NCBI GenBank assembly: GCA_965112735.1
Contig: OZ218953.1
Location: 682,001 to 746,000 of the forward strand
Origin: Phaeosaccion multiseriatum
Lineage: Eukaryota > Protista > Ochrophyta, other classes
Direction of reading: 5' to 3'
Length of the DNA: 64,000 nt
Position numbers and translations under genes: made by a program. This document shows, one piece after another, positions 1-64,000 of the stretch (the stretch's first letter is position 1; each line of letters opens with the position of its first letter). The notes under the pieces were generated by a model that had not been told where the DNA came from, did no database searches, and saw nothing but the letters and a program-made list of their open reading frames with translations.

Positions 1-174
1 TGTGTGTAAAGCAAATCACAAACATAATCAACCAATCAACCAACCAACCAGCCAACCAATAGACTGCGAGAAACCACCCCCCCCCTCTCTTGTTGGTCGT
101 TCGTGTCCGTGCAAAAGCCTTCTCCTATCCACTGTCCTCGTCACGATACCCACCCACCCACGCCACGTACCCAC

Positions 175-3100
175 CTGAAAGCCCTCCTCAATCTGTCCGC
201 GCACCCCCGGCCCGTCGAGGCCCAACTCTGCCAAGGCGGGCCCAATCCCGAGCTCCTCCTCCTCCTGCCCGACAGCCACGCCACTCGTGTCCACGCCTCG
301 CTCGGCCGCCGCAGTAAGTCTCTCGAGCTGGGCAAACACGGCTGCCGAGACAGCGAAGGCAGACACATCTTGCTGCACGCCGCGATAACGCCCCGTGGTG
401 AGCGTGGGAGAGTAGAAGGCCCCCCTAGACAGCCGCTGAAGTTGCCGCATCATGGCTTTCACGTTCCTGCGAACGACCTCTTCGGACGGCGCGTGTGGGG
501 AGCCCCTGTTCTCCGCTTCATCAGTTGGTGATACGCCACCACCACCACCAGCAGCAGCACCGGCGGCAGTCTTTCCTCTTCCAGGGGTTGAGTGAGCGCC
601 AGGAGTTGCTGCTGCTGCTCCTGAACGCGGGTTCACCCTTCGCGGCGTGACAGGTGGTGCTGCCCCGTCCCCGTTACCCCAGCGAGTTACTGCTGTGGAT
701 GTTTGTGCTCCACCACTGGCACTGGTGTTCGACCAGTTGGTTGACCAGCTGTTACCACCCACTCCTGCCCGTCTCCCGATACCCACCCCGCCCGCTATTG
801 CACTCTCTTTCGCAGCAGCTTCCTGCATGCCTGCTCCTCCTCCCCCCTCTTGTGGTGGTGGTTGGGGTGTCTTCTCCTTCCTCTGGCCCCTTCTTCGAGG
901 CAGCAAACCCTCTACCTCGGTGTCCACTAGGAAGGGTTGCATGTAAGCCTACCAAGACCAAGACACAGATGACAACATCGTGAGTGAGCTGATGACAACA
1001 TTGTGAGTGAGTGAGTGGACTAGAGCTAGAGAGCCTAGACGAGGAAGAAGACAGACACAGACCACAGCATCGCATCCTGACTGAGTGAACAGAGCTACTC
1101 TACTATACTCTACCCTACCCTACCCTACCCTACCCTACCCTACCCTACCCTGCCCTACCCTGCCCTACCCTGCCCTACCCTGCCCTACCCTACTCTACTC
1201 TACCCTATACCCTATCACGCAGCCACGCTGCTCCAAACACTCTCTATCCCTAGACCTCTTCCCTCAGAGTAATCAGTCAAGTTCCGCTTGAGAGTTCGAG
1301 ATGGGAAGTGCCCAGTGTGTCAAAGTCAGTCGAGTCGATCGAGTGAGATTCAGTGAGAAGGAACAGCCGAGTCAACCGAGGAGGTGAGATTCGTGGCACG
1401 CACCTCGAACTCCCTCCTGGCGTCTCCCCGCTCCTCTTCCAGCAGCGTGCTCGGCACTGCAAAGGCCTGCGCAGTTCTGTAAAACTCCTCCGGCACGCCA
1501 CTCCCGTCTGCTGCCATCTGCTGCTGCTCCCCGATGAACGGCACACCTCCCCCAAAGCCGTCTAGACCGTCCCTCCACTTCCCTCTCCGATGGCTTCCCC
1601 CTCCCATGCCTCCGGTGCTCCCCCTAACACCCCGTCCGTACCGGAGGCCCATGGCCGCCTCTTGAAGGAGGCCGACCGTCGCGGCATCGTCCTCCTCCTC
1701 ATCCTCCGGGCCATTCTCCACCTCGTCCCAAGGGCCCAGTCGGCCGAGAACGTTCCTCGCTCTCGAAGACAAGACCCGTACGTATCTTCGCAGCGGAGTG
1801 CCGTGACCACCAGCACCACCACCATCCGCGCCATCAACGCGGCTGCTTCGAAAGGGAGACGCGGAGGCAGCGTTAGAGTTGGTTCTACTCATCATACTCG
1901 GGGTGATGGGAGCTGTGCTGCCCTTGCTGCTGCTGCTGCTGCTGCCGTCCCTGCTGCTACTGGCCCCGCCGAAGCCGTGGAAGGACAGCGCCTTCCCCAT
2001 ACTCATCCTCCGCTGCTGCTGTTGCTGCTGCTGCTGCGAGTGCTGCCCGCCTGTCAGTGGCACCCTCTCCGTCCCCAACCCCAAACCCTCGTCTCGGTCT
2101 CGCAGCAGCAGCGTTGCGTGCCTCTGCCCACCTACCTGCCCATCTCGAACGATGGGCAGGCCATAGCCCGGCGCCGGCGCTGATATGGACGTTGAGAGAG
2201 GCAGCGGTCCGGACCCCGGGGCTGCGGGCCCTACCGCCCCTGCTCCTGTCCCTGTCCCGGACATCGTTGCAAACCGATCGCGGCGGGGGCCAGAGGAGCC
2301 GAACCCGACGCCTTCGCTGCTGCCTCCCCCGTCGTCTCCGTCCGACGGAGGAGACGTCGGCGCCCCTTCTGCCCTGCTTATCGCTCCCGCTGTTCCTGCT
2401 GCTAGTGCTGCTGCTACTGCGGAAGATGAGGCAGAGACGGGGGCAGGGGAAGCGCCCGCCAAAGCCAAGGCCAAGGAGGCGGTGGTCGGTGTGCTGCCGC
2501 CTCGATACATGCCTCCCCCGCCGTCGATCGGGCGATACGTATTCAACGCATCCGCACCGCCACTGCCGTTGTTGCCAGCGCTCAGCGGAGTGCCGCCCCC
2601 CATGTTGATGGTGTTGGCAAAAGGATGGGCAAGTGCTTCGTCAAAGAAAGTGAGCGCGTAGGGCTCGTGAGTACGAACAAAGCGCGTCGGGAGCTGCCCC
2701 TGCTTGGGCGGACCCAAGTGCATCCACATACGCTTCTGCATGTAGCGCTGCAGAGCGTCTTGCCACCACTCGGATTCGATCGCCCGCTGCCATTGGATCA
2801 GTCGCAGCACCCTTCTCCGCCGAGATGCCATCCGAGCGATTCTCTCCTTGTCAATCATTCCGCTGAGAGTCCAATGCATTTTGCTGTTGTGCTCCTCACC
2901 TCCTCCATATCCCCTCTCTCCTTCTCCTCCTCCTCCTCCTCCTCCTCCTCCTCCTCCATCCACACCTCCCCCCCTTAGCTCATATGCACCCCTCTTCGAT
3001 GTCGGAGCCAAGATATGATCAGCTCCAAACCGACCAACCTCCTCACTCCTTCTCTCCTCTTGCATATTTACAACTGTCATTGCGCCCCCTCCTCCTTCTC

Positions 3101-3701
3101 CTCCTCCTCTTCTTCCTCCTCCCCCTCCTCTTCCTCCTCCTCCCTCACCTCTTCCTCCTCCTCCTCCTCTTCCCCGTCCCCCTCCACCACCACCACCATT
3201 CTCGTACCCGTCCTCCTGAGCATCGAAGAATCCTTCCCCGTCATGCTCAGTCATAGTCGCCATCCTCCCCGCCTCTTGCATCACGTGGCTGAACGTCGTT
3301 TTGGTCTCCCTCAACAGCGCTGCCTGCTTCTCCTGATCCATGTTCTGCTGTACTGACTGAGGACGCAGATGCTCCGCCCCGTCGCCGCTGCTGATGCTGC
3401 TGCTGCCCTTACTCCCCTCTCCACTGTCGGATGGACCCGGTCGGATACGCGCTCCTGCTCCTCCTGCTCCTCCTCCTCCTCCTCCTCCTCCTCCTCCTCC
3501 TCCTCCTGCTCCTCCTCCTCCTCCTGCTCCCCCTCCTCCCTCTTCTCCTCCTCCTCCCCCGCTACCGCCACCACCCCCGCCGATGCCGGTACCACTCGTC
3601 CCCTCTCCTTCCTCCTCCATGTCGCTTCCCTTGAGAGGCCCCATGCCCACCCCGGGGTCAACCTTTTAGAAACCAAGAGGGGGAGAGAGAGAGGAGGAAG
3701 G

Positions 3702-3744
<43 letters not shown>

Positions 3745-4670
3745 AGGGAGGGAGGGAGGGGGGGAGGGGAGGAAATTAAGAGAGAGGAGGAGGATAAAAA
3801 CAGAGAGAGAGAACGAGAGAGAGAAAGGAGGATAGAACGAGAGAGAGAAACAGAGAGAAAAGGAGAGAGAAACGAGACGGTGGGTTGGGGCGAACGGTAA
3901 GGGGGTTTATAAGTACAATGGGAGGGGGTAAGCTTGCTGCTTGCTGTGGGAGTGGTGACGGCAAAGCTTGAGACACTGCTGCTGCTGCTGCTTTCCACAG
4001 GACCGGTGCTGTATCACCAACTGCTGAAGGTGCCCTCACCTCAGGATAGTAGACCTTCTTTTTGTACTCCCTCATGCTTTGCAACACGCCCTCCTATCGA
4101 CGGCACATAGCAGCGAGCAGAGAGCAGAGGAAAGTTGAAATAATGTGATGGATTACAGACCAAGCCATGAGCACCAAGGAGGGAAGGAGGGAGGGAGGAA
4201 GGGAGGAAGGAAGGAAGGGAGGAAGGGAGGGAGGGACAGAGAGAGGGAGGAATTCAATGCAAATGCACAGACAACAAGTCTTCTATCACTTGATGAGGAA
4301 TCCACTACCCCCTCTCTCACTCTGTCCCGCACCCCACATACCCACCTACCCACCCACGCACCCAACCAAACCAACCCATCCACCCACCCGCCTACCTCTA
4401 CATTGGCATTGTGCAGATAATAGTCACTCTCCAACTCCCACAGGGGCTGCTCGTGGCCCGGCTCCCACGGAATGAAGGTGCCCAGAAAAAGGTTAATAGA
4501 ATCCTGCTTGAGTCTGTCGGTGAAGGTGTTGCTATAATAGCGTCGGATGGAGGTCACCAGCTCTTTGTGTTTGGGCATTAGCATGGTGCCTCGCTGCTCG
4601 CTCTGACCTCGACTACCGTTGGAGACCTTTTTGAAGAGTGTTGTGGAGTGTGGAGAAGTGAGGAGGAGGA

Positions 4671-4701
<31 letters not shown>

Positions 4702-6320
4702 GAGGAGGAGGAGGAGGAGGAGGAGGAGGAGGAGGAGGATGATGATGATGATGAGGAGGAGGAGGAGGAGGAGGAGGAGGAGCAGGAGGAGGAGGCAAGC
4801 TCTTTTGTGACGTGCATGCAAATACCTCCCCCTTCTTCCCCTCGTCCCCTTCTCTTCCTCCCACCCCCCCTACCCTCCCATCACCTGCCCCTTGCCCGCA
4901 TGCTGCCTGTCTATCTGCCTGCCTGTCTGCCTGCCTGCCTGCCTGACTCCACCGACCTTCTTGTGTGCCTCGCTGCCTCCGTACTGCAGCGCGATCGAGT
5001 CTCCCACTTCAGAGTACATTTGCTTCAGCACGAGTACCACCTGCAGCAGTTGGTGATACGGCAAGCAGCAGCACCACCAAGCCACATGAGAGGGGTGTGT
5101 TCGGGGCGTATCGGGACTGGCGTCCTCACGCACGCCTTTCCGTGTTCGAGCAGTTTCAGTTGATGCTGTACCTACCTGATTTGATGCGTCCAGCGTTGGC
5201 GATGCACTCACTCCCATGACGAAGAGCTGCTGGCCGAGGGCATGCACCCTAGCCAAAGGGACAAGAGCAGCAGTGGGTGATACAGAATGTGCAGGAGTTG
5301 GTGATGCAGCAGCAGCAGCGGTGGCGGCAGCAAGGGGGGGGGGGCAGGGAAGAAGGGACGCGCACACTTCCGTCTTCGGCTTCCGTCGGTTTCGCTGCGA
5401 TTGGTCGACGATCGGTCGCCCAGAAAAGAGATCAATAGACCGAATTCATACACCGAATATATCAGACCTTCTTCTCTTCTCTTCGCAATCCAACACAACA
5501 CAACGCAAGGGCCCGCACACATGGGTAAGTGTCTGATAGATGCATCGGATCATTCAACCCCCCTACCCACCCACACTCACTCACCCTACGCTGAACTGCG
5601 CCACATTCGTCCTGTCCAAGCAGTCGATACAGTTGGTTCTTAGCACGCCCTTCTGCTCCATCGCCATCGGAATGCCGCCCCCTCCTCCTCCTCCTAAGCC
5701 CATTGAGGGTCCCATCGGAGGGAAGGGCACACTCTGGTTGTGAATACCGCCGCTGCTGCGACTACTACTGTTGACGGCGCTGACGCTGCCACTCCGCCTC
5801 CGTCTGCCTTCCACACCGTCGGGGGTGGCGCTTGCTCGGCGCGACGTGACATCGGCAGTGGAAGACCTTCGACGGTTGCCGGTACCACCTCTCTCCTCCC
5901 CCTTTTCGGCGGCAAACTTCACGGCGGATCTGCTTTCATCTCCACTTTGCCCTCCTCCGCCAACGCTGCCCTTCCTCCTGTCCTTACTGCCTCTGCTGCT
6001 GCTGCTGCTGCTTCCCTTACTCCTCTTGCCCAAGCCCTCTCCCCCACTTTTGCCTCTGCCTTTACCCTTGCCCAGCCCTCCCCCCCCTCCTCCTCCTCCT
6101 CCTCCTCGCTGCTTCTTCTTGGTCTTGTGGGTATGATCGCTGCCAAGCCTGCGCTGTGGGGCGCTGCAGAAGAGCCCTACTTGCTTCAGAGCCCAGTCCG
6201 CCACCACCTCAAGAGCCTACCCAACGCACAGACAGGTAGAGAGGCCGACAGACAGGCAGACACACAGACAGGCAGGCAGGCAGGCAGACAGACAAGAGAC
6301 GAGAGAGAGAGAGACATGAG

Positions 6321-6351
<31 letters not shown>

Positions 6352-9300
6352 CGAAGAGAGAGAAGATAGAGGGAGGAGAGTGAGACGAGAGGTATGAGAG
6401 CGAGGACAGAGCAACGGAGGGCGAGGGCGAGAGCAAGGGAAAGGGTGAGAGCAGACCAACAGAAGGCGAGGATGGGGGGGAAAAGCGCGGAAGAAGGAGT
6501 GTAGAGAGAAAATCGTAGGTGGAGGGGGCCCACCCCACCCCACCCCACACACGCACGCACGCACACACGCACGCACGCACACGGACCTGAAAGACGTTGA
6601 CATTGCCATCTGTGAGCTTGCTTAGGTGGGAGTAATCGAGGGCACAGTAGCGGATCTGGTGGTCCCCCTGTGCGATGGTGGCATTGATGTTCTCGATAGC
6701 TCTGCGGTACTCCCTCCCCACGATCACCTCCCTCTCCCGCCTCTCCACCTGTCAAAGACAATGCCAGTAGGTCCAGTTTCAGTTTCACCAGTTCCGTCAG
6801 TTTCAGTATGCCCACGTAAACGAAGACCAATGTCGACATCGATATCGATCACCCCAACCCACTCACCCACCCACCCACTCACCTGCTTGACAAGGTCCAA
6901 GACGAGTACCGGGGAGCCGTAACGCTCGAGCAGGTCGCCGAAGTGGGCTTGACTCGCCGAGTACGACGGGTCCACGCGGTTCAGCACGATGGGCGGCTTG
7001 GGCATCGTAACGCTGCTCTCCTGTGTAAGGGTTGGCAGTGGATGGCAGTGGATGGCAGTGGATGGGGGGGGGGAGGGGTGATGGCAGTGGATCGGGGGCA
7101 GGGGGGTAGGCGTGGGTGGGAGAGCAGTGGATATCTGGGAGGGGGGGGGGGGTTCAGCACAAGAGCCGCAGTCTAGGGCAGGCTGTCGCAGCGTATGGCA
7201 CAAACGGCGTGTGGTGGAGGACACAGCTACAGAACTCTGCTCGCAGCCCTCGGCCTTCAGCTCTCGAGCCTAACCCAATCTCCAAAGCGAGCTTAGTACA
7301 TACAGCAGTAGTGCGAGCCGTGATCGCGCGCGTGCGTGCATGCGTGTATGCTTGGGTCACTCACTCACTCACTGACTCACCTGCGTCCAGAAGGTGGGAA
7401 TGGAGCCCCTCATCTGCAGGAAGGAACTGAATACGCCCTCCTTGATGCTCTCGGTGTGCGCGATTTGCTCCACCTCCACGTCGTTGGCCACGTGTCCGCT
7501 GTCGCTCACGCCTTCCAATGGGAGGGCGGGGGGGGGTAGGGTAAAGGCGTTACGGATACGGTTAGGGGGGTGGAGAGGACGGTGGATTGGGATGGGTACC
7601 GCACACACGCCGCACACACGTACACGTAGACGAACGCCCACGGACGCCCACGCCCACACACACACGCACCCACGCACGCACACACACACAAACTCAAACT
7701 CACACTAACCTCGCTTGAGATAACGCGTGCCGGCAAAGTGCCTGGAGCGGCGTGCGAGGACGGTGAGGTTCAGGATACGGCCGAACTGACTGCAGCGCCG
7801 CTGAATGAAGGCTCCATGCACAATGGGCTGCACCCAGAAGGACGAGTTGAGGTGCCCTACGAGGGCCTCCAGCTCTCTAGTCTGGTAGAAGTTCCAGGCG
7901 TACATGTCCTGTTATAGTGCAGGGTACGTTGTGATGGGATAGGGAGATGTGAGTGACAGGCGCTAGGAAGGAGGGAGGAGGAGGAGGAGGAGGAGGAGGA
8001 GGAGGAGGAGGAGGAGGAGGAGAGGGGTTGATGGCAGTGGATGAATGGCTGGCGATTCATTGCCTCACTGCTTTGCCTCCCTCCCTCCCTCCCTCCTTCC
8101 CTCCCTCCCCCCCTCTGTATCACCAACTCCCTCACCTTGAAGGGCGGGGGTGGGAAGGTCTTGCTCGTGGCCGCAGTCATATTGTGCTGCAGACTGTTGG
8201 TAAGGTCGTACGTGTACGAAAAGAAAAAGTCCTTAGTAAGGTCCACGAACTGAAACATGGCCAGGTACCGAGCCTCGGCAATCTCCAGGGGGGTGGGGTT
8301 GAACCTTCGATTGACCGTATTCCACAGGCTAAACAGGCCGCCACCGCCAGCGTTGCTACTGCCCTGCTGGTCCTGTTGCTGCTGAGAGAAGGGGTGCGCC
8401 TGGCTGCTCCCACCTGCACCCCCGCTGCTGCTGCTGCTGCTGCTACCGAAGACACCCCCTCCTCCTCCTCCTCCTCCTCCTCCCGTGCCTGTGCCTGCCC
8501 CGCTCCCAGGCACTCCGGCGGCAGCTGGGTTTCTGCGATGGGATGGGATGGGATGGAATTTAATGGTATGAAGGACGGGGAGGGCGTGTGAGCCGCACAG
8601 ATGAGAAGGAGAAAGTGGATGGATGCTGTGCACACTAACGAAGCCCTCCGTGGCAGCAAATGGAGCGTCGACGGGGAAGGGCCACGTGTCCACGTACACG
8701 GCCACCCACTCAGATCACACATACACAAACACGAACACACAACCCACGCACCTGCCAGAGCCCTTCTCCTGCTGCACGGGCCGAATGGCGAACATCTGCG
8801 TCTCTTTGATGCAGTACACGAAGTTCCCTCCAATGGATCCCACGAGGCGGCGCTGCGTGATGAGGTTCAGGTAGTAGCAGTCCAGGAACTTGACGAAGCC
8901 CTGTGAGTGGTTGACATAGTGAGGCGTGTTATGTGAGTCGTTGTCATTTGTGAGTGAGGCGTGTTGGTAACGTGCGTCATCGTCATTTGTGAGTGAGGCG
9001 AGTTATATGTGTGGTGCACGTGGTGGTGTTCGTGCGTGATGACGAGAGGGAGGAGAGCCGGAGGGGGGGAGAGGACAGAAGAAGGGGGAGGGGGGTGAGG
9101 GAGGTTAGGCAGGAGAGGGAGAAGGCACATGGGCAGGCACGGTACAGGGTTGGCACGGCTGAGTCAGTGCAGCTCCTTCCTTGGCTCGCCCTCCCTCTCT
9201 CCCTCCCTCCCTCCTGCTCACCCACTCACCCACCCACCCATTGGCATACTACACCCACCCACCCACCCACCCATTGACATACTGCACCTACTCACCACAA

Positions 9301-10619
9301 TGCCGTAGCCTGTGATCACCTTGCGTAGACCCGAGCTGCCCATGCTCTTGTTGCCCTCATGCACCATTTGAAGCATCTCGAGCATATCCTGCGGACTGTA
9401 CACGATGGGGTCCTCGCAGCAAATGTCCAGCAGCACCGCACTCGCAGAGGGACCTAAGCCAGTGCCTCCTCCTGCTGCTGCCCCTCCCCCCCCCCCTCCA
9501 CCGGCGGCTCCTATCGAAGTGAAGAACGGGAAGGAGAGGGCGGTAGAGAGAGAGAGAGGGGGGGAGGGAGAAGTGTTGCGTATGTATTTCATGCATGTGA
9601 GTATGCATGCTCAGCCCACTGTTGGGGCGTGGTCACAATGCCTCTCGCTTCCGTGGGATGTGGTTGGAGCACACCACGCAGCGAGGGGTGGGGTGGGATT
9701 TGCCTTGTCTTGCCAACCTTTCTTGTCACTCGCTCACTCACTTACCCGAAGCGTGGGCGTTGATCTCCCTCCTGTCAATCTTGAGCACTCTGTACTGCGA
9801 CTCCATCTTGTCGCAGCCGATCAGGTACATGTGGGAAGAGGTTTCGTAGAGAGTGAACATCTCAAGCTTCGACACCACCGGCTCCAGAGTGGCCTCGGCG
9901 TGGACCTGCGGCGGCTTCGACTTCGGCTTCGTCTTCGGCTTCTGCTGCTGCTTCTGATTCTGCTTCTTTCCGCTGTGCTTCTTTTTCTTGTACTTGGTGG
10001 TGCTGGGCGGTGCTGAGGTGGAGGGTGATTTCCCTTGGCCGGGCAGCAGCGGCACCTCTTGTGGCGCTCCTACCGATGGTGTGGCTGCAGCGGCGAGGTC
10101 GTGCCCCTCCTTGTCACCTGCTACGCCCTCCTCAGCAGCAGCACCAGCGCCAGCGTCAGTGTCAGCGTCAGTAATGGCAGCATCCGGACCCGCAGCACCA
10201 CCAACAGCAGCAGCAGAGGCATCATCCGTATCAGCGTCCCCATCAGCGACAGCGTCGTCCTTCGGAGTCACTTTCGCGACTGCTTGGTCAGGAGGAGGAT
10301 CACGATTATTATCTCGACCCAGGCTAAAAATCCTCTGCAAGTAAGAGCCTTTCCTCTTCAGTGGAACGCCGGGGTCGGTGGCAGCCGAGACCTCCCGCGA
10401 CCTGTTCCCACCTCCTTCTCTCTCATCGACAGCAGTAGCCTCGTCTACCCTCTTCCCTCCTGGATCCTCCTCTGCCTTCTTCCCTCCTCGATCCTCCTCC
10501 TTCTCCTCCTGTCCCGCGGCCCTGCTTAGCTCTTGCGCTTGGTTCCGTGCTTTGCTCTCGGGGAGCTTCCCTGCATTGGGCGGCGATCTCCTGTCTTTCT
10601 TCTTCTTCTTACCGCCCAT
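175..10619 (-). CDS. FIG4: Polyphosphoinositide phosphatase FIG4/Sac3 (SAC domain), multi-exon; 3' end continues beyond the left edge
   Basis: Exons carry diagnostic SAC/FIG4 motifs in order: [14 protein letters not shown] (~9820), [18 protein letters not shown] (~8850-8900), [20 protein letters not shown] (~8180-8240), [17 protein letters not shown] (~7710-7760), [12 protein letters not shown] and [12 protein letters not shown] (~7380-7500), [12 protein letters not shown] (~6920), catalytic CX5RT motif [12 protein letters not shown] (~5605-5645), ALQYGGS (~4980), [20 protein letters not shown] (~4485-4550). GT-AG introns separate them. ATG at 10619. Confidence 0.93.
1095..1212. repeat. (CTACC/CTGCC)n pentanucleotide microsatellite in a FIG4 intron
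   Basis: Direct reading of tandem taccc/tgccc units. Confidence 0.9.
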
Positions 10620-11025
10620 GCTGCTGCTCTAAGCCCCTGGAGGAGAAAAATTGGGGAGACGGAAGAGCTTGCAAAAAAAAGGGCAAAAAACTTAAGTTTA
10701 TGCAGATGGCACTGGATGGCCATGAATGTTCGCTGTCAGCTGCATTGTGTTCGTTTATCACCCCACACCCCACACGGCCGTCCACCACACCGTCCACCAC
10801 CACCCGTGACAAGTAGTAACTTCGCCGCCCCCCAACCTTCAACCTCCAGTTAGTTGCGCTCCGAAGGGAGAAGAAGGAAGGGAGTGGTGGGAGGGGAAAG
10901 TCGTTAGCGCTTCAGCATCCACCTGCTCTAAAGAGGGGGCCGGTTATCCTCTCGACTCTGAAGACGAAGGGGACCTTTTTGTCCCCATCCCCATCTGCTC
11001 GACTTGGACGTGTTGCCATCGCATC

Positions 11026-14000
11026 ATGCTGCGCCACGTGCCGAAACGACCCCGGAGAAAAACGCACGCGTGGAAGGCAATCGGCGGATGGGGCGGGGGG
11101 AAGGCTGTGGTACAGGCGTGCTCGTCAGTATTGCATGCCGGAAGAAGGTCAGGGTGGCAAAGGAGCTTGAGTAGCAGCAGGAGCAGGGGACGCTACGAAG
11201 CACGCGCTCAACGAACGACCTCAGCAGCAACACCAGCAGCATCAGCACTCACAGAACAATCATGCCTGGCTCACAACACAACGCAGCAGCGACCATGGCG
11301 TGGGGATCCTTGGGGAAGCAGGTCCGAACCGAGCCCCCTCTTGTGCAGGAGGCAGCAGGCACAGCAGCAGCAGCGGTGGCTCCAGCTGGAGTTTCCCTCT
11401 CTGGATCAACATCGATCCTTGCACGCCATAGGAGGGCAGGGAGGAAGCCTTGCATGCTCCCCAGTGCCCGGCAGTAGAGCATCCTTGGACAACGCTCTCC
11501 GCTTGCGCTCGTCACGGACCTGGACGTCGGAAGGAGGAGCGGCAGTAGCGGCAGCTTTGGCGGCGGCGGTGGTGCTGTCGAAGGACGACGGAGCCGGCTG
11601 CCGTGGAGAGGCACGGTGTGAAGGAGAGCCCCCATACGAGGGGAGGGGGGCATCAGGGGCAAGGAGAAGAGGCGGGCGAGCCTACGTGCTCGCAAGACCA
11701 CGTACAGCCGTCAACCGTAAGCTGCCACCTCCCCCCTTGTCGTCCTCAGGCCCGTCCCTCCCATCGGCAGCCCTGCTCTTCGGCACCCTCCAACCCCACC
11801 AGCACCAGCACCAGCACCAGCCGACGACGACACAACAGGGGCTGCTAGGGCCATCCTCAACAGCTGGGGGCCCCTTTCAGCACTGCACTCTCAGATCCGA
11901 TATAAAAACACGTCAGATGCACCTCAGGGAGCAGGCGGGGGGCGGAGTCAGAGCGGTGAGGGAGATGGAAGACGCCCTAGGCAAGGGCAGTGGCGCTCTC
12001 GCTGCAGAGGCGGGAGACATTAGCGACCGCTACTTGCTGGGGGCAGTGTTAGGGGAGGGGGGCTTTGCGAGCGTGGTTCAGGGGGTGTGTAAGAAGACGG
12101 GCAATCATGTTGCGGTCAAGGTGTTTAGCAAGAAGAACATTGGAAAGGGGGATTTCATGAAGGAGGTGAGTGAGGGAGCAAGGGGACTGGTGATGATTCC
12201 ATTCGGAGGGAGGGCAAGCTTGGTGGCCGGCCAACAGCGAGTGCGGCGTGTCCTCGATGCTGCCCTGCGGAGGATAGAGCTGCGGTCTGACGGACCCTCT
12301 CCCCCTCTCTGCCCCCCTCTCTCTTGCCTCCTCTGCCTCTTTCTCTCCTCCTCTCTTTCCCTTCTATCCCTCTCCTCTCTCTTTCTACTCGTGTGGATCG
12401 CTTCCCGCTCCTCCTCCTCCTCCTCCACCCCCTCCTCTCGCCCCCGGCATGTACCACTCATGGTCCATGGGCAAACGCTGCGTCGATGGATCGATGCATC
12501 CATCGCCCGAAACCCCCCCTTCCCTTCTCTGCTTAGGTGGGGGCATTGCGAGTCATTCACGGTAAGCGGCAGCAGCAGGCCGTAGTAGCAGCGACTGAGG
12601 CACATACGAACGGCCTCATAGAGCGTGGGGATGAGTGCAGGACGTTCCTCGTCGCGACGATTTGTCTCTAATCTCTGCCCCTCTCCGTCCCTCTCTCTGC
12701 TCTGTTTTTCTCCCTCTCTCTAACCCTTTGCCTCTCTTTCTGTTTTCTTCTCTCGATGTCTCCCTTCCCCTCCTCTCTTTCTCTCCCTCCCTCTCTGTCT
12801 CTCTCTCTCCTCATCTCCCTGCACCGCCTTTGACTCGGTCCTATCCCTCCAGAGAACGGCGGACACCCGAATATCGCAGGAGTGGACGAGGTATATGAGG
12901 ACGATGAGAACTACTACCTCATCATGGAGATGGTTATGGTGAGTGAGTGAGTGAGTGAGTGACTGAGTGATGGATGGCAGTCAATGGTCAGAAGAGGGAT
13001 GGCAGTCGATGGGAGTGGGGGGAATGGGCAATTTCCGTCCTCGATTTTCAACCTCGACGACCTCTACTTTTGTCTCCTTCAGGGCGGGGAGATGTTCGAA
13101 CACTTGGTCCGTAACGGTGCGTATTCGGAGCGCACAGCGGCGTTGCTTATCAGGGACCTCGGCTGCGGTCTCCAGTGGCTGCACGACACTTGTCACCTAG
13201 TGCATGCAGATCTAAAGGTGGGTGTAGTATGTCAATGCATGGCTGGATGGGTGGGTGGTACGTCAATGGATGGATGAATGAGTGGATGGTTTGGTGGTGG
13301 GTGGGTGGATGGGTAGGTGGGTGGATGGTATGTCAATGAATGGATGGATGGATGAGTGCATGGGTGGGTGGGCACTCGATGGACGCTCAACAAGGCACTA
13401 GTACTGCTCGAAGCGTTAAGCTCTTCCTTCCCTCTCTTCTCTCGGCATCTCCCACCCCCCCCCCCGCCCCCTGGCCCCGCTCATCTCCGCCACCCACTGC
13501 CATCCGTCGACCCACCCCACCCCACCCTCCAGCCCGAAAACCTCATGCTCTCAAGCTGGGACGACAACACCGCCGTGCTCAAGCTCGTCGACTTTGGGTG
13601 CACAGGGCCGGCCTACCGCGAGCAACCCCCGGGCTCGTCTGGCACGACCGTGTACTGGCCCCCTGAGATGATGAAGAACCACCACTATAAGCTGTCGCCA
13701 GCCATGGATATGTGGGCGGTGGGGGTTACTCTCTACATCATGCTCACAGGTGGGTGGGGTCGGGTGGGGTGGGGTGGGGTGGGGTGGGTTGGGTGAGGAA
13801 GCTAGGGGGTGTTGGGTGATAGGAGCATTCACTTCCTTTTATGTTTACCTACCTGTACCCATACACCTGCCTATCTCCCATCGATCTGATACCCTGTACC
13901 CTCACCTGACACCCGGTACTGCTACCCGAAACCCCATACCCCCTATATACTCTCTATGTCCTTTAACCTGTACCCAGGTATGCACCCGTTCGACCTGTAC

Positions 14001-16096
14001 GGCGGCACGGAGGGCGAAACCGTGGCCAAGATCAAGGAGGGCGTGGTGCCTTTGGGCCCGGACGAAGCAGGGCACCTCTCTGCCTCAGCACAGGACCTAC
14101 TTATGGGCCTCATGGCCACCGACCCCGACAAGAGGCTCACTGCCAAGCAGGTTGGTTGTTTGTGGGTTGACTCGACTCACAACTGGCGGGCTTGGACTGG
14201 GCTCACCACCCATCTACTTAAGTCACCCTCCACCGCACACCCTACACCCTCGCCACGCTCCCCCTCCCACCTTACACACCTCTCTCTCTCTCTCTCCCTC
14301 CCTCCCTCCCTCCTTCCCTTCACCTCAGATGCTGGAGCACCCCTGGGTCCGTGGCGAGACGGCATCAACTGAGATCATACAAGGAAGCGCAATGAAGCTC
14401 AAGATCTTCCAAGACGTGCTCAAAAAGAAGCTGGAAACCGGTGAGTTCGCAAGTGCGCGTATGTGTGTGTGTGTGTGCGTGTGTGCGTGTGTGCGGGCGT
14501 GTGTGTGTGCGTGTGCGTGTGTGTGCGTGTTTGCGTCCGTGCTGGCCCCGCCCTTTTGCCACCCCCCCTCTGGTCTCTCTCTCGTGCATGAGCAAATGTG
14601 AATGTGTGTGTGTGTGTGCATGTCGTATGGTTGGGCTCAAGATCGTTTGCTGCCCCTAATGTCCCCCCCCCCCCCCCACCATCCATCCATCCTCTGGCCT
14701 GGTCCACGCCCATATGCTTAGGCATGTTTGCGATGCTAGTGAAGCAGGCCATGGCACGCAGCGTGAGGCGAGCGGAGGCTAAGAAGTTCCAGGTCAGTCA
14801 GTCAGTCAGTCAGTCAGTCACAGCCAGCATCCACTGCCATCCATTTACTGAGAAGTCTCTTTTCTCCCATGCTCCTGCCGCCATCCACTGCCATCCATCG
14901 ACAGGTCAACGTGGAGGAGGCGGGCAACGCGATGGCTGCCGCCTTTCAGGCCTTCGACAAGGTGCGTTGTTTGTGTCAGGGGCAGAGTCGTTGCCATCCA
15001 CCACCATCCACTGTCATCGACTGCCATCCAGGCTGGGTGGTGTTTTGTATGTCATGTGCTGATGTGCTCTACCCCCTATTACGTACTATTATCTGTACAC
15101 TGCATGAAACGCCACACACAACAAACAGGGCGGTAAGGGCTTCGTGACGGGGGGCGACATTGCGGCGGTCTTGGAGGAGATGGGGGAGGAGGGAATGAGT
15201 GAGCAAGACGCCGCGAGCGTGCAGGAGGGCATCAAGGAGGCTAAGGCCGAGGCCAAGAAGAGAGACTCGGGCAAGGGCAAGGACAAGGACAAGGACAAGG
15301 ACAAGGGCAGTATTGGCAGCAATGATGGTAGTCCTATGGAGAGCATTAAGGAGGAGGGGCAGCAGCAGAAAGGCGCTGCTTTAGAAGTGGGTGGACAAGA
15401 ACGAGAAGCGGCGACGGACAGGGCAGCGGCAGCGGCAGCGGCACGGGTAGGGCAGGTGCAAGAGCAGGCGCTCGACCCAGGGGGGGACGATGTGTTGTCC
15501 GACGACGGCGGCAGTGGCGATGAGGGTGGATTACAACAGCCTCAGGGCCGTAGTGTGACTCGGCAGATCGTCCAGGAGGCCGGAGAGGGTATCGACATCT
15601 CGAGCTTCGAGCAGTTGACAAGCTGTCTGAGCACAGTAGCGCTCAAGCCTGGCGACTATGTGTTTCGGCAGGGGGACGAGGGAGACTATCTTTACTTTAT
15701 AAACAGGTGCGGTGAGGGGGGGGTGGAGGGAGGGGGGGTGGGGTGAGAGAGAGGGAGGGAGGGAGGGAGGGAGGGAGGGAGGGAGGCGATTGCTACCCTG
15801 GCTGCCACACTCAGCTTAGCTAACCCTTCAACCCTGTCTTTGTCTCTGCGTGCCTTTTTTGTTGTTGTTGTCGTTGTTGCTGTTGTTGTTGTTGTTGTTG
15901 TTGTTGTTATTGTTATTGTTGCTGTTGTTGTTGTTGTTATTATTGTTATTGTTATCGTTGTTATTGTTGTCTTGCGTGCTGCACTGGTGCTGCTTTGATG
16001 TGGCATGATATCGTGACACAGGGGCAACGTGGACATTGTCAAAGAGGACGAAGTGACACCGCCATTACCGACGACAGGGGCTGCCAGCTCTGCTGC

Positions 16097-16137
<41 letters not shown>

Positions 16138-18261
16138 GTGCTGTGCCTCTTCCTATTCCTCCCACTGCCGAGGCGAGGACAATAAAGTTGGCCACTCTCC
16201 GAGTGGGGGACCTCTTCGGCGAGCAGGTGGGTGGGCCATGGAGTGCCATAGAGGAGTTCTAGTTTCAGTCTATTGAGCCCTCTATCAATGTCGATGACAT
16301 CGACATACATACGCTCCCGCATATCCCCTGAGGGACACCTGCTCCCTCCTCAAAGAACTGAGACTGTAACTCAACTCCTCCTCAAACTGAAACCGAACCG
16401 TTCCTCAGGCCATGCTGACGGGCGAGAACCGCATGGCGAGCGCGAGGTGTGTGGGGCCCGTTGAGCTCCTGCGTATTAGCAAGGAGGACCTACAGAGGCT
16501 CATGGGAGAGGTGAGCAAGTTGGTGATCCAGAGGGAAGGGAGGGGGGGAGGGGAGGGAAGGGAGGGGTTGTTCCTACCCTTTGAACCAAACATAGCCAAG
16601 CGCAAGATACATGCATGCTGCTCCTCGGTCTTGGGGCTCTTAAGGAGGCAGAACTGCTTCATCACTACTTTCGTACCGCTACCCGTACGCCTCTTACGCC
16701 TCTGCCCATACGCCTCTGCTGCCCACACGCCTCTACCCATACATCTCTGCCCATACGCCTCTACCCGTACACCTCTACCCATACATCTCTGCCCATACGC
16801 CTCTGCCCATACGCCTCTGCTGCCCATACGCCTCTACCCGTACACCTCTACCCATACGCCTCTACCCATACATCTCTGCCCATACGCCTCTGCTGCCCAC
16901 ACGCCTCTACCCGTACACCTCTGCCCATACGCCTCTACCCATACATCTCTGCCCATACGCCTCTGCTGCCCATACGCCTCTACCCATACGCCTCTACTCC
17001 TCCCCAGGCAAAATCCGCCTCCGCCAACCTCCGTGAGACCGCACTACTCCGCGAGCTTAACCGAGCCAAGGGCGTGCTCCGAGCGGTGGGAGGGGTGGTG
17101 AAGCATGTGGTGCCAAGTGGGGAGCAGGTGGTGCGGCAGGGGGAGGAAGGACACTCCATGTTCACTGTCGTGGAGGGGAGTCTTGACGTGTTGATAGACC
17201 AGGGCGGGGAGGAAGGGGACGGAGGGAAGGGAGAGGAAGGAGGGGAGGGAGTTGGGAGGAGCAAGAGCAAGCGCAGGATTAAGGTAAGGAGGGTAGGAGA
17301 GAGGGGAGGGGAGGGGAGGGGAGGGGAGGGGAAGGGAGGGATGGATGGGGGGGGGGGGGCGGGAGGTTGAAGCGGAGGGCTTGTCTTTCGCTAGGGGTGA
17401 GGGTGAGCCGTCTCCCGAGGGATCAAAAGAGGAGGGAGGGAGGGAGGGAGGGAGGGAGGCGGTGTGCTGGCGCTGGAGGGCGCCGGTCTTACACCGTCAC
17501 TTCACCTCACTCCTTTGCATTGCGTGTGTTTACGTGTGTACGTACGTGTGTACGTGTGTGTGTGTGTGTGTGTGCGCGCGTTTGCGTGTGCAGGTGGCTT
17601 CGATTGGACCCGGGGGAGTATTCGGAGAGGCCGCGCTGCTTTCCTCCCAACCCAGAAACGCAACCGTTACATGTATGGGCAACAAGAGTCCTGACACTAA
17701 GGACAGCAGCAGCTCTCCTGACGCCAAGGGCTGTGGCATTTGCGTGTTGCATGAAGTGGACGGGGAGGTGTTTCAGGCCCTCCTTGCCTCCAACGTGGCG
17801 TTTCGCAAGAACATTCGCCTCATTGTGACTATGCGACAGTTTCGGAGGGATGTGATGAAGCTCGGGGGGTTCGAGAACGATGGAAGGCTGGGCAATGAGC
17901 GCCTCACGAAGTAAGTTTTGTGTGTGTTTGGGGGGGGGGGAGGGAGGGGAGAGTGAGCTTTCTTATGGCTTACGGCTTGAGGACTGTTTTAGGATGCTGC
18001 TGCTTCTCGCTCACCGCCGTCTCTGCCCCCCCCCCCCCCCCTTCCTCACACATACACACACGTACTCACGCATACTCGCAGAGTGTTCCAATTCATAGAC
18101 GCAGATGGAAGCGGTATCATTGACCAGAAGGAGCTGATCCGAGGCCTCAGAGAGGTTGGCAGTCACCTCACAGACACAGACATTGGGCTGCTAATGAAGG
18201 CCGCCGACATATATCAGGACGGGGGCATCAACTTGAAGGAGTTCTGCAGGTGTGTGTGTGT

Positions 18262-18304
<43 letters not shown>

Positions 18305-18545
18305 TGAGTGTGCTGTGGATGTGTATGTTTGTGTGAGTGAGTGTGTATGTGTGTGTGTGTGTCTGAGTGTGTGCTGTGTGTCGGTCGATGGCCCGTCTGT
18401 GCCCCTCTCTTCCCTGTGGTGTGGGCTTCCATCTTATTTTCACCCCTTGATCCTCCCGTCTGCCCATACGCTTGCCCCACCACCCCTACGCAGGCTCTTC
18501 TCTTGGTCAGAGGACGACACAGACAGAGATAACTACGAGGACTGA
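11026..18545 (+). CDS. CaMK-like Ser/Thr kinase with an EF-hand, two cNMP-binding domains and a C-terminal EF-hand pair (about 15 exons)
   Basis: LGEGGFASV / VAVK (12050-12120); 25-nt micro-exon 12537-12561; HPNI..YYLIMEM (12851-12937); VHADLK|PEN; DFG; GTTVYWPPE; DMWAVGV; EF-hand [12 protein letters not shown]; cNMP motifs [28 protein letters not shown] and [27 protein letters not shown]; EF-hands [12 protein letters not shown] and [12 protein letters not shown]; stop TGA at 18543-18545. The start codon is the least certain part. Confidence 0.88.
15858..15970. repeat. (TTG)n microsatellite in a kinase intron
   Basis: Imperfect gtt/att triplet run. Confidence 0.9.
16690..16998. repeat. ~14-17 bp minisatellite (CCCATACGCCTCTR variants) in a kinase intron
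   Basis: About 20 tandem variants of cccatacgcctctg/a directly upstream of the acceptor at 17008. Confidence 0.9.
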
Positions 18546-19159
18546 GGGCCGCTAGACTGAAGGCCTCTGGACTGAGGGCCGCTGTACAGGAGGGCGGGCG
18601 TTACACATCATCACGTCAAAGTTCAGAGTGGAAGGGGTCAGGATAGCCCCCAAAGAGAGGCCCAACGAGAGAATGGGGGGGGGGTGGCGGCTTGTATAAA
18701 GTATAAACAATTGTTGGTATGTATTTGTACCATTATCTCTACTCCTATCGTACGGTACATTTCGTTCGTAATTTAACATGACGATGACAAAATTTTCCAA
18801 GTCGGGATGGGATGTTCGAGCATAAACTGCCTTCTTTCCGTACCTTCCCCTCCCCTGTGGCTAAATGAACATGGTACCATGCACACCATTCGATCAGAAG
18901 GGGCGTTCCGGGCATGCTGTGTCTGGTCTGGCCCCAACAGCTGATCACCCTTTCCCCTCCCGCCTAGGACCCACTGCCTCCCCCTCTCTGTCCATCCCTC
19001 TCCGTCTCTCTTTTCTACCTTATAAACTTACATGTATATATATTTATCTTGCCTTACCCCTGCCCCCCTTTCTACACCGCCTCGTCCACCCCCCCCCTCC
19101 CCCCCCCGCCCTCCTCCTCCCTCTTCTCGGAGTAGGGTGGGCCGTGCTCTGTCTCTCTC

Positions 19160-22100
19160 TCAAGACGGCATCAGCATCGACAGAACCATCTCAATCTGTG
19201 TGCCCACCTCCCCCCTCAGAGCATTGTGTCCGCTTCCCTCGGCCACCACCCTGCGCAGATCGTCCACTGCCGGTGCGCAGAGCTTGGCAAGATAGCCAAT
19301 GCAGTCCTCTCTTGACGCAAACACCTGCATCCACCTCATGGTCTGAACACAACCACACACGCACATACACACACACACACGTTCACACACAGAAGAGAGG
19401 ATTGGGGGGGGGGGGGAGGGGGGTTGGATGGATCAGCAAGTGGGGGAGCAGGAAGGAAGAGGAGGGGCGAGCAAGCCTCCGTCCTATAACAAGACACACG
19501 CCCTGCTCACTCACTACTGCTCACTCGTCACTCCTTACCTGCTCCAGGTACCTCAAGTCGTTCTCTGCATCCGGAGATATCTCGCATGCTTCTTGCCTTT
19601 GACGAGCCAGCTCTCGCGCCTCCTCCTCCTGCTGCTGCTGCTGCTGGATCACCAACTCCTGCTGCTCTTCCTCCTCCTGTTTCTGCTGCTGTAGGTGGAG
19701 GGTAGCTGTCGAGGTGTGCTGCTCCCTGTCATCACCTTGACCCTTGGTGCCCTCTCCTCCAGTCCCCTCTCTCTGTGCCTCCTCCCCACCCCCTTCGTTG
19801 CCTGAAGGCTCCACGCTCGAGCCTCTTCCCTCCTGCCGGGTGGTGTGGCTCTCACCGGAGGGAACATTTAGAGGCACATGGGCACCAACCACCGCCGCGG
19901 CCTCCCCATCCCCACTCTCCTCCTCCTGCGGTGGGTAATGCTGCTGCCCCCCATCCGAGGTTTCCGCCCCCATGCTTGTGGGCTGAGCTGACTGCCGGTC
20001 CTCACCCTCCACCAGCCCAGCAGCCCCCGCGTTGGCCCCAGGCGAAGGCTCCACCGCCACATCCGCAGGAGCAGCGGCAGCAGGACCAGAAGCAGGACCA
20101 GCAGCAGCAGGAGGACTCTGAAGCCTCGTCGCCAGCCTGTGACACGCCTCCTCCACCACCGTTCGCAAGCCTTGCAGCTCATGCATGAGCGTGCCGTCGT
20201 CAAGAGCCCTCAACGCCGTCGGCGCAACCTCACAAAGCACGGGGAAGCATTCCACGGGAAGGGTCACGAACCGAGCAGGAGAGGTGAGACGAGCCGTAGC
20301 CACAAGGCTTAGGAAGATGTCGGTCGAGTGAGGGGCATCCCGGAGAAGGTCCCCCACAACGGAGAGAGGCCGGGTGCGGTCCAGCAAGAGTGTCAGCTCC
20401 ACCGAGGCACGGCCCAGTATGGATAAGTTGACTTGGCCACCTTTATAAAGAGGTAGCGACGGAGCGCGTCAGAGGGGGTGTGTATGTGTGTGTGCGATTG
20501 TGCGATTGTGTGCACTCATCACACAGCAAGTAAGAGAAAGAGGTGGGCGGCCCATGAAAGAAAGACAACGGAGATACAGGGGAAGGGACAACCAGCCCAT
20601 CATCATCGGGTAGTACAAAAGGCAAAGCCCATGCCCTCCCTCCCCTCCTGTATAGACTACACTCACTTTGTCGGCACGTCATGAGTAGGTAAGTCACGGC
20701 AAATGCCGCCACACTTGATGGTGTGACACAGCCACTCCAGAGTTCCTTTTCCTGCTCCTCCTCGTTCGCCTTCTCGTTCTCCTTCTCCTTCTCACTCTCT
20801 TCGTCCCTTCTGTCGCCCTCTTCCCCAACGGCCATGTCCATGCCATGCCTAGTCCTCCTGCGTTGTTGTCCGTTCTGCAGCTTCGTTGACAGGCACCGGA
20901 GAGCCGCGGCCCATACGAGCATAGTCAAGTTTAGGAGGTCGTTGATGCGAGGCAATGGTATATGGCTGCGGATCTTGGTGTGCATCTGGCCAGAAGCGAG
21001 GGGCGGAGGAGGGGGGGAGGGAGTCCATTGCGAGGCGTGTAAGTGGACTTTCGACTCAGGCGGCGGGCGCTAGTGGCATGGGCGACTTTGTACTCTGCGG
21101 CATAGGCTCAAGCAGCGAGCGCTGCATGCCACTCGCTAGGCCCTCTCCTCCTACACGCGTCCTTACTACTCATCCACATGTAGGCAATGGCACACCCCTA
21201 ACCCTTCGCTGCTGCAAGTAAGACACACCCACTCACTCACTCACTCACTCACTCACTCACTCCCTCCCTCACTCATTTACTCACCTCCCGCTGCACGAGG
21301 CTTATCAGCACCGCCACCGTCCGCTCACTCGTCTGCATGTGGTCCAGTAGCAGCAAGAAGGCCTTCCCAATATGGAGCGCCAGCTGAGGCTGACCAGTGC
21401 CATCCCCAAGGGCAGCCGCGAAGGTTCTGTACAAATAAGACACCTCTTCGTTGCCGCGAGCAGCAGCGGCAGCGGCTTCTACTCCCGCCACCCGCGGGGC
21501 GGCGTACTCCGCTTGAGCGTCGCAGGCTCTTTGTTGTCTCATCGACTCTCGCTTTCGCTTCATCTCCATCTCTTGCCGAATAGCCGCCGCCAATGTGAAT
21601 ATGCCGCATGGGAACATACGACCAACCGCCCTAGCAGTCTCTCCATCCCCTGCATCCCCACCAGTCCCACCAGGCCCACCCTCGCCGCTCACAGCTGCAG
21701 ATGAGGACGAGGCGTCTCCTCCTCCTCTGTTCAGGTGCCACGCTTGCTGCATATCATGGTCGAGTCGAAGCAGGTAGGTGTACATGCCCTCTGCGAGTTC
21801 ACTGCCATTCTCCCAGCCACGCACGAAATCCTCGAAGCCTTGGACGTCGTGTTGGTGGTCCTGCACAGTCGACAAGATGCGTACGCACGCCGTCAGCACG
21901 CCATTCGAGAGGTCCAACTGCTTATCGAAGTAGTGCTGCTGCTGCTGCTGCCACTCGTACTGATGACTGTCTCTTCCTCCTCCTCCTCCTCCTCCTGCAT
22001 CTGCATCACCGGCTGCGCCGCTGTTGCTCCCTATCAGCGCAGACAGTCTCTGCTGCACGATAGCCCTTTCCCTGTCCACCACGCTAACCACCCGCGTCAG

Positions 22101-22804
22101 ACGCGCGAGACCGCCCTTCCTCAGGAAGGCAGACACCGCCGCAGTCCGTATCTCCCTCCGAGGCGCACGCGTCAGGCACAGAAAGGCGACGTTCAGCACG
22201 TTACCGAGAGCGTGTAGCCCGTTCTCCCTGTCCCTGTCCCTGTCCCTGTCCCTGGCTGCCGCGTTCATCACTGTGGGCGAAGACGCGCCCATCCCCCCCC
22301 CTCCCCCTCCCCCACCGTTGTTGTTTTCAGGGCCCATACCAAAGCCGCCACCTCCGCCATAGACTCCTGCCTCCTCCTCCGCCCTGATCACAAGCCGCTG
22401 CAGCCACTCCGCCGAGAGGGCGGGCTCCTCCGCTACTCCTGCTGCTGCTTCTGCTGCGGTATCACCAACTGCTCCGGGTGCTGGTGCTGTGTGCGCGCCC
22501 AAGATTCGACCGATGTAGAAGAAGCGAGCCTCGAAATGGGCGCTCTCCGTGCTGGGGAGGGAGGGGAAGAAAGAAGGAAATGGAAGAGGCATCGTCACGA
22601 AATAATAATGGCACAAAGCGACGAAAGTAGACAAGGGACAACAAGAGAACAAGCAGAGCTTCATGTGTGTCCAGGCCCGCGACATGAGCTAAGAGCAGCT
22701 GATAGCTGAGGCGCCTGCAGATGACCAAGGTGCCATTCTGAAGGCCGCAGACACCAACAACCCCCACTTACACAAGCAGCCACGAAGGCATCATCAGCAA
22801 TGGC

Positions 22805-22883
<79 letters not shown>

Positions 22884-25298
22884 GTCATACGTGGCGCTGT
22901 TGTGCTTGCTCACCTCATCAAGAGGCACTCGATCCCTCTCAGCAGCACTTGCTCCACCTTCTCGCAGTGCTCCGTGTCGGTCTTGAACAAGAACCAATCC
23001 ATCGCCAACAGCCAATTTGGATGAGTGAACATGGGCGTCTGAGGGGGCAGTAGCACCATCCCCAATTTAGCCCAGGTGTCGTAAACCACCCAGCTGTACT
23101 TGTCGTTGAAGAGACGATTGTCGGGTGTGCTGGACAGGGCAAATGGACGGACGGAGGGACGGACGGATGGACAGATCATGACTGATTAGAGGCGTATGGA
23201 ACAGACGGAGGATGGAAAAGGGACGGGGGGCAGCCGCGCCATGATGGTAGTTGGTGGTTCGGGCAGTCGTCAGTCACTATCAGGAGAACGCTCTACTCAA
23301 GGAGGGCGAGGCGGGCGAGAGATGGAGAGAGACAGAGAGAGACTCTCATGTCCTACGCACACACCCGCCCCCATCCACGATGCTGTTGCTGGCCGCTTAT
23401 GCTGGCCACTGCAGCGACGGAGCCCTGAGTAGTCGATTTATGTCAACCTCCCCCCCCCCGTCTCCCCTCAAACCTCCCTCCTCCTCCTCCTCCTCCTCCT
23501 CCTCCTCCTCCTCCTCCTCCTCCTCCTCCTCCTCCTCCTCTATCTCTCTTTTCTTGTTGTACTTACTCTCGGATGGTGACCAAGTAGGCCGTGAGGCGCT
23601 GGAAGTTGCGCGGCTCCGCGAGTAAGGGCATCACTACGGTTGGGTAGTTATAAAGGAGGGCGTTGAGAAGAAGCATGGCCTCGCCCTTCTCCACGTGATC
23701 CTCCTGAGGAGGGGGGAGAAGTGGGGAAGGGAGGAGAGGTAGAGGGTAGAGAGACAAGGGGGGAGGAGATAGCCAGGTGGATAAGAGGAGGGTAGAGGGC
23801 AAAGAGGGGGAGAATTGAGAGAGTTGAGCGCACAGACAGATCGAACGGTAAGAACCCATCTATTGTCACCTTCGTTGTTGCCCCTTTAATAAGCCACACA
23901 AACATACATACGGCCGGACAACACATGTTTGGGCAGAAGTGCCATGACAACAGAAACATGGAGGTGTCAGAAGGTGAAAGTAGGGATAAAGGGAGGGAGG
24001 GCTCTTCTCTTCAAGGCCTTGTTTACTTGTCTAACTTGTCGACTTGGCTCCTGCCTTACCTCTCGCTCCGCGTCCATTGTCCAGAGCAGCGACAAGAAGG
24101 AGGGCAAGGCTTTGCGCACAATCGTCTCCTCCAGAGCGCTCAGACCGGGGTCCATGTTGAGCAAAGTGTGAATGAGACGGAAGTACTCGACTTGGGGCGT
24201 CACGATGGTCTGCAGCGAAGGCGCGCGGGGCGTGCGAGAGAGGATGGAGGAAGAGGAAGAGACCGGAGAGGAGATAGACATACAGAGAGGAAGAGAGAAG
24301 AGACGTAAGAGCACGCATGCACGCACTCACCCCAGCGCCCAATGCGCTGATGATGCTTGCATGGAACATTCCATGGAAGCATTCTGAATCGTGCTTGATA
24401 TGCCCACTGTGCGCAACGCCTCTCGTCATCGTAGGGCCCCAGGATCCATCCCATCACTCACCCACACACCCACCCACTGACACACCAGACCCACCTCATA
24501 CTCTCCCAGCACCACCCCTTGAGCGGATTCGTGGGCTTCAGAGAGGAAGCCGCAGGCGGCTCTGTCGTACGAGGAGCCCTGTTCACTGCATGCTCCTGCC
24601 ATCCATTTGGTGCCATCCATGTGGTACGCCGAAGGAGACGGGTAAGAAAGGGGGGGTGGGGGGGGGAGAGCTCGATGGTTGAGTGGTCAATGAGCCAGTT
24701 CTATGGCAAGGCAACCCTCCTGTCTCCTGTCACACACACACAAACACGCACCCACACGCACACACAAATACACACACGCACACTGTCTCCGTCACCGTGA
24801 CCCACCGTCGTAAGCGGCCACATCGTCCGCCACAGGTGGCTCAAAGGGCCGATTCGTCGGGTCCATGACCTTGCGCAGCTCGCATGTTCGAATCATTGGC
24901 AGAAAGCCGAGCAGAGAAGCCATGAGAGAGAGGCGCCGCAACTCATTGGGGGGCACTTCCTTCTCCTCCTCCTCCTCCTCCTCCTCCCGACAAGAAGCAA
25001 CCGCCGCTGCCACCGCAGCATCAGTGGCAGACGAAGCGGCAGCAGATGCCGCGGCAGTCTCTGACGCCCTCTCCGATGCTGAAGGATAAGCGCCACCACC
25101 ACCACCACAACCACCACCGTCGTCCTGCGCAGCAAAGGCCGCCGCCACCGCTGCCACCTCGGCGGCAACTTCTTCGTTCGTCTGCTGCAGATGGTTACGT
25201 CCAGGCTGCTGCTGCTGCACACTCGTTGCTGTGCTCCCAGCGTTGGATAGGTGCTGCACCAAACGAAGCGCCTGCTCTTGCTGCTGCTGCTGCTGCTC

Positions 25299-25333
<35 letters not shown>

Positions 25334-28300
25334 TCTCCTGTTGCTGGCTCCTCTTGGGTAGCGCAGCAGCGTTGGACCCCTGCAGCAGCAATAGGGCAAT
25401 GTCCATGCACAGGGCCCTCATGCCCGGGCTGCTCTCGCTGCCGAGCAACCAGACAGAGACCCATTGACTCACATTGAGCCACAGAAAGTCCCGAGCAGGC
25501 TCGCCACAGTGGGCGTAGTTTCCGCCACCAAACTCACTGAGGAGAAGCTATTGGGGGTTTTTACAGTTACATGGACGGCAGGACGACGAGACGAGGGGGT
25601 ACAACAGCGTCATGTCAGTCTCCGGGGAAGGGCGAGGACGGAGGGAGGGAGGGAGGGAGCGGGGGGGGGGGGCAGACTCACTTTGAGCTCTTCAAGATGG
25701 TCCTCAGCCTCGCTCGGCACTTCTAGCACTCCTCGAACAGCAAGGAGGAAGTGGTCCATCACCATCTCCCTTCGGGCCATTTGGCACTCGGCAGAGTCCT
25801 TCAGTGACAGGAGGGAAAGCATTACTCGGAGCGTAGCGCTCGTCTCGTAAGACTGCCCGAGGTGTATTACGTTGTTTCAGCAAGCGTTCAAGCAGAGAGA
25901 GAGAGAGTTCAAGAAGCAATCAGTCAGTCGAGGTGAGGCGAGGGGTGCGGGTGGTGGCGGGCGCCGTTATAATTCAGAAAGAGGATGGAGCACAAGTGTG
26001 CATACGATTGGAGCAAGCAGCGATGGACGGTGAGGGGGACAAGTCAAGTCAAGTCAAGCCCCTTTGAGTGACAAGAGGAGCAAAAAAATCCGGAAAGAGC
26101 CCCGTATGATCGACCGGGCCAGCCCATCAACACCTTCACAGACACATCAAACACACAACACGCACACACATACACACATGATATACACCCACCCCCACCC
26201 ACCCAAACACCCACGCACACACACATACACACACCTACACCCACGCACATACCCACACCTCCCCCCCACACCCACACACGCCCACACACCCATGCACACA
26301 CAAGCATATATATATATATATGCATGTAAACGACATACGAAGTATGAAACATTGTATACCCACCCACCTGCAGCCCGACCAGGCACCGATCGCAGAAGCG
26401 ATTGCTGGCCTCCATATCTTCCCAGCAGAGGTGGAGAGCGATGTTCACAACAGCGTCGCCGCCGCCGTGGGAGTCCAAATGGCGACGATGGGGGTCCTCC
26501 AATAGGCGGGAGAGCGTCTGGGGAGGCAGTGGATGGCGGGGGGTGGGTGAGGAGAAGGGGGAGGAGGAGCAGAAGGAGGGGGCGAAGGAGGAGGACGAGG
26601 ACGAGGAGGAGGAGGAGGAGGAGGGGGAGGAGGAGGAGGAGGAGGAGGAGGAGGAGGAGGAGGAGGAGGAGGAGGAGGAGGAGGAGGAGGAGGAGGAAGA
26701 GGAGGAAGAGACGGAGGAGGCCCTCTGAGCAGAACCGGCCCACCACATATGCACGCACACGCGCACGCACGCAGCAGCACTCTCGAAACTTACGCTCGAC
26801 TGCAGAAGGAGGTCCCTCTCCGCCTCGGGGAGAAGTACGATAGTGCTGCCTTCTTTCGTGGACGGCAGCAAGGTCGGAGGCAGACCGCATCTGAGGTCAG
26901 AAACTCTCACGTTCACGTCCACTGTGAGAACAGCAGCGTGAGAGAGAGGAAGGGAGGGAGGGAGGGAGGGAAGGATGGAGGGAAGGTGAGGAGTGCCAGG
27001 CTGTGTAGGGGTGCCTGTGGTGTATGGCTCACGCATGACATGACTGCAAGAAGAAGGAAGCCAGCTGGCTTCAGACCTCCCCCCTTCCCTCTTTCCCTCA
27101 CCTGTGACGCTCTCAACCCCGACTTCGCTCGAGCCGACAGCGCCCAAGGCACAATCACGCCTCTTCTCCTCCAACACAGCGCAGCTCCGAATCAGCAGGT
27201 CAAGTGTCTGCACCACCATGAGAGGAGAGGGGCAGCCATACACCGGGCTCGTTCCGAGACAGGTCTCATCGAAGTCAAGCAGGGCGCCTCCTCCTCTTCC
27301 TCCTCTTTCTCGTCCGCCCCCTCCTCCTCCTCCTCCTCCTCCTCCTCCTCCTCCTCCTCCTCCTCCTCCTCCTCCTCCTGCTGCTCCTCCTCCTCCTCCT
27401 CCTCCTCCTCTGCGGGGGAGTCTCAGCAGCCCCGCAGGCACCTGTGAGTCGTCAGCTCCAATCAGTACCTGACACCAGGTACAGTAGGGAGAGGAGGAAC
27501 AAAACAAAAAAAACGTTATTGAATCACGGGAAAGTACAGAAGAAGGTAAGCCTCCGCCGCGTTTACCCTCCTTCCCAAGATGCAACCCCCCCCTCGTACC
27601 TGAATGAGCCAGGGAATGACGCCACAGCGGACCATAAGCGAGCACTCTTCCGTCCCAAGGCAGGCGAAGCGATACAAAATGGTAAAGAGAGCAGCGCAGT
27701 ACTTCCACGATGCCGGGGGCAGTCCCAGAGACGCCATGCCAGCACTGACTCCTGCTTCACCTCCTCCCTCACTATCGCCACTGCCACCGCCATTTATCGC
27801 TGCCGCCAGCCCCCCGGCGTAGACGTTCGGCAACTCGGGGAGGATCTCGATGAGGGAGCCAAGAAAGCGCACCACACAGTTGGTTGATGCTTCCCAATCT
27901 ACTCGCTCAGGAATGCGGCGCACAGTCACGCGAAGGGTCGTGGCGGAGGGGTCGGTAGATGGAGGCAGAGGAAGAGACAGGTCCCCGTCCTCCTCTTGAC
28001 CGTCAAGCGAGGCAAGCCGCAGAATGTCCTGGAAGGTTGGCTGCCGAGCAGCGTCACCAGGTGCTGCCTGCTGTAGCACCAACGGCTGCAGCTGCCACGC
28101 GACAATGCTGCTTCCCTCCCTTCCTCCCTCATCTTCATCCCCATCCCCGGCGTCGTACGTGCCCTGAGCAGCGGGAGGGAAAGCGGATTCCGCCCCCTCC
28201 AACACCACAGGGGCGAACTTGGTGCGGGCTAGACGATGCCTCTTGAGCTCCTCCTCAGCCTCCTCGTCCTCCTCCTCGTCGCTCCACTCTGTGCTGCTCT

Positions 28301-30061
28301 CGCCATCCTTCTCCTTCCCAGGCGGGGCTGCCACCGCACGGACGAACACCTTCCCCCCCGCTCCTCCTCGTTGTACACTCACTCCGCTTGCTGCACCTGC
28401 TGCTGTATCACCAACCGCTGCTGATGAGCCGCCCCGTGCCTCCTGCGACTCAGTGGTGGCTCCCTTCTCCTCCCCGTCGCTGCTCACTGCGTCGCCCTTT
28501 GCATGATCACTGCTACCCGAGGGAGGTGGCCCAGCCGCCACCCACCCTGGTGCGCCTCCACTGTCGCTACTCCCTCTGCTGCTGTTGCTGCTGTTGCTCG
28601 TGAGTGACTTGGGGACTGCAAACGCAGAGTACTCCTCGCGCTGCGAAGGTGCCTGTTGGTGGGTTGGTGATACAGGGTCAACGACAGCGTGCGGTGCATC
28701 ACCCCGCGCGTACTTGATGGATGGGTTATGCGTGAGTGTGCGCTTGCGGGACTGGCGCACGCCTATTGCTCAATGACAGGAGAGTGGTTGAAAGGAAAGT
28801 CAAGGCTGCATCACAACACCACACTATACACGCACGCCACATCAACCAACCAATTATCTAAAACGGACACCACATCACTTACAGATTCCTGTAGGGCGTT
28901 CACAAGCACGGTACAGAAGAGATCCTGCGGCACAGGCTCTGAGCACCCCAAGAGCAGCGAGCAAAGCCAGTAGGGATCCGTTCCCATGTGATCGAGCAGC
29001 CAGAGGGCAAAGTCACGCTCTTCCCTGACACGGCTCGCAATGTACTTTATGAACCTTCAGAAACAGATGGAAAGGGGGAAGGTACACACGCAGTGCCAGG
29101 GTGAGAACGTACAGACGCAAGACCAAGGAGGGAGGGAGGGAGGGAGGGAGGGAGGGAGGGACGCAGTGTGGAGGTTTGTGCTCGGCGTTCAGGAAGTTCA
29201 CTCTCCGAGGGTTACGAAAGAGGACTCACATTACACCGTAATTTTTTTGCCCTCGGTCTCTCTCGAGAAGGCCAAAGGTGAGGTGGGCCAGCCCCTTGAG
29301 ATACATTAGTTGCATGTCCTATCATATCAAGCAAGGGCAAGGGGACAGCAACGGCAACGGCAAGGACAAGGGCAAGAGTAGGGGGGGGGCAGAGAAGGCA
29401 AGATGAGCATGTGAGCAAAAGGGCAGGACAGGCGGAGGGGGGCAGGGAAAGCCAAAGGAGGAGGTGAAACGACAAAGCATGTAACTTCCTGAATGCCGGG
29501 GGGCGCAATGTCCAGAACCCCAACCCTCCTTTCACACGTCCACCACTACCACATTGAAGCACCACTCTGAGGCGGCCAGCTCGTTGTGTGGAAACGAAGG
29601 GCATCGGGACCTGATCTGTTCTGATTTGAGACGCTCACTGATTCTCACCATATCGTCGGATTCGCCGCTCAAGGCCCTCACGAGCTCATCGCTGTTGCCT
29701 TTGCTTGTGTCCAGTGCATCAGCCGCCTTGCCGTGGCTGTCGCGACTGCCACTGCCACCGCCACTGCCACCGCCCACGCCCTTCGTCCTCCTCTTCCTCT
29801 TCCTCCTACTCTTCCTCCTGCCGCTGCCTGGTACTACCCTGGTGGCCGGGACGGACAGTTCCCGGACCCATCCAAGGTAGTCCTCTGCCAGCAGATTCAC
29901 ATCCCCCTGAAGCTGCGCATTCTCTGACCAGCAGCTGTACAGCACGTGGGGTGGGACTAGACTCATGGTGTCAGGACCGCTGTCCATCCGACCGCCTCTG
30001 CGCTTGCTGCTGGCGCTCTGTAGGCTCTGTACACCGCCAGCGCTTGCTCCATTCTGCTCTT

Positions 30062-30101
<40 letters not shown>

Positions 30102-33100
30102 GAGGCTCCACTGGGGCTCCCAGCGGGGGGCCTTCTCTCGCGGCCCAGAGCTCTCACCACCACACGCAGACATGCCTGCACCGCTCCCCTCCCCCCCTTT
30201 GTCGTCATCTTCATCGCCCACATCCACCACGCACGCCCTCTCATAGATGAGAATGTAGGCAGAGTAGGGTTTGTCGGCTTGAGAGGGGGGGCTGGTTGTG
30301 GAGGAGGCAGAGGAAGGAGTAGCAGCAGCAGCAGCAGCAGGAGGAGGGGGGGGCGAAGGAGGAGAAGGAGGAGAAGAAGTAGAGCCACGCGAAGGCGAAG
30401 CGGCGTAAGGGCCACCGAAGCACTTGTCGCCGATGTTCCGTGGGTCGAAGGCCTCCACCACTGCGTCGTTGAACCACAGCCATTGCTCTTCTTCTGCCGC
30501 TCTTGCCGGAGTGGTGCCTGCTGCTGCGCCCTTTCCGTCTCGCTCCTACTCGTGTGCAGATGCACGCATACAAACACACGCAGACGAGCAGTTCAGGGGG
30601 GGCTTCCTTCCGCTACCAATTTTATTTTCACCTCCCTCACCTTGATGTAACTGTAGTAGTGGCCGGAGTCAGCGGTGCCTGTGTGCACCACCACGCCTGC
30701 CAAGGTGTAGCTGTAGTAGGAATCGGGCCACTGCTTAGCCTCTTGCTGCTGCTGCTGCTGCTGCTGCTGCGCCTGCTGTTGCTGCTGCTGGTCCTGCTGC
30801 TGCTGATACTCCCTGGTGTAGGGCCGCATGTCCAAACTCTCTGGAAACATGCAGTAGTCGTTGACCTTGACCTTCTTCATCCTGTCCATGTCAAACTCAA
30901 ACCTCTTGAGGTGGAGGATGAGAACGTTGGGCAGGTGCTCGATGCAAGCCCGCTTACGCGTGGTTCGCTTGCAATCGCACATGCTACACAGGGGGGGGGC
31001 GGGGGCGGGGGCGATACGCACGGAATGGGCGGAGTGAGAATTACGTCAGAGAGGGACTTGAGACTATGGGAGAGGGCAGGATCTCGTGTAAAGTACTGCT
31101 CGTCCACAAGTTCCCCTCCCCCGCTGCCCCGTCACCAACCTGCAATGGAACTTGTTGTCTCCCTCCAGCAGCTCCCCCTCCGTGTACAGAGAGAGCGACT
31201 CTGCAATGCTGCGCTTGTGCTTCACCTCTAACGACAACACAAAAAAGTTCTCCAGCTTCTCGCTCAGGTGCATGCAAGCCCCTGTCTCCACCCCCTGCAA
31301 CTGATTGCTGAGCCGACCCCCAAACACCTCCCTAAGCAAGCGCCCCTGGGGCAGACCGAGCAGGGATGACTCCAAGTGACCGACAAAGCCGCTCAGAAAC
31401 TCGTCCGCGTCCTGCAGGGTTTGTTTAGCAGCACCACGCAGTTGCAGCAGCAGAGTGCGGATCGATCAGAGGCGGGTCGGAATCGGAAGGAGGATGGGAG
31501 ACGAGAGGAGGGGAAGCGAGAGGGTTGTGTGTGATGGGGGTGTGAAAGAAAGGGAAGACGACACACACTAGGCGCCGCCGGGGGCACGACAGGCAGGTAG
31601 GCACGCGACTTGGCGGGCAGGCAGATTGGGTGCTGCGTACGTGTGCCTCACACGTGTTACAACAAAACATGACATACGATGCCGACCACACGGCCCATAC
31701 ATACATAAGGGTGCGTAAGGATACGGACCTGTTGCTCCATGGGGTTGACCGGCAAGCCCGCAATGTCTTTGTAGGCCCGGCACACGCCCGAGGTGTCCAC
31801 AAAGCGGCGGTCTGACTCCTCCAAATAGCCAAACAGCACCTGCACCTGATACAGGAGGTTCTCATCGGGAGGCGGGGGAGGGACTAGCACAACAGCTCCT
31901 CCTCCTCCTGCGCCGCCACCAACGCCGCCGCCACCACCACCACCACCACTTGCTCCTCCGCCGCTTGTTGTGGAGGGGGCAGGGGGGCGCCAGGCCAGGG
32001 CATCGCAGGTGAGCAGCCCGTGCTTGATGGGGAAGATCATGAAGAACTGCTGGAGAAGGCTGTGGTAAAAGGAGAAAAGAGGAAGAGAGAGTGTGTGTGG
32101 GGAAGGGGGGGGGGCGAGCGAGCGAAAGGGGTGTCAGTCCGTCAACGTCCATCCGTCCGTCCGTTCGTCAAACAACGACAACTCTCTCGCTTCATGCCTG
32201 ACACGCACCTATTCATGTAGCAGGTGGCCCCGAGGTTGCGAAGGCCCACATAGCCGGTGCGGCTACGCTCGAGTTGCTGGGGCTGGTACGCCCATCCTTT
32301 CCGCTCCGGCATGATACTCGGTGTGGGCTTGAGCTTGGAAGAAAGCAGACCGCTCTTGGCGCTGCTCGGCACGACAACCACTAGCTCGGAAACCGCTTGC
32401 CCGCCCAGACCCACGTCCACGCCTCCTCCTCCTCCTCCTCCTCCTCTTGGCACCCCTACGTCCCCTCCAGTCCCTGCAGTCTCAGTTCCAGTGAGCAGTC
32501 TGCCAGCTCGCCGGCGGTGCTGCTCGGCCATGAGGGCAACAACCGCCACCCCGTTGTCTCTGCTCCCCTCCACCAGGGTGGCGAGGAGCTTCAAGGCCGC
32601 TGCACGCGAGCGTGGCGTTTTGCATTGCGGCGCCGAGGAGAAGCGCAGACGTAAACGTGATGCTTCCTGCGCCTCGAGTGCAGCCTGTGCCTGTGGCACT
32701 GCATTTGCATGTGGCACTGCGTGTGCCAACACCTTGACAGGCTGGTCGAAGATGCAGGAGTGGAAGAGATGCCTCACCAACCCCCCGTCCACTTGCTGCT
32801 CGGCGCCGCCGCCGCCGCCGCCGCCAGCTGCAGCAGCTCTTACCCCCCTCCCTTGCTCTTGCTCGGAGCCTGCCACCGCCCTTCTCCTCTTCCTCGTCCC
32901 CTCCTCTGGTCCGTCTTGGTCGCCCTCTTGCCCTCCCTCGGGTGCCATCTCCCCGTCCGTCTCCCTCGCCTTGTATTTGCAGCCCCACCGCAGGCCCAGA
33001 TCGGCCCTTTCCTCTGCCGAAAGCCTCGCCGCCACTGTGCAGGTGAGCCGCAGCAGACCCGTTAGGTACTCGTCCACACCGAAGGGCATGTTGCGAGCCT

Positions 33101-36100
33101 CGCAAGACTGGTGGGAGCGAATGCGTCGCGATAGCCAGGCGCCAATCCGCAGCGACGAGGAGCCCTCCTCATCGAGGTCCAGCATCTCCCCAACGCCCAT
33201 GTGCCTGCAGATAAAGTCCCAGTCCAGGTTGTTCCCGGAGTGCTCCATGACCGTTTCGATGAGGGAAAAGAAGTCGTTGCACTGCTGAGCGACAGGAGCC
33301 TTGGCACAGTGCGGCACCAGCCGAAGGAGCGTAACGAGCAAGACGTTGGTGAGAGGGAGGCCCAAGGTAGGTTCGGCAGCCCCATGCTGCTGCGGCTGTT
33401 TTGCTGGTTGTAGCTCTGCCACCACCACCTCTCGCAGGCACCTGAGGACAGTTTGCGATTGTACGATGGACAAAGTAAAGTCCCAGGAGAGAGGAGAGGC
33501 ACAACAATGGTCATACAACTTGCTCGTCCCCCGCCCCGCCCTTTCAATCACGCACTCACCTTTCACAGTAGCTCCGAAGCGCAGGCGACGGCAGCGCAAT
33601 CACTGCTTCAAAAATAGCGCCCGAGAGAGACCCAACTCTACTGCCGTGCCGTGCCTGTTGCTCTTGCGCCCCTCCTCCACCTCCACCACCCCTTTTGGTC
33701 TTGCTCCCGCCCTCCGCGAAGGAAGAAGACAGAACAGCCAGTAGGGTGTTATCAGTACCTGCCCCCTGTGTAGGCTCGTCCTTGGGGAAGATCATGAGCA
33801 CAGCACACACGAGACGCACGGCCGCCTCGACCACGCCCCGTGCTTCATCCACGGGTCGGAAGATGCCGTCCTCTTTACTCTCGCCTCCCCTGCTTGTCGC
33901 TTCCGACTCTCCCCTGCTGCTGCTGGTGGTGGTGGTGGTAATGCTTTCCTGTCGCAGCTTCCTCTGGCAAAGCCGACTGTAGCAGGCAGCAGCAGCCTCG
34001 AGAATGCCAATGGCCCCCAGGCACAGACGTGTCGAGAGCCCCCCCCCCTGCTGCTGCACCCAGCCTGCAGTCACAAAGTCGTGAAGCGCGTGAAGCAGCA
34101 CGTGCAAGCAGTGCAAAGACATGCCATTCGCCTCGAGCAGGACATGGGATGGTCGCTCCTTGGCCCCCCTCCGCGTCCTTGTGTGCTGCTGATTAAGTGC
34201 TCGGCCGACCCCGTTGACGGCCTCTTCGCCTTCTTCTTGCCACGTGCCCCAGTTTCCCTCGCTCTCCTCCTCCTCCTCCTCTTGCTCCACCAAACTCTCT
34301 TCTTCCTGCTCAATGTCATGTACAAAGGCCATGAGGAGGTTACATTGCGACTCAACCAGGGACACGAGACAATCGAGTCCCTTGGCGTCAACAAACCTCC
34401 TCTGCCACACTTTGCCCGCCTTCTCCAGGTGTCTCTCCGTCACCGTAGAGGAGGGGGGCTGGTGGTCACTACCCTCGCCCGTCTCCTGCTCGACTGAGGC
34501 AGAGCCAGCGGTGTGACTGTCCACTGCTGCAGGCCTAACGTCCTTTGACCTCCCAAAATTGGCCTCTCTGTCCTCCTCTCCCTCCTCCTCCTCCTCCGCC
34601 TCCATCACTTCGTCCTGCATGAGTGCCACCATGATGCGTAGCGAGTAGAGCAAGCGCCCACTACATTGCTGGCGAATCTCCCTGAAAAACGCCTCGATTC
34701 CTGCTGGTGCGCCCCCCGAATACGCAGTCACCTGGTCACTGCCGTCTGTGAAGAAAGCACCTCCCTCCACCTCCATGTCCCCTCCATGCCCACCGCTGCC
34801 GCCCTCCTCCCCCTCCTCCTCCTGCTCCTCGTGCTCCTCCTGCTCCTCGTGCTCCGCCTCCGCCTGCTGGACTTGCTGGTGCTGGTGGCTTTCGTGGCTG
34901 CCCAGGGCCCGGAGTGCTTCCAACTGGCCTTGGTCAGTCGGCATTTGCATCAGGAGCCCCCACACCTTTTCCCCCAGCTGCTGCTGCTCCTCCTGTTGGT
35001 GGTGGTGGTGGTGGAGCTGCTGCTGGAGCTGCTGCTGGTGCCGCGGCGGGTGATGGTTGTGGTAGCCCTTCGCTCCTCTACTAGAGGTTGCGAACGTGAT
35101 GCCGCCGCCACCGCCGCTGCTGCTACTCCTGTCGCTGCTGCCATTGCTGGCCGGACTCGCGTTTGGGCCACATCCATCCGTCCAGCCGTCCTGTCTTGCG
35201 AGAAGCCCGAACAAAGTCTCAAAATGCTGCTGCTTGTTCAGCTCCTGCAGAGACACTTTCAGTGCCTCCACTTCCGGGTGAACAAAGGGTGTCGGATTGT
35301 CTTGTTCTTGCTCCGGGGGCGAGTGTCCTACTGCTGCTGCTGCTGCTGGTGGTGGTGGTTGCGGTGCTGTTGTTGGTCTTGATGCTGACTCTTGCTCCGC
35401 ATTCTGTGTTTTTGGAGAGAAGAAAAGGTGAGTGATACGCTTCAAAAACTCCGACAGACAAAGAAAGAGGACAACAACATGACGTACCGCTGCCGCAGCC
35501 GCCGCTGAGGAGAAGCTCACAGTCACCACCTGCCCTGTGCGTCTTCCTCTTCCAGCGAGGTTAAAGGCCGAGAGCTGGACCCCGTCGCTGGCGCTCACAA
35601 TCTCCTTCCCCTGGGTGAGCAGTCGAGGCTGAGGGGGAGAGAGCCTCACCAAGCGTGCCGCAATGGCCCGGTGCTTGTACACGTGGGTGGCGAGGTGGAG
35701 GCGAAGATCGCTCACCGTGTGGCAATCCGCGGGAATCTCAATCTCCCCCTGCCAGCTGCGAATGCCTACGCCCCCGACGTGTACCATCATCGATCTTGCC
35801 CCACCGCCATCGCCTTCCTCACTCCGGCCATGACCCTTGTCACCACCAAGGCTTCTCCTCCCCAGCTGCTGCTCGTCGCGGTGACCTCCCGACACCGAAG
35901 AAGCCCTGCCATCAGGTGCCATCTGCCGCTGCACACCTCCGGCCGACCTCGACACGTCCTCCCCCCCTGTGGCCTTGGTGATGGTGTCGAAGTTATGGTA
36001 GCACGGCACGACGGCCCCCAGAGAGTCCAAGCGACTGCGAATCGCAGCCGTGCAGGAGCCTAAGAGCCGCAAGCAGCGAATGGTCCGAGCTGACTCGCTC

Positions 36101-36130
36101 ACCCCCTCGTCTCCCGATCCTGCTTCTGCC

Positions 36131-36171
<41 letters not shown>

Positions 36172-39100
36172 GGCTGCGAAGTCCTCTGACCCTGACCCTG
36201 GCCCGGAGGAGCCGTCGTCTTCGGCTACAGAAGTGACGAGCTCCTTCATACACCTGGCCAAGAAGGCCGCCCGCTTCTTGCCCACCTGCGTCCAGCCCCA
36301 GCCCCCCCCTCCTCCTGGCTGCTGCTCTTCCCCGTTGCCGTCCTTCTCGCGTTCGCCTTGCCCTCCTCCTCCTCCTCCTCCTCCTCCTTTGGACTCGGCC
36401 GCCTCAGGCCGCACAGCAATGAGAATCATTCCGTCGAACATGCAGATCTTGCTCAGCTGCGCGATGGCCTCTGCAGAAACCCACTGAGTAGAAGTAAAGG
36501 AGGGACAGTCAGCAGCTTGTTGAGGAGGGACGACGTGGGAAGGCCCCGTCGTCGCGGCCTCTCATTACATGCTCTCATCACGCCTATATATACAACACCA
36601 ACACCCACTCACCGTTGCCTCCGCCTCCAAGGCGATTTGCCACAAGGCGTCCACGCCAAGGATGTCTAAGGATTCGAAGATGAGGCTCGAGCTCACAGAG
36701 GCAGGAGGGGGGAGCACGTCTTCCACAGCAGAAGATGCCTCGCGCTCCGTCAATGATGGGGGGGGGTGGATGGTAGTCGTACAGGAGGCAGTATCAGTAG
36801 CCAAGTCGACCGTGGAGACTGTGCAGGCGGAGCCAGTAGAAGCAGTTGGTGATACGGCAGCAGCGGTGGTAGGAGTAGCAGTAGCTGCGGCAGTTGGTGG
36901 TACGGGTACAGGCACGACGAGCTTGCCGGCGTCAATGTTCGCGGCGGTCAAGGTGGCCATGAAGAGGCGAAAGGCCTCGGGCAAGAGCCGCTTGAGGGAG
37001 AAGTCTTCCAAAAACACCTCCCCGAGGAGGCCCTCGTCCTCCAGAGCTCGCTGCTCAGTGCCATCATTGTCGTCGTCTGCTGCTTCAATCGCTGCCGCGG
37101 CACTTCCGTGTCGCCCTTTTGGTTGGTCGTTGGAACGATATGGGAGGGAGAGGGGCTGGGGGTTTGGTGGTGCTACAGCAATACGACCAACGAGTGACAC
37201 ACGCGTCTGAAGAGCCAGCTCCCTCCCTCCCTCCCTCCTGCGAGACACACCTTGAGCACACATGAGGCGGAAGAAGCGCGGGGCGATAGACATCCACGCC
37301 CGAGGGGCCTGCTCCCGGAGCGCGAGGAGGAGGTGGAAGTTGTGCTCCTGCTCCCTGCGAGTCAGGGCCGAACTCACGGCAACGAACCACAGCCGATCCA
37401 CCTTGTTTGTGTGGGAGAGGGAGGAAAGCACAGATATGCCGCGGCGGGGGGTGGGAGGGTGCAAGGAAGGGCGCTCGCGCTTCTCGTTGGGGACAGTCTA
37501 GCTGGCTCGAGCAGCTCGCAGTGAAGCGCCCCCCCCCCCCCATGAATGTTGAACACGCACCTGTTCGGCGGGGATGGCTCGGTTCTGCAGCTCCAAGAGG
37601 CGCAAGAGCAGCTCCCTCCTATGTGCCATGGCCTCACTGTGCGTGTAGAGGCCACCCACAAGCACGGTGTGGTCAACCCCCAAATCGGCCTTCCAGGCAT
37701 CCGCGGTGGCCCTCTCTCCAGACAACACAGGGCTTCTACTTCTACTGCCATCCTCACCACCACCACCTCCGTTGCTGCCGCTGCTGGCAGAAGAGTCGGC
37801 ACCAGCACCATGGCGCCGCTTGTGCCTGTACTTGTCCCCCAGTGCCTTGACGGCCTTGCGTTTGTACTGCAGCATGTTGTCGAGGACAAGCTCCAGCAAG
37901 GGGGGATTCTCGGCCAGGCACGCCGCATCCGTCACCACCACTCTCTTACGCTTCTTGGTCTTGGTGCCACTAGTCCGGCTACTGCTGCCGCTGTGACTGC
38001 TTCCTCCTCGCCGCATCGCCGTGGTGATGTCTGTACCGTGCGTGGGAAGAGTTTCGCTGCAGCTCATGTCCTGCTGGTCCCTGCTGTCGATGTACATGCC
38101 TTCTCTTCCGTCCGCTGCACCCTCACCGGCTGCTGCTGCTGCTGCTGCTGCTGCGGCTGCTTCATCGGCCCCATCCACAGACTCCTGCCATTCCACGATG
38201 GTCTCAAGGGGGTGACTTTTGAGGGAGGAGAAGACCCTTTGAATGAGTCGGATAGGCTGTCGTGTAACATCATCAGACAAAAGGATGGACGAAAGTCAGT
38301 AGATACTTGGAGATTGATAATGCAGAGGGTGACTGTCGACTGACTCTTCTTCACTTACCGCAACGTCGGCCTCTCCCGTCCGTACGGCCTGCACGCAGGT
38401 CTGCATGAGCGCGAGCTTGAAGCTGGTCCCGCTTGGGCCCGCCATTTGCTCACACACCTCTCCCAGGCAGTCCACTGCCATCTCGTGCAAGTGGCGAAGG
38501 AGGTCGTTGGTCCTGCCGGTACTACTACCACCGCCGGTACCGTCGCTGCCGAGAGCAGCAGCAGCCTTCCCAGAGGCGGACACAGGCACAGGCGGCAAGG
38601 AGGTAGGATCGTCTTGCCGTAACTGTATGATCCTCCACAAAATGTCGGCACCGAGAAAGTGCGACAGCGGCGGTGGGTCGAGGGGGGAGCCCACGTGCAG
38701 CGGGCTGGCCGCGGCGAAGATGAGGCACTGAGGAGGAGGGGGGGGGGAGGGGAGGAGGTTTAACGTGCTTACATGGACAGCTGAGGCACGGTGTGCAATG
38801 CAAGAGAGTTGTGTGCTCTCTCACCTTGAGAAGGCCCAGCGTGTGCCCATCCACGCTCTCCAGCGGCACTTTGTCGAGCAGCCCGTGCAGGAGCTGCAGC
38901 TGCCCCACAGCCAACAGAGGGGCCACCGCGCCTGTTTGATTGTTGAGCACAACATGGGGTCAGCATATCTTTACACGGATTTGACCCATTTTCACTCGAC
39001 TTACCCAACACAGCGAATATACCGTGGCGAATGCTCTCGTGCGAGGAGTGGCCTATGGTCTGCCACATGAGGCTTAGGTGCGAATCTTGAAGGAGGCCAA

Positions 39101-41256
39101 GGGCAGCCAGGAACTTGGGCACCGCCGCACAGCGCTGAGAGAGAGAGAGAGAGGTTAAAAAGGAAGCAACAGAGAAATTTGATGGGCAAAACAAACGCGA
39201 CACGTACCTTTAAGACCTCGACGTGCAGGTACTCGGGCGAGAAGAGCGTCTCTACCACCTCGCGCCGAAGGATCATTCTACCAAGCCGAGACGCGACGCC
39301 ATCACTGCTGCTGCTGCTGCTGCTGCTGCCCATTTGTTGCTCTTCCTGTCCGGCCGCGTGAGACCTGAAGTCCGTTGGGCCCTCTGCTGCCATCCCGCCG
39401 CCTCTGTTGGTTGTTCGCATCAAGGGGAGGGATTTTGATTGGCTGGGCTCGGGCAATGTTCGTCCATTGTTCCGCACACGCACCTGTCTGCTGCTGACGC
39501 TGCTTCTCCACTATCTGTCCTCCGGCGCTTCAGCGCACTGCCCCCCTTGCCCGATGACGATGGTGACGACGACGGGTGGCTGCCTCGCTGCTCCTGCTCC
39601 TGCACGCACTCAATGCAGCGGTTCAGCTCTCGGAGGCCCGAGACTCGCAGGGGGAGGGTGGGGCACTCGAGACATCGCATCGCCAGCTTGAAGGCCATAT
39701 CCATCTGTGATTCAGTGGATGGGGTGTCATTGAAGGAGGGAGGGAGGGAGGGAGGGAGGGAGGGAGCATAGTGAGGGGAGGCGAAGGGGACCAAGTGGGA
39801 GAGGGAGAGGCCGACCGACCTGAGTGTTGGTGTGGGAGCCAGTGCCCCCGCTCGCGTGGTGGACGATGGCCGACAAGAGAGTGACGCTGTGGAAGAGCAT
39901 GTCCACATCCACGACTCGCAAATCGGCATCTGTGAGCCCCTCTAGATAGGCCCGCAGGCCCTCCTGTAGGTCCGTGACAAGGGCAGGGACGTGTTGGAGC
40001 TGCAGGACCTTGAGCACTTGGCCGAGGAGGAGCACCACGGCCTTGACGAAGCGCGAGGAGAGCAGGGGGAGGTGCTGCTGCTGTTGCTGCTTGAGCCTGT
40101 CGATGAGCACCTTGGGACCTGAGAGGCCCATGAGGGTGTTGATGGTGGCCAGCATGTAGTCACTGGGGGGTGATTGGGGGGGGGGGGTGAATGAAGGGTT
40201 ATTACGGTAAGTGTGTGAAGAAATTTCACGTCTCTCTGCCACTCACAAGGTGCTGAAGACCTCCGTCCTGCCCATATACTCCACCCTCTGCATGTCAATG
40301 AAGCCTCCTTCCGCGGGCGCCCTTCCTGCCCCCTCCGGCGCCTCTCCCACGGATGCGTAAAGCGAAGCCCCCCAGGGCACAACCACAATTGGGCCCTTGC
40401 CGAAGCTCTGCTGCAGTGCCATGAGACCGTCTGCCGCTGCTGTCTGCTGCTGGTGAGCCACGTCGGCCAAGCCTACGTCTGCTTTACATTTGGGGGGGGG
40501 GGGGGGGGGGGCACACAGGGGTAGGGGTCAAGAGGAGGAGCGTACGGTTGGACCCGTCCTGCTCCGTCGCACCTTGCCAGAAATTCGACGGAGCGAAGGC
40601 GTCGTGCTGTGGAGGCTCCGCTGAGCAGCCGTAGAGCAGCAGCAGCTCTTGCAGTAGGGCACTGCAGTCCCTCGCCTGAATCGGGACAAGGGGCAAGCGC
40701 GCGGGGGTCAGCACCTTTCGCCGACAAAACCCCTCGGCCCCTCGGCCCAAAAGCACAAAAAAGACTCACCCCCTTTACGTATCGAATGGCGAACTCGACC
40801 ACCCGCTGCAGGAAGAAAAAGACCTCGCTCTCGTCGTCAGCGGCCCGGTGCCGCCGCTGGAGGAGGATGGACACGGCGCTATCGAGGGGGCAAGAGAAAA
40901 GCAGCAGCAGCGAGGTCGGAGGGAAGGAGCTGCTGTAAGGCGAGTGCACGGGGTGGGCTATGAGTCCGAGGAGCCTAATCTCAAGTAATACCATACCTCG
41001 GGAGGACGTGGTTGACAAAGACCAACTGCGCCGCCTCGACCTCGAAGCTGCCAAAGGTGGCCGCCACCATGCAGCTCTCCAGCGCCTCCAGCGTCGGACC
41101 CAGCACCCTGGATAGCCTCAGGGCGGAGAGCCACTGATCCGCGGCGTGCTGGAGCGTGGTAACATCAAGCAGGTGCGGCAGCATCATCAGGCCTCCGGAG
41201 TCCTCAAAGTCCTCGTCGTCCACCCCTCCTTCCATCATGGCTGCCATCCCTTGCAT
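19160..41256 (-). CDS. Very large ubiquitin-specific protease (peptidase C19) of the USP9X/USP24/USP34 group, multi-exon
   Basis: Cys box GYVGLRNLGATCYMN (~32212-32256), QQDADEF (~31395-31415 after splicing), LPNVLILHLKRFEFD, His box YTLAGVVVHTGTADSGHYYSYIK (~30642-30710), WFNDAVV and YSAYILIYER (~30240-30480). Long N-terminal helical region (LECPTLPLRVSGLRELN). The last exon ends at the stop at 19160. The 5' start (~41256 or 41238) is uncertain. Confidence 0.88.
22804..22882. repeat. (CAA)n microsatellite in a USP intron
   Basis: Perfect caa run of about 26 units. Confidence 0.95.
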
Positions 41257-41795
41257 GCTTGTTTCCCCGTCAGCCCCCCCTCCCTGCTTCCCCCTGCTGC
41301 GGTGCAAAGGGAGGAGCCAGGGAAGGGGGAGCTGTATCCTTCCGGGGGAAGCAGCAGAATCAAAATCAAGGAGAAGGAGAAAAAGCGCTCCCCCTCTTGC
41401 CGAATGCGTGCCAAGTATAACCACACTCTACCCGCGCCCGTCACCAGCCATGTCACTGTCCTTTCAACACAATAGGGCTGAAGGTTCCCTTCTTTTGTGT
41501 TTTCCCCCTTCTCTCGCTCCCCCCTATTGTATCGTAGACAAATTGGTACTCTATCTATCCCGAGGGGGCCTTTCGCCTTTCGCATTTCCTCCTTGCTTGG
41601 CCAGCTCCAGTTTTGATTTTGACTAGATTATCCGCAGAGCGTGCGCGAGATCAACCAGTGAGTGAGTGGAGGGGACCTCCCCAGGAGTCGTGTGTACGAA
41701 GGAAAGGGCGAACAAAGCGTTTCTTCTCCTTTTCTTTGCTGATACGCCCTCCCTCCCTCTCCACCGTCTTGTCTGTCTGCACAGTGTCCGCCACA

Positions 41796-42348
41796 ATGCG
41801 CTTCTGCAGGGAGTGCAACAACATCCTCGCCCCCATGGAAAAACCGTCCGAAGAGAAGCTGTACTACACCTGCATGCGGTGCACGTACGAGGAGGTTGCG
41901 GACACCCACTGCGTGTACACAAATGACCTCGTCCAGGACACGAGGTGAGAGGATTCTGTATGTAGGCACTGCTCTCCTGGTCTCGCACCCACCCTACTCT
42001 TCCTCCCTGCCTCAGCACCAAGCTGGAGATTGTGCAGTCGGAGGTGGTGGACGACCCCACCCTGCAGCGCAGCAGCAACACCGTCTGCGAAAAGTGCAAC
42101 TACAGCGAGACGGTCTTCTTCCAGGTGTGTGTGTGGGGGAGGTGTACACTGTAGGCGCTGACAGGATAAGTGGTGCGTGAGTGCCTCGCGTGTGCTGATG
42201 AAGGTGACGGGAGCGCCTCTTGTTGCTTGCCTCCCCTCACCCCCTCACCACTCACCGCATGCATTCGCAGGCGGAGGGCTCTGCGAAGGCAAACACGCTT
42301 TCCCTCGTTCACGTGTGCACACACTGCGGCCACAAGTGGCTGAGTTGA
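41796..42348 (+). CDS. RPB9: DNA-directed RNA polymerase II subunit RPB9 (3 exons: 41796-41944, 42016-42124, 42271-42348; 111 aa)
   Basis: The spliced product MRFCRECNNILAP..CMRC..DDPTLQR..CEKC..VFFQ..VCTHCGHKWLS has two zinc ribbons and the DPTL motif. It lacks the acidic SADE hairpin of RPC11/RPA12. Both introns are GT-AG and the exons join in frame. Confidence 0.93.
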
Positions 42349-44554
42349 AGGGACGGTGTGAGGAGAAGGGGGAAGGGGCGTGTGTCCGGGAATGTGTCTT
42401 GTGTCCTCCCCTGGAACAGGAGAGAGGACGACGCACGATTCCGCAGCGTTGATGGGCCAAAACCCCCTCCGTATTATTACTCGGGATGGATGGATGGATG
42501 AAACACGAGGTCGAGGCCGCCTCCACGCGCGATGGCAAGGGAGAGAGGTTGGCTGCATACCGATGCACCGCTAGAGAGGACATTCGCCGCCCCTGGCCGG
42601 GCGGGCACACACGCGGCGATGAGTGCGTCGCTCCGGGGAGGAGGCTGGACGGCGGCACACACCCTGGGCTTGGAAAGAGTGCATCGGTCTTTAGAAGATT
42701 GCTTTTTATTCGACTCGCAACGACGTTGTCTGCTTGGGTGCTTTTGTCGTCATAAGCTTGCCTCTCCCCTCGGCGGTGTTGCTACTACGACGTGTGCTCA
42801 CGTGGAGGGACCAGCACACACACAGAGAGAGAGACGTCTTTCCCTGCACTGAAGGAGGAGGAAAGCTCATGTGGGGGCGCTGCTCGAGGGGGGGCGTAGT
42901 GCCCACCAGAAACACAGAGGGCCTGCCATCGGGGCCACGGGCAAAGAGCGGATTGCCCCATGGTTTGCAGTAAGCAAATTGTTCTCAGTGAGGACCTACC
43001 AGGGCATTGGTGAGTGGTATTTACTAGCTGTCTTGAGTTTGCTACTGTACACACAAAAGAAGGAAGAAGAAAACAAAAACAAAAACTTCTTTCACCTTTC
43101 CTTCTGGCTATCCGTAGTACTACATGAGCCGAATCATATCGGCTCCCGCTGCTGCTGGGGGTAGCATGCTACTATGGCGGTTGGCAGCTCCCAATTGGCC
43201 CGTATGACCTTATCGCTCGCCGCCCCGGCTGACGCCGGCAGGTAATAGGAAGCAAACCGGATGATGCCGGCAGTAGCAGGGAGCAAGGCAGGAGGAGAGA
43301 GAGGTTTTGTTAAGGAAGAAAGGATGTCCACCTGGCACGCCGTGGTGCGGCATCGCAGTCTGACCGGGCACGAGAGGGATGCGGGCGCAAACGTCCCGCT
43401 GTTGTTCCACCAGAGAAGGGTGCCCCCAAGAAGCAGAAGCAGAAGAATAGCGCTCCAACAGGGGGTGGTGGCCTCAAGCAGCAGAAGCAAAGAGGACGAG
43501 AAAGGTGGGCAGGCGGAGGACGACGGCTTCAGCAGCGCAACTGTAGACTTCCCTGGCGTTACCCAGCAGATAGGCAGCACGTGCACGACTTGACGCAGTT
43601 AAGGGAAAGCCCAGTCGTCTGGCAGCGTGGCAGAAAGACCTTTGCAAGGCGATGGATGTGTAAAGCAGAGTCACGTTGCTCTCCACCTAGGATAGGAGTA
43701 GCCGCATGGACAAGGTAATAGCAACCCCAAAGCCAGCCTGGCAGCCAGCCTTGCCTCTATTAGCTTTATCCGTGAGCCATCCTAAACGACCAACCTGCTG
43801 GGAGGTGAGTGAGAAACGGGCCACGCACCGTTTCTCACCGTATTTGCCTGGGCCTGGGCCATTGACATAATACTGACTTTCAACATCCCCGTCAGCCATC
43901 CCTGCACTTCTAACATCCCCCTGAACTAAACTATTGCGTGTCCCCACGCAACTCAAGCGGGTTCGCCTACTAAAGCTCGACTTGTAGCAAACGCCGCCGG
44001 ATGAGAACTATGCAAAACTCACCCAGGTGTGTGCGACCGCTCCTCCAACACACACCCTGCTGTATTGGTGAGAAAATCCCACGACTCAAACTCACCCACA
44101 CAGGCTCACGGATGAGAAGATCCCATGACTCAAACTCACCCGCGCAATATCTGTCTCCACTCCTACTCGCCACCATCGTTGCCAAAGCCTCACTGCGCAC
44201 CACTAATGCTGACTGCCAAAGTGTTTACTAGTGTGCCTGCAAGGCACCCAGACAGTCCCTAAAGCAGCCTTGCGAGTATCCTTCTCTGTCGCCAACCAAA
44301 CTCCGTGTCGTAGTAGTTTCTCATCAGCCCCGTATTTTGGGGAAATTGCCCGGCCTAGCGAGGGCCGTAGGGCTAGCAGCGAGGCGGAAGAGACAACACG
44401 AACCAATTCTACTCCTCACTTCCAATCCCATGCAATTAAACTGACTACTCTTTGCACTCTGGGCACTCCCACCGTCCGCCTAGTTGGCTGGACTGGCGTC
44501 TGCCCTAGGCCGCCGCCGCCTAGCTAGGCGGCGGCATATAAATAGGCCGAGGGC

Positions 44555-45985
44555 CCACGACCTCTCTCCCTCACACTCTCTCTCCCTCCTTCCCCCTCTT
44601 CCTCGCCCTCGCCCTCTCCCTCTCCCTCTCCCTGTCGCACGCGCCTCTCCTCTGTCCCTGTCCCTACCCCCACCCCCCTCTCCAGTCACTTTGGGGGCCC
44701 GCGGGGGGGCGGGGCGCTCTCCTGCCCTCCACGAATGTAGACTCACCTAGGTAGGAACTCGTCTAGATACTCCCTCCCTGTCTCGTCGTGAGCGCAAGGG
44801 GCTGGGCTCGCCGCGTCACTAAAATTGGGTGGCGGCGCTTGAAGCAAGCCCTGCAGCCAGCCTCCTGATGCCACCAATGAAGCAACTCCCAATGCATGGG
44901 CCATTCTCCTGGCCAGGGTGCCTACATGGTTCCAGTCAACCCCAAAGCCGCGGAAGCTCACCAGTGCCGCTTCGGTTGAGGCAGGCAAGGCTTGATTGCT
45001 CTTCCCACCAACAGCCACAGAATCTTGCACCTATTCTCCAGAGCAGTCTTGGTGATTCCATACTGCCGCGCCGCCTTCCCAAGGCTGACTTTATCATTCT
45101 TCACAGCAGATACAGCAGCCTTGTCCATGTGTTCCTTCTCTGTCGACCCCTCGACATCGTATCGCCGTCTACATTGTGGTTGCTGTCCCGCTGATGCAGC
45201 CACTGTTGATGGAGGGGATGGCCCGCTGGCGAGCCTCCGCGCCAAAGCTTGCCGTGCTGTCTTCGACAGCGGTCTCCCCCTTGCATCCTTCACACTCCGA
45301 GGTCAATGGCCGTTGCTGCAGTCGCGAGCGCAGGCGGCTGTGACACACGTGTCGAAGAGTTTACCTCTTGGGGTTTGGTGCCACCCGTCAGGAGATTCCT
45401 CCATGCTGCTGCTGCCGCCGCAAAATGCTCCCGAAGCTGCTGGTGGCACTCGCTCCTACCTCGACGGCTCCCTGTGTTGCACGTGAGAGTGGTCCCTTCT
45501 GCTGCCCCCCCCCCCCCATCAAATGTCGTGGCTCTCCCCTCTCCTCAGGGTGGCCGTCACATCTCCACTACCACCAGGCTCGATGTCAGAGGTCTGTCTC
45601 TCTCTCTCTCTCTCTCTCAATCATCAGTAAACATAAGTTTCCTGAATGTCTTGTGGTCGCCATTCGTCGCCCGCTGGAAGTCATTCCACGTCATCGATGG
45701 AAGGTCCTTCCCAATGCTCTCAAGGATGGGTTCATCAGATACCCCCTTCACGTTAAGCCTGCCATGACAAGACGAAGAACAAGCAATCAAGGATGAGACT
45801 ATGAAATTCGGAAGGGTCTGCGCCAAAAATCTCAATTCCTTCCCTGTTGGCTCACCTTGGTGTCTCTCCCCTCAGCTCGGCCAAGAAAGCCTCCAGTCCT
45901 TCCTTGCTGGTAGTACCAGCCAGGTTTTGAATAACTTCTGGACATCGTTGTAGGTAAGTTCCTTCACGTCGTGGTGAACATCCTT
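44555..45985. repeat. Block A: dispersed direct duplication (partner at 48890-50375)
   Basis: Both copies begin ccacgacctctctccctcacactctc and are colinear, with small indels, through ttccttcacgtcgtggtgaacatcct. Confidence 0.9.
44830..45150 (-). pseudogene. Remnant of a pogo/Tigger-type transposase N-terminus (pipsqueak-like HTH plus CENP-B-type HTH), copy 1
   Basis: HMDKAAVSAVKNDKVSLGKAARQYGITKTALENRCK, then after a frameshift ALPASTEAALVSF..GFGVD..ASGGWLQGL. This matches the HTH_psq pattern and the ASxGWL signature of CENP-B-type HTH. No DDE domain is visible. Confidence 0.65.
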
Positions 45986-46521
45986 CATGAACTTCTTCTC
46001 TCTCTCTTTTCTGGATCCCTTCAGGACTTGGCAGGCTTCTCGCTACTTCCTGCAGGCGTCCCCCTCCCCTGCGTACTTTTACTTGTAGACAACCATAGAT
46101 GGCACTTAAAGGGAAAGGACTCGCACGAGGAGCTGAGACCACAATAAAAGCGGGAAGATCAAGATTCACACTCACTAGTTGCGGCTGGGTGCCTGTTGCG
46201 GCTGAGGGCCTACCTCTGGAGGGTGGGCGTGCTTTCCGCCTCTTTCGAGAGTTTCCTGAGAGAAAGGAGGGGAAGAAGTGAACGCTTCTTCCTGGGGAGG
46301 TTAAGTGCCTACTCCCGGATCCCTCTCCTAAAACAGTATCAGGGCTGCTGCCTCATCAGACTTTCCACCACTCCGCTTGCGTGCGTCTGCTGCTGCCCCC
46401 CCCCCCCCTTCCGTAGTTCTTCGGCTCTCACCAGCAGAGAGGAAAAAGAAAGCGGGAAGAAGGGGTAAAACTCCTCCACCCTTTTTTCTCAAGGCCTACT
46501 GTATTTGATACTTGACGCACA

Positions 46522-47626
46522 ATGGAGACGAGGCTGCAGCGGAGAAGAGCGTTGGGGCATGGGGATGCGGGGCGTAACTCGACGCAGCAGGGGAGAGGAA
46601 GCAGGAGGAGATGGTTTCTAGCAGCAGCAGCGAGTAGTGCTGATGGCAGTTCTACTGCTTCAGATCAAGGGAGGAATGGGTTGCGCTTTGAAGCTTGCCA
46701 CGAGGTGTTGGCACAGCCCGAGCTGCTCAGCGCTATCTTGGAGCACGATGGAAAGGGGCATTTCTGCTTCGTGGCAAGTGTGTGTGAGGAGTGGAAGGCC
46801 AGCTCCACCGCTTTGTATCCAGCAGCGGAGACAGCTTTTTCGTCCGTGGTGAGCTCAGTGGAGTGCGTAAATTGGGCGACAAGTCAGCAGGGCCTCGAGC
46901 TAACTGAGGAGCTCTTCTGGGCCGCTGCTCGGTACGGTGATGTCGAGGTATGCAAGGCCCTCCATGGCAAGGACTGTCCCTGGGATGAAGCTGTGTGTAT
47001 GGCAGCAGCGAAGAACAGTAAGCATGGCCTGAGCGTACTGAAGTGGCTGCGCTCGGAGAACCTTCCCGACAAGGAGCAGTGCCCATGGTACGGTAACGGG
47101 GCACTTGGAGATGTGAGTGGCGAGGCAGCTAGGGAAGGGCACTTGGAGATGCTCAAGTGGTTGCTATCGGAGGGTCATGTACCATTTGGTGAGCGGTGTT
47201 GGGCGGATGCGTTGGGGTGGGCATATCCCTGTCATGGAATGGCTTCTCGAGCATCCTCCCACGAGAGCCTTGCTGGAAGAGAATGATTATGACGAGTGGC
47301 GCGATGGGGCTTGTAATGCAGCTGCAGGGGGCCACCTCGAGGTACTGCAGCTCCTCCACACCAATGCTCGCCACCTCTGTGATTGGAATGAGAGGGTCTG
47401 TTGGTATGCAGTCACGTTCGGTCAGAGTCTTGCTGTGCTGAAATGGCTCCGATCGGAGGAAGTGCAGTGTGCGTGGGACGAAAAGTCGTGCCCACAGGTC
47501 GTCAGGGACAGAGTGTATCAAGAATTTTGCGACGAAGAAAACGAATGGGATATCGACGCCAAAACCTTTGAGGATATCAAGCAGTGGGTGCACGCCAATG
47601 GGCGTCCCTGCAACTGCCAGGACTGA
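46522..47626 (+). pseudogene. Intronless F-box-like plus CPWD-type ankyrin-repeat protein with one frameshift near 47212
   Basis: ORF 46522-47286 (ELLSAILEH..FVASVCEEWK; AARYGDVEVCKAL..CPWDEAVCMAAA..LSVLKWLR; AAREGHLEMLKWL) continues in another frame (GGHIPVMEWL; AAAGGHLEVLQLL..CDWNERVC..LAVLKWLR..CAWDE) to 47626. Confidence 0.8.
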
Positions 47627-47804
47627 GAGGAGAATAAGCAGGCGTGGGTGAGAGGCACATGGAGCAAATACCGCACCTTCTGCTGTGCATGTTGGTGGTG
47701 GGAGGGTTTAGACCATTGCACAGCTTGGCATCTTGATTGAGTGAGCAAGCGGAGGGCTGTTAACGGGGGTCTGGGTCGGGGCTGGTCAAAAGGGAGGCAT
47801 GAGC

Positions 47805-48889
47805 GGCCACATGCAGGCACCTGGGAGCGTAGCTTAGCATGGCAGGGCTCAAGGAGAGGCCCCCCGACGGGAGGGATGGGGGTAGCTGCGCAGACTTGCA
47901 CACCTATCATATCATCCATCCTCCTTGCTCGATCCGCTGTGGCACGACTGATAGCAAAGGCCTTAGACCCTGGAGAGAAGGGGGAAAATAGACTTCAATT
48001 TATGAGTTTCATGTCTGTTTTCTTGAACTTCCCGGCTTGCTTGAGACTAGCGAAAACGGAACGAGTGAATGCCACATGGTGGTGTATATTAATGTCCGGC
48101 AGCAGCAACCAGAAGAGCGTTACTGTTTGTGCCTGTGTGGCTTGGGCTTGGCCAGCGCTACCGCCGAGGAAGAAGGCACATCACGATAAGCTTGGGCTGC
48201 CCTGTCCGCCGCGCTACCCCCCGGGAAAGGGTAGGGCAGAGGCCCAATCTGTGGCTGCTGCTGGCAAGCCGTAGCCCCCCCCTCCAGGCTTCGGGTCAGG
48301 CTTCAGGCTTCTCAGGCTGGGAGAAAAATGGGGGACTTGGCAGACTTTTCGCTACTTTCTGCAGGCTTCTGGCCGCAGGCCAGCCGCAGGCTTCTTACTT
48401 TCGGCCGCAGGCCGCCGCAGGCTTCTGCTTTATCGGGGGCCCGAGAAACCTCGCCTGGAGCCGAGCCACATGCAGGCACCTGGGAGCGTAGCTTAGCATG
48501 GCAGGGCTCAAGGAGAGGCCCCCCGACGGGAGGGATGGGGGTAGCTGCGCAGACTTGCACACCTATCATATCATCCATCCTCCTTGCTCGATCCGCTGTG
48601 GCACGACTGATAGCAAAGGCCTTAGACCCTGGAGAGAAGGGGGAAAAGAGACTTCAATTTTTGAGTTTTATGTCTGTTTTCTTGAACTTCCCGGCTTGCT
48701 TGAGACTAGCGAAAACGGAACGAGTGAATGCCACATGGTGGTGTATATTAATGTCCGGCAGCAGCAACCAGAAGAGCGTTACTGTTTGTGCCTGTGTGGC
48801 TTGGGCTTGGCCAGCGCTACCGCCGAGGAAGAAGGCACGTCACGATAAGCTTGGGCTGCCCTGTCCGCCGCGCTACCCCCCGGGAAAGG
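47805..48889. repeat. Block B direct duplication: 47805-48230 and 48464-48889, separated by a ~230-bp spacer rich in CAGGCTTC/GCCGCAGGC motifs
   Basis: Both copies run from gccacatgcaggcacctggg to ccccgggaaagg with only a few substitutions. Confidence 0.92.
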
Positions 48890-50375
48890 CCACGACCTCT
48901 CTCCCTCACACTCTCTCTCCCTCCTTCCCCCTCTTCCTCGCCCTCGCCCTCTCCCTCTCCCTCTCCCTGTCGCACGCGCCTCTCCTCTGTCCCTGTCCCT
49001 ACCCCCACCCCCCTCTCCAGTCACTTTGGGGGCCCGCGGGGGGGGCGGGGCGCTCTCCTGCCCTCCACGAATGTAGACTCACCTAGGTAGGAACTCGTCT
49101 AGATACTCCCTCCCTGTCTCGTCGTGAGCGCAAGGGGCTGGGCTCGCCGCGTCACTAAAATTGGGTGGCGGCGCTTGAAGCAAGCCCTGCAGCCAGCCTC
49201 CTGATGCCACCAATGAAGCAACTCCCAATGCATGGGCCATTCTCCTGGCCAGGGTGCCTACATGGTTCCAGTCAACCCCAAAGCCGCGGAAGCTCACCAG
49301 TGCCGCTTCGGTTGAGGCAGGCAAGGCTTGATTGCTCTTCCTACCAACAGCCACAGAAGCAACCCGTCCCTTGCACCTATTCTCCAGAGCAGTCTTGGTG
49401 ATTCCATACTGCCGCGCCGCCTTTATCATTCTTCACAGCAGATAGAGCCTTGTCCATGTGTTCCTTCTGCATCGCTGTCTACATTGTGGTTGCTGTCCCG
49501 CTGATGCAGCCACTGTTGATGGAGGGGATGGCCCGCTGGCGAGCCTCCGCGCCAAAGCTTGCGGTGCTGTCTTCGACAGCGGTCTCCCCCTTGCATCCTT
49601 CACACTCCGAAGGTCAATGGCCGTTGCTGCAGTCGCGAGCGCAGGCGGCTGTGACACACGTGTCGAAGAGTTTACCTCTTGGGGTTTGGTGCCACCCGTC
49701 AGGAGATTCCTCCATGCTGCTGCTGCTGTTCGTGCCTTCGCAGCAGCATCCTCCTCATCCTCGTCCTCGTCGCTGCTGCTGCTTCTGATGCTGATGCTGA
49801 CGCTGCTAATGCTGCTGCTGCCGCCGCTAATGCTTCTGAAGCTGCTGGTGCTCGTGGTGCTCCCTGTGGTCCCTTCTGCTGCCCTCCATCAAATGTCGTG
49901 GCTCTGCCCCTCTCCTCAGGGTGGCCGTCATGTCCACTACCACCAGGCTCGATGTCAGAGGTCTCTCTCTCTCTCTCAATCATCAGCAGACATCTGCATC
50001 TCAGTCTCCCTTTCTTTCAGCCTCCTGAATGTCTTGTGGTCACCATTCGTCGCCCGCTGGAAGTCATTCCACGTCATCGATGGAAGCTCCTTCCCAATGC
50101 TCTCAAGGATGGGTTCATCAGATAGCCCCTTCACGTTAAGCCTGCCATGACAAGACGAAGAACAAGCAAGCAAGGATGAGACTATGAAATTCGGAAGGGT
50201 CTGCTCCAAAAATCTAAATTCCTTCCCTGTTGGCTCACCTTGGTGTCTCTCCCCTCAGCTCGGCCAAGAAAGCCTTCAGTCCTTCCTTGCTGGTACCAGC
50301 TGTGTGTGCCACTCACACCTTTGAATAGCTTCTGGACATTGTTGTAGGTAAGTTCCTTCACGTCGTGGTGAACAT
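48890..50375. repeat. Block A': second copy of block A
   Basis: Colinear with 44555-45985; directly abuts the second copy of block B. Confidence 0.9.
49170..49465 (-). pseudogene. Remnant of a pogo/Tigger-type transposase N-terminus, copy 2
   Basis: KAARQYGITKTALENRCKGRVASVAVGRKSNQALPASTEAALVSF..ASGGWLQGLL (ORF 49079-49429); its deletion differs from that of copy 1. Confidence 0.65.
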
Positions 50376-50821
50376 CCTCCAGGAATGAGAGATAACCTGC
50401 GCGGGTCTTGCATTTTTTTCTCTCTTCTCTCGGTCCCTCATGTGGCAAACCAAGGCTCTTTTGAACTCCAAGAAGGAAACCACTCCCGCAGCCATCATCT
50501 TGTCCGGCCATTGCAATGGGGGCGACGCTGTAGCCGGAACAGCAGCGGCAGCCCATAAGTTGGGGAACATATTACTTTTAGTACCTTACGTAAGTACGTC
50601 ACGTAAGGGAATTGGTTGTCTGTCCGCTGGGGAAATTGGCCCCCCCGCCACGATGTATCTCGCCACTTTCCAGAGGTGCGTGTGACTTTCTGCTCCGCGT
50701 CCAGAGTAGCCATAGGTAAGGGAGGCACAATAAAGCCATCAGAACCTCAGACACCTTCCTTCCTTCCTCAACAGGAAACAGAGAGGATCGAAAAAAAAGG
50801 GATAGAGGGGATAGATTGACA

Positions 50822-50954
50822 GTCGACCCCTGACACGCTATCGCACACTTTCTCGATAGCGGATAGCGCACCGGCTGGTACCGGGATAGCGGATAGCGCA
50901 CCGGCTGGCGCCGGCGATGGCGGATAGCGGATAGCGTGTCAGCCAGGGGTCGAC
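50822..50954. mobile_element. Short TIR element (MITE-like) with internal GATAGCGGATAGCG repeats
   Basis: Left end gtcgacccctgacacgctatc and right end gatagcgtgtcag(ccag)gggtcgac; flanked on both sides by GACA. Confidence 0.7.
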
Positions 50955-51128
50955 GACAGGAAACAGTCGGCCCCTGGCATGCTTCTGAGGCGACCCTGCT
51001 TCGTGCTTCTGGCCGGCGCCAGCCGGCCTTCGGCCCCAGACTGGCCTAGCTAGAAGCCTAGGGGGGCCGCAGGCCCCCGGCCTAGGCCTACAGTATTTTT
51101 GGCGCAGCCCCCCCGGCCTAGGCCTAGG

Positions 51129-51576
51129 CAGGAAACAGAGAGGATCGAAAAAAAAGGGATAGATGCCCACAGGAAACAGAGAGGATCGAAAAAAAAGGGA
51201 TAGATGCCCACAGGAAACAGAGAGGATCGAAAAAAAAGGGATAGATGCCCACAGGAAACAGAGAGGATCGAAAAAAAAGGGATAGATGCCCACAGGAAAC
51301 AGAGAGGATCGAAAAAAAAGGGATAGATGCCCACAGGAAACAGAGAGGATCGAAAAAAAAGGGATAGATGCCCACAGGAAACAGAGAGGATCGAAAAAAA
51401 AGGGATAGATGCCCACAGGAAACAGAGAGGATCGAAAAAAAAGGGATAGATGCCCACAGGAAACAGAGAGGATCGAAAAAAAAGGAGTAGATGCCCACAG
51501 GAAACAGAGAGGATCGAAAAAAAAGGGATAGATGCCCACAGGAAACAGAGAGGATCGAAAAAAAAGGAGTAGCTGC
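51129..51576. repeat. 41-bp tandem satellite, left arm (~11 units); an orphan unit lies at ~50770-50805
   Basis: Unit CACAGGAAACAGAGAGGATCGAAAAAAAAGGGATAGATGCC, head-to-tail with no spacers. Confidence 0.97.
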
Positions 51577-51824
51577 TGTGGTAGATTGTCCTGCCTGAGG
51601 GTTTCCGGTCACACATTCTGGGGTATAATAAGAATGTCGGTTTCCTAGGCACGCCCCGAGGGGGTTCAACGGCTCTAGCGTTTCACCCTCCTCTTTGTGG
51701 GCACAAGCTTTGCATCAGCAAGTAGTAGAGATATATTATCAATACGGACACTGACGCCCCACCATAGGCGCAGCATATACTTAGTCCAAACCCCTTAACG
51801 TTTCTACTATCTTAGCTTAGCACA
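51577..51824 (+). repeat. 5' LTR (248 bp)
   Basis: tgtggtagattgtcc...cttagcttagcaca. Confidence 0.97.
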
Positions 51825-51891
51825 GAACTAGTTCTCGCTTTAGAAAGGCTTTGGAGAAGGATTTTCTCGGACCGATTGGAGGAGCGACATC

Positions 51892-53226
51892 ATGGCGGTT
51901 CAAGGCATCATCATGAGGGACCCAACCCATTATCCGGAGATACGGACGCCTCTATCTGCGGAAGTCGTCAGCGAGTTCTTACTGCAGTACGATCAGTCCG
52001 CGCTCAGGGATAGGGACAAGCCGCTGGATATCCCCAGCATGGTGCAGCTCATCGAACCAGCACATCGTTTTGGAATAGCCATCGCCAATAAAGTGTCGGA
52101 GGCTCAGCTAACGTCCAAGATGGTACGGGATTACTTGGAGAGGTGGTTGAAGAAGAATCGCAGGGAGGACGTCAACGGCAACGCCACTCTTAATGAGATC
52201 ATCAGGAGGACGGTAATCGAGTACGACCCAGACCCTCTTCAGTTCAAGCACAATCTCCAGTATATGTGCCAGCAATACCTTCGCGCGATTCACGAGTCGG
52301 CAGCAAGGAAGGAGTACCTGAACTTGAACCCCACCGATACGAATTACCTTGGTCCGAACGGAAAGCACGCTGCCAAAGGGATGCAGCGAGGCTTACTCAC
52401 CATCGTCAAGAATTATGACCCATGCATGGAGAAGATGCTGGTGGACGCGTTCAAAGATGGACAGAAGGACTGGGGAGAGCATCACGGGGAGTGGATGGAG
52501 AAATTCGTCAAACACTTGTGCCAGTGGGCCACCATGAGAGCGGCAGCACGGCGTATCGGCGGTAAGGCCGAACATTTCCTTCCCGGACTCAAGGGTGACC
52601 AAGGAGCATCTGGAGGCGGCGGGGGGGGCGGTGGTGGGCAAGGCAAAGGTGCAGGCGGCAAGCGCAAGTGGCAGCAGGAGCAGCAGCCAAAGCGTACGGG
52701 TGCAGAGACCTCCTCGAAGGAGACAGCAGCGGGCAAAGAGACAGCCAGCAACCCATTGAAGAAGGCCCGTACTCCGAAGTGCTGGGCCTGCGACAAGCCG
52801 CATCGGATTGACGACTGCCCTACAACCACTGCCGAAGACAAGAAACGCATCAAGGCAGAGAAACAGAAGGCATGGGAGCAGAGGAAGGCTGAGGCGAAGA
52901 AACCGGGGGTGACGTCCGTCTCATCTTCTTCGGCTGCGGCAGGTGTTTCTTTGCCAGGGCCAGTTGCTATGGACCTCACGGGAGACCGCATGAGCGTGGT
53001 TCTCGTGAATGACACGACTCCGGAGGTGCGGATGTCGGCGCAAGCCCTGTTTGACAGCGGATGCGATGTGGGTATGGTCATGGGTGGTGACCTGGCTCGC
53101 ACGTGGGTCGGAAAGGGTGGTGGTGTACTAGAGGCCTGTGAGCCTTCGGAGTGCGTCACTGCTGCTGGACCTGTGACTGCCAACGAAGTGTTGTGCGGCA
53201 GTCACCTTGAGATTGTGCTAAGCTAA
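51892..53226 (+). CDS. gag: Gag plus the N-terminal half of the aspartic protease (cut short by a stop in the inserted LTR)
   Basis: Zinc knuckle CWACDKPHRIDDC; protease active site ALFDSG; the ORF runs 4 codons into the inverted LTR and stops at TAA 53224-53226. Confidence 0.9.
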   Translation: MAVQGIIMRDPTHYPEIRTPLSAEVVSEFLLQYDQSALRDRDKPLDIPSMVQLIEPAHRFGIAIANKVSEAQLTSKMVRDYLERWLKKNRREDVNGNATLNEIIRRTVIEYDPDPLQFKHNLQYMCQQYLRAIHESAARKEYLNLNPTDTNYLGPNGKHAAKGMQRGLLTIVKNYDPCMEKMLVDAFKDGQKDWGEHHGEWMEKFVKHLCQWATMRAAARRIGGKAEHFLPGLKGDQGASGGGGGGGGGQGKGAGGKRKWQQEQQPKRTGAETSSKETAAGKETASNPLKKARTPKCWACDKPHRIDDCPTTTAEDKKRIKAEKQKAWEQRKAEAKKPGVTSVSSSSAAAGVSLPGPVAMDLTGDRMSVVLVNDTTPEVRMSAQALFDSGCDVGMVMGGDLARTWVGKGGGVLEACEPSECVTAAGPVTANEVLCGSHLEIVLS

Positions 53227-53461
53227 GATAGTAGAAACGTTAAGGGGTTTGGACTAAGTATATGCTGCGCCTATGGTGGGGCGTCAGTGTCCGTATTGAT
53301 AATATATCTCTACTACTTGCTGATGCAAAGCTTGTGCCCACAAAGAGGAGGGTGAAACGCTAGAGCCGTTGAACCCCCTCGGGGCGTGCCTAGGAAACCG
53401 ACATTCTTATTATACCCCAGAATGTGTGACCGGAAACCCTCAGGCAGGACAATCTACCACA
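53214..53461 (-). mobile_element. Inverted solo LTR of the same family, nested in the protease coding region
   Basis: Reverse complement of the 248-bp LTR, flanked by a perfect 4-bp duplication AGAT (53210-53213 and 53462-53465). Confidence 0.96.
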
Positions 53462-56400
53462 AGATAGAGCTGAGTCATGGAAGCGTGAGTACAGCGCAGC
53501 TGGACAAGGAGTTCAGATCCATATTGGTTCTTGAGAGCTTGGGCAGCAGACTGATTCTGGGCCGGCCTTTGCATAAGGCACTGGGCTTGGAGTCTTTGAC
53601 TGAGCAGTTGCACAGAGTGCACGAGAAACGGTCGGAGGAGACCCTGCAGAGGGAGCGTGACGACGCTTCCCCTGCGACAGGGGCTGCCCCGACTAAGCAG
53701 CATAGTGTTGAGAAGAGCGTGTGTTCTATGGGCGTTGAGACCATACAAGACTATGCCGATTTTGAGGCAAGCAACTTCCCCGTGCAAGTATTGGGGGTAG
53801 GAGCGCAGGAGGTTGCGGCCGAGAGCCCCCCTCCTGTCGCCAGTGCAGAGGCACCAGAGGTTAGCGCCATTGGCGGCCAACCGCTTAATAATAAAGACCG
53901 TGAAGAGTGTGAAGGTGTACCGGATACTATTCAAGGGCCATCAGAGGGAGTTCCCCCTTCTGAGGCACGCCGTAGAGAGGTGCTAGGTCCCATTGTGGAC
54001 AAAGCAATCACTGATCATGATTTCCCTGCGGAGCTGAGAGAGCCAATGATGGAAGCTCTCTTAGAGTTCGACGTGTGGCGGGAAGAGTTGCTCTTTAGCG
54101 ACGGCCCCGCTAACGTAGAGCCAATGGAGGTGACGTTTACCAATAAGGTACCGAGCTCCCGTCTCCCCATAAGGCAACAAGGCGCAAAGGGTGCTTTTGT
54201 AAATGACTTTTGCAACAAGTTGATAGACAAAGGCCTGGGTTATAGCAACCCGCAGAGCGCTCATGGCAGCCCGGCGTTTGCAGTGGGCAAACCCGGCAAG
54301 CCAGGCAAGTACCGTATCGTCTGCGACTTTCGCGAAGTCAATGAAAAGGTACAGAAGGTCGATTTTGGGATGATGAACATTGAAGACGCCGTAGCCTCCA
54401 TGTTGGGTTGCCTATGGTTCATCGAGATAGATGGGGTTGACATGTATTGGCAATTCCCACTAGGCAAGTTGAGCCAAGTTGCTCACACCTATATATTCCC
54501 AAATGGCAAAGTGACGCCAACTCGAGTACCCCAGGGGGCTAAGAACTCGGGCGCTTACGTCCAAGGCCAGATGACCCACCTCTTTCGCAAAGAGTTGTGC
54601 AAGACCCACGCCGTCTACATTGACAACGTAGCGTACTGGGCAAAGGTGGGAGAGGAGATGGTGAGTCTCACTCGACTGACGATGAAGCGCCTCCACAGCG
54701 CCAACATCAAGATAGGATTGAGCTCCTTCCGCTTCGGCAAAGAGCTTAAGTTCCTAGGCCGCGTGCACGACCGACGCGGCACACGACATGACCCCGCCAG
54801 AGTGCAGGGCCTGACCAGTCTCGCGGCCCCAGAGACGGCTGGAGATTTGATGACTTTCCTCTGCAGCCTGCAGTGGTTTCATCGATACATCAAGGACTTC
54901 GCTAAGCTAGTGGGTCCTTTGAACGCGCTGTTGAACAAAGCCCTCGGGCAGGCTAACGCTAAGCCTCATCAGCACAAGCGCTCCAAGGCAGTGGCCAAGA
55001 CGATTCCATTGGCTTCTGTGGGGTGGGACACAGAGCACGACGACGCTTTCTTCCAGATCAAGCGCGTTCTTGCACAGAACACGGTGCTGTCGCACCCAGA
55101 CCCAACCAAACTGGCACTGGTATTCCCAGATGCTAGTGACCTCTACTGGGGATGTATGATTACATACATAGACCCCAAAGAGCTGTGCCTTCCGGTACAT
55201 GAGATGAACCACATCCCGGTGGCCTTCGGCTCAGGCGCCTTTGAAGGCGCAGAGCTGAGGCGTGCCACCATCGACAAGGAAGGAGACGCGACACTCCGAG
55301 GCTTGATCCAGAACGAGTACGCTTTGGTCGGGGCACAGAAAGTGCACATCTTTTGCGACCATCGCAACTTGGCGTTCATGATGAGCAACGACAGCAAGTA
55401 CCCTGGCATGACTAAGCCTATGAGGGACAGGCTGCAGCGTCAGGCCGTGCGCCTTCAGAGCTTTGACTATGTCATTGTCCACTTCCCTGGTCATCTCCAT
55501 GATTGGGCCGACCCCATTAGCAGGCGGTACACGCACCCGGTGAGCCTCACCCCTAGTGTGCTCGCCTTGGGCAAGTTTGGACCCATGCAAGTGTTTGACA
55601 CTATGTGTGACGACTTCACTTGGCCCTCCACCACTGAGATTGCCAGTCTGCAGGCCGACGCTCTTCAGGAGCTCCAGCAGGCTAGCAAGGAGGTGGGAGA
55701 GAACGGGCGCCGCCTGCTCCTCTCATCAGTTGGCGACGACGGGTTGATTCGAGCGTGCCATCCGACGAGCAACCCCGCTGACAGCACCCGCATTTGGATT
55801 CCCTCGGTGGGAGCCAAGGCGGAAGACATGCACCTGAGGCTGTGTGTGACTGGCCATCAGGGTATGATGGGCCATCAGGGAGAGACAAACACCTTGAGTG
55901 CTATTAAGGAGAAGTTCATTTGGCACTCGCTAGACAAGGACGTGCGAAGCCTCGTTCAGAACTGTCTCCACTGCCTCACCAACGGCAAGGGCGAGAGAGT
56001 GCCTCGCCCCCTGCTAGCTCAATGGCACGCCACTGGACCCCAGCAACTCATCTGGTTTGACTTCGTCAAGATTGGCGATGGAGTCATATGGGCAGAGTCC
56101 CCAGAAGGGTTCATGAAGCTTCAGGTCAAGCAAGTGCTGTGCATCTTTGATGATTTTTCATCATTGTCAATGTATGAGCCATGTTTGGAAGCTACTGCAC
56201 GAGTGTGTGCACGCGGTCTGTTGCGCTGGTTCGCACAGCATGGCGTAGTGCCCAGGTGGCAGAGTGACCGAGGCAGTCATTTCCTAAATGAGGTGATACG
56301 TGAGTTAAGTCAGCTCTTGCGGTGCAACCACCACTTTGTGGTGGCACACAACCCATACAGTCGAGGATTGGGCGAGCGTGGTGTACAGACACTGCAGAAG

Positions 56401-57330
56401 ATCATGAGATCAATGATGTCTGAACTACGGCAGCCGCCCGAGACATGGCCGCAGCTACTGCCAGTGATGGAGGCTGTTGAGAACAGCTCCAACAAGAGCA
56501 GTCGGTCTAACTTGTCTCCCATCCAGCTGCACAGTGGTCACGTACCACAGCGGCCTCTCGACACGATTTTGATCCACGACGCGGATCGGATGCAAAAGGT
56601 TCGGCTACTGCAGCTGACCCCGGCGCAGAGAGACACCCTTGCGACACAACTCCATCAGAGGAAGGAGGGGCAGCGTGCCGAGGCGGCGCGCCAACTGACT
56701 ACCCTCCGCGATCACAAGCGCGATGGCATCAACCAGAGGTTGATGAGTGGCAGACGTGGTGCAGAGCATCGTCAGGACTTGGCCAGAGCTAAGCAGCTCA
56801 ACAGCGAGACGCTGTTTCAGGTCGGAGTCTACGTACTCGTTGCAACAGTAGGGCCTACAAGCAAGATACTAGGCAAGTGGCATGGGCCCTGCCGAGTGCT
56901 TGAAGCCCTTGAGCAACACGTGTACAAGGTGGAGGAGCTTGTGGGCAAGAAGCGTACCTATGAGGTACACATCAGCCGGCTCCGCTACTACTGCGGTGCT
57001 CACGTTAACGTCACCACCGACGTACTTCAACAGATTTCGTATAACACCCAAGACTTTGTGGTGGAGGCCTTTGAAGGCCTCGTTAAGCACGCAGATGATT
57101 CATGGCACGTCATTGTTAAGTGGCGTGGCTTTGACGCCCTCGAGAATAGCGAGGAGCCCATCGAGGCGCTGCACGAAGATACTCCACGTTTACTGGAGAC
57201 CTACCTGCAGCACCATCAGGACAAGCAGTTGATCAGCGCAGTCCGAGCCTATCTGCGCAAGACTACGACGCGATCGGCTACTAAGCCGCTGCGCTCCGCG
57301 CGCACACGAAAGCGGACACAAACTAGATGA
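53462..57330 (+). CDS. pol: Pol: protease C-half, reverse transcriptase, RNase H, integrase, chromodomain
   Basis: LILGRP; YRIVCDFREVN; EIDGVDMYWQ; RVPQGAKNS; YIDN; KFLGR; RNase H PDAS..DKEG..CDHRNL..WADPISR; integrase H..H..CLHC, WFDFV, QSDRGSHF, GLGER; chromodomain VIVKWRGFDALENSEEP. Same frame as gag. Confidence 0.93.
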
Positions 57331-57369
57331 TAAACACACTTACTTCCCAGTTGGCTCGAACTATCGCTT

Positions 57370-57377
57370 GGGGGTAG
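57370..57377 (+). other. Polypurine tract
   Basis: GGGGGTAG immediately upstream of the 3' LTR. Confidence 0.7.
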
Positions 57378-57625
57378 TGTGGTAGATTGTCCTGCCTGAG
57401 GGTTTCCGGTCACACATTCTGGGGTATAATAAGAATGTCGGTTTCCTAGGCACGCCCCGAGGGGGTTCAACGGCTCTAGCGTTTCACCCTCCTCTTTGTG
57501 GGCACAAGCTTTGCATCAGCAAGTAGTAGAGATATATTATCAATACGGACACTGACGCCCCACCATAGGCGCAGCATATACTTAGTCCAAACCCCTTAAC
57601 GTTTCTACTATCTTAGCTTAGCACA
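57378..57625 (+). repeat. 3' LTR (248 bp)
   Basis: Appears identical to the 5' LTR. Confidence 0.97.
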
Positions 57626-58717
57626 ATGCCCACAGGAAACAGAGAGGATCGAAAAAAAAGGGATAGATGCCCACAGGAAACAGAGAGGATCGAAAAAAAA
57701 GGGATAGATGCCCACAGGAAACAGAGAGGATCGAAAAAAAAGGGATAGATGCCCACAGGAAACAGAGAGGATCGAAAAAAAAGGAGTAGATGCCCACAGG
57801 AAACAGAGAGGATCGAAAAAAAAGGGATAGATGCCCACAGGAAACAGAGAGGATCGAAAAAACGGGATAGATGCCCACAGGAAACAGAGAGGATCGAAAA
57901 AAAAGGGATAGATGCCCACAGGAAACAGAGAGGATCGAAAAAAAAGGGATAGATGCCCACAGGAAACAGAGAGGATCGAAAAAAAAGGGATAGATGCCCA
58001 CAGGAAACAGAGAGGATCGAAAAAAAAGGGATAGATGCCCACAGGAAACAGAGAGGATCGAAAAAAAAAGGGATAGATGCCCACAGGAAACAGAGAGGAT
58101 CGAAAAAAAGGGATAGATGCCCACAGGAAACAGAGAGGATCGAAAAAAAAGGGATAGATGCCCACAGGAAACAGAGAGGATCGAAAAAAAAGGGATAGAT
58201 GCCCACAGGAAACAGAGAGGATCGAAAAAAAAGGAGTAGATGCCCACAGGAAACAGAGAGGATCGAAAAAAAAGGGATAGATGCCCACAGGAAACAGAGA
58301 GGATCGAAAAAAAAGGGATAGATGCCCACAGGAAACAGAGAGGATCGAAAAAAAGGGATAGATGCCCACAGGAAACAGAGAGGATCGAAAAAAAAGGGAT
58401 AGATGCCCACAGGAAACAGAGAGGATCGAAAAAAAAGGGATAGATGCCCACAGGAAACAGAGAGGATCGAAAAAAAAGGAGTAGATGCCCACAGGAAACA
58501 GAGAGGATCGAAAAAAAAGGAATAGATGCCCACAGGAAACAGAGAGGATCGAAAAAAAAGGGATAGATGCCCACAGGAAACAGAGAGGATCGAAAAAAAA
58601 GGGATAGATGCCCACAGGAAACAGAGAGGATCGAAAAAAAAGGGATAGATGCCCACAGGAAACAGAGAGGATCGAAAAAAAAGGGATAGATGCCCACAGG
58701 AAACAGAGAGGATCGAA
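57626..58717. repeat. 41-bp tandem satellite, right arm (~26-27 units)
   Basis: Same unit; A-run varies 7-9; GGAGTAG variant at ~57783, 58233 and 58478. Confidence 0.97.
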
Positions 58718-59141
58718 CTCCCGACCTTTCGCTGACTTATCTCTGTCGAAATTCGAAGGCGAACATGATATCCACTACACTATGCTTGCCAGCAGATGAA
58801 ATTTCTTGCTATTTAATTGAAAAAACATGTTTTTTTGTCGTCTCATCTCCCCTTTAAGCTGGCCATGTTTATTTGTCGTCTCATCTCCCCTTCAAGCTGG
58901 CCTTACTAAAGCTGGCCTTAGAGGGAGCCGCAAATGTTTTTTTTTGTCTCATCTTACCTGTGGAAATTCGCCTCCAGACTGGCCTTAGTAAAGCCTAGGC
59001 CTAGAGGGAGCCGCAAATGTTTTTTTTTTCTCGTCTCGCCTATAAGTTCGGCGCCAGACGGCCTGCTTCCTGCTTCTGGGCCCTCAGCCAGAAGCATGTC
59101 AGGGGCCGACCTGTAATCAGATAATCTTGTACAGGGTCGAC

Positions 59142-59805
59142 TCCCCCCCTCCCTCCCTCCCTCCCTCCCTCCCTCCCTCCCTCCCTCCCTCCCTCTTTCC
59201 CTCCCTTTCCCCTCCCTCTCTCCCTCTCTCCCTCTCTCCCTCTCTCCCTCTCTTCCTCTCTCCCTCCCTCTCTCCCTCTCTCCCTCTCTCCCTCACCCCC
59301 ATCGCTCCCTCCCTCCCTCTCCTCCCTCCCTCCCTCCCTCCCTCCCTCCCTCCCTCCCTCCCTCCCTCCCTTCCTCCCTTCCTCCCTGCCTCCCTCCCTC
59401 CCTCCCTCCCTCCCTCCCTCCCTCCCTCCCTCCCTCCCTCCCTCCCTCCCTCCCTCCCTCCCTCCCTCCCTCCCTCCCTCCCTCCCTCCCTCCCTCCCTC
59501 CCTCCCTCCCTCCCTCCCTCCCTCCCTCCCTCCCTCCCTCCCTCCCTCCCTCCCTCCCTCCCTCCCTCCCTCCCTCCCTCCCTCCCTCCCTCCCCTCCCT
59601 CCCTCCCTCCCTCCCTCCCTCCCTCCCTCCCTCCCTCCCTCCCTCCCTCCCTCCCTCCCTCCCTCCCTCCCTCCCTCCCTCCCTCCCCCTCGCCCTCTCT
59701 CCCTCCCTCCCTCCCCCCCCCCCCCTCGCCCTCCCTCCCTCCCTCCCTTCCTTCCTTCCTCACTCCCTCCCTCCAACCCTCCCTCCTTCCCTCCCTCCCT
59801 CCCTC
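59142..59805. repeat. ~660-bp (CCCT)n polypyrimidine/polypurine tract
   Basis: Near-pure ccct tetramer run. Confidence 0.95.
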
Positions 59806-60179
59806 TTTCCCGGTATTCCTCCCTGTGGAAAGTCGATTCGCAAGTCAATGGCCCAGGCCCAGGCAGATACGGTGAGAACGGGTGGCGTGGCTCTCACTAT
59901 CCTTTGTGCGTAGGTGGTCGCTTAGGACTAGCATGCAATTCGTTAATAGAGGCAAGGCTGGCTGCTAGGCTGGCTTTGTGTCTAGTTCCATCCTATCTGT
60001 AGGCGACATGGGCACGTCGTTTTACATGCTCATGTCGTTTTACAATAGACAAGAGGAAGCGACGGTGGAGGCCGCGTCTACGCGTGGGCGACGCGTCAAG
60101 AAGCCCAAAGACTTCAAGGCATTGGCTGGCTCGTGGTACACGAGAGGAAGCAGAGAGTACTGACGGAAGCGAGGAGGTG

Positions 60180-60329
60180 GCTACTTGCCATATACGTAAA
60201 GAGGACAGCGACCACCAACACCTATTGCTGTATAAGACCTGCAACAAGCAGTTACATACTTATTGCCTTGTTTGGCCTCTGCCCGTGGTCCCTAAAGGGG
60301 ACTGGTACTGCCCAGAACACGAATGGTAG
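60180..60329 (+). pseudogene. Degenerate PHD finger fragment
   Basis: CHIRKEDSDHQHLLLYKTCNKQLHTYCLVWPLPVVPKGDWYCPEH: PHD spacing with the LLL..C...H..CL.P....P.GDWYCP signature; several Cys ligands are substituted (R, Y, terminal H). Confidence 0.7.
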
Positions 60330-60949
60330 GCACGCACGAGGAGGGTAGTGGAGAGGCCAAGGAAGGCAGTAGACGGCAGCAGGGAGGGACACGTTTTGAA
60401 CGCGAGTAGCGAGGGACGTGTTCAGCATCATAGATCAGGGGAATAAAGCAGATGTAAAGCGGAGATTTTTTTTTGGGTACTTTTTGGCCCCATCATCTGT
60501 CGCGAAGCCAGCCTACTAGACTAAAGAGGCCCCCATTAACTGGGCTGAAACCCGTCCAACACTAAAGTAACCCCGGATAGCCGATGCCAGGGGTACCATG
60601 CTCAAGCAAAAGCGCGTCAGGGGCGGCGGGCGGAACAAGCCCACAACTGACACCGCAGGCGCAGCGCGGCCGGCCGGCCGGTAGCATGTAGGAAATAGTA
60701 CTTGGGCGCCGGCGATGGCAGATAAAAGATAGCACGTCAGGGGTCCGTGCCCTCCTCCTCATCGCTTTCGTTCCGCTCTGCGGGGAGTGGCCGCAGAGCG
60801 GCTCCACCTCCTCTCCATCCGAAAAACATTGCATAATACGATCATACTAAAGACAGTTGGTCTTTATCTCAACATCCTTCCTCCCTTCCTTCCTTCCTTC
60901 CTCCTTCCCTTCTTTCTCCCTGCTCCTGCACCCCTTCCCTCCCTTCCTT

Positions 60950-62740
60950 ACCTGTCGTCGCTCTCCCCCCTCGCGGTCGTGGCCCTCCTGACTGTCATCC
61001 TCCTCCTCTGTGAAGCCGTGAAGGGCTGACAATGCGAGGTGCCCGAACCAAATCTCACACGCCCCGTTCTCCTTCAGGTGGTGCTGCTGGGGATGGGGTG
61101 GATGGCAGCGGGTCGGATCGCCGTGGGATGGCAGTGGAAGTAGAAGTGGGTGGCAGCGGGTCGGATGGCAGGGGATGGGGGGTATGGCAGTGGATGAGGT
61201 GGAGTGGTCGGGTAGGGTGGCGTGGCAGTGATACCCTACACTGACCCTGACACCCAACGGACTGTCCTGACCCCTGACACCCACCTCCAACACATCATCC
61301 CCACTGAGGTTTGGGTAAGAAAGTCCTCCTCTATTAGCAACACGGAAACTCAAAATACCGAGCACCCACAAGACTTCTTCTCATACCTATCACTGGTCCT
61401 CACACCCACCTCCAACACTCGTCCAAGCTGAGATTGGGTACAGTAAGTCTTCCTCTGTAAGGGAAAACACGCCTCGCTTTCACTCCCTTACTCTCACTCA
61501 CTCACTCACACACCTCACCCCTCACACCTCACTCCTCGCCCCACACCCCTCACACCTGACACCTCACCCCTCACACCTCACCACTCACCCCTCACCCCTC
61601 AAACCTCACCCCGCACACCCCACACCTCACACCTCACACCTCACCCCTCACACCTCACTCCTCACCCCTCACACCTCACTCCTCACACCTCACACCTCAC
61701 ACCTCACACCTCACCCCGCACACCTCAGCCACCCCTCACACCTCGCACCTCACACCTCACCCCTCACACCTCACTCCTCACCCCTCACACCTCACTCCTC
61801 ACCCCTCACACCTCACTCCTCACCCTGCACACCTCACCCCTCACACCTTCACACCTCACCCCTCACCCCTCACTCCTCACCCCTCACACCTCAATCCTCA
61901 CCCCTAACACCTCACCCCGCACACCTCACCCCTCACACCTCACCCCGCACACCTCACCCCTCACACCTCAAACCTCACCCCGCACACTCTCATACCCTTG
62001 CTCACCTCACTTTCCTCGGGCACCGTCTCGCGGATCGCCGCCAACTGATCTGGAGTAACCCCTCAGCAGTAGAAGAAGCCCTTGGTCATGGTGCCGTGTC
62101 CGTGGGAGTAGATGCTGACACCTCTTTCCCCAACCTTGCCCAATGCGACGGTACCCACTGCCTTCTCCACGCGGACCTGATGGCAGTGGATGAGATGCAT
62201 GTCAGTAAATGGGATGGATGGCAGTGGATGGGGAGTATTTAGGTATTTAGAGGCGTGTGGGAGGAGCTGTGCGGGAGGCGTCTGACTGACTGACTGACTG
62301 ACTGACTGAACGCCCACCCATTCACTCACCCAACCACGCACCCACCATCCACCCACCCATTGACTTACGAACCCCCGACTCACCGTTAGTATTGAGCACG
62401 CTGACACTCTTCTCGGTGAGCGGGTGGTGGTCTGTGAGTGAGAGTGAGAGAGAGAGAGCAAGTCAGTGCGAGTATACAATCGTAGACTGTCCGGTGTACT
62501 GAAAGAAGCCTCCTTCCTTCCTTCCTTCCTTCCTTGTATAATACAGTTTCAAACTAGAAGCCTGAAAGGAGGAGACAATCTTGCTCTGCAACCACTTCTC
62601 CTCAGACTCATGCAAGTGCCCTTGAGCCACGAGCTCTCGAACATGGTCCATGGCTCCAGCAAGCATGATGCGAGTGCACTGAAACCGAGGCTACTGCAGC
62701 TTCTGCCGTGGCTTGGTGGTGGTGATGGTGGTGGTGCCTG
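60950..62740 (-). pseudogene. Possible spliced gene or pseudogene of unknown function (exon-like segments ~60951-61075, 62005-62176, 62550-62740)
   Basis: Codon-like segments bounded by AG/GT and separated by intron-like microsatellite tracts; in-frame TGA at 62063-62065; no recognisable domain. Confidence 0.3.
61490..61990. repeat. (CCTCACA/CCTCACC)n heptamer-like satellite
   Basis: About 500 bp of ctcacac/ctcaccc units. Confidence 0.9.
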
Positions 62741-62856
62741 CGAATGTGAACCGGTCCCGACACACAAACGCACACACGCACACACACAGCCACACTTGGA
62801 CAAACGTAGCCATGCGAAACTATACGTAACCACACGTACCTGGTGGTTACGTATAG

Positions 62857-63022
62857 TCGACCCTTGACAAGGTTCTGAGGCGACCCAGGCCAGAACCTGG
62901 AACCTGGATCCAGGTTCAGGGGGACCTCATCATTGCCTTATTACACGGCTTTTCCGGGGAACCTGGAACCTATTACACGCTTTCCCCCAGAACCTGGAAC
63001 TCAGAACCTTGTCAGGGGTCGA
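62857..63022. mobile_element. Short TIR element (MITE-like), same terminal family as 50822 and 50964
   Basis: 23-bp TIR tcgacccttgacaaggttctgag / ctcagaaccttgtcaggggtcga (1 mismatch); internal gaacctggaac repeats. Confidence 0.75.
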
Positions 63023-64000
63023 TCGAAGGGGGGGGGCGGAAAACAAGAAGCGGAAGAGCAAGTAGAGGTCAAGATGATGCCTTGCTTGCCCCCTGCCTGT
63101 ATGCATCACAACATGCATGTGCTAGCGGCGCTAGTTAGAGATCCGGCCGGGGCGGGGGGGTAGAAGGGCAAAACACTAACCCCACACAATAATGGTTTAG
63201 TGGGGTAGTGTTGCCCTTCTATACTTTGGCATCAAGCGACAGGGAGGTTAAAAGTATCCCCCCCATCACGGCTGGCTGTAGAGTTGGTGGTTGCTTGGTC
63301 AAACCTCACGGCTGGCTGTGACGCGAAAGAACCACTGCGCTTCATCTCTCCACAGAGCACCCCTGTGTCCTCCTTTTGCCCCGATCTCCCCCCCCACCCC
63401 CCCCCCCTTCGTCAGCCGCCGCAGCAGCAGCGCCGGGCGAAGGCCCTTGCTTCCTCAGAGACTTTCCTCTTCTTCCTTCCCCCGCTTCAGTCTGCCAGGG
63501 TGAGGAGCCCGCATGGCCGAAAGCAAAATAAAAAGAAAGGAGATCTCAACTGACAACGACAATCCGGATGCCAACATGCCATCCCTTTTTTTTTTCCTTC
63601 TCCCCGGCTACTAAAGACTAAAGAATTAAAAGAACGAAAGAAAAGGGCGCAGGGCGCAGATAAAAGAAAGAAAGGGGAAGGTCTAACACGCCAATGCCCT
63701 CTCTCGCACCCCAATTTCTTCGGTGACTCCCAATTTTACTTCGTGGCGATGCACTGAAGGCCACATGGCATGCGTATCTTGTCCGAAAGTCGGCGGGCAT
63801 ACGCAGGCGGGAGTATCCTGCTGCTACTGTGCTGGCTTTCCCAGCTGCTCCATGGTGTCGTCGACGCAATCCTCCGTCCCAAGCAGCAGCAGAAGCAGCA
63901 GGATCTCCTTCAGTCGTCATGGGGCATGGAAGAGGAAGAGGATGGGCGTTGCTTGGCCAAGGCAGTTGAATCGACGACCGCGGCAGCAGCAGACCGAGTG

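What the first reader, a model, noticed from the sequence alone, without database searches (positions are those of the whole stretch)
53210..53465. Three-LTR retrotransposon: an identical inverted solo LTR splits its own protease
Seen: three 248-bp LTRs with no difference I can detect. The middle one is inverted, with a perfect AGAT duplication. Removing LTR plus one AGAT restores a single Gag-Pol frame (..GSHLEI-ELSHGS.., ~1728 aa). Established: solo LTRs come from LTR-LTR recombination of a nested insertion. Inference: insertion, self-insertion and collapse all happened before any LTR mutation. The resulting inverted repeats can yield fold-back dsRNA or an antisense gag transcript (a self-silencing locus). 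They could also let the gag or pol segment invert by recombination.
Basis: partly seen in the sequence, partly recalled or inferred. Interest (0 to 1): 0.75.

Follow-up and report, generated by a model that had tools for sequence, protein, structure and literature searches.

The report
Retrotransposon broken by a sibling's remnant
A very young copy of a jumping gene in this alga was hit by another copy of its own family, of which only one end-repeat remains; it is a tidy but ordinary dead transposon, and nothing shows that it silences its relatives.

Summary
Three 248-bp LTRs (51577-51824 +, 53214-53461 -, 57378-57625 +) are 100% identical. The inverted middle one is flanked by a perfect AGAT duplication and adds 252 bp (84 codons, two in-frame stops) to a Gag-Pol frame that is otherwise open.

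The host is a Ty3/gypsy element with a likely chromodomain, inserted in a local 41-bp minisatellite. The genome (67 Mb, 22 contigs, an alga by earlier notes) holds about 20 copies. Normal copies are about 5797 bp, have 4-bp duplications, and two carry an uninterrupted 1728-aa ORF that reads straight through the insertion site.

Both junctions of the inverted LTR occur only here, so the three-LTR form has not spread. At least 10 LTRs at five loci are identical, so a third identical LTR only says the family is young. A sibling donor is as likely as the copy itself.

Best reading: an inverted same-family nested insertion collapsed to a solo LTR by LTR-LTR recombination. That is textbook biology.

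Fold-back RNA, antisense gag and segment inversion are structurally possible. Piwi, RNase III and RdRP genes exist in the genome. None of these ideas can be tested here.

Interest is low.

The parts
51129..51576 (.). 41-bp minisatellite, left part of the array that the element split
   Evidence: 10.7 units, 98% matches; the array is found only at this locus in the genome
51573..51576 (+). left copy of the outer target-site duplication, CTGC (one mismatch to the right copy ATGC)
   Evidence: no satellite unit carries CTGC at this place, while the ATGC form occurs 4 times
51577..51824 (+). 5' LTR, 248 bp, TGTG...CACA ends
51892..53213 (+). Gag and N-terminal part of the presumed protease: zinc knuckle 52780-52818, LFDSGC 53047-53064. 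The ORF then runs on into the inverted LTR and stops at 53224-53226.
   Evidence: no Pfam family matched
53210..53213 (+). left copy of the inner target-site duplication AGAT
53214..53461 (-). inverted solo LTR, 248 bp, identical to both outer LTRs; carries two stops in the Gag-Pol frame
   Evidence: junctions unique in the genome
53462..53465 (+). right copy of the inner target-site duplication AGAT
53467..57330 (+). rest of Pol in the same frame: ILGRPL 53554-53571, RT 54289-54759, RNase H 55024-55464, integrase zinc finger 55855-55983, chromodomain-like 57106-57213
57365..57377 (+). purine-rich tract (..TGGGGGTAG) abutting the 3' LTR, kept in other copies
57378..57625 (+). 3' LTR, 248 bp
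57626..57629 (+). right copy of the outer target-site duplication, ATGC
57626..58717 (.). 41-bp minisatellite, right part of the array
   Evidence: 26.7 units, 97% matches

Best explanation
A recently transposed Ty3/gypsy (chromovirus-type) LTR retrotransposon landed in a 41-bp minisatellite. Soon afterwards a second cDNA of the same, still uniform family was integrated in the opposite orientation into its protease-coding region, making the 4-bp AGAT duplication. The two LTRs of the nested copy are direct repeats of each other. They then recombined, deleting about 5.5 kb and leaving one inverted solo LTR. The result is a dead copy: its Gag-Pol frame is cut by two stops inside the LTR. Shown: the structure, the duplication, the empty site in all paralogues, the uniqueness of the junctions, and the youth and uniformity of the family. 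Inferred: the full-length nested intermediate and its collapse. Also inferred is that the collapse was fast because an inverted full-length sibling makes kilobase-long inverted repeats, which are known to be break-prone.
For: The inverted LTR is full length and 100% identical, with TG..CA ends and an AGAT duplication. The family makes 4-bp duplications in 10 of 12 full elements. The spacing is 5801 against about 5549, a difference of 252. About 12 other copies run straight through the site, and both junctions occur once in 67 Mb. Identical LTRs occur at four other loci, so any sibling could be the donor. Solo-LTR formation happens in this family: L049/L050 is a solo LTR with a GGGG duplication. 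A second element (L031, C14) carries an extra partial LTR inside its CAAC duplication, so LTR-level rearrangement of same-family DNA recurs. Same-family nesting ('autoinsertion') is documented, mostly for Ty3/gypsy (PMC6911290). Inverted repeats are described as a source of chromosome instability in PMC10164571 (abstract).
Against: No full nested intermediate is seen. Ordinary solo LTRs of this family are rare (one event against about 17 full or near-full copies), so a quick collapse is not the default fate. The outer duplication has one mismatch (CTGC/ATGC). No reads were available to confirm the assembly.
Confidence: 0.8

Rival explanations
1. The locus works as a trigger of silencing. Read-through RNA from the 5' LTR folds back on the inverted LTR, or the inverted LTR's promoter drives antisense gag RNA. 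The resulting double-stranded RNA feeds RNAi against the whole family, as Mu killer does. This concerns function and is compatible with the origin given above.
For: There are perfect 248-nt inverted arms, 1389 and 3916 nt apart. The duplex of the full arms is computed at about -522 kcal/mol. The genome has Piwi/Argonaute, RNase III and RdRP domain hits. Hairpin RNA from nested or tandem transposon insertions as a silencing trigger is cited for Mutator in 10.1101/2024.05.27.596030.
Against: There is no expression or small-RNA data. The U3/R/U5 limits are unknown, so the transcribed part of each arm is unknown. The family looks recently active: many identical LTR pairs and two intact 1728-aa ORFs. 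That gives no sign that it has been shut down. It is a single copy of the structure.
Confidence: 0.1
2. The solo LTR was born solo. An aberrant linear DNA consisting of a single LTR (for example a plus-strand strong-stop-type product made double-stranded) was integrated directly by integrase, with no nested full-length stage.
For: The end state (LTR plus 4-bp duplication) would be identical. This route removes the need for a fast collapse in a family in which solo LTRs are rare.
Against: I know of no described route that gives an LTR-only DNA with two correct integrase ends; a strong-stop product would carry extra primer-binding-site bases. This rests on my own knowledge and was not tested here.
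Confidence: 0.05
3. Assembly artefact: a full nested element was collapsed to one LTR, or an LTR was wrongly patched in.
For: No reads were available to me. All three LTRs are identical, which is where assemblers can err.
Against: The junctions show an exact 4-bp duplication of the family's normal length and exact LTR ends, which an assembly error would not create. The assembly has 22 contigs for 67 Mb. It resolves many near-identical 5.8-kb copies at separate loci.
Confidence: 0.04
4. The inverted LTR is removed from the RNA as an intron (GT at 53215, AG at 53463, 249 nt, in phase), so the copy still makes Gag-Pol.
For: GT and AG are there and 249 is a multiple of 3. Introns of a Piwi gene in this genome appear to be of similar size, about 150-270 nt.
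Against: The donor is GTGCTA and the acceptor AAG. The four donors read in the Piwi gene are GTGAGT, GTCAGT, GTAAGT and GTGCGT, and the two acceptors read are both CAG. That is a very small sample. 44 different GT..AG pairs within about 70 nt of the insert would also keep the frame open, so the in-phase GT..AG is expected by chance. It follows from the TGTG end of every LTR plus the AGAT duplication.
Confidence: 0.02

Closest known systems
Solo LTR left by a nested same-family insertion ('autoinsertion') in an LTR retrotransposon
   Same: It is a full LTR with its own target-site duplication inside another element of the same family. Same-family nesting is documented, more often for Ty3/gypsy (PMC6911290). 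Solo LTRs arise by recombination between the two LTRs of one element (textbook knowledge).
   Different: Here all three LTRs are still identical and the nested LTR is inverted and sits in coding sequence. PMC6911290 reports that coding regions are not commonly hit.
Chromoviruses (Ty3/gypsy elements with a chromodomain after integrase)
   Same: The order is Gag zinc knuckle, DSG motif, RT, RNase H, integrase zinc finger/core, chromodomain-like end. The duplication is 4 bp, as reported for Galadriel among chromoviruses (PMC6911290).
   Different: The chromodomain match is below Pfam's cut-off (20.8 against 25.1 bits). No Pfam protease match was found. No canonical TGG primer-binding site follows the LTR. 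The clade was not determined.
Mu killer of maize (inverted duplication of a transposon that makes hairpin RNA and silences the family)
   Same: An inverted repeat of transposon sequence lies within one potential transcription unit, in a genome with RNAi-type genes (cited in 10.1101/2024.05.27.596030).
   Different: Mu killer is a DNA-transposon derivative with demonstrated hairpin RNA and heritable silencing. Here nothing beyond the geometry is shown.
Three-LTR recombinant elements (LTR-internal-LTR-internal-LTR) formed by unequal recombination between elements
   Same: More than two LTRs belong to one composite.
   Different: Those have all LTRs in one orientation and two internal regions (my own knowledge, not checked in a paper here). 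This one has a single internal region cut by an inverted LTR with its own duplication. The element at C14:2433764-2439766 (L031) is closer to that type.

Membership tests
Ty3/gypsy LTR retrotransposon (chromovirus type) | Two direct LTRs with TG..CA ends flanked by a short target-site duplication | tested here: met
   248-bp LTRs with TGTG..CACA ends. Perfect 4-bp duplications in 10 of 12 family members. This copy has CTGC/ATGC (3 of 4).
Ty3/gypsy LTR retrotransposon (chromovirus type) | Pol order RT, RNase H, then integrase (integrase last, unlike Ty1/copia) | tested here: met
   RVT_1 at 275-431, RT_RNaseH at 520-666, Integrase_H2C2 at 797-839 of the second piece; rve core weak (E 0.0014, below cut-off) in the intact copy L035.
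Ty3/gypsy LTR retrotransposon (chromovirus type) | Chromodomain at the C-terminus of integrase | tested here: inconclusive
   PF00385 at E 4e-4 to 5e-4, 20.4-20.8 bits against a cut-off of 25.1, at the expected place.
Ty3/gypsy LTR retrotransposon (chromovirus type) | Retropepsin-type protease between Gag and RT | tested here: inconclusive
   LFDSGC and ILGRPL motifs lie 83 residues apart, upstream of RT. No Pfam hit even at E 10. No PDB sequence hit. The AlphaFold model is unusable (pLDDT 41).
Ty3/gypsy LTR retrotransposon (chromovirus type) | Primer-binding site after the 5' LTR and polypurine tract before the 3' LTR | tested here: inconclusive
   The purine tract TGGGGGTAG is kept in copies. 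After the 5' LTR lies the palindrome GAACTAGTTC and no TGG start. No complement of 8 nt or more to the LTR was found that would suggest self-priming. tRNA matching was not done.
Solo LTR derived from a nested insertion | Complete LTR, no adjoining internal sequence, flanked by a duplication of the family's length | tested here: met
Solo LTR derived from a nested insertion | Empty site in paralogous or allelic copies | tested here: met
   all other copies are continuous across the site, and the junctions are unique.
Solo LTR derived from a nested insertion | A full-length nested precursor existed | not testable with these tools
Hairpin-RNA silencing trigger (Mu killer type) | Inverted duplication of transposon sequence | tested here: met
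   248-nt arms, 100% complementary.
Hairpin-RNA silencing trigger (Mu killer type) | Transcript spanning both arms, small RNAs from them, and silencing of the family in trans | not testable with these tools
   No expression or small-RNA data were available. Only the presence of Piwi, RNase III and RdRP domain hits in the genome was shown.

The most novel reading that the evidence does not exclude
The inverted solo LTR turns this one copy into a natural hairpin or antisense source that feeds the alga's RNAi pathway and starts silencing of a currently active chromovirus family. That would be a retrotransposon counterpart of Mu killer caught at birth in a stramenopile alga.
Probability: 0.07. Interest if true: 0.55.

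Novelty: new member of a known kind. Interest (0 to 1): 0.17.

Why it matters
As it stands it matters little. It is a clean, datable example of same-family nesting followed by solo-LTR formation. It shows that this alga has a very young, probably still active Ty3/gypsy family: identical LTR pairs, intact 1728-aa ORFs, and mosaic copies that point to recombination between sibling RNAs. It would gain interest only if RNA and small-RNA data showed that this single locus produces double-stranded RNA against the family. It would then be a natural starting point for studying how transposon silencing begins in a non-model alga.

Tried and rejected
(1) Propagation of the three-LTR form. Both junction probes match fully only in the window, so this is rejected.

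The exact-sequence look-up found neither the 444-aa piece nor the intact 1728-aa protein in the collection.

(3) Protease identity. Pfam at E 0.1 and at E 10 gave nothing. The PDB sequence search gave only a chance hit. The single-sequence AlphaFold model had pLDDT 41 and was not searched further. The call rests on motifs only.

(4) Satellite as a genome-wide target. The 41-bp unit is found only at this locus, so it is not a family-wide target.

(5) Outer duplication mismatch explained by a satellite variant. No unit carries the CTGC form.

(6) Self-priming like Tf1. No complement of 8 nt or more between the post-LTR bases and the LTR.

The splice sites are weak compared with four real introns, and 44 alternative in-phase GT..AG pairs exist, so this is judged unlikely.

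(8) The crossover of the L034-like/L031-like mosaic coinciding with the inverted LTR. It can only be placed between 52627 and 53825, where the three copies are identical, so nothing can be concluded.

(9) The two large protein searches were not used, because the family scans had already settled the element's class.
Full report
OBSERVATION. The repeat search over 49-60 kb finds one direct pair of 248 nt at 100% identity (51577-51824 and 57378-57625). It also finds an inverted copy at 53214-53461 that is 100% complementary to both. The sequence shows AGAT at 53210-13 and again at 53462-65, directly against the LTR ends TGTG...CACA. ORF1 (51892-53226) and ORF2 (53386-57330) are in the same frame. 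The insert is 248 + 4 = 252 nt, which is 84 codons, and it brings two in-frame stops.

WHAT THE ELEMENT IS. The second piece carries RT, RNase H, the integrase zinc finger and a sub-threshold chromodomain, in that order. An intact sibling adds a weak integrase core. The first piece has a Gag zinc knuckle and an LFDSGC motif. The second piece starts 30 residues before ILGRPL. This is the architecture of a Ty3/gypsy element of the chromovirus type.

The claim that the insertion lies in the protease rests on those two motifs and their position only. Pfam found nothing even at E 10. A PDB sequence search gave only a chance hit. A single-sequence AlphaFold model was too poor to use (pLDDT 41).

The element sits inside a 41-bp minisatellite that exists only at this locus. 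Its outer duplication is ATGC on the right and CTGC on the left. No satellite unit has the CTGC form, so one base differs in the left copy.

THE FAMILY IN THE GENOME. The window is C4:682001-746000 of a 67-Mb, 22-contig assembly. Earlier notes of this scan call the organism an alga, and one calls it a stramenopile; I did not test that. The contig is not human-like: it has 59% G+C and an active chromovirus family.

The LTR matches 42 places (a lower bound), which corresponds to about 20 elements. I fetched 24 loci. These are the main results:
- Normal full elements are 5783-5803 bp with an LTR-to-LTR spacing of about 5549. This copy is 6049 bp, which is 5797 + 252.
- Ten of twelve full elements have perfect 4-bp duplications.
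- Nine of twelve have identical LTR pairs.
- L035 and L039 carry one uninterrupted ORF of 1728 aa.
- LTRs identical to those of the window occur at C14:2433964/2439519, C14:2395562, C9:3253233/3258768 and C9:215555/221103.

IS THE THREE-LTR FORM PROPAGATED? No. Probes of 131 nt across each junction match fully only in the window. Everywhere else they split into an LTR half and an internal half. About a dozen other copies run straight through the site.

ORIGIN. An exact full-length LTR with a duplication of the family's normal length is the signature of integrase, not of an assembler or of illegitimate recombination. The accepted route to a solo LTR is recombination between the two LTRs of one element. 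For an inverted nested copy, its own LTRs are the only direct repeats available, so the expected product is exactly what is seen.

The donor cannot be named. The window copy's own LTR sequence is shared with at least four other loci, so 'self-insertion' is not established.

The host copy is itself a mosaic. It is identical to L034 (C9) from its start to 53945. It is nearly identical to L031 (C14) from 52627 to its end, with 2 substitutions and 1 single-base indel. This is what recombination between co-packaged sibling RNAs gives. The crossover lies somewhere in 52627-53825 and cannot be tied to the LTR.

HOW SURPRISING IS THE SPEED? Ordinary solo LTRs of this family are rare. I found one event, a solo LTR with a GGGG duplication. 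It is present twice because its surroundings are duplicated at 98% identity (L049/L050). This compares with about 17 full or near-full copies. A quick collapse is therefore not the default.

A plausible reason for it here is an inference, not a result. A full inverted sibling inside an element creates inverted repeats of 1.4 and 3.9 kb only a few kilobases apart. Inverted repeats are described as triggers of chromosome instability (PMC10164571, abstract). A break there, repaired between the flanking direct LTRs, would give the solo LTR.

Same-family rearrangement at LTR level recurs in this family. L031 has 5' LTR, internal region, 3' LTR, one T, and then LTR positions 50-248, all inside one CAAC duplication.

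With the family covering roughly 0.2% of the genome, even one or two same-family hits among about 20 insertions exceed a uniform expectation of about 0.04. This is a rough estimate from lower-bound counts. It would fit targeting of already marked transposon chromatin by a chromodomain, or simple clustering: at least eight copies lie in C14:2.39-2.67 Mb. Same-family 'autoinsertions' are documented, mainly for Ty3/gypsy (PMC6911290).

FUNCTIONAL IDEAS. The geometry allows three things:
- fold-back pairing of a read-through RNA;
- antisense gag transcription from the inverted LTR;
- inversion of either segment by recombination between inverted arms.

The genome has Piwi/Argonaute, RNase III and RdRP domain hits. 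Hairpin RNA from nested or tandem insertions as a silencing trigger is an established idea (Mu killer, cited in 10.1101/2024.05.27.596030). Nothing here shows transcription, small RNAs or silencing. The family looks active rather than shut down. In the assembly both segments are in the collinear orientation.

THE SPLICING LEAD. An earlier first-reader note on the same stretch (s1-326369) suggested that the LTR is spliced out (GT at 53215, AG at 53463, 249 nt). The donor GTGCTA and acceptor AAG compare badly with the sites I read in a Piwi gene of this genome. There the four donors are GTGAGT, GTCAGT, GTAAGT and GTGCGT, and the two acceptors are both CAG. That sample is small. In addition, 44 GT..AG pairs near the insert would keep the frame open. 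I rate this reading unlikely.

A note on method. To count those pairs, my script joined the two flanks in memory. The same count follows from frame arithmetic, which is how I should have done it. The two pieces were always searched apart, and the intact protein used for searches is the natural one of L035.

The exact-sequence look-up found neither protein. The two large protein searches were not used, because the family scans had settled the class.

VERDICT. The origin reading is supported, with 'sibling' as likely as 'self'. The structure has not been copied to any other place in the genome. The functional speculation is untested and conceptually known. This is an ordinary, very young, dead nested copy, and its interest is low.

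Noticed in passing
L031 (G000:C14:2433764-2439766, minus strand): A second element with three identical LTR pieces: 5' LTR, internal region, 3' LTR, one T, then LTR positions 50-248, all enclosed by one CAAC duplication. It may come from a same-orientation nested insertion into the 3' LTR collapsed by recombination, or from an error of reverse transcription. The junction does not show a clean 4-bp duplication.
   Followed up: partly
window 51577-57625 compared with L034 (C9:215555-221350) and L031: The host copy is a mosaic. It is identical to L034 up to 53945 and nearly identical to L031 from 52627 onward. Other copies share block-wise patches of variants, which suggests frequent recombination between sibling RNAs or gene conversion.
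   Followed up: partly
window 51573-51576 against 57626-57629; L032 flanks (C14:2395562-2402013): In two of twelve elements the 4-bp duplication differs only at the first base of the left copy (CTGC/ATGC here, CCCC/TCCC in L032), although their LTRs carry no change or almost none. This may be a footprint of gap repair at integration rather than later mutation.
   Followed up: partly
window 51825-51834 and the same place in other copies: Right after the 5' LTR comes the palindrome GAACTAGTTC instead of a canonical TGG primer-binding site. No complement to the LTR was found that would suggest self-priming. The primer of this family is unknown.
   Followed up: partly
L032 (C14), element positions about 5117-5763: A roughly 650-bp insertion with perfect terminal inverted repeats of at least 40 bp and an apparent GGAG duplication sits inside a sibling element. 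It looks like a foldback or MITE-like DNA element.
   Followed up: no
L049 (C12:461514) and L050 (C9:143409): The same solo LTR with the same GGGG duplication and 98% identical flanks over 1.9 kb lies on two contigs. This is a segmental duplication that post-dates the solo LTR.
   Followed up: partly
G000:C14:2.39-2.67 Mb: At least eight copies or fragments of the family cluster here, including an older 93% subfamily with three LTRs at 2484198, 2488487 and 2492957. This may be a transposon-rich or centromeric region.
   Followed up: no
window 51129-51576 and 57626-58717; 59141-59805; 61509-61996: A 41-bp minisatellite of about 37 units is found only at this locus. It is followed by a 665-bp (CTCC)n tract and a 488-bp (CACACCT)n tract.
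   Followed up: partly
L048 (G000:C1:4479255-4479662): An older LTR (95%) has, about 100 bp upstream, an inverted copy of its last 57 bases together with the same flanking bases. This is a small local inverted duplication.
   Followed up: no
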